A stretch of 62,805 bases of DNA, the filler included, from Diploschistes diacapsis (taxonomy: Eukaryota), in the NCBI GenBank assembly GCA_023645945.1. It is 17 parts of 17 records of this genome, joined end to end, with 100 filler letters (N's around TTAATTAATTAA, not from the genome) between each part and the next. Parts side by side here need not be neighbours in the genome. Positions count along the whole stretch, not along the records: positions 30,764 to 51,451 come from JALAIB010000332.1; 16 more parts are not named here. One strand, written 5' to 3'. Below, in pieces: positions 1 through 62,805 of the stretch (position 1 is its first letter; the number at the start of each line of letters is the position of its first letter). Under the pieces are notes generated by a model that saw only the letters and a list, made by a program, of their open reading frames with translations, ran no database searches and was not told the origin of the DNA. The position numbers and the translations under genes were made by a program.

Positions 1-192
1 CCCCCATCTAGGAGCCCCCGTGTCGGTAATCGCTCGTATAACCAATATTTTGAGCTGTAAGTGTACAACCTCAGTATAAGCTGTTCAACTGGCCATTGGA
101 TCCTTCACCCATAGATCGAAGAGTAATGAGCAGAGTCAAGATACTGCTGCAAAGTTTAAATTCATTCTACCCTTCTCGCCTCCGTAGCAACA

Positions 193-1695
<1,503 letters not shown>

Positions 1696-3763
1696 AGGAG
1701 GGGGCACCGCAATTGAAAAGTTATCGAACAATTGCCAAGTACTGGCCCGGCGTTAGGATAGCGAAGTCTTAATTGTCGCCATAGTGGGAGGACCCAAGTC
1801 TGACAGAAATAGCGATGGTAGGTTCAAATGTCTGAGCCGATAATCCAGAAGCCACAGAGATCCTCTCGTGGGGATTCCGATGACCTATAGGCGTACTTGT
1901 TAAGATCTTAACAAGCGCTTTACCGAAAGAACAATCTTAGACCAACGGTCCACAACGTGATATTTACCGCCTCCGAGGGCTTTTAGGCACTTTTCGATCC
2001 CCTAACTAGAAAGCTTAGCCGCCCAAATGTCGTCCCTGAGCTGGATGTCGGAGGTAACGAGCATGATGGTGCAGACTAGGAAAGCGCACCCCGCCATAGT
2101 CGTGATCCATTGCTCGTGCGACCCTAGGATGCAGCTCGGTCTCCAATCAGACAGTTGGGGACAGCAAATCAAATGTTAAGCCTACCAGAAGTGCCCTGAT
2201 CCTATCCCAGCGTGTGTACGTTTTCACGCTTCCCGAACCGAGAGCAGTGAAGCGCTTTGATAGAAAGGCCAGCGAATATTCACAGGTAAAGTGTTTGCTG
2301 TACCAATGCCATACCTCCTTGTTCTGTCGAGGCGGAAGTTTAGTGTTGGCAAACAATGCACTACAGAGATACCACCAGTGACTGCCATACATATTCGCTG
2401 CTGCGGAGAGCGGCAAGCGCGGACGTTGAACCTGAATGAAGGTAGTAGGTTTCCTGGCTCATAGCTTCTGAAGCCTATTGTAGGCTTGATCGTGCTTCAG
2501 GTACCGTCCGAAATGGGTCAGAATTGTAGGACTTGACATGGTATACCAGACTGTCGGCCACAGCTTGCAAGATTATCATTGCCTTCGTCCAAGGGTTTTG
2601 TTCCGTAACTCCAATCCTTTGGACATTGGACTTCAAGTTGTTACAAAAGCCAAGGTGGCACCTGCCGCATCAGCTACTAGACGGAGGTTTACGACAGCCA
2701 GCTTCAACAAGCCTACGAGAATGATAAGATGCTCGTCATTATCAAAGAATTGGCGAAAGATGGTGATCGCGAAGGGCTTGCGAGGCGGTTCTTAGACGCA
2801 TAACCAGGCAATACTGTTTTGCACTGAAGAGGGAAGATGCCCGGGGCCTTGACGCCGTCTCCCACGAGGACTACTACGACAAGCTAGTAACCGTCAAAGA
2901 CTCAGGTCCGCTTTTCTGGAAAGATACAAGCAGGAATCATAAGTAGACTGGTGGAGACTGGTTTGCTCATACAAACCGAACTGGCGAGTTCCAAGTATTT
3001 ACATCTTCGCAAGACTACAGATTCATTTTCTCCCAGGCTTCAATTACAAGAGAGAACCAAGAGCCAGGTCGCTCCAGCTCTGGCGCAGATCCCGCAGCCT
3101 CGCAGTGTATCTCGAAGCAGGTGCGGCTTGCGTGTTGGGTTCTTATGAGGAAACGAGCGAAAACACCACATGCGTTTCTCACGCTCTTCAATAGACAATG
3201 ATCCTTCCAGCAAGATAGATTAGCATCGAGGTGTGCAGGATGAGTAAAGTTGTCATACTGAGCTTGGGTTCATAGGAAGTTCGCCCATGGCGGTTGCTGC
3301 CTGCGAACATAATGAGACTGAATGGATATAGGTAGAATTTAGAGAAAGATGGGAAACTCTATTGCATGTTCTGATCCCTACTCGTACTGTTTTCCTTTGG
3401 CCTAACACAATAAAGTTGCTGATCACTCTCCCTACAGGCAAACCATGAGTACTCTTTATGTCACATGAATCTCAAAGTCAACTTGTTGACCACTCAAAGG
3501 CCCCCTGAATGACACCACATTCGCACTCTTAAAGTGTTGTCTTCACATTGAGGAACAGGAAAAATTTCTGCCGACAATGACTTCAAGCACTATACCCCAT
3601 TTTGTTACTTTCATGTTAACACATTGTCATTCATCAATTTTCCCTACCAAGCATTATCCATATAGGACGTTCACGAGCAGGCTCTGCTATTTCTTGTCAA
3701 TAGGCATTTTTTTACTCTGCTAAGCTACTGCGACTGCCCTTGAACAACTTCCCTATTCGGGCG

Positions 3764-5307
3764 ATGAGTATGCTGCACCTAGATCTATCTTCTGCGCCTG
3801 GCAATCATCAGTTACTAACAAGGTCGATTTGAATACAGACCCAATCGACAACAATCATCATGGCCGTAATTTCCTGGCAAGAAGAGCTCCTCCGGTTCAC
3901 CAGCAGAACGAATCACAAGGAGATAGTCCTCTGCGAGCCTCATATCGTTTGCAAAGCCCTCTGTCTCCGGCTTCGAATCCCATTCACAGCTCTGCGGCAC
4001 CAATCTCCACGAGGAATAGTGCCATTTTCCAGCGTCGTCAACGCCGTAGACTAAGCCGACAGGCCGCGAACTCGCAGCAAGTAGAGCCTCTTCGACGTGC
4101 TGCACTTGCGAATGCGAGGCGTACCACATTGACTCGCACTGCCAGTGACTCGTTCAGCTGGATCCAAAGATTCGTTCCATCAGGCACGGAGCTCGAATTC
4201 AGCATCTTCAATGTCCTCCTCGACCGGCCTGAGCTCATGCTTGAAGTCACGAAATGGCTTGACGTCAACGATCTCATCTCCCTCTACGCGATCTCAAAGG
4301 ATTTCCACATCATGATGAACACACAAATGACAACAATGGTCCTTGGCAATGCTCGCAGTCAAGCCCCAGAGTGTGCGGATATCTTCCGTTTCACTTGCTA
4401 CCAGAGCTTGTGCATTTATGATCCAGCTCAGAACAGGAATGAGACGCCAAAAAAGGAACACATGGTTAGAAGTGTACCTGGCCTACGCTGGCTCCGCTTC
4501 ATCCAGTTCCGCGAGCAGACAGTGACATCTATACTCGAAGGTCTCGCAGCCAGAGGTCAGCGTCTACCTCGAATTGCTAGCAAAGTGATCAAGAAGGTCT
4601 GGTTCCTCATGGATATTTCGGACACCCAAAGAAGGATCGCAACGGTACGCAACCCAGATCTCTGGTCGGAGGTCGAGCTCTACATTGCCTGCATGTTCTT
4701 CATGAAGCTTGACATGGCATGCAGCGATCCAGTAGACGGCAATGGCGAAAAAGGACTTCGCCGGTTGCTGCTCGCGCAACGGTCGCTATCTAAACTGGAC
4801 GCGGTGCTCAAACGAGAGGAGCTGTGGGATTTCTATGAGCTGATGCAGATGCATGTCGAGTGGAAGTTGAATCGGGCGCAGATGCCGCCCGGAATGTACG
4901 TCAGCAAAACTGTCTTTGGCGTTTTCCTCAAGGATTGCGGAAGGCTTTCATGCAAAAATTGGAAGCCCAGTCTTATCACACTGATGCGTGTGGATGAGGT
5001 AATTATGAGAGAGTCAGTGAGGAGAGGTCTGAACTTTGACGAGAAGCTCATCGATCTGGTTATTTGGGGGAACATACACCCAGCTACCAGCGAAGATGTT
5101 TTTCCAAAAAATAAACTAGGAGAGATACAGACCACATTTGACCCTGAGACAGAAAGAGAGGCCTTGCAGCAGATGGAGATGCATGCCAGCAACGCGGGAA
5201 CACGTTTCAATTGGGACGGGAAAGATGACGGCGTGCTTGAAGATGAGGAGACAGGCAATGCTATGCTGATTGGTAGTAACCGACCTTCAGATATGGGTTC
5301 AGGGTGA
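3764..5307 (+). CDS. Fungal hypothetical protein with an F-box-like motif; probable 4-nt first exon (ATGA, intron 3768-3838)
   Basis: 492-codon ORF with LLDRPELMLEVTKWLDVNDLISLYAISKDFH resembling an F-box; ATG at 3764 is followed by a GTATGC donor, CTAAC branch site and TACAG acceptor that give an in-frame start. Start is inferred. Confidence 0.7.
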
Positions 5308-6724
5308 GCGCTATCGGATTCGAAAACCTTGTTAGTGAACAAACGAGAAAGTTCTTTGGGGAGAATACCGACAGATCGATGTTCTGCTATAGTCCCCCCT
5401 GTAATAACTTTGATCCGCATCTTCGCAAATAGCCTTGGCAAAATTAGCACGCTAAGCCTAGCACTTTTCACAACGTCACGGTACTTTCTCCGACCTCTTC
5501 TACACCATCTTACGAGCAAATCCCCCTTCTTTTCATCAATAGTAGACTGTCCAAATATGCCAACTTTTGAACACTCGCCACTAATGACATATGGCCGCTA
5601 ATGAAAACTCTAATGGTGGTTTTGACGCCAGGACGTTGGGCTTCAAGTTCGTGCAGTGTGCTTGGGGAGTTAACAAGGAAAAGGTTCATCAGACGCGCAT
5701 TTTGCTCTATCCGAAGCTGCAATGCGGCGCCTCCGAGCCTACTTGGTGTGAGGAGATTGCAGCGATCATTATGTAGTCTTTGACGCCAAAATCTGTTACT
5801 GCAAGCAGTTTGGAGACCCCTTGACGAGGTCGACGGAGATGAGATGAGATAGCGTCCGGTACACAGATCTCCACAACGCATCAACACTTAATGGCTGCAT
5901 CAATGAAAAGAGACGGAACACTGGAATGACTTCTTAGGAGGAAACCTTCACGATACTTTGAGCTTGCCACTATCCTACGATTACCATACTATCAGCTCTC
6001 CCACGCGGTTCTATCAGGCATATAGAGTTCCTGTCGGAATCCTCACCAGAACATATTCATCAGCCTAGGGCTTCAACTACTACGAATCGGACACCAGATC
6101 CCCGTGCAAAGTGCTTCCGCAGCTGATGATAACCTCTACCTTGCGGGCCGTCGTGAAGGCCTTGGCCTGCTGGCCGAGTTCGAGAAGCTATCTATACGCC
6201 AAAAGCTAGTCAAGATCAAGACCGGCATTCGAACTTAGGCTGAGAGAGGTTGCTCGGAATTGCTGGACTGGTCTGTGGTTTTTCTTTTTTTTTGATCTCG
6301 AGTTACTTCCCCCTTTCTACGTAGATAGCGTTCAGGCCCGCAGAGCTCCTCGTAGTAGACTCGATAGTCGTGCTGGCGCCTACTCTGCCTTTCTGCAACA
6401 GCAAGGGGTACTAGGGAAAACGCAAGATCCTGTCCACGGCAAACACGGCTCACCAGTACCCTGGGATATGCCTGAACCATCCCTCCTTGACTGTAAATTT
6501 GTATGCACCAATCTCGCAACTTTGCCTTTGAGACATTCTCTTCCAATCATCTGGCCTGTACAGATTCAGGTAGATACAGAAACGGATTAAAATGACCCTC
6601 AGGCAGAACGCACGGAGAATAGAGTGGCTTTGGCTATGGTTATACAGAATAGGTGAGTTTTCCATCCCTATTTTACGAAGCGCTTAAATCCGCGGAGATA
6701 ATTTGCTTTAGCTTACCCACCGCT

Positions 6725-9700
6725 ATGATCCCTGCTCGACTTGGCAGCATGCTACCGAAGAAAGATAATTCTGAACCCATCCACAACCCTCATCCAAATG
6801 AGCATGCCGGTTACATGGCTGGGTCGCAACGGAGCCCATCTGTGAAAGAGCAGTGGCGAGAAGAAGAGTATAGGTATTATCGCGATAGCAGGACGCACGA
6901 TTCAGGCCGTCGTCGATCTCGCTCGCCGGTAACGTGGAGGCGACGAGAAAGTGGTGAACACGAATACCTTAACGATACTGCAGAAGCTGGGCTCAGAAGC
7001 AAGCGCCACCAAGAGTACCATTACGACGAAAGTAACAGGAATCGCCGCTACTCCTACCGAGGCTTGCAAGAAGTCAACCGAAAGCCTAGACAACCGGACG
7101 AGACCAGTTTCGACAAGCGACCGCGGCCGCGACGTGGTTCTTCTATTCGATCGAATAGGCACCGTAGCATTTCTCCAGACGTTAGGGATTACGATCGTCG
7201 GAAAGAAAGAAGTCCCAGGTATTTTCCAAAAGCAGCCTCGCCCATATCAAGGTATCCAGAGCGTCAACCGTCACGCTCCCCGCGTCGCTCCCATCATTAT
7301 CCACCCGAGGGCTATTACGAACAACTCGACTATCAGCATCATCATTATCAAGAAGAACCACAAGATTCGCACCACCATCACCGCCGCAGCCACCATTATC
7401 ATCGACGACGGTCGCGACCACCTCCAGAATTTGAAAACCATCCTCGAGAGTTCTCGGGCCGGTCCCCGCATTCAGCAGATAAGCACGATCGTCACCACGA
7501 AGACTTGTATTATAGACGACGTGAAGAGCGAGCAAGAGGGCCTTCAAAGGGGCTCGAGCGCTCGCGCTCAAGAAATCGCCGTGATTCATCCGCAACACCT
7601 CAAGAAAAACCATCAAAGTCCTCTAGGCGCTCTGCAAGGCAGAAGGAGCGAACTCTTCGCCATCTGCGGGAAAGAAACCAGGCAAGAGACTTTCTAGAGC
7701 AGCTATCAGTATCTCCAGGAAGAGATAATCCCGAAGAGACCGAGAGGATGCAGCAATCTACACGGCCTATTCAGTCTATATTGGATGAACCATCAAGGGA
7801 ATCGCCACCAAGACCAATTCCTAGCTTTGACGCTGGTAGCACTAACTTCACGCATCCTAGAGAACAACATGCTATGCATGGTGCGAAACCAAATGATATC
7901 CATCCAAATCATCGTCGAGGACCCCCTCATATCGACACCCGTCAACATTATGGGACGTCCCCTCAATACGCTACGCCCGCACCTTCGCATGTTGGTTCTC
8001 CAATTCACTCGGGGTCTCCGTACAGCCAAGGCCGTGGAGGCTGGGGGGGTCAATACTATATGGGCCAGCAAGGGTAAGTTGGACAGTATATGTCAATGTG
8101 CGATGTATCTCAAGATTAATCTCTTCAAGCAGACACGCAAACGCAAACGCTTACTCCCCACCGAGCCGGCCAAATAGCTATCCGCCTCAGAACTCCTCGC
8201 ATGGCCAGTACTATCAGACCAACCAATATCATGGTCCACCACATCAACCACAGCAAGGCTACCAAACCCCGTCCTTTCGTGGGGGTCATGCTAGTATGAG
8301 GGGCAGTCATGCATTCTCGCAAGCTTCAGATCGTCGCTTCTCTGGAGGTCAAGGACCACCTGCGAGTTTCAATGCTCATACCTCATCGCGGGGAAGAGGA
8401 GGCCATTTCCAGAATCTTCAATGGACAGCTAGTGGAGGAACTCGAGGTGGAAGACACTCCGAAACTCACAGTACGACGAGTTCTCATCACGGCCATAGTC
8501 CGGCGATCTCCCAAGCTCCTTCTGTGAAGCAAGATGAGGTGGAGGAGGATAATCCCTTCCGCCCCCCCAAGGATCTTAGAGTTGAAGATCAGGGTTTCAA
8601 AGAGCCGCAGACAACTGATTATGCCAAGACAGAGAATCAGCCAGCGGCTCGTTCTCAGAATGCAGCAGAGGCATCGCCACAGCAGAGCAAGGAACCGAAA
8701 TTTAGTTTTGCTTTCAAAGCCAAACCGGCGCCTGCGCCAGCCGCAAAGCCCCCGGTACCCGACCTCACTCAAAAGATGAAAGATCCTCCGCCACCACTAT
8801 CGCGAAAGGAGAATCCAATGGACAGCGCCAAGATTAAAGCACCCCAAGGACCATCGCATCAACCTCCTCGCGAACCATCCTTCAAACGTGGCGATCGTCG
8901 CCACGAGCCATGGGCCGAGCGCGAACGACGTGATCGAGAGTATGACCATCGATACCGCGATGACCGACGCTACGATAGGGATTACCGCGACGAGCGGCGA
9001 GATCCTCGTTACGACCGCCGGCCGGAGAAGGAGAGGGAAGTCCGTCAAGAGCGAACGCCCGAGTTTAGAATTGTCAAGAAGATAGTGCAGCGTACGAAGC
9101 CCAAGCCTACGTTACCGGAGGAATGGGCCAATTCGGACTCTGTGTATTACAGGAAACCGGGGAACGAATCCGTTGTTGGGTCCGGGACTTATGGTAAAGT
9201 TTTTAAGGCGGTCCACGTCTACACGAAGAACATGGTTGCTCTGAAAAAGATCCGCATGGAAGGGGAAAGGGATGGCTATCCCGTCACGGCCGTGAGAGAG
9301 ATCAAGCTTCTACAATCTCTCAACCATGCAAACATCGTGCAATTGCAGGAAGTAATGGTGGAGAAGAACGACTGCTTCATGGTCTTTGAATATGTCTCCC
9401 ATGATCTCACTGGTCTTCTCAATCACCCTTCTTTCAAGCTACAGCACGCCCATAAAAAAGACTTGGCGAAGCAGCTTTTTGATGGACTTGACTATTTGCA
9501 CCGTCGTGGCGTTCTCCACCGCGACATCAAAGCTGCGAACATACTCGTCAGCAATATGGGTCAACTCAAACTCGCTGACTTTGGACTTGCTCGATTTTAC
9601 GCCAAGCGTCGACAGCTTGACTACACCAATCGTGTTATTACGATATGGTACCGCCCGCCCGAACTTCTGCTTGGTGAGACTCAGTATGGACCCGCCGTTG

Positions 9701-10319
9701 ACATCTGGAGTGCGGCCTGCGTTATGGTAGAGATATTTACGAAACATGCCATCTTCCCAGGAGACGGTCATGAGATCAATCAACTTGAGAAGATCTATAA
9801 TGTTCTTGGCACACCAACAAGGTCCGAATGGCCTGGATTGGTAGAAATGGCATGGTTCGAGCTTCTTCGCCCAACGGAGCGCAAGCCCAATACCTTTTCA
9901 GAAAAGTACAAGGAGCGATTGACCCCAGCCGCGTTTGAATTACTCCAGGCCATGTTCCTTTATGATCCTGCCAAACGGCCGACAGCCGGGGACGTACTCG
10001 AGCACCCGTACTTCACCACGGAGGAACCCGCCCCTGCGCAGGCTATAGAGTGCGTACTTTTCTAAAATTTCCTGCTTCTCTTTGCTAACAGGTCCATAGG
10101 CTCAAGGATCTCCAAGGCGACTGGCACGAATTTGAATCGAAAGCACTCCGCAAGGAAAACGAGCGAAGAGATAAGGAAGCGCGGCACAAGCAGCGGCAAG
10201 AAGAGCATGAGCGTGAGAAGGCTAAGAGGAAGGCCAGTAATGCCACGAATTTGGATGAGAAGGATCGTGACTCGAAGAGGATACGGCCTAGCTCAAGTCA
10301 CGAGCAGAATCTTGGTTGA
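6725..10319 (+). CDS. CTK1: RNA polymerase II CTD kinase subunit alpha (Ctk1/Lsk1, CDK12-like); introns 8074-8132 and 10050-10099; start could be 6725, 6749 or 6815
   Basis: Long R/S/H-rich N-terminus, then GSGTYGKV, GYPVTAVREIKLL, HRDIKAAN, DFGLAR, DYTNRVITIWYRPPELLLG; last exon LKDLQGDWHEFESKALRKE. Confidence 0.93.
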
Positions 10320-11285
10320 GGCTCAAGCAAGGGATTTGTTGTTCAAATAAATGGGAGGAGTGTTCTGGGCATCATGATATCAGGTCGGGGATGGGAAAGG
10401 TTGCATAGCCTGGTGAGGATACGGTACTGATCGTTTAGAATTAGCGACATATAGTTGATTCGAGTTTGCATGCGTCTTTACTGGCACTCGGTTGTAGAAT
10501 AGCGGCATATTAAAAGATCGAGCCGGAGGTGCGCGGCTGCACCTTACCCAGATCTGTTGCTCCGTCCGGTCTGAATTCTTTTCTCCATGTTGTTCTTTAA
10601 AAGCGTTGACTTGCAAACGCTTCACGGGCCTTTGAACCGTCGTATCTTGTAAAGTGGACCGTCTTCTACACCACAGGGCACTTGTGAGGATAAATGGTGC
10701 CTTCTAATCTACGGATGAATAAGGTCGAACAGAAGAAGGCGCTCATCCGGATTAAAATTGAGTTCCTTGCGAAGTAAGTAATCGGGGATAAGATGCGTTA
10801 TATCCGAGGGCAAAACTAGTGCTCACGTAAGCGCTGAACATGAGATGACGTTGTTACCTCACGAAACAAGAACCCAAAACCTCTTCACTTTATATGCGAA
10901 TAATGTCTTTAAACTTCTGTACTTAGGTTTTTATTCAGCGAAACGGAGACTGTCTAGCCCCCCTCATGTTAGTGGTAAGGACGGTAACAGTACCGGACAC
11001 AGTCCAACAACTTCTCGGACTCGGTGGTTCTGCCCCTTTGAAGATGCCGCAACCAATTTGTGAAAGGCGATTGCCTCTCAACTCTTTTCCGACTGGTTTA
11101 GACCTTGCCGCGAACGCCCATTGGCCCACAGTTTCATCCAGACGTGAAGTACATGTAGGCTGTTAACGGTTGCAGTTGGAGCGAGCCCAGGAGCCTACCT
11201 ACAGATGTCGAAAGCCCAGCCACGTGAAGCACATCGACAACAGAGCAAGTATCTTACACAGAAACCACCCGTGAACCCTCCTGCT

Positions 11286-12043
11286 ATGTCCGCCTCGAAA
11301 CCCACCGTCGTCTTCGTTCATCGCTCCTGGCATGATCCGAGCACTTTGGCCCTGTCCGCGGAAGTCTTCCATTCGAATGGTTACGAAACACATTGCCCTG
11401 CATTACCTTCTTGCGGCGGCGGCTTGCCACTTGGATAACCCCCTGCGCGACGATGCAAGAGTCATTCAAAGTGTGGTTGCTGGCTTGATATCACAGGGCC
11501 GCAACGTCATTGTAGCTATGCGTTCCTACGGCGACACGCCGGCACTGAAGCTATCACAAGCTCGCCAAGCCAAGGGGCTCCCGGGTGGCGTTATACATCG
11601 GGTTTATCTCCGTGCTTTCGTCATCCCTTGGGGAGCTTCTTTAGAGGGTGCGCTTGGGGGGAAGCCTGAGCCCTTCGTCTCGGTTCTTGTAAGTAGTACT
11701 AAGCATGCGACACCCGATACTAACTGATTATCATCAGGCAGACGGTTCTTGTACTGTAAACGACCCGGGAATGCTTTTCTATCACGATTTACCCGAGGCA
11801 GAACAGCGTCAATGGATTGCGATGCTCCGACCCCAGCTGAGAAAAACTACAACAACCCCTATACCTAATGTTGCTTATCAACACTACCCTGTTACCTATC
11901 TCTATTGCGAGAATGATCATACAATTCCCCTTGAGCTTCAAAAAAGGATGGTTGAGACGAATGGGCACAATTTCAATACAGAGACGTGCTCCTCTGGCCA
12001 ACCTGAGACGGTGCGGAAGCTACTGCAGAGTATTGCACTGTAG
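11286..12043 (+). pseudogene. Decayed alpha/beta hydrolase (Abhydrolase_6-like); intron 11689-11737
   Basis: KPTVVFVHRSWH (family HGxWH), frameshift near 11420-11440, nucleophile motif MRSYGD (family HSYGG), and TCSSGQP lacking the usual C-terminal GHSP catalytic His. Confidence 0.75.
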
Positions 12044-12807
12044 ATGTGTACAGGTTAAACCCAAACCTATCATATATTATAAATGTGTCATACACTGCAT
12101 ATATGTTATTAACAAAGTTGTTCAAGCCTGATGAAGGCCCCCAGTTACAGAGGCTTGGATAATAGGCTCAGGAGGACCTCATGGGTTATAAGGAGGCAGT
12201 ATAAGTTAGACGGATACACTATGAACATCTCAGAGGGCCCTGGAGGCCCCGGATATATACACATGGTAGCCTGGTGACACCACCTACACCGTTCCCACTT
12301 ACAATATGAGCTGGGTCTCATAAGTTCGAAGCCAAGAAACGCTGCTATATCTACTTGTCCGATAGGTAATGACTCTTCCTTCGGAGATTATTACCAAACT
12401 TGGGAAATCAAGTGCTTTCCGTTGCGCCTATATACGGGTACATTACTGTCTCCCTAGGTTTAGTTCTTCGGAAGGGGTTATCGAACAAGTAGTTGTGGGC
12501 TAGCGGTACGTGGCAGTGCGTGCTCGTCGCTCCTCGGCAAAGATGACGTAGACGCATCCGGGAAACTCGCTTCCATCGAAGCTTCATAATTTGACCAACG
12601 CCTCATGCGCCAACGAGCCCGCGAATGCCAAACTACTACCCATCAACGGCAACACAAACCTTCCTCTTCCTCTCCCTCTTCGTCCTCTGCTTCTTCCCGC
12701 CCATCTTCAACAACCTCGTGCGACTGCCCCTCGCAATCCTGCACTGGCCCTCCTCCCAGCAACCGACCCATACCCCTGCTGCTGCCCCTCCTCCCCCGCC
12801 CCGCACC

Positions 12808-13407
12808 ATGTCCTGGTTCCAAAGAACGCTCACCATGCCCGCCAGGGCGCGCGGCTCCTACCTCGTCACCGACCAGGTAACGTCGCAGCTGCCAGAGATC
12901 AAGAACTACCGGGTCGGCATCCTGCATCTCTTCGTGCAGCACACCAGCTGCGCGCTGAGCATGAACGAGAACTGGGACCCGGATGTCAGGGCCGACATGA
13001 GCGATGCGCTGGACCGGATCGTGCCGGAGGAGGACGACGACGCGGGGAAGGGGCTGTATAGGCACAGCGCGGAGGGATCGGACGACATGCCGGTAAGGAG
13101 AGAGAGAGAGAGAGAGAGCTGTTTTTGGGCTTCTTGTTCACAATGGGCGGGGGCATCGGTCGTGCTAATGGGGGCTCGGTAGGCACATGTCAAGTCCGCG
13201 TTGGTTGGATCGAGCGTCTCGATACCTATCTCGGACGGGCGGCTGGCGACAGGGTAGGTTGTTGTTGTTGTTGCTCCATCGTTTTTTTTCAAGGGTCGGT
13301 TCTGATGAAGCAATCATAGGACGTGGCAGGGTGTCTGGTTGCTGGAGTTCAGAGCGAGCAAGCACTCGAGGCGCATTGTCGCCACGATTCACGGGGAAAG
13401 CAAGTGA
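12808..13407 (+). CDS. YjbQ / UPF0047 secondary thiamine-phosphate synthase family protein; introns 13093-13182 and 13254-13319
   Basis: MSWFQRTLTMPARARGSYLVT, HTSCALSMNENWDPDVRADM, HSAEGSDDMPAHVKSALVG, GRLATGTWQGVWLLEFR after splicing. Confidence 0.92.
13096..13118. repeat. (AG)n microsatellite in YjbQ intron 1
   Basis: Direct reading of the AG dinucleotide run; a short (GTT)n run lies in intron 2 near 13258-13273. Confidence 0.85.
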
Positions 13408-13610
13408 CTCTTTCATTTCGGCCGTTGTCTTGTAAGACTAGTGGTACATTGCATTTACGAAGAAAAACAATGATGATGGATCGTACGATATCCAAGCCGA
13501 CTTCAATCGGCCCAGCATCGTCTGATATCTTATTTGAATTGACTCGAGAGTCGCTCTGGCCATCCTCATTATCATCCGGGGTCTTCCCCATCTGCAATTG
13601 GCGATACTAT

Positions 13611-14924
13611 TCATTGCTCTCCAAGGACGCTCTCTCGAAACTCAAGGGGTTCGATATACCGCTCCAACCACAAGATTTGCCCCTCTTGAGGATCCATAAC
13701 GACAGCGTAATGCGTTTGATCATTACACAGCTCGGATGATCTCTCCAGCCACCTGACGACTGTTTTTTCCGAGACACAGTATCCCTCTCCTTTCCCATCG
13801 ATCTTAACTCGGTCCCGTACCCAAAGTTTATTGATACAATTCCTCCTCATGATGCTAGTTTCGACCAAGTCAAAGGTGCCCGTGACGTTGCCCAAGGTTT
13901 GGTTCTGGCGCCTGTACTCGTCAACAACATCTTGGGGTAGGACCTCTTCCTCGTTCGCTCTATTCTCTTGACGCAGCTTTTCTATTGCCTGCGTCTTCTC
14001 GTCAACATAGTCGTGGTTGACCAGAAATATGAAATCGGAGGACTCCGTAATGCGCGCTTTCTTATGGTCTTTGTCCATGCATACTGTAGTCTTACCGTCC
14101 GAGAAGGTAAGATAGGCAGCAGTAGATCTCTCAGGCTCAAGCCCTCTGGCCAAATCCATCGGCGTCTTCCGCAGATCTGAAGCGTTTTTGGGAAGGAGAC
14201 AATTTCGCAGATGAGATGCTATTCCGCGCCGCATGCCTAACAGAACCATCCATTGCTGGGTGCGAAAGGCGATCCTCTTCCACAACGTACTTCTGTCATG
14301 GTTTGGGCGGAAATTGAGTGATACGCTCAAGCCCTTCCGGAGTCCAGTCAGTACCCCAACATATCCAAAGTACGTAACAGAGGTGGCAACCACCGGCCCA
14401 CCAGCGCGCTCGACGAAATTCAGTTGCACGACGAATTTCCTCAGAGGATCCATTCCCCAGTCCAATGTCCGAAAATGTAGCATTTTCGTATGGCCTGCTT
14501 CGTCTCTAACCCTAGCACCTCCACTTGTGCATCCCATGAAGAGATCCAGTAGTACATTAAACGCGATAAGTAGATAGAGCTCTACTCCAGTAGCTTTGCT
14601 GATCCCTTGTATCTCACGGTGCTCCTCATGGTCGTATAAGCGCCGTAGGAGCAGGCGGGAGATGAAAATAAGTATTGGTTTCGGGATTAGGCGCAATTGA
14701 GAGATGATCTCGTCGAAGAGAGCGGGGAGAGCCTTGATTTCTTCACGGAAGTCGCCCGCGATGTGAGCAAAACGTTGCTCCGGGGGAAGAGAGAGGTCGA
14801 CTATATATTGTGGTGGTCGAAAAGACTCTTTCGTTATGTCGGCTTTGCTATGGACGCTGCTCTCATGAGTAGTCATGCTAGATACAAGGAGTGGATTAAT
14901 TTCTGTAAAGGACAGAGCATTCAA
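13611..14924 (-). CDS. Acid ceramidase / N-acylethanolamine acid amidase-like Ntn hydrolase, intronless; start may be the downstream MTTHESS Met
   Basis: VDLSLPPEQRF, EIQGISKATGV, NVLLDLFMGCTSGG (autoprocessed Cys nucleophile), HFRTLDWGM, GYVGVLTG, LSVSLNFR. Confidence 0.88.
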   Translation of the reverse strand: MNALSFTEINPLLVSSMTTHESSVHSKADITKESFRPPQYIVDLSLPPEQRFAHIAGDFREEIKALPALFDEIISQLRLIPKPILIFISRLLLRRLYDHEEHREIQGISKATGVELYLLIAFNVLLDLFMGCTSGGARVRDEAGHTKMLHFRTLDWGMDPLRKFVVQLNFVERAGGPVVATSVTYFGYVGVLTGLRKGLSVSLNFRPNHDRSTLWKRIAFRTQQWMVLLGMRRGIASHLRNCLLPKNASDLRKTPMDLARGLEPERSTAAYLTFSDGKTTVCMDKDHKKARITESSDFIFLVNHDYVDEKTQAIEKLRQENRANEEEVLPQDVVDEYRRQNQTLGNVTGTFDLVETSIMRRNCINKLWVRDRVKIDGKGEGYCVSEKTVVRWLERSSELCNDQTHYAVVMDPQEGQILWLERYIEPLEFRESVLGEQ

Positions 14925-16093
14925 AGTCTTTTCCTAAGCTGCTCAACCAAGCTGCAGTCAGCTGAGCTCTGCGCTGCATGCGTAACCTACATGTCGTCCC
15001 CCTGTTAAGTATTTCTGTTGGGTGATACCTAGATGTCATGGTTAGCCTTGTCGTCAATCGCAAGGCTTTCTTTATTGAAGTGCTGAGAGCCGCTTACTAG
15101 CCCTCGGTAGTTTAGATTTTCCGACCATAGGCTCTTCTCTTCACAGTCAAAACAATTTGAAATCTCTTCCTCCTAGTTGTCCCTCGGAATAGGTACGAAT
15201 GTGCTCGTTGGAGCTTTTGCACTCTCCCAAAGCCTCTAGCAATATGCAGTCGATCTCGGGGACTAGGGTCTTGTGTGAAATTTACGCTCACGTTGGAATT
15301 CACCTTCTCCTGCAACTCTGTTTCTCTCAAGGTTCGGAAGGGTGATGTTAATAATTAATATACCACACACCTCTTCCACTGCTTCTGACCCATATAACAG
15401 CTCCTCAGATGCTTCGGATGAATGATAAAATAAACCAGAATTACTCAAAGGGGGAGTTGTCAATACCGCCTGGGGGAGTAGACTGCAGAGTCCTATCACA
15501 GCTATAAATTTCTTAAGCATTTGATGCTGTGTAACTGACCCGAAGCCTTCGAGATACATAATCATTGTCGTTTTACAGATGGTGAGAGACTGCTAATTGA
15601 GCTCCTCGATAACAACATCAGCCTCTGTTGAATGGTAAAACACAAATTGAAGTCTTTTGATGAAGTAGGCGCACGTGGATTCTTTAGTGTTGCACCTTTC
15701 CTGAGTTCATCATTTCCTTCTAATAATTCCTTACTTTTTTTGAGTGCCAGGACCACAGAGCATTCGAGACATCAGTTTACACCTCTACCTCGTTCAAGAT
15801 GTGTTTGCCCAGACCGTACATTGTGTTCCACCTCAAGGAACCTGCCAAAGAGAAAAAGGAAGAAAAACAGGAAGAGAAAAAGGAGGAAAAGAAGGAGGAA
15901 AAGAAAGAGGCCAAGAAGGAGGAAAAGAAGGAGGCGGATCGGTACATCCCACTGTTACCGGGAGCTCAATTCTACAAGGCAAGTACTCTGTTTTCACTTT
16001 CATTTCATCTGGAACAGACTTGTCGTGACATCCTATTACCTTCCTTTCTCTACCCAAATTCTTTTCTCTGCAGCAAAGCTTGGAACCGGCAAT

Positions 16094-16784
16094 ATGGCCC
16101 AAGAATACACGTACTATCCTTCTTTTGACGGACCGCCACCACCTCAGCCTGAAGTCAAGCCTTCCTCACCACCACCAAAACCAACCGAATATTATCGTTA
16201 CGATGCTGGCAGTGCTGGGCGACTTACAAGCGCCATGCCAACTTACCAGCAAGCTTACGCTCCAGTACCGAGATGGCCTGCGCATGTGGCTTATGTCCCA
16301 GTATTACTTCGCACTCCCAACGTTCCTGCCCACTGTGTCCCTGCTTTCTATGTGGATTGCTTCACCTCTGCACGGTCGGATCAATTTCCGCTGACCTGCA
16401 ACACAGGCTGAAAATGCCACAACAGCTCCGGTATTCACGACGTATGCTCAGCCTCACCCGTACGTACAAGCTATTGCGATTTTTTCAGGCCTCAGCTTCG
16501 ACTGATACAGTGACAGCCCCAAAGAGAAGGCTGCAGTACCCCGGAACGTTGCCTGGCAAGGGTCGACCAAAGCTGAAGTGGACATGCAAAATCGTGCAAT
16601 TCACGACGCTCACGCGCAGCCACGCCAGCTAGCTCCGTACGAGCCATCCACATATCAACAGTTCTACTGCCGCGAACTCAATGGCAGTTACAGTCTCAGA
16701 ACCGCTAGAGAGATTCAAGAGGATCTCCAGCCGGGGTACTGGCAGGCAGGGAGTAAGGGTGTGCCCTACTTCATTCGCATGTAG
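16094..16784 (+). CDS. Small Pro/Tyr-rich fungal hypothetical protein, multi-exon; internal exon boundaries approximate
   Basis: MAQEYTYYPSFDGPPPPQP start; last exon from about 16517 reads AWQGSTKAEVDMQN...QFYCRELNGSYSLRTAREIQEDLQPGYWQAGSKGVPYFIRM, a protein-like C-terminal domain. Confidence 0.65.
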
Positions 16785-17853
16785 GCGGAGGGTTGAAGTG
16801 GGTATGTTATCGCAACGATCCCATGCGACATCAAGCTCATGGTTTTGCAGGCCGAGCAACTGGCTAGCCTAGGGTTTAAGCGGATGATGGACACTTGGCC
16901 GATTAGCGAAAGGTTATCCAGCAAAGGTCTGGGGTCTATTCAGTCTGCCCCAGAGGCCTTGCAAGAAGCAGGAGAGACGGCACACAAGGGCTACCGAGCG
17001 GTCTGATACATATGCTAGTCAATGCTCTCGACATGATCTCGGTTGTACGTTATGACAGCATGCAGATAGGCCGTTGGCTGTACCACGGTCGCGAATGAAA
17101 TGGGACGTTATTCTGAATGACGCGGGGCAGGTGCTCGCAAGGACTTCTGGGTGGGTAGTCTTTACTGATCTCTCGTCTTCATCAGCTGGTCTGCCGAGAT
17201 GCACAGTGTAGAGACGAGTACCCAGGGGCCGCAGTGGTAGTGGTGAAGAGCACTGGGCAGAGACAAGCGAAGGGTACTCCGTCCGAGTCGTCCCCTTCCT
17301 CACGTGCATTACTTCGTATTTGGTAGCCAGTTCTGAATTAAAAACACACCACGAATCAGGCAGGCGCACCTGTGGCCGTGGTTCTATGGCTTTCTCCTCA
17401 GAGGGGCATCACCAGCACTAGGAGTCCAGGAGGAGGCGGGGAAGCTGCAGCCAAACGGGGAGTTCCGAGTTCCAGTGAGTACCGGTGAGGGATTTACGAT
17501 TTATCGATTTATCGATGACCACCTAGCTAGGTACTTTGTCATCATTTTATATACTACTAGTATAACTATCTTATATCTTATATCTTATATACTCAATGCA
17601 TAAACGCCGTCATAAGCAGGTAGTAGCGCTTACCATCTATAAGGACTCCAGCCTTTTTATTGATGTCCAAGTCTGCAGGTACATGCGTATAGACACACTG
17701 CAGTTCTTACCGTGATATCCCGGTGAAGACGTCTTTGTCCCTGACTGGATAATCCAACCCGGAAAAAAAAGGCTCACCTTTCTACTTCATCCCCTCCAAT
17801 CACTTTGAACGCTTTGGCTTTCCGAGACATTGCTGGACTCGTGTAACAGAATT

Positions 17854-17890
17854 GTGGTGGTGGTGGTGGTGATGATGATGATGATGATGA
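17854..17890. repeat. Compound (TGG)n(TGA)n microsatellite
   Basis: Direct reading. Confidence 0.85.
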
Positions 17891-18678
17891 TATGCCACGT
17901 GCTTTTGCTTGTACCGGAACCCACAACCCACAACCCACAAACTTAGCCAGTAACTATGAGCGTACCAGAAAGCTCGACAGTGGCTTCGCTGTACCCTTTG
18001 ACCTTCCCTCCGCTTCCTGTCCGATGGATGAGCAAATTGGGTTCTTAGCATTGATGCAAACCCAGACTCGGCATCGTGTCTGTCTTGCCCCTTCTTGTCA
18101 CCCGGCCAAATATCATGTGGGATCCCGATTTGTTTTCGACAGCCCCGTCTCTATACCTACATACATACATGACTCGGCCCTGCCCAAACTTCTTCTAGCC
18201 TGACGGCTCCAACTCCGAATACAACGTGAAGAATGTGAAGAGCGACGAGCTTCGTGCCATGTAAGCACGAAAAGGGCCTCTCTCGTCCTCTTTACTTGGC
18301 CTTCTTTACCATCACCCATCAATCCCGCAACGGTTTCCAGACTTCTTATCTCCACCTCCCTCGGGACCAAAGCGTCGAAGCTACGCTTGGCATTGGTTTG
18401 TGTTCCTTCAATCTGGCAGTATTGCAAGATATCTCTTGACCATTGGCCCTCTGGCATCAGGGCTTTTGCTATCTTGTCCAGATCTCCATCCGAAATATCA
18501 GTCTTCGATTCCTGTGCTTCCTGTTGACATGAGGGACTTTCGTGGGCCTTTATCCCTCCTCCCTGAGCTGCTTTCTTTGTGCGACTGACCCCCAACCCAG
18601 AATAATAAAACGCCCATAGAAGCCTCAAGGCCCCTGCAAACCCTTCCTGCAGGGTCCCCCACGTGAAATTCGAAACTG

Positions 18679-19900
18679 ATGCCCGTCAAACTCGCTCTCA
18701 CAAACGCCACGGGCCGACAGTCCGCCTCCCTTGCCCGCTCAGCCAGCGCTGTCGGATATCACCTTTCGGTCCACGTGGCCTCGACCAAGTACTCGCCCTT
18801 GGTCGCTTCCGAGATCGGTGCGCTGCCCCATACGTCGGTACACTATGGCGACCTATCGTCGGCCGAGGTGCGTGAGGAGCTCTTCGACGGTGCGAATATA
18901 GCATTCATCAACACGACATCCTTCGACAAGGAGCTCGAGGCAGGGAAGGGCTGCGCGGATGCCGCAGTGGCGGCAGGAGTCGAGCACATCGTCTACAGCA
19001 GCATGCCCGATCACGCAGAGGCCGGCAGAGGCAAACCTTGGCACGGCCTTCCACACTATCGGGACAAATGGCAGGTAGAGAAGTACATAAGAACCCTGCA
19101 TGTCCCCTCGACGTTTGTCTACACCGGAATCTACTACAATAACTTCACCAGCCTACCTTATCCGCTCTTCTGCCTGAGAGAAGCACCATGGGAGGAGGTC
19201 GAGGAATGGGAGGGCGACTGGCAGGACGATTGGGCGGAAGAAAAGGACGGGGAAGAGACAAAAGGGAGGAAGTGCGGCTTCGAGTGGCAAGCACCGTTTG
19301 CGCCCGATACCAAGCTCCCATGGCTGGACACCGAACATGACTTTGGGCCGGCTGTGCTGCAGATTTTCAAGGACGGCCCGAAGAAATGGGGCGGTAAAAG
19401 GTAGGTTCTAACCTCTTCTGATCTGCTGTATCCTCTTCCTCCAATTGTCATCATCCGCTCGGACGCGAACCGAGGCTGGGTGGGCTGATTCTAATGTCAG
19501 GGTACCCTTGGCATTCGACGTTTTGGATCCACCAGCCGTCTGCGCCGCCTTCTCGAGGGGCCTGAACAGGCCCGTGCGATACGTGGAAGGGCCGATCGAA
19601 GTCTCCGTGCCGATTCCAAAAGGCTATCACGAGCAACTGGACGCTCTGCAGGACCTCTTCGGCGGACCGTCAGTCAAAGGGAAGAACGCTCCGTACTGGT
19701 GGGACGGAATCTTCGACGTCAAGGACGCTCAGTCGGACAGAAACAAGGAAAAGGAGGAAGGAGGCAACACGGACGAAGAGGCGGATCCGAACGTCCGCGC
19801 GGCCAGAGCGCTCTGGCAGGGATGGAGGGACATCGAGGGGTACGCGAAGGATACTTTTCCCGTGGAGGAGAGGCTCAACGGGAGGGATTGGATGGACTAG
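18679..19900 (+). CDS. nmrA: Nitrogen metabolite repression regulator NmrA; intron 19401-19500
   Basis: NATGRQSAS, AFINTTS, YSSMPDH, STFVYTGIYYNNFTSLPYPLF, WLDTEHDFGPAVLQIFKDGPKKW, VCAAFSRGLNR and LWQGWRDIEGYAKDTFPVEE...GRDWM follow Aspergillus NmrA as recalled. Confidence 0.9.
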
Positions 19901-20696
19901 GGTGTGCAGAAGGGGGCCACGATTCCGCGCCCAAAGGAGTTGTTGGCCTTTAATGGCGGCTACGCCGACGGTCGTGGCCTTGGAGTTGTACATTGTTGAA
20001 GCCGCTTTACATCGATTTATGGAGCATGGCTCGGAACTGTGAAGGAGTACAGTAAACAAAAGCAAGCAAGTTTCTGTGGGTTAGCTGCAATGGCGTAGAT
20101 TTGCACACGATTAAGGGTGTTGTCGATACCCGTTTGTTGTTATGCAGATGCACTCTTTTCCGTTGTTGTTGATGATGACGTGATGCTGATTGCCGACTAC
20201 CTCCGTACAACTACGCAAGCGATATTCATCATCCGTACAAAAAGCTTTCGAGTGATGCTCCAGATCCGATCATAAAATAAGAAACTTGGTTACTTGAAGC
20301 TCTTCTCCGAAAACTTCTGGATTATATTTTTGACGTTGATCCAAAGCATCTCTTTGAGAGAAGTCTTTGTGTGGGCCATAAAGTGGTGGTCAGAAGCACC
20401 GAAATAATAATTATTAATATCATCATCGTCTGCTGCTTTGGTTTGTGCAAGATTAAACTCGGTTAGTTAGGGTTGATCAACCCCTTTCCGGATCGGGGAC
20501 TTGGAGCCGCGCCCGCCGCGGTTTCAGCTGCTGACTTAACGTAGTATATTAATCCCATTTTCCCGCTGGTGCAGAAGCTTCTACCGGGGCAGGTGTGGGG
20601 GAACGATGGAGAGTGGTGCAGAAGATGCTAACGGAGATTACAGGATTGGGGGAAGGATGATATGAAAAAGGAACAGCCGGGGCCGCTGGTAAGGAA

Positions 20697-20796
20697 NNNN
20701 NNNNNNNNNNNNNNNNNNNNNNNNNNNNNNNNNNNNNNNNTTAATTAATTAANNNNNNNNNNNNNNNNNNNNNNNNNNNNNNNNNNNNNNNNNNNN
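20697..20796. other. Artificial 100-bp contig linker (N-run, TTAATTAATTAA six-frame stop, N-run); 16 copies in the window
   Basis: Other linkers at 22124, 23550, 24975, 26400, 27822, 29243, 30664, 51452, 52873, 54293, 55713, 57132, 58551, 59970 and 61388. Confidence 0.98.
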
Positions 20797-21064
20797 ATAG
20801 TATCCGTGTTAATAAATTTACGGAAATATAGTATCCGTATTAATATCCGTGTTTTAAATTTTTTAATTATAGTGTTCGTGTCATTATCCGTGTTTTAAAT
20901 TTTTTAATTGCGGTGTCCGTGTTCGTGGATTTACGAAAAGGTAATGTCCGTATCAGTATCCATGTTTTAAAATTTTAACTATAGTGTCCGTGTCAGTGTC
21001 CGTGTTTTGAAAATTTTTACTGTAGTGTCCGTGTCAGTGACCGTGGCACGAAACGGCCAGCCTA
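20797..21064 (-). mobile_element. End of a hAT-like DNA transposon (terminus TAGGCTGGCCGTTTCGTGCCACGG with CACGGACAC subterminal repeats)
   Basis: Same terminus at 23159, 52491, 61578 and 61883; repeated GTGTCCGTG units; here inserted into a Gypsy RT. Superfamily is inferred. Confidence 0.7.
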
Positions 21065-22123
21065 TTCCCGATGGATCTTCTTATTATTAAAAAACATTAA
21101 CAGATCGTCTATATAATAGGAAACAAAATCGATCATATCGTTAAAATTATTATTCATAAACTATTAATACGAGTTAAGATTTGCCGTTATTCCGAAAAAC
21201 ATTATCTTAAACTTGTATACCTTTAAAAACGTTGAAAAAGTAATTAATTCCTCGTCCCTATTAATAACCATTCGTAATCGATAGAATGCCTAAATGATAT
21301 CGAATTTAATATAGATCTTAATTCGGGTTACCCGGGCTATCGTTTCGGCGATTAGGAATAATGAATATCGATTCTTTTTCGTGATATTGTTTAATCCTCG
21401 ATAATCGACGTATATTTTCAATCCGCCCCCGTTAAGTTTCTTTATAAATAAGATCGGGAACGCGTATTCTACTAAACTAAACGCAATGAACTTATTTATC
21501 AAATTTTTTTTAAATAAATCTTTAGTGCCTATAATTCGTCCCTCGATATTCTTCTTAACGGAACTGATTTCGATAATATCGCGCCTTCCTTCAATTCGAT
21601 CTTATAGTTCTATTAAGGTCGATACGAAGGCAGCTCGTTAGTTTTTTCGTAACTAAACATATTTAGATAATCGTAATACTTTTTAAATATTAGATCGCGA
21701 AGGTTTTTCGTCGCCATTTCTTGTTTCTTTTTCTTTTTTAATTATTGATCGATCTCTTTCATAAAAATAGCGAATATTTCTGTCCCGGTCTATCAGCTGG
21801 CGACATCGAAGACTACGACGTTAATAACGTAAGTTCGATTAAAATTATTATTCGTGCAGGCTCGTTTATCGGTCTCACGGGGGGCAGGCGAGTAAATTGA
21901 ATCTTTTACATTAATTTTATTATTATTATTTATTATTCCACGCGGTAAGATCTTAATGATTAGAGGTCTGCCGTTCTTGATCGCTTCGGGATCTAATCGT
22001 AGAGTAATTAAGATTTCCTCCACTTCTTTTTGTTTTTTGACGGATAATAATTTTAGGTGGTTATAGTAGTTTGATTTAAAAGTTACCTCGGAGGTAATAC
22101 AGTCTACCACCGCGCTATGTAGG
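21065..22123 (-). mobile_element. RIP-degraded Ty3/Gypsy pol fragment (reverse transcriptase)
   Basis: PILFIKKLNGGGLKIYVDYRGLNNITKKNRYSLFLIAETI...KFDII with RIP-type stops. Confidence 0.9.
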
Positions 22124-22273
22124 NNNNNNNNNNNNNNNNNNNNNNNNNNNNNNNNNNNNNNNNNNNNTTAATTAATTAANNNNNNNNNNNNNNNNNNNNN
22201 NNNNNNNNNNNNNNNNNNNNNNNCGTCTAAACGGTAGTCGTGAAATGATCTCGTGGTTCTACCTTCGTCCAAC

Positions 22274-22727
22274 TGTTATGATCTCTATCTATACAAGGTA
22301 TACACGAGTAGGATCAAGGTGGGTTTGGTCTCTGTTAGAAGAAGAGTGTGGCAGGAGAAGAAGATAAAGCAGTCACAGGTCTTAAACTATTTCTAGAAAA
22401 AAGGTTCTAAAATAATAAAAATAACGAATATAGATTAATCCCGAATAATAACTCAAGATATTTATAAAAGTGAACACGCCCTAAATTTATAAAAACCATG
22501 GCGACGTTCTTATATAGCCAACAGCTCCTTTAGTAAAATAGATAAATAGATAAACAGAACTACCGTTCTCCCTTTCTATTCACGACTGAGTAGAATGGTC
22601 TTACAGATTTTCTACTCGTCACGTGACCCGTGTCACCCTAATTAGACTATATACAAAGAATGATTAGGAAGTGCCCGACTAGCTGTTGCGTGCCAAGTAC
22701 TACCGACTAGTACCTTGGATCGTAACA
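22274..22727 (-). mobile_element. LTR of the TGTTACGATCCAAG...TCATAACA family (Gypsy-associated)
   Basis: TG...CA termini; homologous starts near 24644, 26242, 28263, 59749 and 60812. Confidence 0.8.
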
Positions 22728-22947
22728 TTAAATCGAATCGAATAATTTCGAAACGACTTATAACGCGTAAAAAACGTCGTCGCGTTTTAAAAATCGAGAA
22801 GGATAAAGAGGAGGAAAATAGATACGATTCTGATCGATTAGATTCCGATTGCGACGAATAGGTTATATTTAAAAACCGTAGAATGGTAGTAATAGTGATT
22901 TGAGATGGCCCACTTCTGGGAGTGGCCCACTTCCCCGTCAAACACGT
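22728..22947 (+). mobile_element. Fot1/pogo (Tc1-mariner) 3' end with TIR ending ACACGT followed by TA
   Basis: TIR with an internal direct repeat and TA flank; homologous to 55813-56198, 58651-59041 and 60070-60416. Confidence 0.8.
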
Positions 22948-23158
22948 TATCTTTAGCGTCGTACGATAGGTTTAATAAATTTAATAAATCACGCTTTAAA
23001 TTAACTTATTAAAAACTATTACATAACGATATATAACGCCTTACTTCTCGTTAACGAAACGTTGCTTTACGCGCTATAAATTAAAAATAAAGACGAAAAC
23101 GATCGAATCTAATTATTTCTATATTATAAAAGATGTTTTAATCGTATAGAAAAGAATT

Positions 23159-23549
23159 TAGGCTGGCCGTTTCGTGCCACGGACACTGACACAGACACCG
23201 CAGCAGAAATTTTCTCGGCACAGACACTGACACGGATACTGTACTGCAGTAAAAGCACGGACACGGACACTATAGCTAAACTTTTTAAAACCCGGACATT
23301 GATACGGATAATATAATATAATAAAAGCACGGACACGGATACTATAGCTAAAGTTTTTAAAACACGGACATTTACACAGAAATTATAATGTAATAAAAGT
23401 ATTAACACGGACACTATAATTAAAAAACTTAAAAAAAGGACACTAACACGGATATTATAATATAATAAAAGCACGGACACGGACACCGTAATTAAGATTT
23501 TTAAAACACGAATACTAATACGGATATTACAATATAATAAAAGCACTAA
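23159..23549 (+). mobile_element. hAT-like transposon end with subterminal repeat array
   Basis: TAGGCTGGCCGTTTCGTGCCACGGACACTGACAC followed by repeated CACGGACAC units. Confidence 0.7.
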
Positions 23550-23721
23550 NNNNNNNNNNNNNNNNNNNNNNNNNNNNNNNNNNNNNNNNNNNNTTAATTA
23601 ATTAANNNNNNNNNNNNNNNNNNNNNNNNNNNNNNNNNNNNNNNNNNNNAATATAAGATGAAAATAGTGATTTAAGATGGCCGGAATCTGGAGATAGCCG
23701 GAATCCCCGTGAAACACGTTA

Positions 23722-24643
23722 ACGTTTTATAAAAGATAAGCGAAGTTGATTTCAAGTTAGATTTATTAGCGTCGATAAAGTAGTTCAAAACGTTTCACGC
23801 GTTTTTACTTTTAAAAGACCCGCAGGACCTCTTAGAAAGACAGCATCCTAGATTACCTCCGATAGAAATAGAAGTTGAAGAAGAATAAGAGCTCGAAAAG
23901 ATCCTCGACGCCAGAAAAGATCCCGAACGAAGAATTAACGTCCAATTTAAAGTACGTTAGGTAAAATAATTAATCGACGATAATTAATATTCCGTCATTA
24001 ATTTCGAAAAATACCCTCGATATTTTACGGAAGTTTTATTAATTAAATTCCGAAAAAATAAAACTTTTATAATTAATAACGCTTAAGGTTAGACAATATA
24101 CGCCAACAAGAATTATAGACGGGGGCGAGTTTTTAAAATAAAATAATATCGATTATTACGACGACCACGTTCTTTTATAAAATCTAAAAGTATGTTTAAG
24201 TAAAAATACCGCTAAAAAAGGTTTAAAAAGACGATAATATCTATTACGAAAGAATAACGGGTATCCTTTTAAACAAATTAGCGAAAGGAATAAAGATCGA
24301 GATAAATATTAATTAAAAAAGGCATCATCGCGCTTATAAGAGATATAAGTATCTAAAAAAAAGGGTAATAAAATAGATTAATTTAGGCGTGCCAAGCCAC
24401 CGGGGTCACGTGACGGCAGAGTTATATGACGGCAGAGTTATATGACGGCAGGGTTATATAACGGTAAAATCATATAACGGGTATCAACCGTGTTAAGGAT
24501 ATTAAGGGGTGACTATATAGGCGGGTAAAACCCAAATCCCGTAAAACTGATATTTATACACTATTTAGTCCTACCATCCTCCCACTTAGATAGTTTCTTC
24601 TCTAGCTTTTCGAATCGAGACCTTTTACCTGCAGATGCCCAGT
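23722..24643 (+). mobile_element. Chromovirus (Gypsy) 3' end: chromodomain followed by LTR
   Basis: PPIEIEVEEE*ELEKILDARK...QFKVR*V chromodomain with Trp codons changed to stops; homologous copy at 26500-27200; LTR carries 16-bp tandem units at about 24405-24480. Confidence 0.8.
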
Positions 24644-25196
24644 ATTACGATCCAAGGTACTAGTCGGTAATACTTGGCACGCAATAGTTAGTCGGGCACT
24701 TCTCAACCATTCCTTGTATATAGTCTAATCAGGATGACACGGGTCACGTGATGAGTAAAAGGTTTAAAGAATTATTCTATTCAGTCGTGAATAGAAAGAA
24801 AGAACGATAATTCTATTTATCTATTTATCTATTTTATTTAAAGAATTATTAATTTTATAAAAACGTCGTTATGGTCTTTATAAGTTTAGGGCGTGTTTAT
24901 TTTTATAGATATCTTAAGTTATTATTCGGGATTAATTTATATTCGTTATTTTTATTATTTTAGAGCTTTCTTTTNNNNNNNNNNNNNNNNNNNNNNNNNN
25001 NNNNNNNNNNNNNNNNNNTTAATTAATTAANNNNNNNNNNNNNNNNNNNNNNNNNNNNNNNNNNNNNNNNNNNNCTATAAATTTGCACTACTCCCGATTA
25101 AGATTAATAGGAACCCCAGTAGGTTCAGCTGAACTGAACCTAAACCTGAGGTTCAGCTGAACTTCCCAGCCATGCATTCTGCCTGCCTGCTCAACA

Positions 25197-26241
25197 GTAT
25201 TTTTCGTATTAATCCTTTATTGTTTATGTTAATCCGTATAAGCTTTTATTAATCTTTAAAATAATATTTCTAAAAACGTTATATCCTTTAAGTAACGTTA
25301 TATAGATTTAATATATTAACGACATTTCCGTAAACGTATTATTAACGTTTATTTAATATATTAGATCTTTTGTTGCGATAATCGTCAGTAAAATGCGTAG
25401 AGAGTCCGCTCGAATAATAGAAATAAATGTCTCGTTAAAATCGATTCTTTTTTACTACGAGAACCTTCTTACGACTAATCTAACCTTAAACCTCTTAATG
25501 TCGCCATTAAGGTTATATTTCACGTCGAATACCCATCTTGAGCTTATTATATTAATATTTTTTGGTTCAAGTAATTCAGTCTAGGTCTGATTTAGGAATA
25601 AAGAATCGATTTCCTTTCCTATTACTTTTTTCTATTTTTTCCTAAAGATTGGGTCATTAATGGCCTCTTTATAGCTTTCTAGAATGCTAATTCGAGATAA
25701 TCTTGGTTTAACGTCGCTGATTATTTCCTACTCGCTGGCGACTAGCGCGACATAGCTCCTTAAGGCTTTAACCGACGAGTATCCTTTATTATCCCGTTCT
25801 CGTTTATTAGTAATAAGGGTTATATTAAATAGCTTTCTATCCTAATGCGTAATTATTATTATTAATATATTATTCACGTTCATTTTGGCTGATTTAGATT
25901 TAGAATGAAATTCGGGTTTAAATTCGAGTTCAAGTTTAATGTTTTTCTTTAAAATCTTTACTCGTAAGAACTTCTTAACTAGAACATCGGCCCTTAGGGT
26001 GCTGTAATCTACAACCGATTTAAGTAGTTCAGCATCTTCTGTCTAATCTTTTAGAGCATAGGCCCCTAGGATGTTATGATCCACCGCTGGTTTAAATAAT
26101 TCAGTATGTTCGTTCTAAACTTCCTATTTTTGTATTATTAATGCCCTGTTATCGTCCGTGATTGACGTGTCATTGCCGTTTATTATTAACGAGATATTTA
26201 TTCCCCCGATATTATATACTAGGTTAACGACTGGTCGTTTT
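25197..26241 (-). mobile_element. RIP-degraded Ty1/Copia pol (reverse transcriptase)
   Basis: AINDPIFRKK*KKVIGKEIDSL...SSRWVFDVKYNLNGDIKRFKVRLVVRRFS...IDFNETF; homologous copy at 51552-52490. Confidence 0.88.
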
Positions 26242-27634
26242 TGTTACGATCCAAGTACCAGACTTGGCACGTCCCAGCTTTGTATATAGGTCAGTCACGG
26301 GACCAGGGGTCACGTGATGCGCTTACTGGTCGCGTTCATTCTCGTAAGCGGCGAGCAGGCTTTCGTTACCGCTCGATAGTCGCGTTTATTCTTATAAACN
26401 NNNNNNNNNNNNNNNNNNNNNNNNNNNNNNNNNNNNNNNNNNNTTAATTAATTAANNNNNNNNNNNNNNNNNNNNNNNNNNNNNNNNNNNNNNNNNNNNA
26501 AATAAGATAACTAATCGATAATAGTTAATATCCCGTTCTTAATTTCGAAAATATTTTCGATATCTTACGGGTGTTTTATTAATTAAATCCCGAAAAGATA
26601 AGATTTTTATCACTAATAACGTTTAGGAATAAACAACCCACGTTAATAAAGACTATAAACGAAAACGAGTTTTTAAAATGAAATAATATCCATTATTACG
26701 ACGATCACGTTCTTTTATAGAATCTAAAAGTATATTTAATTAAAAACGCCGCAGAAAAGGGTTTAAAGAAACGGAAACATCTATTACGAAAAAATACCGG
26801 GTATCTTTTTAAATAAATTAAAAAAAAAGATCGAGATGAATATTGACTAAAAGAGCATCGCGTTTGTAAGAGACATAAACATTTAAAAAAAAGGATAATA
26901 AGATAGATCAGTTTAGGCGTCTACCAAACCATCGAGGTTATATAACGGTAAGGTTATATAATAAATACTAACCGTGTTAAGGATGTTAGGGGGTGGTTAT
27001 GTAGGCGGGTAGGACTCGAACCCCGTAAGGCTGGTATTTTATATACTATTTATTCCTGCCACCCTTTTACTTAGATAGTTTCTTCTTTAGCTTTTCGAAT
27101 CGAGACCTTTTACCTGCAAATGTCTAGCTACACGTAATACTTCCGGATCAGGCCCAGCCCCCTGTAGTATAGTATCCCATTCCTGCGCTGGCGTTTCATA
27201 CATTTATTTATTGGGCTGTTTTTTATAGTACTTATGGTTTCCAGCTTATTATTGAAAGAAATATATATATAGCTGCCATTCGGCCAATCGCTTTTATAGA
27301 AAAGGGCACTGTTATGGGTCTTGGTATGGGGTCCCAATTAGACTAGATGGGCTTGGCGCTGCTTGGGCCTATTTGCCATAGTATCTCGGAAGTGCTCATG
27401 CTTCTACATCAATACATCATATCTCAAAACCTGACCTTATTACAGAGAGTAAGAAGGATAAAATTCCTCTTATTTGACTTAACCTTATAATATGTCACTG
27501 TTATTAATATAATGCAGTCTACAACTACCACGATTTCTAACAAAAAACAATAAAAGTTTCATCGTAGCCCTTCTAGCACATGTAATTAAAGTATTTGTCA
27601 CCTATATTTGATCATCTCGTATGCTAAACAGATA

Positions 27635-27683
27635 ACGTGTTTCACGGGGATTCCGGCCACCCCCAGATTCCGGCCACCTCAAA
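27635..27683 (+). mobile_element. Fot1/pogo TIR (TA|ACGTGTTTCACGGGGATTCCGGCCACCCCCAGATTCCGGCCACCTCAAA) interrupted by a TGTAACA-initiated LTR-like insertion
   Basis: Reverse complement of the TIRs ending at 23719, 59041, 60416 and 61726. Confidence 0.8.
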
Positions 27684-27921
27684 TGTAACAGCGGGGGTAG
27701 TGCCTAATAGGGTAGCGCTATCCCACTGAGCCAAAAGACTAACACAATGCTTTCAGGAACCCCGAAGCACTGTTTCCCTATTACACTATATGTAGGTGCG
27801 TGGCTGTGGCAGCAGGGGGACNNNNNNNNNNNNNNNNNNNNNNNNNNNNNNNNNNNNNNNNNNNNTTAATTAATTAANNNNNNNNNNNNNNNNNNNNNNN
27901 NNNNNNNNNNNNNNNNNNNNN

Positions 27922-29242
27922 TAATAGAACCATTGATAAAACTTATTAGAAAAGATTTACCTTATAAGTAGATATAGGATCAGGAATAAACCTTTCGGAA
28001 ACTTAAGGACCTAATAATTAACGCGTCTATCCTAAAATTCTATAATTTAAATAAACCGATACGAATCGAACCCGATATTTTAAGACTAGCTATTATAGCA
28101 TGCTTATTACAACCCGATAATAATAATAAGTAACGGCTGATAACCTGTTACTCGAGAAAGATATTATTAATAAAAATCAATTACGATATAAGCGATTAAG
28201 AATTACTCGTTATAATCGTCATTTTAAACGAATGATATATTTATATTCACGGAGTAAAGGAATGTTACGATCCAAGTACCAGACTTGGCACGTCCCAGCT
28301 TTCTGTATATAGCCAACCACGGTGACAGGGGTCACGTGACTGACAGATGCCCGTTGACAGATGTTTGTCGGGGATAGATCTGTTCGGACAATTATTTATT
28401 AATAATAGCGCTGTTACGATAATTTATTATCGATAGCTGGTTATTAATTTAAATTATATAAGAACGCCGCCGTAGTCTTTATAAATTTAAGACGTGTTTA
28501 CTTTTATAGATATCCTTAGTTATTATTTAGGATTAATTTATATTCGTTATTTCTATTACTTAAAACCTTTTTTTAAAGATAATTAAAGATTTATAATTAT
28601 TTTATCTTTTTTTCTTATTTATATTTTTCTTTTAAACGAGATTAAATCTATTTTAATTAATATCTCGTGACTATTTTATAGAAATAAAAATTATAACACT
28701 TAAACACCCTTAAGAATAAATGTCTTAGATAATATAACCGGGAAATCGTCTTTAAGAACTAGATCCGTATTATCTTAAATATTAAGACGAGTAGCGACGC
28801 CATTAGGTAAGAGCGACGTACTTATGACGGATATTATGAAAATTAGAGGAGACGATCCCGAAAGTAACGTTAAAGCCGACGAAAATAGAACTTTAAAAAA
28901 ATTTATTATTAAAAATCTTAAGCCAGATAAATATTACGGAAATCGCAAGAAGTTAAAATATTAATTATTATAACTCGTATTATATTTTTATTAAAATCCT
29001 TATATTAAGAACGAATAAAAAAAAGATTATTTTCGTCGCGAGTTTTATACGTGATCGCGCATTAATATAAATTAAATTTTATTTATAATCGTATTTAGGT
29101 GATTAGGAAAACGATATAGGAATATTCGCCAATTTCTCGAAATTTAAGAAATAAGTTAAATTAACTTTTAATATTATTAACGATAAAAAATACGCCGTGC
29201 GAGTTATTTAAATTATACGTTAGAAAGACTCGGCCTCTAAAT
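27922..29242 (+). mobile_element. Nested Gypsy fragments: RT-RNase H (27922-28262), LTR (28263-28698), gag
   Basis: Degraded KPIRIEPD...IACLLQPD...YSRK...NYDISD*ELLVI RNase H motif; TG...CA LTR; gag-like PDKYYGNRKKL...FVASFIRDRAL. Confidence 0.8.
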
Positions 29243-29342
29243 NNNNNNNNNNNNNNNNNNNNNNNNNNNNNNNNNNNNNNNNNNNNTTAATTAATTAANN
29301 NNNNNNNNNNNNNNNNNNNNNNNNNNNNNNNNNNNNNNNNNN

Positions 29343-30430
29343 CCTTAATAATAACAAATTAATACTATCTTAATATAATTATAATTATCTTTATAGAAAA
29401 CTATTCGACCGACGGACAATTTTAGAAGAAAATTATAATTAATTCGAATAACATAATCTAGCAAAACGACATTAATAATTTAATTAATAAAAATATCGAA
29501 ATCACGTCTTTATTAATTATAATATCAATTACGTAAATTTCGAAAAATAACGATATTCCGAACCTAAATATAACGAAATATAAAAAATCGGTTTAAACAT
29601 GCGATCCAATTTCTAACGTTAGATCAAATATTCGAAAATCTTTAGAAATTAATTTAAACGAAGAAGTAACGTACGCGTTTCGTATTTTAAGAAAAGTTAT
29701 AGATAAGTAAGAATACTTTCGAAAAAAAGCTTTTATCGTTAATAATTAAAAATATTTAAATCATATACTTTTCGACGAATGCGGAGACTTCGGATGCGAT
29801 TACGTTAAACACGAAATATTAATATACGTCCTTTTACGGAAAATTAATTATCAACGTAACATTCTAACGATATTACGAGGAAATGTTATATAATAATAAA
29901 TACGAAGATTATTATCTTTTATACGATTATAAAATAAAGAAATATCCGATCGGTATATATAACGAAAGAATAATAAAACAAGAAACGTATCTATTAACGA
30001 TAAAAAGAATTATTATAATAATAAAATTTTATTTCGTATATAATACTTATCGTGTAAGAAAGTACGAATATCTAAATCACGCGAAATTCTATAAACCAAA
30101 GAATTATCGTGATAAGAATTATATAATCCTAACATATTACGATGAGACAGCCCAGCCCAGGGGCTTGCCAAGCCACGGCAGGGTCAATGCCCAGGTGCTT
30201 GCCAAGACACGGCAGGGTCAGAAAGTGGCTGTGTAGATGGGTAGTCCCCGAACCCCGGTAGGCTGGCATTCATATTACTTAACGGTACCTTCTTCCCACC
30301 TAAATAGTTTCTTCTTCAGCTTTTCGAATCGAGATCTTTTACTTATAAATACTTAAGCTACATTTAATCCTTCCGGATCAGGCCTAGCCCCCGATAGAAT
30401 AATATCCTTTCTTACGTTAACGTTTTATAT
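29343..30430 (+). mobile_element. RIP-degraded retrotransposon internal region with an inserted LTR (about 30134-30430)
   Basis: Homologous to about 55470-55712; the LTR 3' half is shared with 24510-24643, 27000-27200 and 62570-62775. Confidence 0.6.
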
Positions 30431-30965
30431 TCGAAAAATTTATTTTATCTTCGTATTCGTAACGAGAATTTAAAATATTAATCGAATATTAAATATTTAA
30501 ATAAGTTTATAATAACCGAAACTCGAAAATATTATCCGCCGATCTATTATAAATAATGACCCCCGCTAATAAAAAAAATCAAAAAAGAAAAAGAAAATCG
30601 ATAATACTTCCGTTTTTTAAAGAATTAACCGAGATACTATCGGTTAAAAAATACGATTTAATANNNNNNNNNNNNNNNNNNNNNNNNNNNNNNNNNNNNN
30701 NNNNNNNTTAATTAATTAANNNNNNNNNNNNNNNNNNNNNNNNNNNNNNNNNNNNNNNNNNNNGCTCGCTACGCTTGCTTTGTATAGTAGTTTATACTAT
30801 TGATCGAAAAAAGACTGGCCCACGACTTGGAGCGATTGAGCCCGGGGGTTTTGGGGGTTTTAACCCATAAAGAAAGATAGAATAGACAACTGGCCAAACA
30901 AGAAAAAGGGAAGGACCCAAAGAAAAAATTGCTTGAAGAAGCTAACGTAAGGAGCCCACACTCAC

Positions 30966-31285
30966 TGCTGCAGCTCCTTGACATATTTGTCCGTGTGAAA
31001 AGACCGCAGCTCCTGCTCCGTCGCCGCGCGAGAGATGTACATGTCCATAGCGTCGTGCATGCCGTAGGCCATGACGAGCTTGTTCGTCAGGGTGAGGCGC
31101 CACGGCTTCATGGGGTGGTTGGCGCCGAAGTGATGGTCCTCGACCTCGGGGTTCGCATGGTAGGAGACCGTGTAGCCTTTGGGCCGCTCGATGCTGTTCA
31201 CGATCTTGGTGGCTGTGATGGCGGTGGGGATGTCGAGGCCGGCGGTGGTCACGGAGCGGGGATGGTACTCGCGTATTCGAGGCAT
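30966..31285 (-). CDS. HOS2: Class I histone deacetylase Hos2/HosA, exon 1 only (3'-partial at contig end)
   Basis: RPKGYTVSYHANPEVEDHHFGANHPMKPWRLTLTNKLVMAYGMHDAMDMYISRAAT...FHTDKY; GTGAGT donor at 30965. Confidence 0.88.
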
Positions 31286-31686
31286 CTTTGGGGCGGACGT
31301 GGGAGATGGTGAGGGGAGTTTTTGGGGTAGTGGAGGTGTATCTAGGGGCGCAAGAGGAGTTGGTGCATGAGTAGAAAAGGAAGTCGAGACTTCAACAGGT
31401 GATTGGTCGTTGGAGGCTGGATTTCGAGATTGAGCCACAGGTGTGGCGCAGACTCTTGTGGCTGGAGGTTGTGTGGTAGCCTGATAGGGAAGGGGGTTAT
31501 GGCTGACTCGGGCTTTGGCACCCATCATCTGCCCCCATCGCTCGTGTCGTGATCCTCCATAACGATGCCTCTTGCGCCACAATTGGCGGCACGTTACATT
31601 CACCGCCTGATGCGTGTGCGTACACTGAATTGCAGTCTACTGGACTTTGCCTACCCCAACCGGGTTCGCTGATTCTCCTACTCAAC

Positions 31687-33395
31687 ATGACGAACGCTGT
31701 AGCGGAAGCAAAGCAGTATTGGGGATACTTGATAGCGGCAGACAAGTCACCAACGCCGAAGTTTGAGCAATTGCTTCTTGGGATTGCACATTACATTGTG
31801 GGTATTGCTCTGTGGAGAAAGATGATCCGAGCTGACGTGAATAGAGCAAGCACGTCGCGCCATGGGATGTCCGTGTACTTACTCCGGCAAAGCTAGCATC
31901 GTTCTACAGACTCGTGGGAGGTAACTATGACGCACTGTTTCTGGAGTGCCCAAGCACATCCCTCGGCTTCATCTACAAATCCTTGGGATGTTTCCACTCC
32001 CTACAGCAAGAAAATGACCCCTTCGCCGCGCCGACCGTGCCGACTTTGACGCCAGCTGGGTTTGTGCGATGGCAGACGGTGCAGCTCCTGTTAAACCCGG
32101 ACGACCAAGTTCGATATTTACAAAAGGCAGTCAAGCGGTTGGAGATAATCAATGGAGGGCCTGGAGGGCCATTCCCCAAGATACTCCCAGCAGAGTGCCT
32201 ACCACGAACACCTGACCCCAAAATGACGAAATGGCATGAAAGGGTGGGGGACAGGCTGCGGATCGAATCTGAGGCTCAGGCCGCAAGATCTGCGCCGCCA
32301 ACAGCTAGAAATCCAAGTTTTCGACCGGCAGATCTCGAGTCCGTGACCGACTTATCCGTTGACAGTCACTCGATGGTCGATGCCAGCGAGTACTTCCAAG
32401 CCAGTTCTACAAGTCCCAAACGGCCAGTCTATACCAAGGCAGTACCTGTACCAGCGACAAATGGCCGGTTTCACAATGCCGACCCCGGCCGTCGAGGCTC
32501 CAGCTACACTTCACGTTCGCCCGATTACGCCGACGGTCCAGCACCCACCTACGGCCGCTATTCTCGTCGATCTCCTCGAAACCCAGAGCCAGCAGCAGTC
32601 GAGCCCGCCTCGTCTTCGTCAGATTCTCGTTCCCCCCCTCGGCAGCACCAGTATGGCCGTACACGGCTAAGTATTCGCCTTTCGGATGCGAAAGACAGGA
32701 GTCCCCGCTCTTACTCAGCCACTCGCAGTCCGGGTTCCCAAGACCCCGTATCCCCATTAAAGGATGAGCTTGGCCGCAGGCACTCGTCGCATCTACTTGC
32801 AAATTACGGAAGGCGTGATTCCATGCCACCACCACCTCAGCCTGTTGCAGCCTCGCAAGCTTCTCAGACACTGTCGCCTCCTTTCTTCGTCTCACAGAAG
32901 GGGCGTAACTCGAATCAATTCTCACCCACTGGGCCCACAGCACCTCCAGGCGGAAGGCAAGCTGCATCCGCGCTGTCACCGCAGAATCAGCCGTATGCAC
33001 GACCTCCACGGAACACGGTGAACTACGGTTCAGGACCGATAGATTCGTGGCGGAGCAAGTTAAATGCTTATGTCAACGGCTCCAACCCGGGCCCCCCAGC
33101 ACCAACGCTCCCGGTGGGAGGCCGCAGGAGAAGCCAGAGTGGAGGTCTGGAAAGCAGCGGCCGGGAGCCGCTTACAGAGGGTGTTAGGTTCGTAGAGGGT
33201 GTCGGCGGGCTGGACGATCGCCGGAGTGGAGGACAAGGGTACGATAGAAAGGATGGTAGTGAAGGAGAGAGAAATAGCAAGAGCCGAAGGAGGAGGGATT
33301 CTGAGCGCGAATGGGAGAGCGAGCTAGAAGACCGCAGGCCCGAAAGGTTGTATGGTCGGAGAGAACGGAGGAGTGGAGAGGTTGGAGAGGTATAG
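31687..33395 (+). CDS. Conserved fungal hypothetical protein (DUF7514-like N-terminal domain, disordered P/S/R-rich tail); intron 31798-31844
   Basis: YWGYLI...PTPKFEQLLLGIAHYI, LTPAKLASFYRLVGGNYD, LTPAGFVRWQTVQLLL; divergent from HOS2 with about 400 bp between starts. Domain name is from recall. Confidence 0.8.
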
Positions 33396-35355
33396 GTAAG
33401 CTAATGGAAAGAGATGGACGCAGCGACTCAACAGTAAATTCTGCCTACGATGAGCTGCTGGAAAGAACTCGAAGAGCGTGTACAGCAAGGGGTCATGCTT
33501 TCACGGTGTATACGATGTAAATGCCACCTACATGGAGAGTACTTCAGACAATCAGCAGACGAACTTCTAATGATCAAGATTATATGCATAGCAGCTTACA
33601 AAATGCATTCCCATCAGCACATCACAACGGAGAAATGACTACAGTAGGTGCATCCGGGGTTTGCCTTTGCGACTCCAAACCATTCCAATCATCTCGACAA
33701 CAACTCAGTATGCTCAATTCAATTCTCCGTCGCCTCAGGTGCATCGGAGAAGCCCCGTCTCGCTCACCCTTTTCATGAGGAGGGTGCGACCAGCAACACC
33801 GTGAACAAAGACTCGTGGACAAAGATGAAGCCAAGCCCTCCATGGTAGCTTATGCTGCGACTCGATGATGATTTTGGCGCGCTTGAAACTCAACGTCGGA
33901 TTGTGTCCTCATTGGCCCGGCCGGACGAAGGTCACGCATGCATGCTGAGTCGCTGCTGACGGTGCAAAAGAACGTACTATAAATGCTATTGGACTGAGTT
34001 TGTTTCAGGTCGACACCCTCTTTAAACCGGGCTTCAATCCTCCAAATTCACACCGAAAATCCTCGGTGAGTGTCCGTCTCAACTCGCAAGAGAGCTGGTC
34101 TTTGCTGTCTTAGACTCCAAGGTGCCGAGTCGGTGAAATCTCCTTTCATTTCTCACTTCAATCCGATCCAATCCAATCCGTTCATTATTTTCGGCCATGG
34201 TCACTGCGATGGAGGAGCTGCAACTCTGGGATCTGGGGTATCCAGTATAGAAGAGAAACCCTCGTCTCGTGACCAAGTGCCGGAGCAGCGGCCGTGGCGT
34301 CAGCTAAGACTAAAATGGCCTGAAAACCGGTGGCACTTGATCCGGGGCGCAGAATTAGGGTTTTCGTCTATCTCTATGAGACTCTATCTCGTGGTTCCTG
34401 CAATATGTCGCACAGCACACCGTCTCCAGAATCATGCACTCCTGCAAGTCACTGGCTTCTTGCGGTGGTGAATGGGCGGAACGTAGCCTGAGCTACCATG
34501 ACTAACTAAATGAGTACTCTGGCGCAAATGTGCAAGGACCTTACCAATGGTCCGGTATACCGACGCAGGTGGCTTGCATTCGTGCTTCGTTTAAGAATTA
34601 AGCTTATCCGTGTGTCTGGTTCAGGCGCTGCAGCGGTGAAGGCCATGCTGTTCGATATGATTATGAAAATTCTCCAGGCCTGCCACCCTTCTGTCGCCGC
34701 CAGGCGCTACAAGCTTGAAGATCGGACGACCCTTGACATGTTTCTGATGCCCCCTCTCATCAAAATACCAAGCCTTTGACCGCCATACGCTCTTTGCACG
34801 TGTTGATTTCCTTGTTCTGTCTGATTTGTTCTGCTAAACCCCAAGGCTCGCGTGAGGCGAGGGCATGCTCACTTAGTTCTATCTCCAACTCTCTGCGCTT
34901 CCAAATTCCTGTCTATGGTGCTCCATATCTCCTCCGAGATGGTGTTGGCCTCGTCAGCAAGGGGTGATGGAGTTACTTGTTTCTGCATGCGCGAACGGAG
35001 GCCATGTCAGTGTGAGCCAAACAGTCACCGTCGTCCCCCTACCTTCCTTTGACACACCTGATTCCTCCTCCGCTGAGGCAGAGAGAATCCTTCACGGCAC
35101 GAAACCACACTCCCTGGACGAGCTCGGCATTTATGACTCCAGACACCACGAGCTTGTGGAACACGACAGCATCGCGGTAGATATTTGAAATAACAAGCAG
35201 CCTCTTCAAGCTTGTTAGAGGAACGGCTCGTCTATATATTCTATGCATCATGGCGTCTCTTATTTCTCCAGTTCGCACAAGTTCCTGGAACACTCCTTAA
35301 CTCTGCATCGTTCTGAACTTGCACGATCTTCTGTCCTGCTGTGGCATTCTGCAAC

Positions 35356-36887
35356 ATGTTGTCCTTCTTTGTATTCCTTACTGGCGTGGCCCTGGTCAAT
35401 GCTTGGATGCCAGGCAACAAGACCATCACGTCAAGAGAAGGACGCAATCTCTTTAAGCGGCCCAGCAATGCAACTGGTCCCGGTAACACTACAGCTTCTG
35501 GGCACCTCACGGACGGGTGGCTCCCTGGCAATTTACCCATTCGAGGCGTCAATCTGGGCTCACAGTTCATCGTCGAGCCATGGATGGCATCTACTGAATG
35601 GACCGACGTTATCGGATGCACCAGCAGCCAACCCTCCGAATTTGACTGTGTCTTGTACCTAGGGCAGAGTACCGCCAACTCGAGATTCGCTACACACTGG
35701 GGAGACTGGATCACCCAGGGCGACATCGGCGAGATGATCAGCTACGGCCTCAACACCATTCGAATTCCTGTCGGCTACTGGATCTGGGAGAGTCTGAAAT
35801 ATGACAGGTACAGTGCAATGCTCCCTGGCGAATTTCTTGGCTAATGCGCAACAGCGAGTACTTTCCAGAGGGCGGGCTTGCGTATCTGACCCAGATCTGT
35901 GGTAAGTCAGTCGCCGAAGATAGCGACGCTGGCTGACAAGGCAATTTGTAGGATGGGCATCAGACGCCGGAATGTACATCATCATCGACCTGCACGGCGC
36001 ACCTTTTGCGCAGGATGGTCAACAGCCCTTCACCGGGCAGATGGCAGCCCCTCCCACAGACTCGAACCCCGACTTCTACCAGCCAAGCCAGTACCAGCGT
36101 GGACTGTGGTTCCTGGGCAACATGACCAATTACATCCATACCAACTACGCCTACAGGAATGTCGGCATGATTGAAGTAGTCAACGAGCCTATCACTGTAT
36201 GTTCCCCGCTTCCTCATCCGAGGTATACACTGACAGGTGCTTCAGGTGCAAAACGATTTAACCGACTCGATGCGAAGCAGCTACTACCCAGACGCTTTCT
36301 CAGTAAGACATGTTCCCCACCCTCTCACAACAATATGCTCACCGCCCAGACTATCCGCAACGTCGAGAACAGCCTCTGCGTAACCCCCAACAACTACCTC
36401 CACATCCAAATGATGGACAACCTCTGGGGCTCAGGCGACCCGACACAGTACCTGACCAACAACTACTTCGCCGCGTACGACGACCACAACTATGTCGGCT
36501 TCAACGGCAACATCGACCCGACGCCCGCCAACTATCTGGCCTACAGCTGCGCCGACAACCGCGGCGGCAACTGGCCCGTGGTCGTCGGCGAGTGGAGCCT
36601 GACGGTCGCCAACGAGTACGACGCGGACTTCTGGCCCATTGCGAATAACCTGCAGTTCTACCGTGACTGGTTCAACGCGCAGGTTAGGGTGTACGAGAAG
36701 CAGGAGGGGTGGATCTTTTGGAGCTGGAAGACGAATTTGGGGGACCCGAGATGGGATTATCAAGGTATGTGCTCTTGGCTGGTTCTAGTGAGGGGATTGT
36801 GGAGGCTGATTGTGCTACGTAGGCGCCGTCGCAGCAGGGATTATTCCGACGAATCTAAATGATATTTACAACACCAACCCGTGCTAG
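35356..36887 (+). CDS. Secreted GH5 beta-glucanase (endo-beta-1,6-glucanase/ExgB-like); introns 35808-35854, 35902-35951, 36197-36245, 36303-36349, 36765-36822
   Basis: Signal peptide, IRGVNLGSQFIVEPWM, GLNTIRIPVGYW, IIDLHGAP, acid/base VNEP, nucleophile VVGEWS, GWIFWSWK. Confidence 0.92.
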
Positions 36888-37993
36888 AAGGGCGATGCCG
36901 GGCCGCCTTGCTGGAGGCGAAGTCTCTTCTACATGCCCTCGTGCAGATAAGGAAAAGATAGGACGGTGGAGGTTACGATAACGCATGCAACAAGCATTCG
37001 TTCTACTGTACATACACATTCTCCTCGTTGTTTCGGCCGCGCTCCTTGTACATACTTTACCAAAGAAGTAGCACTGCATACATACAGAGCTATTTTTGCT
37101 CCACCTATGACTCGACTGGATCTTCATGTTGTCTCCTTATGAGTTGTGAATTTTCTATGCAGCTCTGCGGGCGGTCCCGCATGTCCTTCCGTTTGCGGTA
37201 TTTCTCGCGGTTAACGGCTCTCCGAACCCGGACACTACCATTGGAAGCCGTTAGGGTTCATTCATGTTTGTTCTGTCTTCTCAACCGATATGGCTATTTG
37301 TGAGTTGTACTGGCTGGTGGGCTGCAAATTCGCAGCCCCTTAGGTTGTAACTGAATGTTGTAGTGCATACTACTTACTCAAGATCTACCGCAGATACGAG
37401 GATGAAGATAGGCGCTTTGGGGGGCATGATCAACCCGTGAGCCTATCCAGCTAATATTCAGCAATGTCCGGTTGTCAGCGAATCATGGGGGGCGCTAGAA
37501 GTCGAGTAGGTATAGCTGGAGATTGTCCAACTGATAGCTAATTCAATTTGGCAGGTCAGCGTTCAGGCATCAGCGTTATACCCTGTATTAGCATGGTTCT
37601 TTGAACTGAACTGTACGTGAAATGGTTGAGGCAAAGATCAGGCTTATGCAAAGACCGTGCAAAGAAGCCTAAAGGCCGCCCTAGACGTCCCGTTCACATT
37701 TCTGCAATCTCTAAATGGTGGGCAGCGCGCGTCAACTCCATAAATGTGGCCCCGACTATCGGCTTGACCTTGTTTGAAATGAAGCTAGCGGGATCGGCGG
37801 CTAGCGGCCTGTGATACATCAGGTATTGCAAGGTTCGCAGATGACAGCCTGTTTGTAGATTGAACTTTCCATGGCTGGTTGGTTACTGATCCGGCTTGAG
37901 GACGATGTTAGCCGTGGGTATCAGTTCATATAACATCTCTTTCCTCGATTTCCTTTCCCGGCTCAGTGCCTTTTGCAACTCGTGTTCAGCACC

Positions 37994-39970
37994 ATGCATT
38001 CGTCCAGCGTCCTTCTTCTCTTTGCCTTCTCTGTCTCGCTTACTCTGTCTCTTACGACCCATGTACATGATGCTTCATTCGTCCCTGATGCCGTGCTGCG
38101 CGTCTCCGCCCAGAACGTCAGTATTGGTGGTATCCATCGATATACGACCCTTATCAATGGTACTTTGCCGGGCCCAACCCTCCGCATTACGGAGGGTGAC
38201 ACGGTTTGGATCCGTGTGTACAACGACATGAGCGACCAGAACACGACTGTGGTACGTATGGTTCCAAGCCCAGCCGACAACGGAAGTTGACAATAGACAG
38301 CATTGGCACGGCCTTGCGCAAGCTGCGTACCCTTTCTCTGACGGTACACCACTCGCCAGTCAATGGCCGATTCCGCCGCAGCACTTTTTCGATTACGAAC
38401 TCCAGACAGCAAACGGCTCTGCAGGCAGCTATTGGTACCATTCCCATGTCGGCTTCCAAGCCGTGAGTACTTCAGGGCCTCTCATCGTCGAGGACCGCAA
38501 TACCTCGCCTTACAAGACCGACGGAGAGCGGATTGTTTACTTCCAAGAGCTCTTCAACGAGACCGACACGACCATCGAGCAGGGTCTGGACTCGGATCCT
38601 CTTGTGTGGAGTGGAGAGACTAATGGGTTCATGGTGAACGGGAAAACGATATCAAACTACGGCGTTGTTGACGACTCGTCGGCGACGCTGGACGTTATCA
38701 CCGTCGAGCCTGGCAAGACCTACCGTTTCCGCTTTATTGCTGCGACTTCGCTATCACTAGCCATATTCCAGTTCCAATCGCACGATGGCCTCCAGATTAT
38801 CGAAGCAGACGGCAGCTACACCAAGCCTTGCCCGACTGACATCATGCAGATCGGGACCGGCCAACGCTACAGCGCTCTCCTCAAGACGAAGTCCTGCTCA
38901 GAGCTTCAAAAAACCGGACAGCTCGACTACTACCTCCAGATCGAGTCCCGCGAGCGTCCTTCGAACGTCACCAACTACGCCCTGCTCCGCTACAAAAACA
39001 GCTGCAGCATATCTTCCCCAGCAACCCTCCCAACAAACTCCTACCCCTCGCAGGCCCCGCTGACCCTCCCACCAACCATCAACGGCTTCCTCGACTACAA
39101 GCTCCAACCCATCCAACCAAACTCCTTCCCCTCCAGCAGCGAGGTCACACGGCGCGTAACCCTCAACGTCCAACAAATCAACGACTCCTACGCCATCTGG
39201 CAAGACTCCAACGTAAGCTGGATCCCAGACGCCTCTGATCCCCTGCCACACACCAGCCCCTCCGTCCCCTACCTCGTCGCCCTCTACCAGAACGAATCGG
39301 CCTACCTCCCCAACTACACCGCGGCCGTCGCCAACGGCGGCGTCGACCCGACGACGAAAACCTTCCCCGCCCGCATCGGTGAGGTGCTGGAAATCGTGCT
39401 GCAGCAGGTCGGCGGGCTGGGCGAGAACGGCAACACGGGCGGCGGCGTCGACGTGCACCCCTGGCACGCGCACGGCAGCCATTACTACGACGCGGGGGCG
39501 GGCCCGGGCGCGTTCGATCCGAGCGTCATGGAGGCCCGGCTGAAAGGCACCCAACCCGTGCGCAGGGATACGACGATGCTGTATTGCTACAGCGGGACGG
39601 CGAGCCCGGGCGAGAAGTATGGGTGGCGCGCGTGGAGGATGAGGGTTCAGCAGCCGGGCGCGTGGATGGTGCATTGCCATGTGGTATTGTTGCCCCCTTT
39701 TTAATCCGGTTGCTGTTGCGGTTCGGGTATCATGATGTGATGTGTGCTAATGCTTGGGTACAGTTACAGCACATGTTGATGGGCTTGCAGACGGTCTGGG
39801 TGTTTGGCGACGAGGGCGATCTGTTCGGCAGCAAGGACGGGGTCGGACGGCTGGATGTTAGCGGCTATTTGACGTATGGCGGGAATGTGGTGGGCAACGC
39901 GAGCCATGCGCCGGAGGTGCTGCACTTTGGGGAGGTGGGAGGGCTGAGGAGGATGAGGATGAGGGTGTGA
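37994..39970 (+). CDS. Secreted multicopper oxidase (fungal L-ascorbate-oxidase-like, AA1); introns 38252-38300 and 39684-39763
   Basis: All four Cu motifs present: HWHG, YWYHSH, HPWHAHG, HCHVLQHMLMGL; N-terminal signal peptide. Confidence 0.93.
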
Positions 39971-40294
39971 AGGTGGTTCCGTTGCTGGGGAGGGGAGAGC
40001 GGAGAGCGTGAGTGTGAGCATGAGTGTGAAGTTCGGGGGGGTTGAAAGTTAAAAACATATCCACGGGCGGTTGGTTATAATGTATCTGGTCACAGATAGA
40101 GCCATAGTGTGGTGAAGGAAAGGCAGCCGAGATGCCGGATGGGGCTTGAGGCTCGCTATTTACGCTCGTTCACGTCCAATGTTGTTTGTCAATAGCTATC
40201 TTTGTCGAACGCGTGCCATGCGAGCATGCAACAAGTCTTCCGAGAATTTACAAGTCTCAAAGCATGCAACATTACATCTCACAACCCCCCTGCC

Positions 40295-40332
40295 TCTTCT
40301 TCTTCTTCTTCTTCTTCTTCTTTTTCTTCTTC
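40295..40332. repeat. (CTT)n microsatellite
   Basis: Direct reading. Confidence 0.8.
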
Positions 40333-41178
40333 TGATGAATGGGGCTAGTGGGTTTAATCAGATTATTTAGAAAGTCTTGGTCCGGGCCCCAGATACAACA
40401 TCAAATATGAGATTTCTCCGTTGGCATGGCTCCTGTACGCCTACTGTCGCTCGAGCCTCGAGGACCAATACTTGCGCTGTTTCTATAGCCAAAAAGGGGG
40501 CGGGGGAAGGTTTTTTGTAACGAAGGGAGCGCGGTGAGCGCTTTTCCGAATCAGGCAATTAATTCCTGAAACCGGGTTCTGGCGCACCGAGCCTGAGAGC
40601 GAAGAGCGATGCTGCAGACCAGCAGGGATTCTATAGGGGGGAGAGGCCCGTCAACAATGGGACGTGGTGGGGGAACTGAGCAGCATTTTTTGAGGGTTGA
40701 TAAGTTATCTGAATGCTAAAATAGGTCGAATGAACAGCCCTGGCGGACTGGGATACCAACGGCCGTTCTTCGGGTGTCACAGTGAAACTGATACTAAGAT
40801 TGGTATAGAAAGGTTGCTTCCAAGCCATTAACGCCCATTCACCGTTAGTCGATTATGATTAATGCCCATTAATCGTCCAAACATGGCTTCTAAGCACACG
40901 TGCTGTGCCTTTGGGATCAATCTTGAACGATCTCCAATCCGGTAGGTACGCGTCGTAACCATTGCGGCGGTTCAGCGCTTATCTTGTATAATGGATTGGC
41001 AAACCAGGCGATATCTATAACACAGCTCGTTCTAGGAATTCTCGAAAGTCTATAGTTCAACTATACTTGATCGACTAACAGGCTTTGTCTGGAGCATATA
41101 TAGTGCGAGAAAACCGCACTTGTCGCTAATAAGCCAGAAGAATATTTCCCAAGTTGATGCCTACAGAGTATACACACC

Positions 41179-41917
41179 ATGAAACAAGAACGACTCAATG
41201 ATGCCGCTATTGCTTTATGCCGGATTCTACAAGCAGCCGGTGTAAAGCATGGCATCTTCGGGGGTTACGGCATTGGAGCTCTTGGTGGGCCTCGAGAGAG
41301 CAAGGATGTTGACTGCATCGCGTCCATCACCAACGCAGAGGTGATAGCGATCGTGAATTTCAAAAATGCGTTTGTTTATGTCAACCACGGTAGAGATGAT
41401 TATGCGTCTTTCTTGTGGTCCGATAGGCCAAGCCGAGAACGAGCAAGTCCTGGTAAAAGTTTTCGTGAACTCGGTTCCAGGTAGGATGTCTGTGATCTGT
41501 GGAATATACTGCAAGAGGCTCACAATAGATTTAGGAGCGCTATACGGGATGCACGGAGTCCAAACCTTGATCCGGCAGGTAATCGGTCAGATCACAGGCA
41601 CTGGAAACATATTCCATCTAGACCCAAGTTTTATATTCATAAGGAAAGTACGCGCCGCTGCCCTTCGCGACAAATATCACGACTCCGCAGACATCAGATG
41701 GCTAGAGGGCAACTACAGGCCTTTGCTCATCGAAAGAAGGGATGTTGTCAATCTGGACTATGCGGGTCTGGCGATGAAGCGATATCCAGAGCTTGAATTT
41801 GTATTCAACCGCATCGGAATAGACGTTCAAGCTGCAAAGGCAAGAGTGGCAGCCGTTTATCTCTCGGGGCTGCCTCCTCCGCAGAATGGGGACTTTCAGC
41901 AAGGTCTTCATGGCTGA
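41179..41917 (+). pseudogene. AbiEii/MenT-like nucleotidyltransferase-fold gene with one +1 frameshift near 41430-41446 (pseudogene or base-call error); intron 41481-41534
   Basis: IFGGYGIGALGGPRESKDVDC (GG-x-R-x-S/T-x-D-x-D) and C-terminal KVRAAALRDKYHDSADIRWL; the two halves lie in different frames before the intron. Confidence 0.65.
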
Positions 41918-42803
41918 CAAAGTGCGAAGCGCCGAAGATACTGCACGCAAACTTCTGCTGCGACTCGAATCCTTGACAATCTTCTGTCCACTACTATTAC
42001 GTTTCGTCCGGGGATTCTTCGTACTTGTCTAGCTTCTTCACTGTCGCGTATGAAGCAAGTGATTTCGTTCCCATTGAACTCATCCATGCGTTGTCCTTTC
42101 TTGTCAATGAACCTTCTAATGATTGCGAAATTTTGCTTATTTAACATCGGAAGATGTTGGCGAAGCCATTCCATATCAAGGTCCATGCCATCAACTAGTT
42201 GTTCGATGCCGATAGCGCCAGCGACATCACCGTTCTTACTAAATATGGAGCAGAAGTTGAGTAACAGTTTCGCAAGAGCCGGAAACGGAAGTCTCTCAAG
42301 CTCCTGGGCATCAATATACTCGATGATTTCTTTGCTATAGGCTACCTCGTTTGTGTGCTGTATATGAGGGACCTTTTCTTGCAATCTGCTCGCAGCTGGG
42401 CTCTCCGAAAATAGAGTCACATGAAAGTTCTCCGTAAGGCATCGATAGCGTGGGCATCCGAGTTTGTAAGAGGTATATAGGTTATTCTCTTCCTGCTCTG
42501 CTGTTGCAAAAAGCTCTCTTTGGCCGTTGAAGGCCCTCTTAGCCTTTTCAAATTGAGCAACAGGTATGCAAATCTCAAGATCCTAAAGGTTTTAGCTTAG
42601 ATACGTTTTGAAGAGTGGGAACGTACATGGAGAACCCTTGGAGCATTATAGTAAATTAAAGCCAATTCTCCAACAAAATAATACTCGATCCCAGCCTAGT
42701 TTTTGAAAGACCGGATTGCGGCAAAACATGTATCCGATGGAAATCAGGGGTTAGCATTCACTTTGCTATGCGCGCGTGTAAGTAAGACTTGTACGAAACT
42801 CAT
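41908..42803 (-). CDS. Hypothetical protein with a nucleotidyltransferase-like N-terminus; exons 42627-42695 and 41908-42582, first exon 42762-42803 tentative
   Basis: Spliced AGIEYYFVGELALIYYNAPRVLH|DLEICIP followed by an open 225-codon exon containing IEQLVDGMDLDMEW; GTACGT...TTTAG intron 42583-42626. Confidence 0.65.
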
Positions 42804-42828
42804 AGGGAGCACTACTCAGCCACTCAAA

Positions 42829-43740
42829 ATGCCGACTCTTGGATGGTCATCAGCAAAGCCCAAATTTCAAGTCCTCTCCGATCTTCACCTCGAAATCTGC
42901 AACCAATACTCCACCTATACCATCCCTGTCCGCGCCCCGAACCTCATCCTCGCCGGCGACATCGGGCGCCTAGCCGATTACACGTCCTATCTATCCTTCG
43001 TCACCCGCCAGTGCGCCCAATTTGCACTCGTCTTCCTCGTGCTAGGCAACCATGAGTTCTACGGTACCTCACGCAGCGAGGGCCTGCGTCTCGCGCAGAA
43101 ACTCCAATCAGAGTCCGCTCTGAACGGGCGGCTCGTGGTGCTGCACCAACGTCGCTTCGACGTTGGAGACGTGATGATTCTGGGGTGCACGCTGAACTCG
43201 CGCGTCACGCCTGCGGCGGAAAAAGTGGTGGGGATGGCGGTTGCGGATTTCCGGCGCATTGGGGACTGGACCGTGGCGCAGCACAACGAGGCTTTCGATG
43301 AGGACGTGCGCTGGCTCCGGGAGCAGGTCCGGCTTGTGCAGAGGGAGAATAATGAGCGTAAACTCGGGAATGAAGACCGACAGGCCCAAATCCTCGTCGT
43401 GACGCACCATGCGCCAGCTTTACGTGGGACATCGAGGTCTAGCCAGGAGGGGTCGGCGATCGTGTCGGCGTTTGCGACGGATCTAGTACCCGGGCTAGGT
43501 GACTTCGTAGGTGTGGATTGTTGGGTATATGGGCATACGCATTATAGCAATGCCTTTAAACTGGGCGGAGTTAGGCTCATTAGCAATCAGCGCGGGTATG
43601 TCCTCCCGTCTCCTCAGCAGCCAGAGAGGAGGAAGAACTGGGGAAAATGGATCAGTAGTTTCAAGACAACGCTACTGCGCTCGTCGTACTTTCCCGCTGA
43701 AGAGAACTTATTCGACGTTGAAAAAGCAATCAGCGTTTAA
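42829..43740 (+). CDS. Calcineurin-like metallophosphoesterase, intronless
   Basis: SDLHLE, LAGDIG, LGNHEFY, VTHHAP, YGHTH, SNQRGY motifs intact. Confidence 0.9.
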   Translation: MPTLGWSSAKPKFQVLSDLHLEICNQYSTYTIPVRAPNLILAGDIGRLADYTSYLSFVTRQCAQFALVFLVLGNHEFYGTSRSEGLRLAQKLQSESALNGRLVVLHQRRFDVGDVMILGCTLNSRVTPAAEKVVGMAVADFRRIGDWTVAQHNEAFDEDVRWLREQVRLVQRENNERKLGNEDRQAQILVVTHHAPALRGTSRSSQEGSAIVSAFATDLVPGLGDFVGVDCWVYGHTHYSNAFKLGGVRLISNQRGYVLPSPQQPERRKNWGKWISSFKTTLLRSSYFPAEENLFDVEKAISV

Positions 43741-44209
43741 AAGCCTGGTCGGTGTGACATCGTCGTGGTCCTCCTGGTAACTTTTGTCCTCTCGGATACT
43801 GAACTTGCGTCCGGCTGATTACAATGGAAGAAACAAGTCATCTGACAAAGCGAAAGATTGTCGTGGTAGCCAAAAAAAATATTCAGATGTATTTTGGGAA
43901 GATGTAGTAGGTTCCAACATCCACAAAAACAGCTGCCCCTATAGGATGGATGTATTCCTATTCAGGAAATAAAAGCTGCGTCAAGCTAGCCCCCATCAAG
44001 ATTAGCGCTCTTATATTCTAAGTTTACCGTGAGCCAATGATGCAGTGTGGATGTTTGACCGCTCGTGCTCTTGGCAAAAAAAAACCCCAATGCGCCCTCG
44101 AATGCACAAGATTTAAAGACCATGGGGCGGACAGCAACACCCCGAGCTACACGTTTGTTGATACGCCGAGGATCTTAACATCGAGCTTCAGCGTGGCGCA
44201 GAGCCAATA

Positions 44210-46711
44210 ATGGCGAACCACTCCAAGAAATCCACGCGCAAGTTTGAGAAAAAGCACCTCAAGCCCACCCTCGAGCGGCGCAAAGAATTTGCCAAGATAA
44301 AGCAACGACACCAGGTGCAAGACAAGAAGAAAGCGAGGCGTGCGCAGGAAAATGCCAAGCGTGAGGATGGAGAGGAAGGGACAAAGGTGCAGCAGAAGAA
44401 GGAGAAGGATCAAAAGGCAAAAGAGGCTTTTGAGAGCATGACAGTTGATGAATTCTTTGCGGGAGGTTTTGATGTGCCGGAGCTAGCGGCAGAGAATGGG
44501 AAGGGCAAGAAGGGAACGAAGGGGGAGAAGAGGCTGGGGGAGGGGAAGGCGATTACGGGAAAGCGTAAGAGAGAACAAGAGCGGGAAGAGGAGCAATCAG
44601 CACAAAGTGGCAGCGAAGCGGAATCGGCGGATGAGACAGAAGAAGGGCATAAAGGGGAATTGAAGACGCTAGCGAAGAAGGACACGGAGTTCTATGAGTT
44701 CTTGAAGAAGAACGACCCGGAGCTTCTTGATTTTGATGACAATGACCTAGCGGGCCTGGAGTTGAGCGATGACAAGGAGGCTCCCAAGAAGAAGAAGAAA
44801 GTCCGCGGTCAACAACATGTTGAAGCTGACAACACGGTGACATTAGAGATGGCGGAGAAATGGAAGCAGTCTCTCATCAAACAGCAATCGCTAAGAACTG
44901 TGAGGGAAGTGATACTGGCGTTCCGCGCAGCAGTCCGCACGGACGAGGATGATGGGAAGGAGTACAGATACTCGGTATCTTCACCGGATGTATACCACCA
45001 GATTCTGGTGACTGCGCTTAAACACATACCCGACGTCGTTCAGCATCATGTACCGATCAAAGAGCTCGCATCGGGCAAGGTCCGCGTTCCTACCGATACG
45101 AAAAAGTATAAGACTATCACACCACTCTTGAACTCTCACGCTATCTCTCTCACGCATCTGCTCGAGACCCTTTCTGATGAAGCGACGCTAAAGCTGACTT
45201 TAACCTGCATCCACCCTTTGCTCCCCTACTTCCTGTCCTTCAGAAAAGCCCTCAAGAACTTGGTCAAGACCGTCGTTGGCCTCTGGTCTGACCACTCCAG
45301 CTCTGAGGCAACTAGGATCAGTGCCTTTCTTCTTATCCGAAGATTCTCTGTCATTGGTGACGCGGCAATACGGGAGTCGCTGCTCAAAGCTGCTTACCAA
45401 GGCCTTGTGAAGGGCAGCCGCAACACAACAGTCCACACGCTCGCGGGCATAAACCTAATGAAGAACTCAGCTGTTGATCTTTGGGGAGTTGACCTCGATC
45501 AGAGCTATACGACCGGCTTCACTTACATTCGGCAGCTCGCGATCCACCTCCGCACAACTCTGACACACCCAACGAAGGACTCTTACAAAGCTATATACAA
45601 CTGGCAATACGTGCACTCGCTTGATTTCTGGTCGCGAGTGTTCTCTGCGCATTGCTCGCCAGCAGCGAACCCTCTCCTCAAAAAGCCCACCGACTCTCCG
45701 CTTCATGCCTTGATCTACCCGCTCGTGCAAGTCACTCTCGGGGCACTGAGGCTAATCCCCACACCGACATACTTTCCCCTGAGATTCCATCTGACTCGAT
45801 CCCTTCTACGCATCTCCAGATCTACCACTACTTACATACCCCTCGCGCCAGCGCTGCTCGAAGTGCTGCAATCTCCCGAAGTCAAAGATCCTCCAAAACC
45901 CAGCACTCTAAAGCCTCTCGACTTCCCAACGACCCTTCGCGCTCCGAAACAATATATAAGAACTCGCGTCTACCAAGACGGTGTCATGGAGCAAGTCTCC
46001 GACCTCCTCGCCGAATTCTTCGGCTGCTGGTCTAAGAGCGTGGCCTTCCCCGAGCTTATCATCCCGCCTACCGTTCTTCTGAAGCGCTGGATGAAGGATG
46101 TCTCCACTCCTAACCGCAAGCAGCCACATGACAAGAAAGGCAAGACTAAACGCCCGAATCCTAGGCTCACAGCGCCTATTTCTCTCCTCATTCAAAAGCT
46201 GAACCTAAACGCGGAATACATCGAGCGGCATAGGCGTACGCTGGACTTCGCGCCAAAGGATAGGCAGCAGCTGGAGGGCTTCCTCAGAGATGTGTCCTGG
46301 GAAGACACGCCGATGGGTGCGTTCGTGGCGGGTATTAGGAAACAGAGGGAAGAGAGGGAAAGGTTGTTGGAGAAGAGTCGGCGAGAGGATGAGGAAAGAA
46401 AGAAGAGGGAGAAGGAGGTTGATGAAGAGGAGTCGGTGATTGAGGAGGAAGATGAGGATGAGAGTGAGAGTGATGGAGGTGTTGCTGTGAAAGGGAGGGC
46501 GGCGAAGAAAATGAATGGCAAGGCAAGAGGGAAGCGAGCTGCGGCTGATGATGACGAGGAGGAGGAGGAAGAAGAAGAAGACGATGAGAAGGAATGGGAC
46601 GACGACGACGACGACGTCCTGCCGGATGCTGAAGAAGGCTTCATAGATGACGAAGCTATGGAGGGCGAAGGCGACGAAGAAGATGAGGAGGAAGGGAATG
46701 ATTACAATTAG
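44210..46711 (+). CDS. NOC2: Nucleolar complex protein 2 (60S ribosome biogenesis), intronless
   Basis: KKSTRKFEKKHLK, INLMKNS, FTYIRQLAIHLR, IYNWQYVHSLDFWSRV, YFPLRFH, SVAFPEL and an acidic tail. Confidence 0.95.
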   Translation: MANHSKKSTRKFEKKHLKPTLERRKEFAKIKQRHQVQDKKKARRAQENAKREDGEEGTKVQQKKEKDQKAKEAFESMTVDEFFAGGFDVPELAAENGKGKKGTKGEKRLGEGKAITGKRKREQEREEEQSAQSGSEAESADETEEGHKGELKTLAKKDTEFYEFLKKNDPELLDFDDNDLAGLELSDDKEAPKKKKKVRGQQHVEADNTVTLEMAEKWKQSLIKQQSLRTVREVILAFRAAVRTDEDDGKEYRYSVSSPDVYHQILVTALKHIPDVVQHHVPIKELASGKVRVPTDTKKYKTITPLLNSHAISLTHLLETLSDEATLKLTLTCIHPLLPYFLSFRKALKNLVKTVVGLWSDHSSSEATRISAFLLIRRFSVIGDAAIRESLLKAAYQGLVKGSRNTTVHTLAGINLMKNSAVDLWGVDLDQSYTTGFTYIRQLAIHLRTTLTHPTKDSYKAIYNWQYVHSLDFWSRVFSAHCSPAANPLLKKPTDSPLHALIYPLVQVTLGALRLIPTPTYFPLRFHLTRSLLRISRSTTTYIPLAPALLEVLQSPEVKDPPKPSTLKPLDFPTTLRAPKQYIRTRVYQDGVMEQVSDLLAEFFGCWSKSVAFPELIIPPTVLLKRWMKDVSTPNRKQPHDKKGKTKRPNPRLTAPISLLIQKLNLNAEYIERHRRTLDFAPKDRQQLEGFLRDVSWEDTPMGAFVAGIRKQREERERLLEKSRREDEERKKREKEVDEEESVIEEEDEDESESDGGVAVKGRAAKKMNGKARGKRAAADDDEEEEEEEEDDEKEWDDDDDDVLPDAEEGFIDDEAMEGEGDEEDEEEGNDYN

Positions 46712-48119
46712 GAGAGGGTGGCTAGATGAGGTTTAAGTATCAAGCACAGCTTAAGCCGAAGAATCTACGTGCATTGAGACTGACCAAATCCTGTTGTCAT
46801 CATGATATGTGTCTCGAGTCCTGCCGTGCCCTGCTAATGCATAACAATTGTCGTTATCATTATCATTAGAACATGACAACGAGCTAACAACCCTACTTAG
46901 TGCTGCCGGCGTCCACTTTATTGCGGCCACCGTAAGCAGATGAAGGCGTGTTGCCAAAGCTTCTAGAAGACAACCGCGCTCAGCTCATCAACAACAACTC
47001 TTTCTTTGGGAACCACGACCCGCACCGAGCAAAGCTTACTTTCCAGGCCAAAATAAAAACATTTAAAGCCAGAACCCAAGCCCAGTCACAGCTCGCAAGA
47101 CACTCAATAGCACCACAACTCGACCAAAAAAAAACCTTGGCTGCTTCGTCGCTAGACCTTAGCAGAGCTCCTGACATCACCACGGATCTGCTTGTCAGCG
47201 GGGTGAAGCTCTTCTCCCAGCAACGGCAACGGCGGAGCAGACAGTTATGGAGCAGCGAGCCCTTGGATCTATCTATCTCTTTATACATCCTACCGATTCG
47301 CTGGCAGCCAGCTAGCGCAACTTTGGGATTAAAAACCGAGAACTATGGTCATGGTTGTGATCAAGTCTTGAATGATAAGGCTCTGACTGTAATCAGCGCG
47401 TTTGGAGTGCTTCGGGTTAGGACCATCGCTTGATGGGCGTTGGTGGAAGGTAGGTATGGAGTGTTCCCGAAGGTGTTGCTCTTCGTAATACTGCAGTTGG
47501 AGCTTCCGCATGAGTTGATCTTAATAATGCTGCGGTTGGAGCTATGAAGTTGGAGTGCTTCGAATGAGATGCCCTTCTTCATCACCTCGTGTACTGTGGG
47601 AAGCTATGGCCAGATTGTGGATCGTGAGGCCTATAGCACGATCGACTGACGGCGGAGGTTGGGTCACCTCAGCGGAAGCAGGAGGGTTCACAGATGGTTG
47701 AAACCTTGCATTCGGAATTTGAATGCGTCTAAGCAAGTGAATCTCAGACGGATAAAGATGGTATTCATTCATTCACTTGGCTTTGGTTTCCCCCCTACTA
47801 TTCAAGTCTTTCGTACGCCCTTGAGTTTGCGGATCTTCGAAGTTGATAGAACTTCTTTCCTTATGCACTCTTCTCTCTCCGTCCTTCTCTCTCTCTCTAT
47901 TACTCTCTTTATGCATAAATATATACACGTATCATATGATTCATTTCCCCCATCTCCATTGCTACCTCTTTTCAGTTATCCGCAGCGCTTCGCACCATCA
48001 CAAGCTCGGTAATCGAATTCAGGCAGGAGAATCTGAAGGCCTCTCCACAACACTTCATTCAACCATCTCAGCGGCATGTCTGCACCAAGTTAGGAGATCC
48101 CACAACTGGTCAATTCGAT

Positions 48120-50359
48120 ATGTCCTCTCCAACTCACTGGCTGCTCCCTACCCCGGAAGAGCTCCTCGAGTACAGAACACTGGCCCAGATCCTTCAAACC
48201 TTGGACCATGCAAAAGCAAAAAAAGAAGTCGCAGATCATGGAAGTAACACGATAACAACTAGGATCCGAGCAACCACGAAGCCCAATCGGCAGAAGGCGG
48301 CGACTTTACCGTATGCTCAATGCGCTTGTTAATGCCCTAGTTAGAGAGGACGAGGCGATCGCTGCAGCTCCTGGTCAGGGCGCGCAGTTGAATATGGCGG
48401 TGAATCTGAAAGAGGCTGAAAGTTCTGGACTATCGTCACTGTCAGGTGACACGACAAGACACAAGGTAGATGTAAAAGGCTTTCTTCTTTTAGCGCTCGA
48501 AGCCTGCCGAAACTGGGTTTTGATTTCGACATCCCTTTATTGGTTCTCGATCTCAATAAATGGATGGGCGCTGGACAGAAGCAGCGGATAGCGTTCGACG
48601 AGCATTTGAGGCTCATATTAACGCTATTACGCCAGTTTCACAAAGGCGGGAACGAAAAAGAGAAAAAATCCCTTTATCACAGGGCGCAACAATATATAAC
48701 CACGGCATGCGTCTTTAAAATGCAACGCCGTGTTAATAGTGGGAAAGCGAGGACTATAAAAGCGAGATGCGGCCCAGGAAAGGAAGAAGATAAAGGAATG
48801 CCTCCAATCTTTGGCGGACGGAACCTATATGACTTTATTTTAGAAGGGCCCCCACAGCAGGCTGTGACCAAACAGGACACGGTAGATTTCTCCTTAAGCT
48901 CTGAGGCTAGGAGTTGCATCGTGGGCCTGCGCTGCGTGGAGGCGGAGCCAAAAGAACCCTTGCTGTTTTCCACGAGGCTGGACGAAGGCGTCTCGGTCTT
49001 GCTCTGGCCAAGTGTCTAGGTGACGCCTCGGAAGCTATTAACGAGGAGTGCAAAGTCGCCGAAGATATCCAATCTGCAATACAACCAAGACAGGCAGCAC
49101 AATGGGAAACGGATCCTGTCCTCGCTAATAGAATATAGATGACAGCGATGGTGTTAATTCACGTGCTTGCAAAGTTCGATCGACTCGAGGCGTGCAATAT
49201 AGTAGAGAGATTCTACAAGCAGGATCTGGTTGAGAACTATCTAGGATGGTTGGCGTACGTCCGCGATATACGAACCACCTCTATGGAGCGATCAGGACCA
49301 CAGCCAACATCGGAACGCTGCTATAGAAATAGGTGACGATAACGACCAGAACGAAGTGGATGCAGCGGATATCGGCTTATATAGACGCTGGGTAAAGACA
49401 GCTCGGCAGTACCTTCGAGCCATCACCTTAAATTGGAGGTCGATGGATATTCCTTTCTTTCCTGGCTCCAAGATGAAGCCACGCATCGCATATTTCTTAG
49501 GGAAGCTAACAGTGAATCTGGTCAAAATATCAAGCAAGGAGCCAAACATGCAAGTGCCAGAGCTTCCATCATATACATTCAAACGTCCCATCGCGGCCAG
49601 GAAAGAGAACGCCGAGGCTTTGATCAGAGAGTGGATGGGAATAACGGAACAGATCAATAAACCCAACCCTTTCGAAGATACGTATCATGGTGAGAGTGTG
49701 TTGCTTAGTCTTAACTTCTTCAAGAAAGCTGGTAAAGTGAATCCGGACCTAATGGATTTCCTAGAGACGAAGGATCACAAGATTGAGCGCGACTGCCTGG
49801 GAAACTTTGGTGAGCTGGGTGCTTCCATTACCTTGTCAAAAAGATTTTGTTCTTCCTGTGCAGTATTGGTGGATATAGTCAATGAGAAAAGAGTCCAACT
49901 TTTAACGCTGGAGGAACATGAAGGTCTGAAAGTCGAAAACGATACCCGAATTTTGTTCATGTAGGCGAGAGCTCACTCTGGTCGGCGGTTGCCCAGCCGG
50001 GTTGGCTACCGAAACCATACTTTGACCACGTCATTCAGCATGCCCGAGACACGGTAACGGATTATATAGACGTTATATTCAGGGACATTCCGCTCGAAGA
50101 CAAAAGGAAAAGAACAAGATGGTTTGCTAACATGAGCAAGCAGACTAGGTCAATGATAGATTATGCTGCTATGTCGCGGATGAAGGCAACAGCAAAAACC
50201 GAGTTTCTCACAGGAGTGCCCAAAAGTCAGAGGCAACTGCCTCCAATAGAAGAAAAAGGAGGCAAGGGGGAGCAGCAAGAGCCCCCGAACTTGATAAAGG
50301 AAAGAGGAAAGCTGCAAACGAAGATGTCCAGCTTCTTCCGCCGTCATGGCTTTATATGA
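48120..50359 (+). pseudogene. Decayed OTT_1508-like nucleic acid/nucleotide deaminase gene
   Basis: Successive protein-like frames broken by frameshifts and stops: MLNALVNALVREDEAIAA, KMQRRV, YHGESVLLSL (HxE, 49686-49694), ITLSKRFCSSC (49836-49859), WSAVAQPGWLP. Confidence 0.6.
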
Positions 50360-51551
50360 AAAGACGAAGGCAAAAAGTCAAAGGAGACGGGGTCTTTGAA
50401 CTTTGAAAAGTACACGGAGGAGAAGTAGTTGAGACCGAGGCCGCTGAAGCTAATGTTCATTATCAGCGACAACAGTGGAAGTACGAAACGAGGTTTTAGC
50501 CTTTTGATACCCTGGGGTTCGAGATTCCACAGGTTAGCCTATAGCTCCAATACATAGAGATTTCGAAATATAAATAAATCTTACAATTGCATGATGCGTT
50601 GAGAAGCCCTACGGTGCTGTGTTATGGCCTTTATCATACCACTGAAGTGCTCCAAAACTGATGGGATATATAGTGCGAATACACACAGTAGCTCAACCTT
50701 CTTCAAGTTGTTTATAGCATTTCTTGTATGGCCTTCCTTCCAGCAGTGGCGAGCGATTCCACAAGACGATACCACTACCTCGTATCGGTGCTGATGGGCA
50801 TCTTACAGTCCGACCCAGCGACGATCACGAGCACGCAGACCTTGCTCTTCTCTCGCACTATGAGATCCTACCCAACGGCTGAACCTTCGACGACGGAAGT
50901 TTAACCGCCTATTTTTCTTTCACTCGAACGACCCTCTGCGTCCCCACTTGTACCGGTCTCGAGTAGTCATGTGTGCTGACAGGACCCGGAAACAGGAAGA
51001 AGAAGGCCGAGCTGGATGGACAAAGGCATCCTAAAGGACTCGTATTGACGCGGGTATCGTCACAGACCGACACCAGACTGCAGCTTATTCTTATGCCCGC
51101 ATATGTCGTCAGGGAACGATTGTGAGGGAAGTTGGAGCTAACGTGTTTACTACCTGGCCGGTCTAGCCGGATGTGGTAGGGTATCACGGCAACTCGCTCG
51201 TGTTACTGCGTCGCTGCCAAGGACCGATTGAATCGGTAGGAAAACGGGATCGGCGGATAGGAAGGGAAGGGTGTATAAAAGCTCGGGGTCCTCCACTTCG
51301 TTGATGTACTATCTTCAGCATCTTGTCCTTATAGCTTTTCTTCTTCCGCCAAGCCGGCCCCTTTCACCAGACCAATCCTCTCTCCCCCACCTCCATAGCT
51401 GCAACCACATCATCTCCGCCCCATAACCCAGCATGCGCTTACTACCCACCCNNNNNNNNNNNNNNNNNNNNNNNNNNNNNNNNNNNNNNNNNNNNTTAAT
51501 TAATTAANNNNNNNNNNNNNNNNNNNNNNNNNNNNNNNNNNNNNNNNNNNN

Positions 51552-52490
51552 TTTAAAAATTGGGTCATTAACGGTTTCTTTATAGCTTCTTAAAATACTA
51601 ATATAAACACAAGGCGCGCTGTCTAGGGAGACTTCCCTTGCTGTAGTAGGTAGGTAGTCGTAGGTGGTGTAGTAGGGGAATGTAGTGTGATCTCGTAGTC
51701 AACAGCATACCTAGGTAGGACATTGGTGAGGTGTAGGATGCATTCCCTCTCTAGAGCTACCTAGCAGGCCTCCTTAAATGGAGCTGCCCTGAGGGGACCC
51801 ACCCCCACCAAGTCTACAGCCTACATTTCTGTTTACACTAATTCGAGATAATTTTAGTTTAATATCGTTAATTATTTCTTACTCGCTGGCGATTAATACG
51901 ACAAGACTTTTTAAGACTTTAACCGACGAGTATTCCTTATTATCCCGTTCTCTTTTATTAATAACAGAAGTCGTGTTAAATAGTTCTTTATTCTGATATA
52001 TAGTTATTATTATTATTAAAACATCTTTTTCGTTTATTTTAGCGGGTTCAGGTTTAAGACGGAATTTAGAATCAAAATCAAATTTAAATTTAATATTTCT
52101 CTTTAAAACTTTTACTCGTAAGAACTTCTTAACTAAAACATCGGCCTTTAAAGTACCGTAATCCACCATTAATTTAGATCTTTTAAATAAAGTATCGGCC
52201 TTTAAGATGCTATAATTCACCACTAATTCAGATAGTTTAATATATTCGTTCTAAATTTCCTATTTCTACATCATTAATACCCTGTTGTCGTCCGTAATTA
52301 ACGTGTTATTACCGATTATTATTGACGAGGTATTTATTTCCCCGATATTATATGTTAGATTAACGGCTGATCGTTTTATTAACTTTCGGATAAATATTAT
52401 GTTATTACCTTTCTTATAGTTTTCGAGAAGTTTCAACTTTTAAAGATTAAACGTTTTATCTTTTCTAAATTTGACCGAACTCGTTCTAAT
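51552..52490 (-). mobile_element. Copia pol fragment carrying a 236-bp insertion
   Basis: Homologous to about 25640-26240. Confidence 0.8.
51602..51837. mobile_element. Solo-LTR-like insertion, T(A)TAAACA...TGTTTACA, with 4-bp TSD CTAA
   Basis: CTAA at 51598-51601 and 51838-51841; the empty site is visible in the paralogous copy near 25687. Confidence 0.8.
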
Positions 52491-52872
52491 TAGGCTGGCC
52501 GTTTCGTGCCACGGTCACTGACACGGACACTGCAGCAAAAATTTTCAAAACATGGACACTGACACGGACACTACAGCTAAAAATTTAAAACACGGATACT
52601 GACACGGACACTGCATTTCCGTAAATCCACGGACACGGACACCGCAATTAAAAAATCTAAAACACTGATACTGACACGGACACTACATTGCAGTGAATCC
52701 ACCGAAACACCGCGGTAAAATTTTTTAAAAAAAATGAAAGCGTAAGAAATAGGCGTGATAATTCCAGAATTAATAAAATTAAAAAAATATTTAAAAGTGT
52801 TTCGGTGAATGCACGGACACCGATACCGTAATAAAAAAAATTTCGGCACGGACATTAATACGGATATTATAT
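52491..52872 (+). mobile_element. hAT-like transposon end (least mutated copy)
   Basis: TAGGCTGGCCGTTTCGTGCCACGGTCACTGACACGGACAC plus subterminal repeats. Confidence 0.72.
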
Positions 52873-53589
52873 NNNNNNNNNNNNNNNNNNNNNNNNNNNN
52901 NNNNNNNNNNNNNNNNTTAATTAATTAANNNNNNNNNNNNNNNNNNNNNNNNNNNNNNNNNNNNNNNNNNNNTCTTTATTGACGATAATTCGTAATATCG
53001 TTTAATATTTTTCTATTAAGTTAAAAATATAATCGCCGTTTTTACCCGTCGCTAAATAATTATTAAACGACGCGTAATAACGAACGCGGAATAATAAATC
53101 GCGAAAACGAAAATAAAAATCGAAAAACTTTTTAAATAAATTAAAACCGTCGTAGCGTAAAACATATCGACGGCGATACGCCGCGTAATCGAAACCGAGT
53201 TATTTAAAACGGAAATACGCGTAAAGGAAACTAAGCTAAAAATAACGAAAATAAAGACGACGGCGCGAACGATAATAAAGACGATCGAAAAAAAAAAGGC
53301 GACGCTCCGATTAAATAAGGGTTAACGGTAGAAATATAAACGACGACGGTAAGTAAAGGTTAGCTATTATAAATCTATATATAACATATTATTGAAATAT
53401 ATCGAGTCTATTTCCGATCGAAGCGATTTAAAGAAAACGTCGAGAAATTATAATATCGTATTTAAATATATATTAAAGCCGCGACGTTGACGGAATTTTA
53501 TAAATAAAGACGAGGTCTCCGCGAGTTTTTTAATATAAGGGAAAAGACGTACTTCGACGTTAATTAAATTCTTAAAAAACGTTAATATA

Positions 53590-54292
53590 TGTTGAACAAA
53601 CAGGCAGAAGGCATGACTGGGAGTATAATTGAGTTCTAGAAGGAGGTTTAGTTCGGCTGAATTCCGAGGTTTAGTTTAGCTGAATTTCTTGGAATTCCAA
53701 CTAGACCGAATAAGGAATATTATAAGTAATAGGGCTTAGAGTATTTTACGATGATAAAAGTCTATAAAGTAAGGTAATTTTCTTAATAAGACTTTTAAAC
53801 TTTAATATATCTATTACGTTATTAAATAGGTTATGAATTCGGATTAGTATCTGTTTTATTACGCTTAATCGTTTATTGAAACTACGTTTCCTAGCAATTG
53901 TTACGGTTACGAACGCGGGTACCGATTACGTTATTTAACGTAGATTAAATCGAAAAAATTTAAAAGCTTAGGATCTAAATTATAAGATTTTAGGGTAAGT
54001 TGATTTAAAGGTAGAAGTTATATTACTTTAAAAGAACGCGGGATCTTAATACGCTGGCCTAGGATAGGTCTAAATAAGAAATAATTGGATCTAGATATCA
54101 TTTATATAGGCTAACGAAAAACAATTTCCTTCTTTTCTCGATAATATCGAAGTTTAATTAAATTTCGATTGTTATCGAAAGAGAAGGAGGTTGTTTTTCG
54201 TTAGTTTATATAAATGATATCTGGATCTAATTATTTTTTATTTAGATCTATCCTAGGCCAGCGTATTAAGATCCCGCGTTCTTTTAAAGTAA
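53590..54292 (+). mobile_element. Copia 5' LTR (53590-53828), PBS and leader ending in an inverted duplication
   Basis: TGTTGA-initiated LTR followed by GGTTATGA PBS; copies at 57713-57953 and 59556-59748 on the minus strand; related LTR subfamily at 25075-25196, from 54511, and 59050-59199. Confidence 0.8.
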
Positions 54293-54738
54293 NNNNNNNN
54301 NNNNNNNNNNNNNNNNNNNNNNNNNNNNNNNNNNNNTTAATTAATTAANNNNNNNNNNNNNNNNNNNNNNNNNNNNNNNNNNNNNNNNNNNNGATTAACG
54401 AAACTATTAAATTATATTAAATACGACATGTTCGTTAAAGGACTTAGACTAATATAAAGGGTATCCAGTTGGATCAGATGAACATGCCGATAATTCCGCC
54501 CGTGGAAGAGTATTGAGCAGGTAGACAGAATGCATGGCTGGGAAGTTCAGCTGAACCTCAGGTTCAGGTTCAATTCGGCTGAACCTACTGGGGTTCCTGT
54601 TAATCCTAATCGGGAGTAGTGCAAGTCTATAGGGCTTAGTGGATCCTATTGGTATAAGAGTTTATATGTGGACTATTCCTTCTAGTTAGATCTCTAGATT
54701 CTAGACTTCAATACATGCGTTGCCCAAAAGATGAACTT

Positions 54739-55420
54739 ATACGTAATTAGGATTAGCTTCGGAGTTTATCGGCCTTATAGGTCAGAGTAATAATCATAAA
54801 CGATTAATTATTTAATCGAGAATAAGAGCGTCGTTTTAGTTAGAACAAGATTATTGGATTAGAATTTCGTTACCGCATTAATTATGTGAAGAATATATAA
54901 AATATAAGATATATAAATAACGACGTTATGGATCTTGATATTTTAATTAATAAATCTCGGCTTAATTAGAAGAAAGGAGTTAAAAGATTTAACGGGGGAC
55001 CTTTAGTTAAAGGAAAGAAATGTTTTAAATGTGGTCAGATAGGTTACTTCGCTCGAGATAATAGATCTAAAAATAAATTTATACGTAATTAAAATTAGTT
55101 TCGGAGTTTATCGATCCTTTAAATTAAAATAATAATTATAAACGACCGAGTATTTAATCGAGAATAAGAGCGTCGTTTTAGTTAGAACAAGATTATTGGA
55201 TTAGAATTTCGTTACCGTATTAATTATATAAAGAATATATAAAATATAAGATATATAAACAACGACGTTATAAATTTTAATATTTTAATTAATAAACCCC
55301 GGCTTAATTAAAAGAAAGGAGCTAAGGGATTTAACGGGGGACCTTTAGTTAAAGGAAAGAAGTATTTCGAATATAGCAAGATAAGTTATTTCGCTCGAAA
55401 TTGTCGATTAAAGAACAAGA
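54739..55420 (+). repeat. About 342-bp tandem duplication containing a gag CCHC zinc knuckle
   Basis: Units start at 54739 and 55081; KGKKCFKCGQIGYFARD in the first unit. Confidence 0.75.
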
Positions 55421-56423
55421 TCGTTAGGAAGGATATCTTAGCCGCGATAGATTAACATTTCAACGTAATTATAGTTATTGTTATAGAGGATTATCCGACC
55501 GACGGATAACCTTAGAAGGAAGTTATAATTAACTCGGATATTATAATCTGGCAGGGCGATACCGACGACTTAATTAATAAAATTATCGAAATCACGTCTT
55601 TATTAATTATAATATTAATTACGTAGGTTTCGAAAGATAACGATATTCCGAATCTAGATATAACGGAATATAGGGAATTAGTTTAGATATGCGATCTAAT
55701 TTCTGACGTTAGNNNNNNNNNNNNNNNNNNNNNNNNNNNNNNNNNNNNNNNNNNNNTTAATTAATTAANNNNNNNNNNNNNNNNNNNNNNNNNNNNNNNN
55801 NNNNNNNNNNNNCATATACTTAAATCGAAGTATGTTGAATTTATAACGTTTCGTAAAGAAAACCGAAAGTAAAAAACGTTTTTTAATAATTATAGGAAAC
55901 GTAAATTAAATAAACGAATCGAATTAGAAGGTCGTTTTATATTTAATATAAAGGAAATATTTAAAATAATAATTCGGGTTAAATCGAGTCGAACAATTTC
56001 GAAATGATTTATAACGCGTAAAAAACATCGTCGCGTTTCTAAAATCGCGGAGGATAAAGAGGAAAAAGATAGATTCGATTCGGATCGATTAGATTCTAAT
56101 TACGACAAATAGGTTATATTTAAAAACCGTAGAATGTTGGCGGTAGTGATTTGAAGTAGCCGAGCTTTGGGGGTGGCCGAGCTGACCGTGAAACAAGTTA
56201 ATTTAATTCGTTTTTTATTTAATCTTTCCTATTGTTTCTAGTTTCAATTGACAATTGAAGAGATCTAAATTCTGCTTTTCGTTCGTTAATAACGGATATT
56301 TATCTCGTTATCAATTTGTTATTTACTTTTTTCGAAAACGGTTTCTTAAAAATCTTAATCGTTTCAAATATTCGATCTTATCGGTCAATATTCTATTAAT
56401 ATTTTTCATTCATTCGAAGCATA

Positions 56424-57131
56424 ACGTATGTGTATAGCGAGCGGACATTCATAGCGAGCGGACATTCATAGCGAGCGGACATTCATAGCGAGCGGACATT
56501 CATAGCGAGCGGATATCTCCCATCCGATTTTATGAACTTTCAGCTTTTGTATTAATTTTCTACGCGTACGATTCTGGAATCATCTTTAATTAAAAATAGA
56601 ATCATAATAGCATTTTAAATTATTAAATAAGATTTAAATCATAATATAAAACTCGTGTTTTAGATATATAAGGTTTTTCGTACTAGGTTTATTGCTCGAC
56701 GCGATAGTCGTACTTTAAGACACGATATCTTAATTAATTTAATAAATTTAACTTTTTTAAAAGAAGAAACGATTTTTAAACGTACGATTAATTTAATCGA
56801 ATATAATTTTCCGTCGCGATATAACGATATACGCGATATAATTAATTTAATGCGCGTAACTCCAAATACGCCGTTAATCGGATCACGATAAACATAAAAT
56901 TTCGTACGAATATAAAAAACGTTAAAAATACGATTTTAACGTAAAATCGATTATTAAAAAATATTAATTAAAATCTATAAATCGTACGAAATTAATTCGA
57001 TCTCGTACGTAATATAATTAATAAATATAATATTTTTAATTCGAATATTTATAATTTCGACGAAACCGGCTTTTTTATAAGAATATTAGGTTATATAAAG
57101 GTCGTAATTATTTTGGATCGTAAAAATAGAT
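56424..57131 (+). mobile_element. Second Fot1/pogo family: TA|ACGT terminus with 17-bp tandem repeats and RIP-degraded transposase N-terminus
   Basis: ATAGCGAGCGGACATTC x4.7 at 56434-56513; downstream degraded HTH/CENP-B-like LTFLKEETIFKRTINLIEYNFPSR. Confidence 0.75.
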
Positions 57132-57231
57132 NNNNNNNNNNNNNNNNNNNNNNNNNNNNNNNNNNNNNNNNNNNNTTAATTAATTAANNNNNNNNNNNNN
57201 NNNNNNNNNNNNNNNNNNNNNNNNNNNNNNN

Positions 57232-57953
57232 ATCTTCTATAATAGAAATAAAGATAATCGAAAAGGGTTCGGTAAGGTTTAATTAAACTTCGATGATTAT
57301 TAATAAATCGAGTAGATTTGGCAGCGATTAGCCGAATCTCGAAGGTTATCGATAAATCGAATAGATTCAGTAACGGTTCAACTGAATTTCGATTATTGAT
57401 AAAAGAAAAGAGGAAAGGTTTTTTTTTAGCTTATATAGATAAAAATCTGGATCTAAGTATTTATTATTTAGGTCTATCCTTGGCCAGCGTAATAAGGTCC
57501 CGCGATCTTTTATAATAATATATTTTCTACTTTTGAATCGGTTTATCCTAAGGTTTTATAATTTAGATCTTAAGCTTTCGGATCTTTTCGATTTAATTTA
57601 CGTTAAATAACGTAATCGGTGCTCGCGTTCGTGTTCGTATCAGCTATCGAGAAACGTAGTTTTAATAAACGATTAAGCGTAGTAAAGCAGGTGCAAAACC
57701 GGGCTTATAACCTGTTTGGCAACGTAATGGATATATTGAAGTCTAGAAGTCTTTTTTTTAGGAGATTATCATACTTTGCAGTCTTTTATCCTTGTGGGAT
57801 ACGCTAAGTTCTATTACTTATACTATTCCTTAATCGGTTTAATTAGAATTCCAGGAGGTTTAGCTGAACTGAACCTCGGAGTTCAGCTGAATTGAACCTC
57901 CCTCTGGAACTCAGTCGAACTCCCAGCCATGCCTTCTGCCTGTCTGCTCAACA
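57232..57953 (-). mobile_element. Copia 5' LTR (57713-57953), PBS GGTTATAAGCCCGG and leader
   Basis: TGTTGAGCAG...GCCAAACA LTR immediately followed by the PBS. Confidence 0.82.
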
Positions 57954-58650
57954 AATATAATAAAAAATATATAATAAATTAATTGAATTTAGCGATTATT
58001 TTTACCAAAAAGATTTCGTTGATGGATGTAAATTTAGAAAAAATTATTATAATAGGTATCGTGAAGAACGTTACTGTATCGATCGAAGTTATTATTGTTT
58101 TTTAATCTTTCTTAATAATGGCTCGGATTAATAAGTCGTTTATTTTAAGAACCTTTTATATGTTAATCGTTGCTATATAAATTAATTACGGCTAAAATAG
58201 ATCCATTAAGATTACGATTATAGATCTAGCGTCGGAAAGACAGGTAATTTTTGTTGAAACGTACGGGTCTAGTAAAAGGATCAAGAAGTTATTAGATATC
58301 CCGAACAATAAATGGTCTAAAATTAGGGTTCATAATTAGAAAAACGAGTCGTAAAGACCCTAACCGGGGAAGGTCTTTTTTTCTCATATTCCAAAAAACG
58401 GAGATTAACGGCGGAAGTTTTTTATTTATTTTATTTTTATAATTTTATTTGTTATGTTTAAAATCGGAAAAAATAAAGTTTTTATGTTTAAAAGATCTTA
58501 GGATCTTATGTTTTACTATCGTTATAGAGGAAATATAGTAAGAATTTAATNNNNNNNNNNNNNNNNNNNNNNNNNNNNNNNNNNNNNNNNNNNNTTAATT
58601 AATTAANNNNNNNNNNNNNNNNNNNNNNNNNNNNNNNNNNNNNNNNNNNN

Positions 58651-59041
58651 GTAACCCGTATGCTTAAATTGACGTATACTAAACTCATAACGCTTCGTAA
58701 AGAAAATCGAAAATAAAAACGCTTCTTAATAATCGTAAAAAACGTAAATTAAATAAACGAATCGAATTAAAAGATCGTTTTATATTTAATATAAACGAAG
58801 TTCTTAAAATAACAGTTTGAATTAAATCGAATCGAATAGTTTCGAAACGATTTGTAACGCGTAAAAAACGTCGTCGCGTTTTTAAAATCGAGAAGGATAA
58901 AGAGGAAAAAAATAGATTCGATTTAGATCGATTAGATTCTGATTGCGACGAATAGGTTGTATTTAAAAACCGTAGAATGTTAGCGGTAGTGATTTGAGGT
59001 GGCCGGAATCTGGGGGTGGCCGGAATCCCCGTGAAACACGT
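58651..59041 (+). mobile_element. Fot1/pogo transposase 3' end and TIR
   Basis: Degraded KRIELKDRFIFN segment; TIR GAGGTGGCCGGAATCTGGGGGTGGCCGGAATCCCCGTGAAACACGT followed by TA. Confidence 0.82.
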
Positions 59042-61096
59042 TATATAAACTTTTATATCAATAGGATCTATTTAGTCTTATAAACTTACATTACTCCCGA
59101 TTAGGATTAACAGGAACCCCAGTAGGTTCAGCTAAACTAAACCTGAACCTGAGGTTCAGCTGAACTTCCCAGCCATGCATTCTGCCTGCCTGCTCAACAA
59201 AATCGATAAAATTTAGTAACGGCTTAATTAAATTTCGATATTTCGAAAGAAAGGGGGAAAGATTTTTTTTAATTTATACAAATAACGATCTAGATTTAAG
59301 TACTTTTTATTTTAATATACTTTATGTCAGCGTAATAAAGTCCCGCGATCTTTTATAATAATATATTTTTTATTTTTGAATCGATTTATTTTGAGGTCTT
59401 ATAATTCAGATTTTGGGCTTTCGGATCTCTTCGATTTAACTTGCGTTAAGTAACGTAATCGGTGCTCGCGTTAGTGTCCGTATTAACTACCGGGAGACGT
59501 AATTTTAATAAACAATTAAGCGTAGTAAAGCAGGTGTAAATCCGGGTTTATAACCTGTTTAGTAACGTAATGGATATATTGAAGTTTAGAGGTCTTGTTT
59601 CGGAGGTTATTTTATTTTGCAGACTTTTATCCTCGTGGGATATATTAAGTCTTTCTACCTACACTATTCCTTATTCGGTCTAGTTGGAATTCCAGGAGGT
59701 TCAGCTGAACTGAACCTTCTTCTGGAACTCAGTTGTACTCCCAGCCATTGTTACGATCCAAGTAACTAGGTGATAGTCCACTTGGCACTTCACAGCTGAT
59801 CGGGCCTAACCCAACCACTCCTTATATATAGTCTAATCATAATGACACTAATTACGTGATAAGTAGAAAACTTTAGATGTTATTTTATCTGTTATAAATA
59901 GAACGGGAGAATAATAATTCTATTTATTTATTAATTTATTTTATTAAAGAATAATTAATTATATAAGAANNNNNNNNNNNNNNNNNNNNNNNNNNNNNNN
60001 NNNNNNNNNNNNNTTAATTAATTAANNNNNNNNNNNNNNNNNNNNNNNNNNNNNNNNNNNNNNNNNNNNTTAAAGAAATCCGAGAATAAAAAAATCTTTT
60101 TTAATAATCATAAAAAACGTAAATTAAATAAACGAATTAAATTAAAAGATAGTTTTATATTTAATATAGACGAAGTTTTTAAAATAATAGTTCGGATTAA
60201 ATCGAGTCGAATAATTTCGAAACAATCTATAACGCGTAAAAAACGTCGTCGCGTTTCTAAAATCGAAAAAGATAAAGAAAAGAAAAGTAGATTCGATTTA
60301 GATCGATTAGATTCTGATTACAACGAATAGGTTATATCTAAAAACCGTAGAATGTTAGCGGTAGTGATTTGAGGTGGCCGGAATCTGGAGATGGCCGGAA
60401 TCCCCGTGAAACACGTTATATAATCCCTAACGCGAACATGGCCTATTGCTGACGCCGACGTTTAATATAATGCCTCGTATGTCTAACATGAGGATATTAA
60501 ATATATATTTCGCCTCAATTTTCAGCCACATTTTTAATTGCGTATAACCAGATCGCCGGTTTTTATTATCTTTTATATTGTAAAGGATAAAATGCAGTAG
60601 TGTGATAGTAATGGTCATAGTATCCATGAACTAATCTCTAGAGAAGAAAAGAGGAGATCCCTCTGTAAAAACTCTTCTTATGTGGACCTGCGGCCTTGGC
60701 GCGGCGCTAGGACTGAGTTCCTCCGCTCGCCCGGAGGACTGTCACAGCTATCTGTTACATATATTCTCTCGCGTTGTAAATGATTTTGAAAAAAAATTCA
60801 TCATCGTCGTCGTGTTACGATCCAGGTAGCTAACCCGTCACGTCCCAGCCACTCATTTAGGAACTCACTGACGTTCGCGTCACGTGAGATGTTAAAACGA
60901 GCGGCACCGTTCTATATACTCTTTAGAAATAATAAGCAGCGCTCCTTTTACTTCATAAAAACTATCGTTGGTACTTTTTTCGCTTTTTCGAAATAAAAGA
61001 AATAGGTATTAATACTTCTTTTTAAACTTTAATATATAACTTCGCATTAAAATTACTTATATCCAGCGTATTTACTTTTATCAATATCTTTAATTA

Positions 61097-61387
61097 ACGT
61101 GTTTGACGGTGAGTCCGGCCACCCCCAGAGTCCGGCCACCTCAAATCACTGTTTTCATCTTACATTCGATTTTTTTCAATAATGACTACCTCGCATCGCA
61201 ATAATTCGATTTTAATAAAATTTAATATTAACGATAGTTTATAGATCCTAAAATTATAATAATATATCAATATTCGAGAAACTGCTCGCGTATTTAAAAT
61301 ATCTCGATCGACCATTATAAATCGATTTAATAAAGCTTAATTATACTTTAATAATCACGAAACGATTTAAATCCTTTTAAATTCAAA
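61097..61387 (+). mobile_element. Fot1/pogo 5' TIR and degraded transposase HTH
   Basis: TA|ACGTGTTTGACGGTGAGTCCGGCCACCCCCAGAGTCCGGCCACC; NIRETARVFKISRSTI HTH-psq-like segment. Confidence 0.8.
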
Positions 61388-61487
61388 NNNNNNNNNNNNN
61401 NNNNNNNNNNNNNNNNNNNNNNNNNNNNNNNTTAATTAATTAANNNNNNNNNNNNNNNNNNNNNNNNNNNNNNNNNNNNNNNNNNNN

Positions 61488-62805
61488 CTATAATGTAGTG
61501 TCCGTGGAAGTGTCCGTGCCGAGAAAATTTTCGCGGTAGTGTCCGTGTCAGTGACCGTGGCACGCAACGGCCAGCCTATTATAAACAGTCGTTAATATTA
61601 AATTCTATTAGAATCGAATTATTATTATGCGAGATAATCATTATTAAAAAAGATCGAATATAAGATGAAAATAATGATTTAAAATGGCCGGAATCTGGGG
61701 ATGGCCGGAATCCCCGTGAAACACGTTACGATATCCGTGTCCGTGAATTTACGGAAATATAATATCCCGTGTTAATATCCGTGTTTTAAAATTTTAGCTA
61801 TAATGTCCGTGTCAGTGTCCGTGTTTTAAAATTTTTTGCTGCAGTATCCGTGTCAGTAACCGTGGCACGAAACGGCCAGCCTATTTTAGATTAAACGAAA
61901 AACTAGCCGTCACCTACCAAAATTCTTTAAAACTACTGATTTCAAAGAATAAGACCATATAACTACTGTATAACGTCGAAAAAACATTTTTTTATATTTT
62001 AATTAAGATTTACGCATAAAACCGCTTATAATGATGTTTTTAAAAAACATATTTTTGCTGCGTTTTGACCGACTTTAAACGATTAAATAATACGTGTTTT
62101 CGAGTCGTTATTTTCAATTCGCTTTAAAAAAATAACTGCTGACATGATCAATGTGCACTTTTCGGGTACGATAGATGAGCTACCTAATAGTAATATTTCG
62201 AAAAAAAATCCAAAATAACGATTAAATTCGAAGAGTTATTAAAGATTTAAAATATTTCTTGGCAAAAGTGGCCGGAATCTGGGGGTGGCCCAACTCCCCG
62301 TCAAACACGTTATCGAATTAAGTAGTACTAGTGGTATCAGATTTAACGAGGTCTACCAGGTGCTATATATTGTCGCGAAAATATTAAGAATGGCACATTT
62401 TATATTACGTAAGCGTGGATATCCGTGGCGTGAGAGCTTTAGCGAGCTTTTAACGCTAGGTATCCGGCGCCAAATTAGCGGGTTTTTTACTTAGTACTTT
62501 ACTGCTTCGCTTATGAACTTAGAGGCTACTTGCCGACACATAATATTAAAAAAATGGAATATCCTGAACGTTTATAGGTTCAAGTGTTAAACCCCGTAAG
62601 GCAGTAGGGCTGGCACCCAGACTATTTATTTGTGCCCTACTTCCACCTAGATAGTTCCTTCCTTACCTTTTCGAATCTGAACCATTCAGCCTACAGATGC
62701 CCAGTTACACGTAATCCTTCCGGATCAGGCTCAGCCCCCGGTAGTGTAGCACCTATTCCTGTAGGGGCGTTCTAGATGAAAGTATCTATAAAACATCTTT
62801 CACCT
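61488..62805. mobile_element. Mosaic of hAT-like ends (61578, 61883), pogo TIRs (61726, 62310) and an LTR 3' half
   Basis: Same termini as the families described above. Confidence 0.75.

What the first reader, a model, noticed from the sequence alone, without database searches (positions are those of the whole stretch)
41179..43740. Compact module of two nucleotidyltransferase-like genes and a metallophosphoesterase
Seen: three tightly packed genes on one contig, between a multicopper oxidase and NOC2. Gene A has GG-x-R-x-S-x-D-x-D and K-x2-A-x3-R-x-K-x-H-D-x2-D; gene B has GELALIYYNAPRVLHDLE; gene C is an intact calcineurin-like phosphoesterase. Established: the gene A motifs resemble pol-beta-superfamily NTases of the AbiEii/MenT toxin group, and calcineurin-like phosphoesterases hydrolyse phosphoester bonds including nucleotide substrates. 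Inference: a fungal nucleotidylation writer/eraser or toxin-antidote cassette, possibly decaying.
Basis: partly seen in the sequence, partly recalled or inferred. Interest (0 to 1): 0.75.

Follow-up and report, generated by a model that had tools for sequence, protein, structure and literature searches.

The report
Fungal toxin-like three-gene module, one broken
Three tightly packed genes of a lichen-type fungus (two relatives of bacterial growth-arresting nucleotide-adding toxins and a phosphate-removing enzyme) also sit together in other fungi and, in part, in bacteria, which points to an undescribed control module, although one of the three genes is broken here.

Summary
Between a multicopper oxidase and NOC2 lie three genes: A (+, 41179-41917), B (-, 41908-42803) and C (+, 42829-43740).

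- **Gene A** belongs to a Pezizomycotina-wide family of about 230 aa. It carries all four DUF1814 (AbiEii/MenT) motifs and the Ser that is phosphorylated in MenT1/MenT3. In this window it has a 1-nt frameshift and differs at 8 of 50 strongly conserved positions.
- **Gene B** is intact, with two introns. Its family has no Pfam model, but a confident model of it (pLDDT 95.7) also matches MenT1 best. It lacks motif III and the phospho-Ser.
- **Gene C** is an intact metallophosphoesterase.

New evidence on linkage:
- Public fungal proteins include 5 B-A and 3 B-C fused or merged models, so the genes lie next to each other in other orders as well.
- Of 80 bacterial loci with a C-type phosphoesterase, 7 carry a true AbiEi-AbiEii pair within 1 kb, some with overlapping stop and start codons.

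The best reading is a conserved NTase-NTase-phosphoesterase control module, analogous to AbiE/MenAT, whose toxin-like member is decaying here. The mechanism (a phospho-switch or an eraser) is inferred, not shown. Toxicity, binding and synteny across fungal genomes stayed untested.

The parts
41179..41480 (+). Gene A exon 1. The ATG is at 41179. Motif I (FGG) is at 41257-41265 and motif II (RESKDVD) at 41293-41313. A +1 frameshift lies between about 41427 and 41446. The conserved Glu codon reads Lys (aaa) at 41456-41458.
   Evidence: Searches give the frames. One search gives the read-through with X (272.5 bits against the family HMM, best break after codons 83-89). One search gives the motif counts.
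41481..41534 (+). Gene A intron: 54 nt, in frame, gtagga...tttag.
   Evidence: the family HMM scores 272.5 bits with the intron removed and 263.0 with it kept. P0003 aligns across the junction.
41535..41917 (+). Gene A exon 2. Motif III (KVRAAALR) and motif IV (HDSAD) lie at 41645-41692. The stop is at 41915-41917.
41908..42582 (-). Gene B exon 3. It starts DLEICIP and holds the family's most conserved block, IEQLVDGMDLDMEW. The family normally ends at IPG(R/Y)x, which here is nt 42001. In the window 30 more codons run to the stop at 41910-41908 and overlap the end of gene A.
42583..42626 (-). Gene B intron 2: 44 nt, gtacgt..ctaagc..tttag.
42627..42695 (-). Gene B exon 2: AGIEYYFVGELALIYYNAPRVLH, the NTase motif I/II region.
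   Evidence: this exon adds 34 bits to the family HMM score. The homologues read VGE.ALNYYNVPRV.H.
42696..42761 (-). Gene B intron 1: 66 nt, gtgaat..gctaac..ctag. It removes the in-frame TAG.
42762..42803 (-). Gene B exon 1: MSFVQVLLTRAHSK. The start is only weakly supported.
   Evidence: this exon adds only 1.7 bits. Its pattern resembles the N-terminal helix of homologues.
42804..42828 (.). A 25-bp spacer between the divergent start codons of B and C.
42829..43740 (+). Gene C: an intact metallophosphoesterase of 303 aa with SDLHLE, AGDIG, GNHEF, THHAP and GHTH.
   Evidence: Metallophos 4.1e-9. (43% identity to the MPE half of P0093). (292 bacterial relatives).

Best explanation
This is a conserved Pezizomycotina three-gene module.

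Shown:
- Gene A is a DUF1814 (AbiEii/MenT-type) nucleotidyltransferase. It has motifs I-IV and the S-x-D-x-D serine that is the auto-phosphorylation site in MenT3 and MenT1.
- Gene B belongs to a family without a Pfam model that has the same bi-lobed NTase fold. It keeps a D/E-x-E plus D/E acidic set but lacks motif III (K..R) and the serine.
- Gene C is a dedicated metallophosphoesterase. Its bacterial cousins sit in operons with AbiEi-AbiEii and beside other toxin and defence genes.
- The three genes are adjacent in other fungi, where B-A and B-C appear as fused or merged models.
- In this window A is broken by a 1-nt frameshift and has drifted at conserved sites, while B and C are intact.

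Inferred:
- A is the growth-arresting, toxin-like enzyme. By analogy it would add nucleotides to an RNA 3' end such as tRNA.
- A is held inactive by phosphorylation of the motif-II serine.
- B is its partner or regulator.
- C resets the system, most likely by removing that phosphate and less likely by removing the added nucleotides.
- Losing A first while the partners stay intact is the order expected if A is the harmful member.
For: Family and fold of A:
- 38 Ascomycota relatives of its first 85 residues, 51-67% identical.
- 23 of 44 family rows hit PF08843 at E<=0.01, best 9.9e-7.
- The family profile hits MenT1 (8an4) at 9.5e-7 and 5uvd at 1.5e-4.
- The AF2 model of member P0011 has pLDDT 96.9. 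Its Foldseek top hits are 5uvd at 8e-8, MenT1 at 3.9e-7 and MenT3/TglT at about 4e-6.
- Motif conservation in alignment A3: G28 42/42, R39 41/42, S/T41 38/42, D45 39/41, K138 39/43, R145 42/43, D150 42/43, D153 41/43.
- The Ser aligns with the Thr of MenT1's RFTRDVD. PDB entry 8rr5 is titled as MenT1 phosphorylated at T39.

Fold of B:
- The AF2 model has pLDDT 95.7. Its Foldseek top hits are MenT1 at 5.1e-6 and then ANT(2'')-Ia.

Linkage in fungi, among 185 stored proteins:
- 5 solid B-A fusions: P0018, P0028, P0032, P0037 (Hypomontagnella, Nemania, Whalleya, Epichloe) and P0042.
- 3 B-C fusions: P0093, P0141 and P0167. Their MPE halves match gene C at 4.5e-56, 7.7e-37 and 1.5e-16.

Linkage in bacteria:
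- 7 of 80 loci with a C-type MPE have a full PF08843 AbiEii within 1 kb, E 1e-30 to 1e-39, with AbiEi-type ORFs beside it.
- No full copy lies in the 653 kb further away, against 7 in the 153 kb nearby.
- The AbiEii stop and the MPE start overlap as ATGA in L030.
- All 7 have R-[FY]-S-E-D-x-D.

Decay of A:
- The frameshift.
- 8 of 50 conserved columns changed, against 0-3 in members of similar overall identity.
- B deviates at only 2 of 20 conserved columns.

Literature (passages read): AbiEii, MenT1 and MenT3 are neutralised by antitoxin-induced auto-phosphorylation, and Ser/Thr phosphatases reverse it in vitro. The cellular reactivating phosphatase is still open.
Against: - No experiment bears on toxicity, substrate or phosphorylation.
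- The window's own A and B pieces hit no Pfam or NCBIfam family.
- A and B are not significantly alike by sequence: BLASTP E 9.6 and hhalign probability 5.7%.
- The TM-scores of both models to MenT1 are only 0.42-0.59.
- Only 8 of 72 B-bearing proteins show linkage. For the other 64 the tools give no context, and fused models may be annotation merges.
- 73 of the 80 bacterial loci have no full AbiEii near the MPE. The MPE also sits beside HipA-like kinases, AAA ATPases with exonucleases, and restriction-modification genes, so it may be a general defence-island gene.
- The fungal C clade lies outside the bacterial AbiE-linked subclades on a long branch.
- Gene C gets no PADLOC hit.
- The metallophosphoesterase sequence does not say whether the substrate is a phosphoprotein or a phosphodiester.
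- Some A-family members lack D43, E93 or the Ser, and B-C fusions have a degenerate HD.E, so catalysis is not universally conserved.
- The frameshift could be an assembly error.
Confidence: 0.5

Rival explanations
1. Writer/eraser on nucleic acid or nucleotide. A and/or B add nucleotides to an RNA end or make a nucleotide signal. C is a phosphodiesterase that trims or degrades that product, not a protein phosphatase.
For: - The bacterial C relatives weakly resemble a putative phosphoesterase family (TIGR03729, 1e-12) and CpdA-type cAMP phosphodiesterase, both below cut-off.
- In 5 of 80 loci the MPE lies between an AAA ATPase and a DEDDh exonuclease, a nucleic-acid context.
- RNase PH, which removes nucleotides after CCA, is discussed in connection with MenT3 (passage).
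Against: - No direct evidence for the substrate.
- The MPE also sits directly after HipA-like kinases in 3 loci and a Pkinase-domain ORF in 1 locus, which fits a phosphoprotein substrate better.
- The conserved phospho-acceptor Ser in A and in all 7 MPE-linked bacterial AbiEii fits the phospho-switch.
Confidence: 0.2
2. Not a conflict system. A and B are small-molecule or housekeeping nucleotidyltransferases, for example ANT(2'')-like drug or metabolite modification, and C is an unrelated hydrolase kept nearby for co-regulation.
For: - ANT(2'')-Ia and LnuA are among the Foldseek hits of both models.
- 2 of 44 A-family rows hit Aminoglyc_resit weakly.
- The fungal structural relative 5uvd is described only as an antigen, with no toxin role.
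- Dy et al. noted that fungal DUF1814 genes lack antitoxin neighbours.
Against: - The best sequence and structure matches are MenT1, MenT3 and 5uvd, not the ANT enzymes.
- The same MPE clade is operon-coupled to true AbiEi-AbiEii toxin-antitoxin pairs in bacteria.
Confidence: 0.15
3. Gene A is intact in the living fungus, and the frameshift is an assembly or consensus error of a metagenome-derived assembly.
For: - There is only one break and no in-frame stop in either part.
- All four motifs are kept.
- The public protein with identical letters comes from a MAG.
Against: - The break is not in a homopolymer.
- The public model P0002 reads the same shifted letters.
- A also differs at 8 of 50 conserved columns, including E93K, against 0-3 in comparably similar members.
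Confidence: 0.15
4. The three genes are chance neighbours with no functional tie.
For: - For 64 of 72 B-bearing proteins no context could be seen.
- Gene order and orientation differ between this window (A> <B C>) and the fused models (B>A, B>C).
Against: - There are 5 B-A and 3 B-C fused or merged models from several orders.
- An independent MPE-AbiEii linkage exists in bacteria, with near/far counts of 7/0.
- Spacing in the window is extreme: start codons 25 bp apart and overlapping 3' ends.
Confidence: 0.05

Closest known systems
AbiE (AbiEi/AbiEii) and MenAT toxin-antitoxin systems (DUF1814 NTase toxins; PF08843)
   Same: Gene A's family has motifs I-IV as defined by Dy et al. 2014 (passages). 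It also has the S-x-D-x-D phospho-acceptor, the bi-lobed fold, and profile and Foldseek hits to MenT1 and MenT3.
   Different: - The gene is eukaryotic and has an intron.
- There is no AbiEi/COG5340 or MenA antitoxin. The neighbours are a second NTase-fold protein and a metallophosphoesterase.
- Pfam scores sit near or below the gathering cut-off.
- Here the gene is frameshifted.
- Toxicity is untested.
Pb27-type antigen of Paracoccidioides brasiliensis (PDB 5UVD, 'antigenic nucleotidyltransferase-like protein')
   Same: It is a fungal DUF1814-like protein and the best structural match of the A-family model (E 8e-8, TM 0.54/0.57). The 2026 AbiEii preprint names it as a DUF1814 member.
   Different: It is only a distant sequence relative (profile E 1.5e-4), so it belongs to another subfamily. 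I found no report of a partner NTase or phosphoesterase for it. The structure paper itself (Coitinho et al. 2019) is not in the library; I saw only its citation.
Bacterial AbiEi-AbiEii-metallophosphoesterase loci (found here; the MPE resembles PADLOC candidate PDC-S10)
   Same: The same MPE clade as gene C (25-33% identity over residues about 12-258) lies directly beside a DUF1814 NTase. Spacing is operon-like, with an ATGA overlap.
   Different: - The partner is an HTH antitoxin (AbiEi_1, AbiEi_4 or DUF6088), not a second NTase.
- Only 7 of 80 loci show it.
- Gene C itself has no PDC-S10 hit.
- The fungal MPEs form their own long-branched clade.
ANT(2'')-Ia / LnuA antibiotic nucleotidyltransferases
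   Same: They share the fold class and are Foldseek hits for both models at E 4e-4 to 1e-3.
   Different: The matches are weaker than to MenT1. These enzymes lack DUF1814 motif IV context and have no linked phosphoesterase.

Membership tests
DUF1814 / AbiEii (PF08843), gene A | Motif I hG[G/S] and motif II with Arg and DhD (Dy et al. 2014) | tested here: met
   FGG at residues 27-29 and RESKDVD at residues 39-45 of the window's A. In the family: G28 42/42, R39 41/42, D43 36/42, D45 39/41.
DUF1814 / AbiEii (PF08843), gene A | Motif III KLxAaxxR | tested here: met
   KVRAAALR in the window, with Ala where an aromatic residue is usual. In the family: K138 39/43, R145 42/43.
DUF1814 / AbiEii (PF08843), gene A | Motif IV +DxxD | tested here: met
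   HDSAD, with His at the '+' place. In the family: D150 42/43, D153 41/43.
DUF1814 / AbiEii (PF08843), gene A | Pfam model score at or above the gathering cut-off | tested here: inconclusive
   The window pieces and P0002 give 0 hits. Of the homologues, 23 of 44 hit at E<=0.01, and 4 of 12 reach 22.5 bits.
DUF1814 / AbiEii (PF08843), gene A | Bi-lobed MenT-like NTase fold | tested here: met
   Tested on homologue P0011, not on the window's broken protein. pLDDT is 96.9. Foldseek gives 5uvd at 8e-8, MenT1 at 3.9e-7 and MenT3 at about 4e-6, with TM 0.42-0.59.
DUF1814 / AbiEii (PF08843), gene A | Open reading frame able to give the whole protein | tested here: not met
   A +1 frameshift lies between nt 41427 and 41446.
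AbiE / MenAT toxin-antitoxin system | An adjacent antitoxin gene (AbiEi/COG5340, COG4861 or MenA), usually upstream in one operon | tested here: not met
   The only neighbours are B (NTase fold, no Pfam) and C (Metallophos). No HTH or AbiEi hit appears in the pieces scanned.
AbiE / MenAT toxin-antitoxin system | Ser/Thr two residues before the first motif-II Asp, the phospho-acceptor (MenT3 S78, MenT1 T39) | tested here: met
   RESKDVD in the window. S/T is present in 38 of 42 rows and aligns with the Thr of MenT1's RFTRDVD. Phosphorylation itself is not testable here.
AbiE / MenAT toxin-antitoxin system | The toxin arrests growth and the partner neutralises it | not testable with these tools
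   This needs expression assays.
DUF1814-like, gene B | Motifs I-IV and a Pfam hit | tested here: not met
   - Motif I is VGE.
- Motif II is PRV.HD.E: D39 is D/E in 23/24 rows and E41 is kept in 26/26.
- Motif III K/R is absent.
- Motif IV is VDGMD: D173 is kept in 34/34.
- 0 of 35 members hit any shared Pfam family.
- hhalign against family A gives probability 5.7%.
DUF1814-like, gene B | MenT-like NTase fold | tested here: met
   Tested on homologue P0053. pLDDT is 95.7. The Foldseek top four hits are MenT1 chains at E 5e-6 to 7e-5, with TM 0.42-0.53.
Calcineurin-like metallophosphoesterase (PF00149), gene C | Pfam score above the cut-off, plus the metal-binding signature D-x-H, G-D, G-N-H-[DE], H, G-H-x-H (signature recalled, not from a call) | tested here: met
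   37.6 bits against a cut-off of 21.5. SDLHLE, AGDIG, GNHEF, THHAP and GHTH are all present.
PADLOC candidate PDC-S10, gene C | A hit to model PDLC04908 | tested here: not met
   The window's C gives 0 hits at E<=0.01. Three bacterial relatives hit at 3e-11 to 1e-9.

The most novel reading that the evidence does not exclude
Filamentous ascomycetes carry a three-part, phosphorylation-gated DUF1814 toxin module, a eukaryotic counterpart of AbiE/MenAT. A Pfam-less NTase-fold protein (B) takes the place of the HTH antitoxin. The dedicated metallophosphoesterase (C) is the reactivating phosphatase that work on bacterial AbiE/MenAT has left open. The same phosphoesterase clade is a so far unremarked third gene of some AbiE operons in Bacteroidota.
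Probability: 0.2. Interest if true: 0.85.

Novelty: new variant of a known kind. Interest (0 to 1): 0.6.

Why it matters
DUF1814 toxins (AbiEii, MenT) are a current topic in bacterial toxin-antitoxin and phage-defence work. Their control by auto-phosphorylation was recently described, and which phosphatase reactivates them in cells is still open.

Fungal DUF1814 genes have been noticed only as Pfam labels of unknown function.

A conserved trio in fungi, together with a matching AbiEi-AbiEii-phosphoesterase arrangement in bacteria, does three things:
- It gives a concrete, testable candidate for the missing phosphatase or eraser.
- It defines a new NTase-fold family (B).
- It offers a possible case of a toxin-control module working in a eukaryote.

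For this particular window the module is partly dead, so its value is as a pointer to the family rather than as a working example.

Tried and rejected
- **Pfam and NCBIfam on the window's own A and B pieces and on P0001-P0003:** nothing relevant.
- **phmmer of P0002 against PDB:** only lectins at E about 0.4-0.65.
- **Word-index search with B exon 3:** only the window's own protein among 411 candidates.
- **BLASTP of A against B:** E 9.6. hhalign of the B family against the A family gave probability 5.7%, with only the N-terminal 95 columns in register. A sequence-level A-B relationship is therefore not claimed.
- **B-family profile against PDB:** nothing.
- **B model against viral structures:** only generic NTase folds.
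- **Scan of bacterial and archaeal genomes for B:** 57 pattern matches, 0 confirmed. A first try with the 35-row alignment was rejected as too diverse.
- **Local hmmsearch with the fungal A and B profiles on 5662 ORFs of the 80 bacterial loci:** 0 hits. This was a false negative for AbiEii, which Pfam then found. The reverse search, bacterial AbiEii HMM against the fungal proteins, also gave 0 hits.
- **Tree of the MPEs:** the fungal clade is not nested in any AbiE-linked bacterial subclade, so no transfer of the whole module is claimed.
- **Rfam and repeat scans of 39.5-44.5 kb:** nothing relevant.
- **Complex prediction for A with B:** queue full, then one job lost, then the tool was withdrawn. 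No verdict, so A-B binding stayed unchecked.
- **Not available:** Synteny across fungi stayed unchecked except through fused gene models.
Full report
**Observation**

The stretch 41179-43740 holds three genes between a multicopper oxidase (Cu-oxidase domains at 38232-39701) and Noc2 (44210-46708, E 1e-120).

Gene A starts at ATG 41179.
- Frame 1 reads MKQERLND...FGGYGIGALGGPRESKDVDC... to about nt 41440.
- The +1 frame carries ...VLVKVFVNSVPG, then a 54-nt GT..AG intron (41481-41534), then ...KVRAAALRDKYHDSADIRWL... to the stop at 41915-41917.
- Read through with X at the break, A matches an HMM of its family built without the window's rows, end to end (272.5 bits, E 7e-84).
- The best break follows codons 83-89 (nt 41427-41446). 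Removing the intron scores 9.5 bits better than keeping it.

Gene B lies on the minus strand.
- The in-frame TAG that seems to cut its N-terminus lies inside a 66-nt intron with a GCTAAC branch site.
- With this intron and a second one of 44 nt, B gives 261 aa without a stop. It matches its family HMM at positions 14-233 of 234 (232.8 bits).
- The quoted string GELALIYYNAPRVLH|DLE spans the second intron.

Gene C (42829-43740, 303 aa) is an intact Metallophos protein: 37.6 bits against a cut-off of 21.5.

**Where the window comes from**

The N-terminal half of A is letter-identical to NCBI protein LQ340_003158 of a Diploschistes diacapsis MAG (P0002). The window is therefore from this lichen-forming fungus or a very close relative. 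That public model reaches 208 aa only by splicing round the frameshift, which drops the conserved middle of the protein.

**Gene A is a DUF1814 (AbiEii/MenT-type) nucleotidyltransferase**

- The window's own pieces hit nothing in Pfam or NCBIfam.
- The first 85 residues find 38 Ascomycota proteins, mostly 227-232 aa and 51-67% identical. They come from Eurotiomycetes, Sordariomycetes, Leotiomycetes, Dothideomycetes and others.
- Of 44 rows of the family alignment A3, 23 hit PF08843 at E<=0.01, best 9.9e-7. In a separate scan of 12 of the hits, 4 reach the gathering score.
- The family profile hits the solved MenT1 toxin (8an4) at 9.5e-7 and the Paracoccidioides 'nucleotidyltransferase-like antigen' 5uvd at 1.5e-4.
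- An AlphaFold2 model of member P0011 (pLDDT 96.9) matches 5uvd (8e-8), MenT1 (3.9e-7) and MenT3/TglT (about 4e-6) best, at TM 0.42-0.59.
- A language-model look-up had already pointed to AbiEii clusters (0.97).
- The four motifs that define DUF1814 (Dy et al. 2014, passages) are all present in the window's A: FGG, RESKDVD, KVRAAALR and HDSAD. They are highly conserved in the family.
- The Ser of RESKDVD is S/T in 38 of 42 rows. It aligns with the Thr of RFTRDVD in MenT1. It has the same S-x-D-x-D register as MenT3 S78/D80/D82, the site whose phosphorylation neutralises these toxins (PDB titles).

**Gene A is decaying here**

Besides the frameshift, the window's A differs from the family at 8 of 50 columns that are at least 85% conserved. 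One of these is the Glu of VLVEIF, which is E in 35 of 41 other members and K here. Members of similar overall identity differ at 0-3 such columns, and only 5 of 40 members, all distant, differ at more. There are no in-frame stops, so either the damage is recent or the single extra base is an assembly error. I give the error about 0.15.

**Gene B is a second NTase-fold protein of an unnamed family**

- A word-index search found nothing. The key came from the hits.
- P0018 (Hypomontagnella), P0028 (Nemania), P0032 (Whalleya) and P0037 (Epichloe) are 411-489 aa long. Their N-terminal halves are B homologues and their C-terminal halves are A homologues.
- A profile of these fusions, searched against 1.84 billion representatives, gave 449 hits at E<=1e-3. 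Most are stand-alone B (about 235-250 aa, typically ending ..IPGYE) or stand-alone A.
- No Pfam family is shared by any of the 35 B rows, and the B profile hits nothing in PDB.
- The AlphaFold2 model of member P0053 is confident (pLDDT 95.7, pTM 0.92). Its four best PDB matches are MenT1 chains (E 5e-6 to 7e-5), followed by ANT(2'')-Ia, MenT3 and 5uvd.
- B keeps an acidic set: D39 is D/E in 23 of 24 rows, E41 is kept in 26 of 26, and D100 in 26 of 34 (E in the window). It also has an invariant VDGMD-like block (D173 34/34) that looks like motif IV.
- B has no motif III Lys/Arg, and has Val/Ile/Leu/Cys where A has the phospho-Ser.
- By sequence alone A and B are not significantly related.
- The window's B differs at only 2 of 20 conserved columns, within the family's range of 0-3, so it looks functional.

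**The three genes are linked elsewhere**

| Class | Count |
|---|---|
| A only | 113 |
| B only | 63 |
| B-A | 6 (5 solid; P0114 is a doubtful 128-aa piece) |
| B-C | 3 (P0093, P0141, P0167) |

- The MPE halves of the B-C proteins match gene C specifically: 4.5e-56, 7.7e-37 and 1.5e-16, with 43% identity to P0093.
- Whether these are true fusions or merged gene models, they require the genes to be adjacent and on the same strand. The junctions imply gaps of only tens of codons.
- In the window the order is A> <B C>. The 3' ends of A and B overlap, and the start codons of B and C are 25 bp apart.
- So the arrangement changes but the neighbourhood persists across Lecanoromycetes and Sordariomycetes.
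- The limit of this evidence is that only 8 of 72 B-bearing proteins are informative. No fungal genome context could be fetched with the tools on hand.

**A parallel in bacteria**

- B has no bacterial or archaeal relative by the pattern scan: 57 matches, none confirmed.
- C has 292 such relatives. The best 80 loci, mostly Bacteroidota at 25-33% identity, were fetched.
- Pfam on 71 of 96 same-strand neighbours, a local iterative search and a follow-up scan show a full PF08843 AbiEii (E 1e-30 to 1e-39) within 1 kb of the MPE in 7 of 80 loci.
  - L006, L009 and L030 are arranged AbiEi-AbiEii-MPE.
  - L036, L043 and L065 are arranged MPE-AbiEi-AbiEii.
  - L061 has AbiEii on the other strand.
  - L017 and L031 hold remnants.
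- The ORFs beside these AbiEii genes hit AbiEi_1, AbiEi_4, DUF6088 or NF047376.
- In L030 the AbiEii stop and the MPE start overlap as ATGA.
- All 7 full AbiEii copies lie in the 153 kb within 1 kb of the MPE, and none in the other 653 kb of the loci. They fall into about four independent groups on the MPE tree.
- All 7 carry R-[FY]-S-E-D-x-D.
- The same MPE clade also follows HipA-like kinases in 3 loci. One of these, L031, still has AbiEi and an AbiEii remnant upstream.
- It also sits in AAA-MPE-DEDDh exonuclease triads in 5 loci.
- Three bacterial MPEs hit the PADLOC candidate PDC-S10, but the fungal C does not.
- On the tree the fungal MPEs form their own long-branched clade outside the Bacteroidota group, so I do not claim transfer of a whole module.

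**How it most likely works**

Shown:
- The folds, the motifs and the conserved phospho-acceptor.
- Linkage in fungi and, for C with DUF1814, in bacteria.
- A is broken while B and C are intact.

Taken from the literature (passages read):
- MenT and AbiEii toxins add pyrimidines to tRNA 3' ends.
- They are switched off by antitoxin-induced auto-phosphorylation of the motif-II Ser/Thr.
- Ser/Thr phosphatases reverse this in vitro.
- The cellular reactivator is unknown.

Inferred:
- In the fungal module A is the harmful NTase and B is its partner or regulator. B is the hub, since it is the one fused to either A or C.
- C resets the switch, most likely as a phosphoprotein phosphatase acting on A. 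I put the module reading with this mechanism at about 0.5 overall and the phosphatase step itself at about one in three.
- The main rival is that C is a phosphodiesterase that erases the nucleotides or a nucleotide signal (0.2).
- A non-conflict, small-molecule role is also possible (0.15).
- That the toxin-like gene is the one that has broken fits the order of decay expected of toxin-antidote sets. This is a single case.

**Comparison with what is known**

- It works like AbiE/MenAT in its catalytic part, but it is not a member of that system. The defining antitoxin gene is absent, the genes have introns, and B has no counterpart in the described systems.
- Fungal DUF1814 genes were noted in 2014 as lacking antitoxin neighbours. 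They appear in recent comparative-genomics papers only as a Pfam label of unknown function.
- Full-text searches for AbiEii with 'metallophosphoesterase' (1 paper, listing only: a bacteriophage genome paper, judged off topic from its title and abstract) and with 'phosphoesterase' (2 papers; one read in passages and unrelated, one seen only in the listing: a phage counter-defence editorial), for DUF1814 with 'fungal' (3 papers; passages read in two, one seen only in the listing), and for Pb27 with 'nucleotidyltransferase' (3 papers; passages read in two, one seen only in the listing) found no description of the trio or of an AbiE-linked phosphoesterase. Subscription journals are not covered by that library.

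**Verdict**

It is a new variant of a known kind: a conserved fungal NTase-NTase-phosphoesterase module with a bacterial echo, partly dead in this window. A-B binding (tool unavailable), toxicity and genome-wide synteny remain open.

Noticed in passing
window 42804-42828: The start codons of B (minus strand) and C (plus strand) are only 25 bp apart, head to head. Their promoters or 5' UTRs must therefore overlap each other's coding sequence.
   Followed up: no
window 41908-42003: Gene B runs 30 codons past the point where its family ends (..IPGRN, as in P0153). Right after the Asn codon (42003-42001) come one g and then taa tag tag (42000-41991) in the neighbouring frame. This suggests a 1-nt insertion that removed a triple stop. 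The extension overlaps the 3' end of gene A.
   Followed up: partly
window 41179-41917 (protein P0002): The public gene model with identical letters (208 aa) gets round the frameshift by using two invented introns. It omits the conserved strand VLV(E/K)VF and about 45 residues around it.
   Followed up: partly
window 41000-43500: Genes A and B have 45-49% G+C. The core of gene C has 62%, and the neighbouring oxidase has 55-64%.
   Followed up: no
alignment A3, around the intron site of gene A (window 41481-41534): Homologues P0016, P0019 and P0027 carry 12-19 extra residues exactly where the window has its 54-nt in-frame intron. These are probably the same intron left in their gene models.
   Followed up: no
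proteins P0093, P0141, P0167: In the B-C fused forms the B half has lost the HD.E acidic motif. P0093 reads MAIE and P0141 reads NTLG. So B's catalysis seems dispensable when it is fused to the phosphoesterase.
   Followed up: no
proteins P0028, P0032, P0034: These B-A or A-only proteins are named 'ser/Thr protein phosphatase' in NCBI, although none has a phosphatase domain. The name was probably copied from a model merged with a C-type gene.
   Followed up: no
L031:3371-6747; also L048 and L052: A HipA-like kinase gene sits directly before the C-type phosphoesterase, and the ORFs overlap. In L031 an AbiEi gene and an AbiEii remnant lie just upstream, as if one toxin had replaced the other.
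   Followed up: partly
L007, L008, L010, L023, L055: A recurring triad of AAA ATPase, C-type phosphoesterase and DEDDh exonuclease in Saccharimonadales and Verrucomicrobiota. The exonuclease hits PADLOC PDC-S48 and a Cas-associated DEDDh model.
   Followed up: partly
window 40290-40337: A (CTT)n microsatellite lies in the spacer between the oxidase and gene A.
   Followed up: no
window 31845-33392: An ORF of 516 aa with a DUF7514 domain, E 6.5e-46.
   Followed up: no
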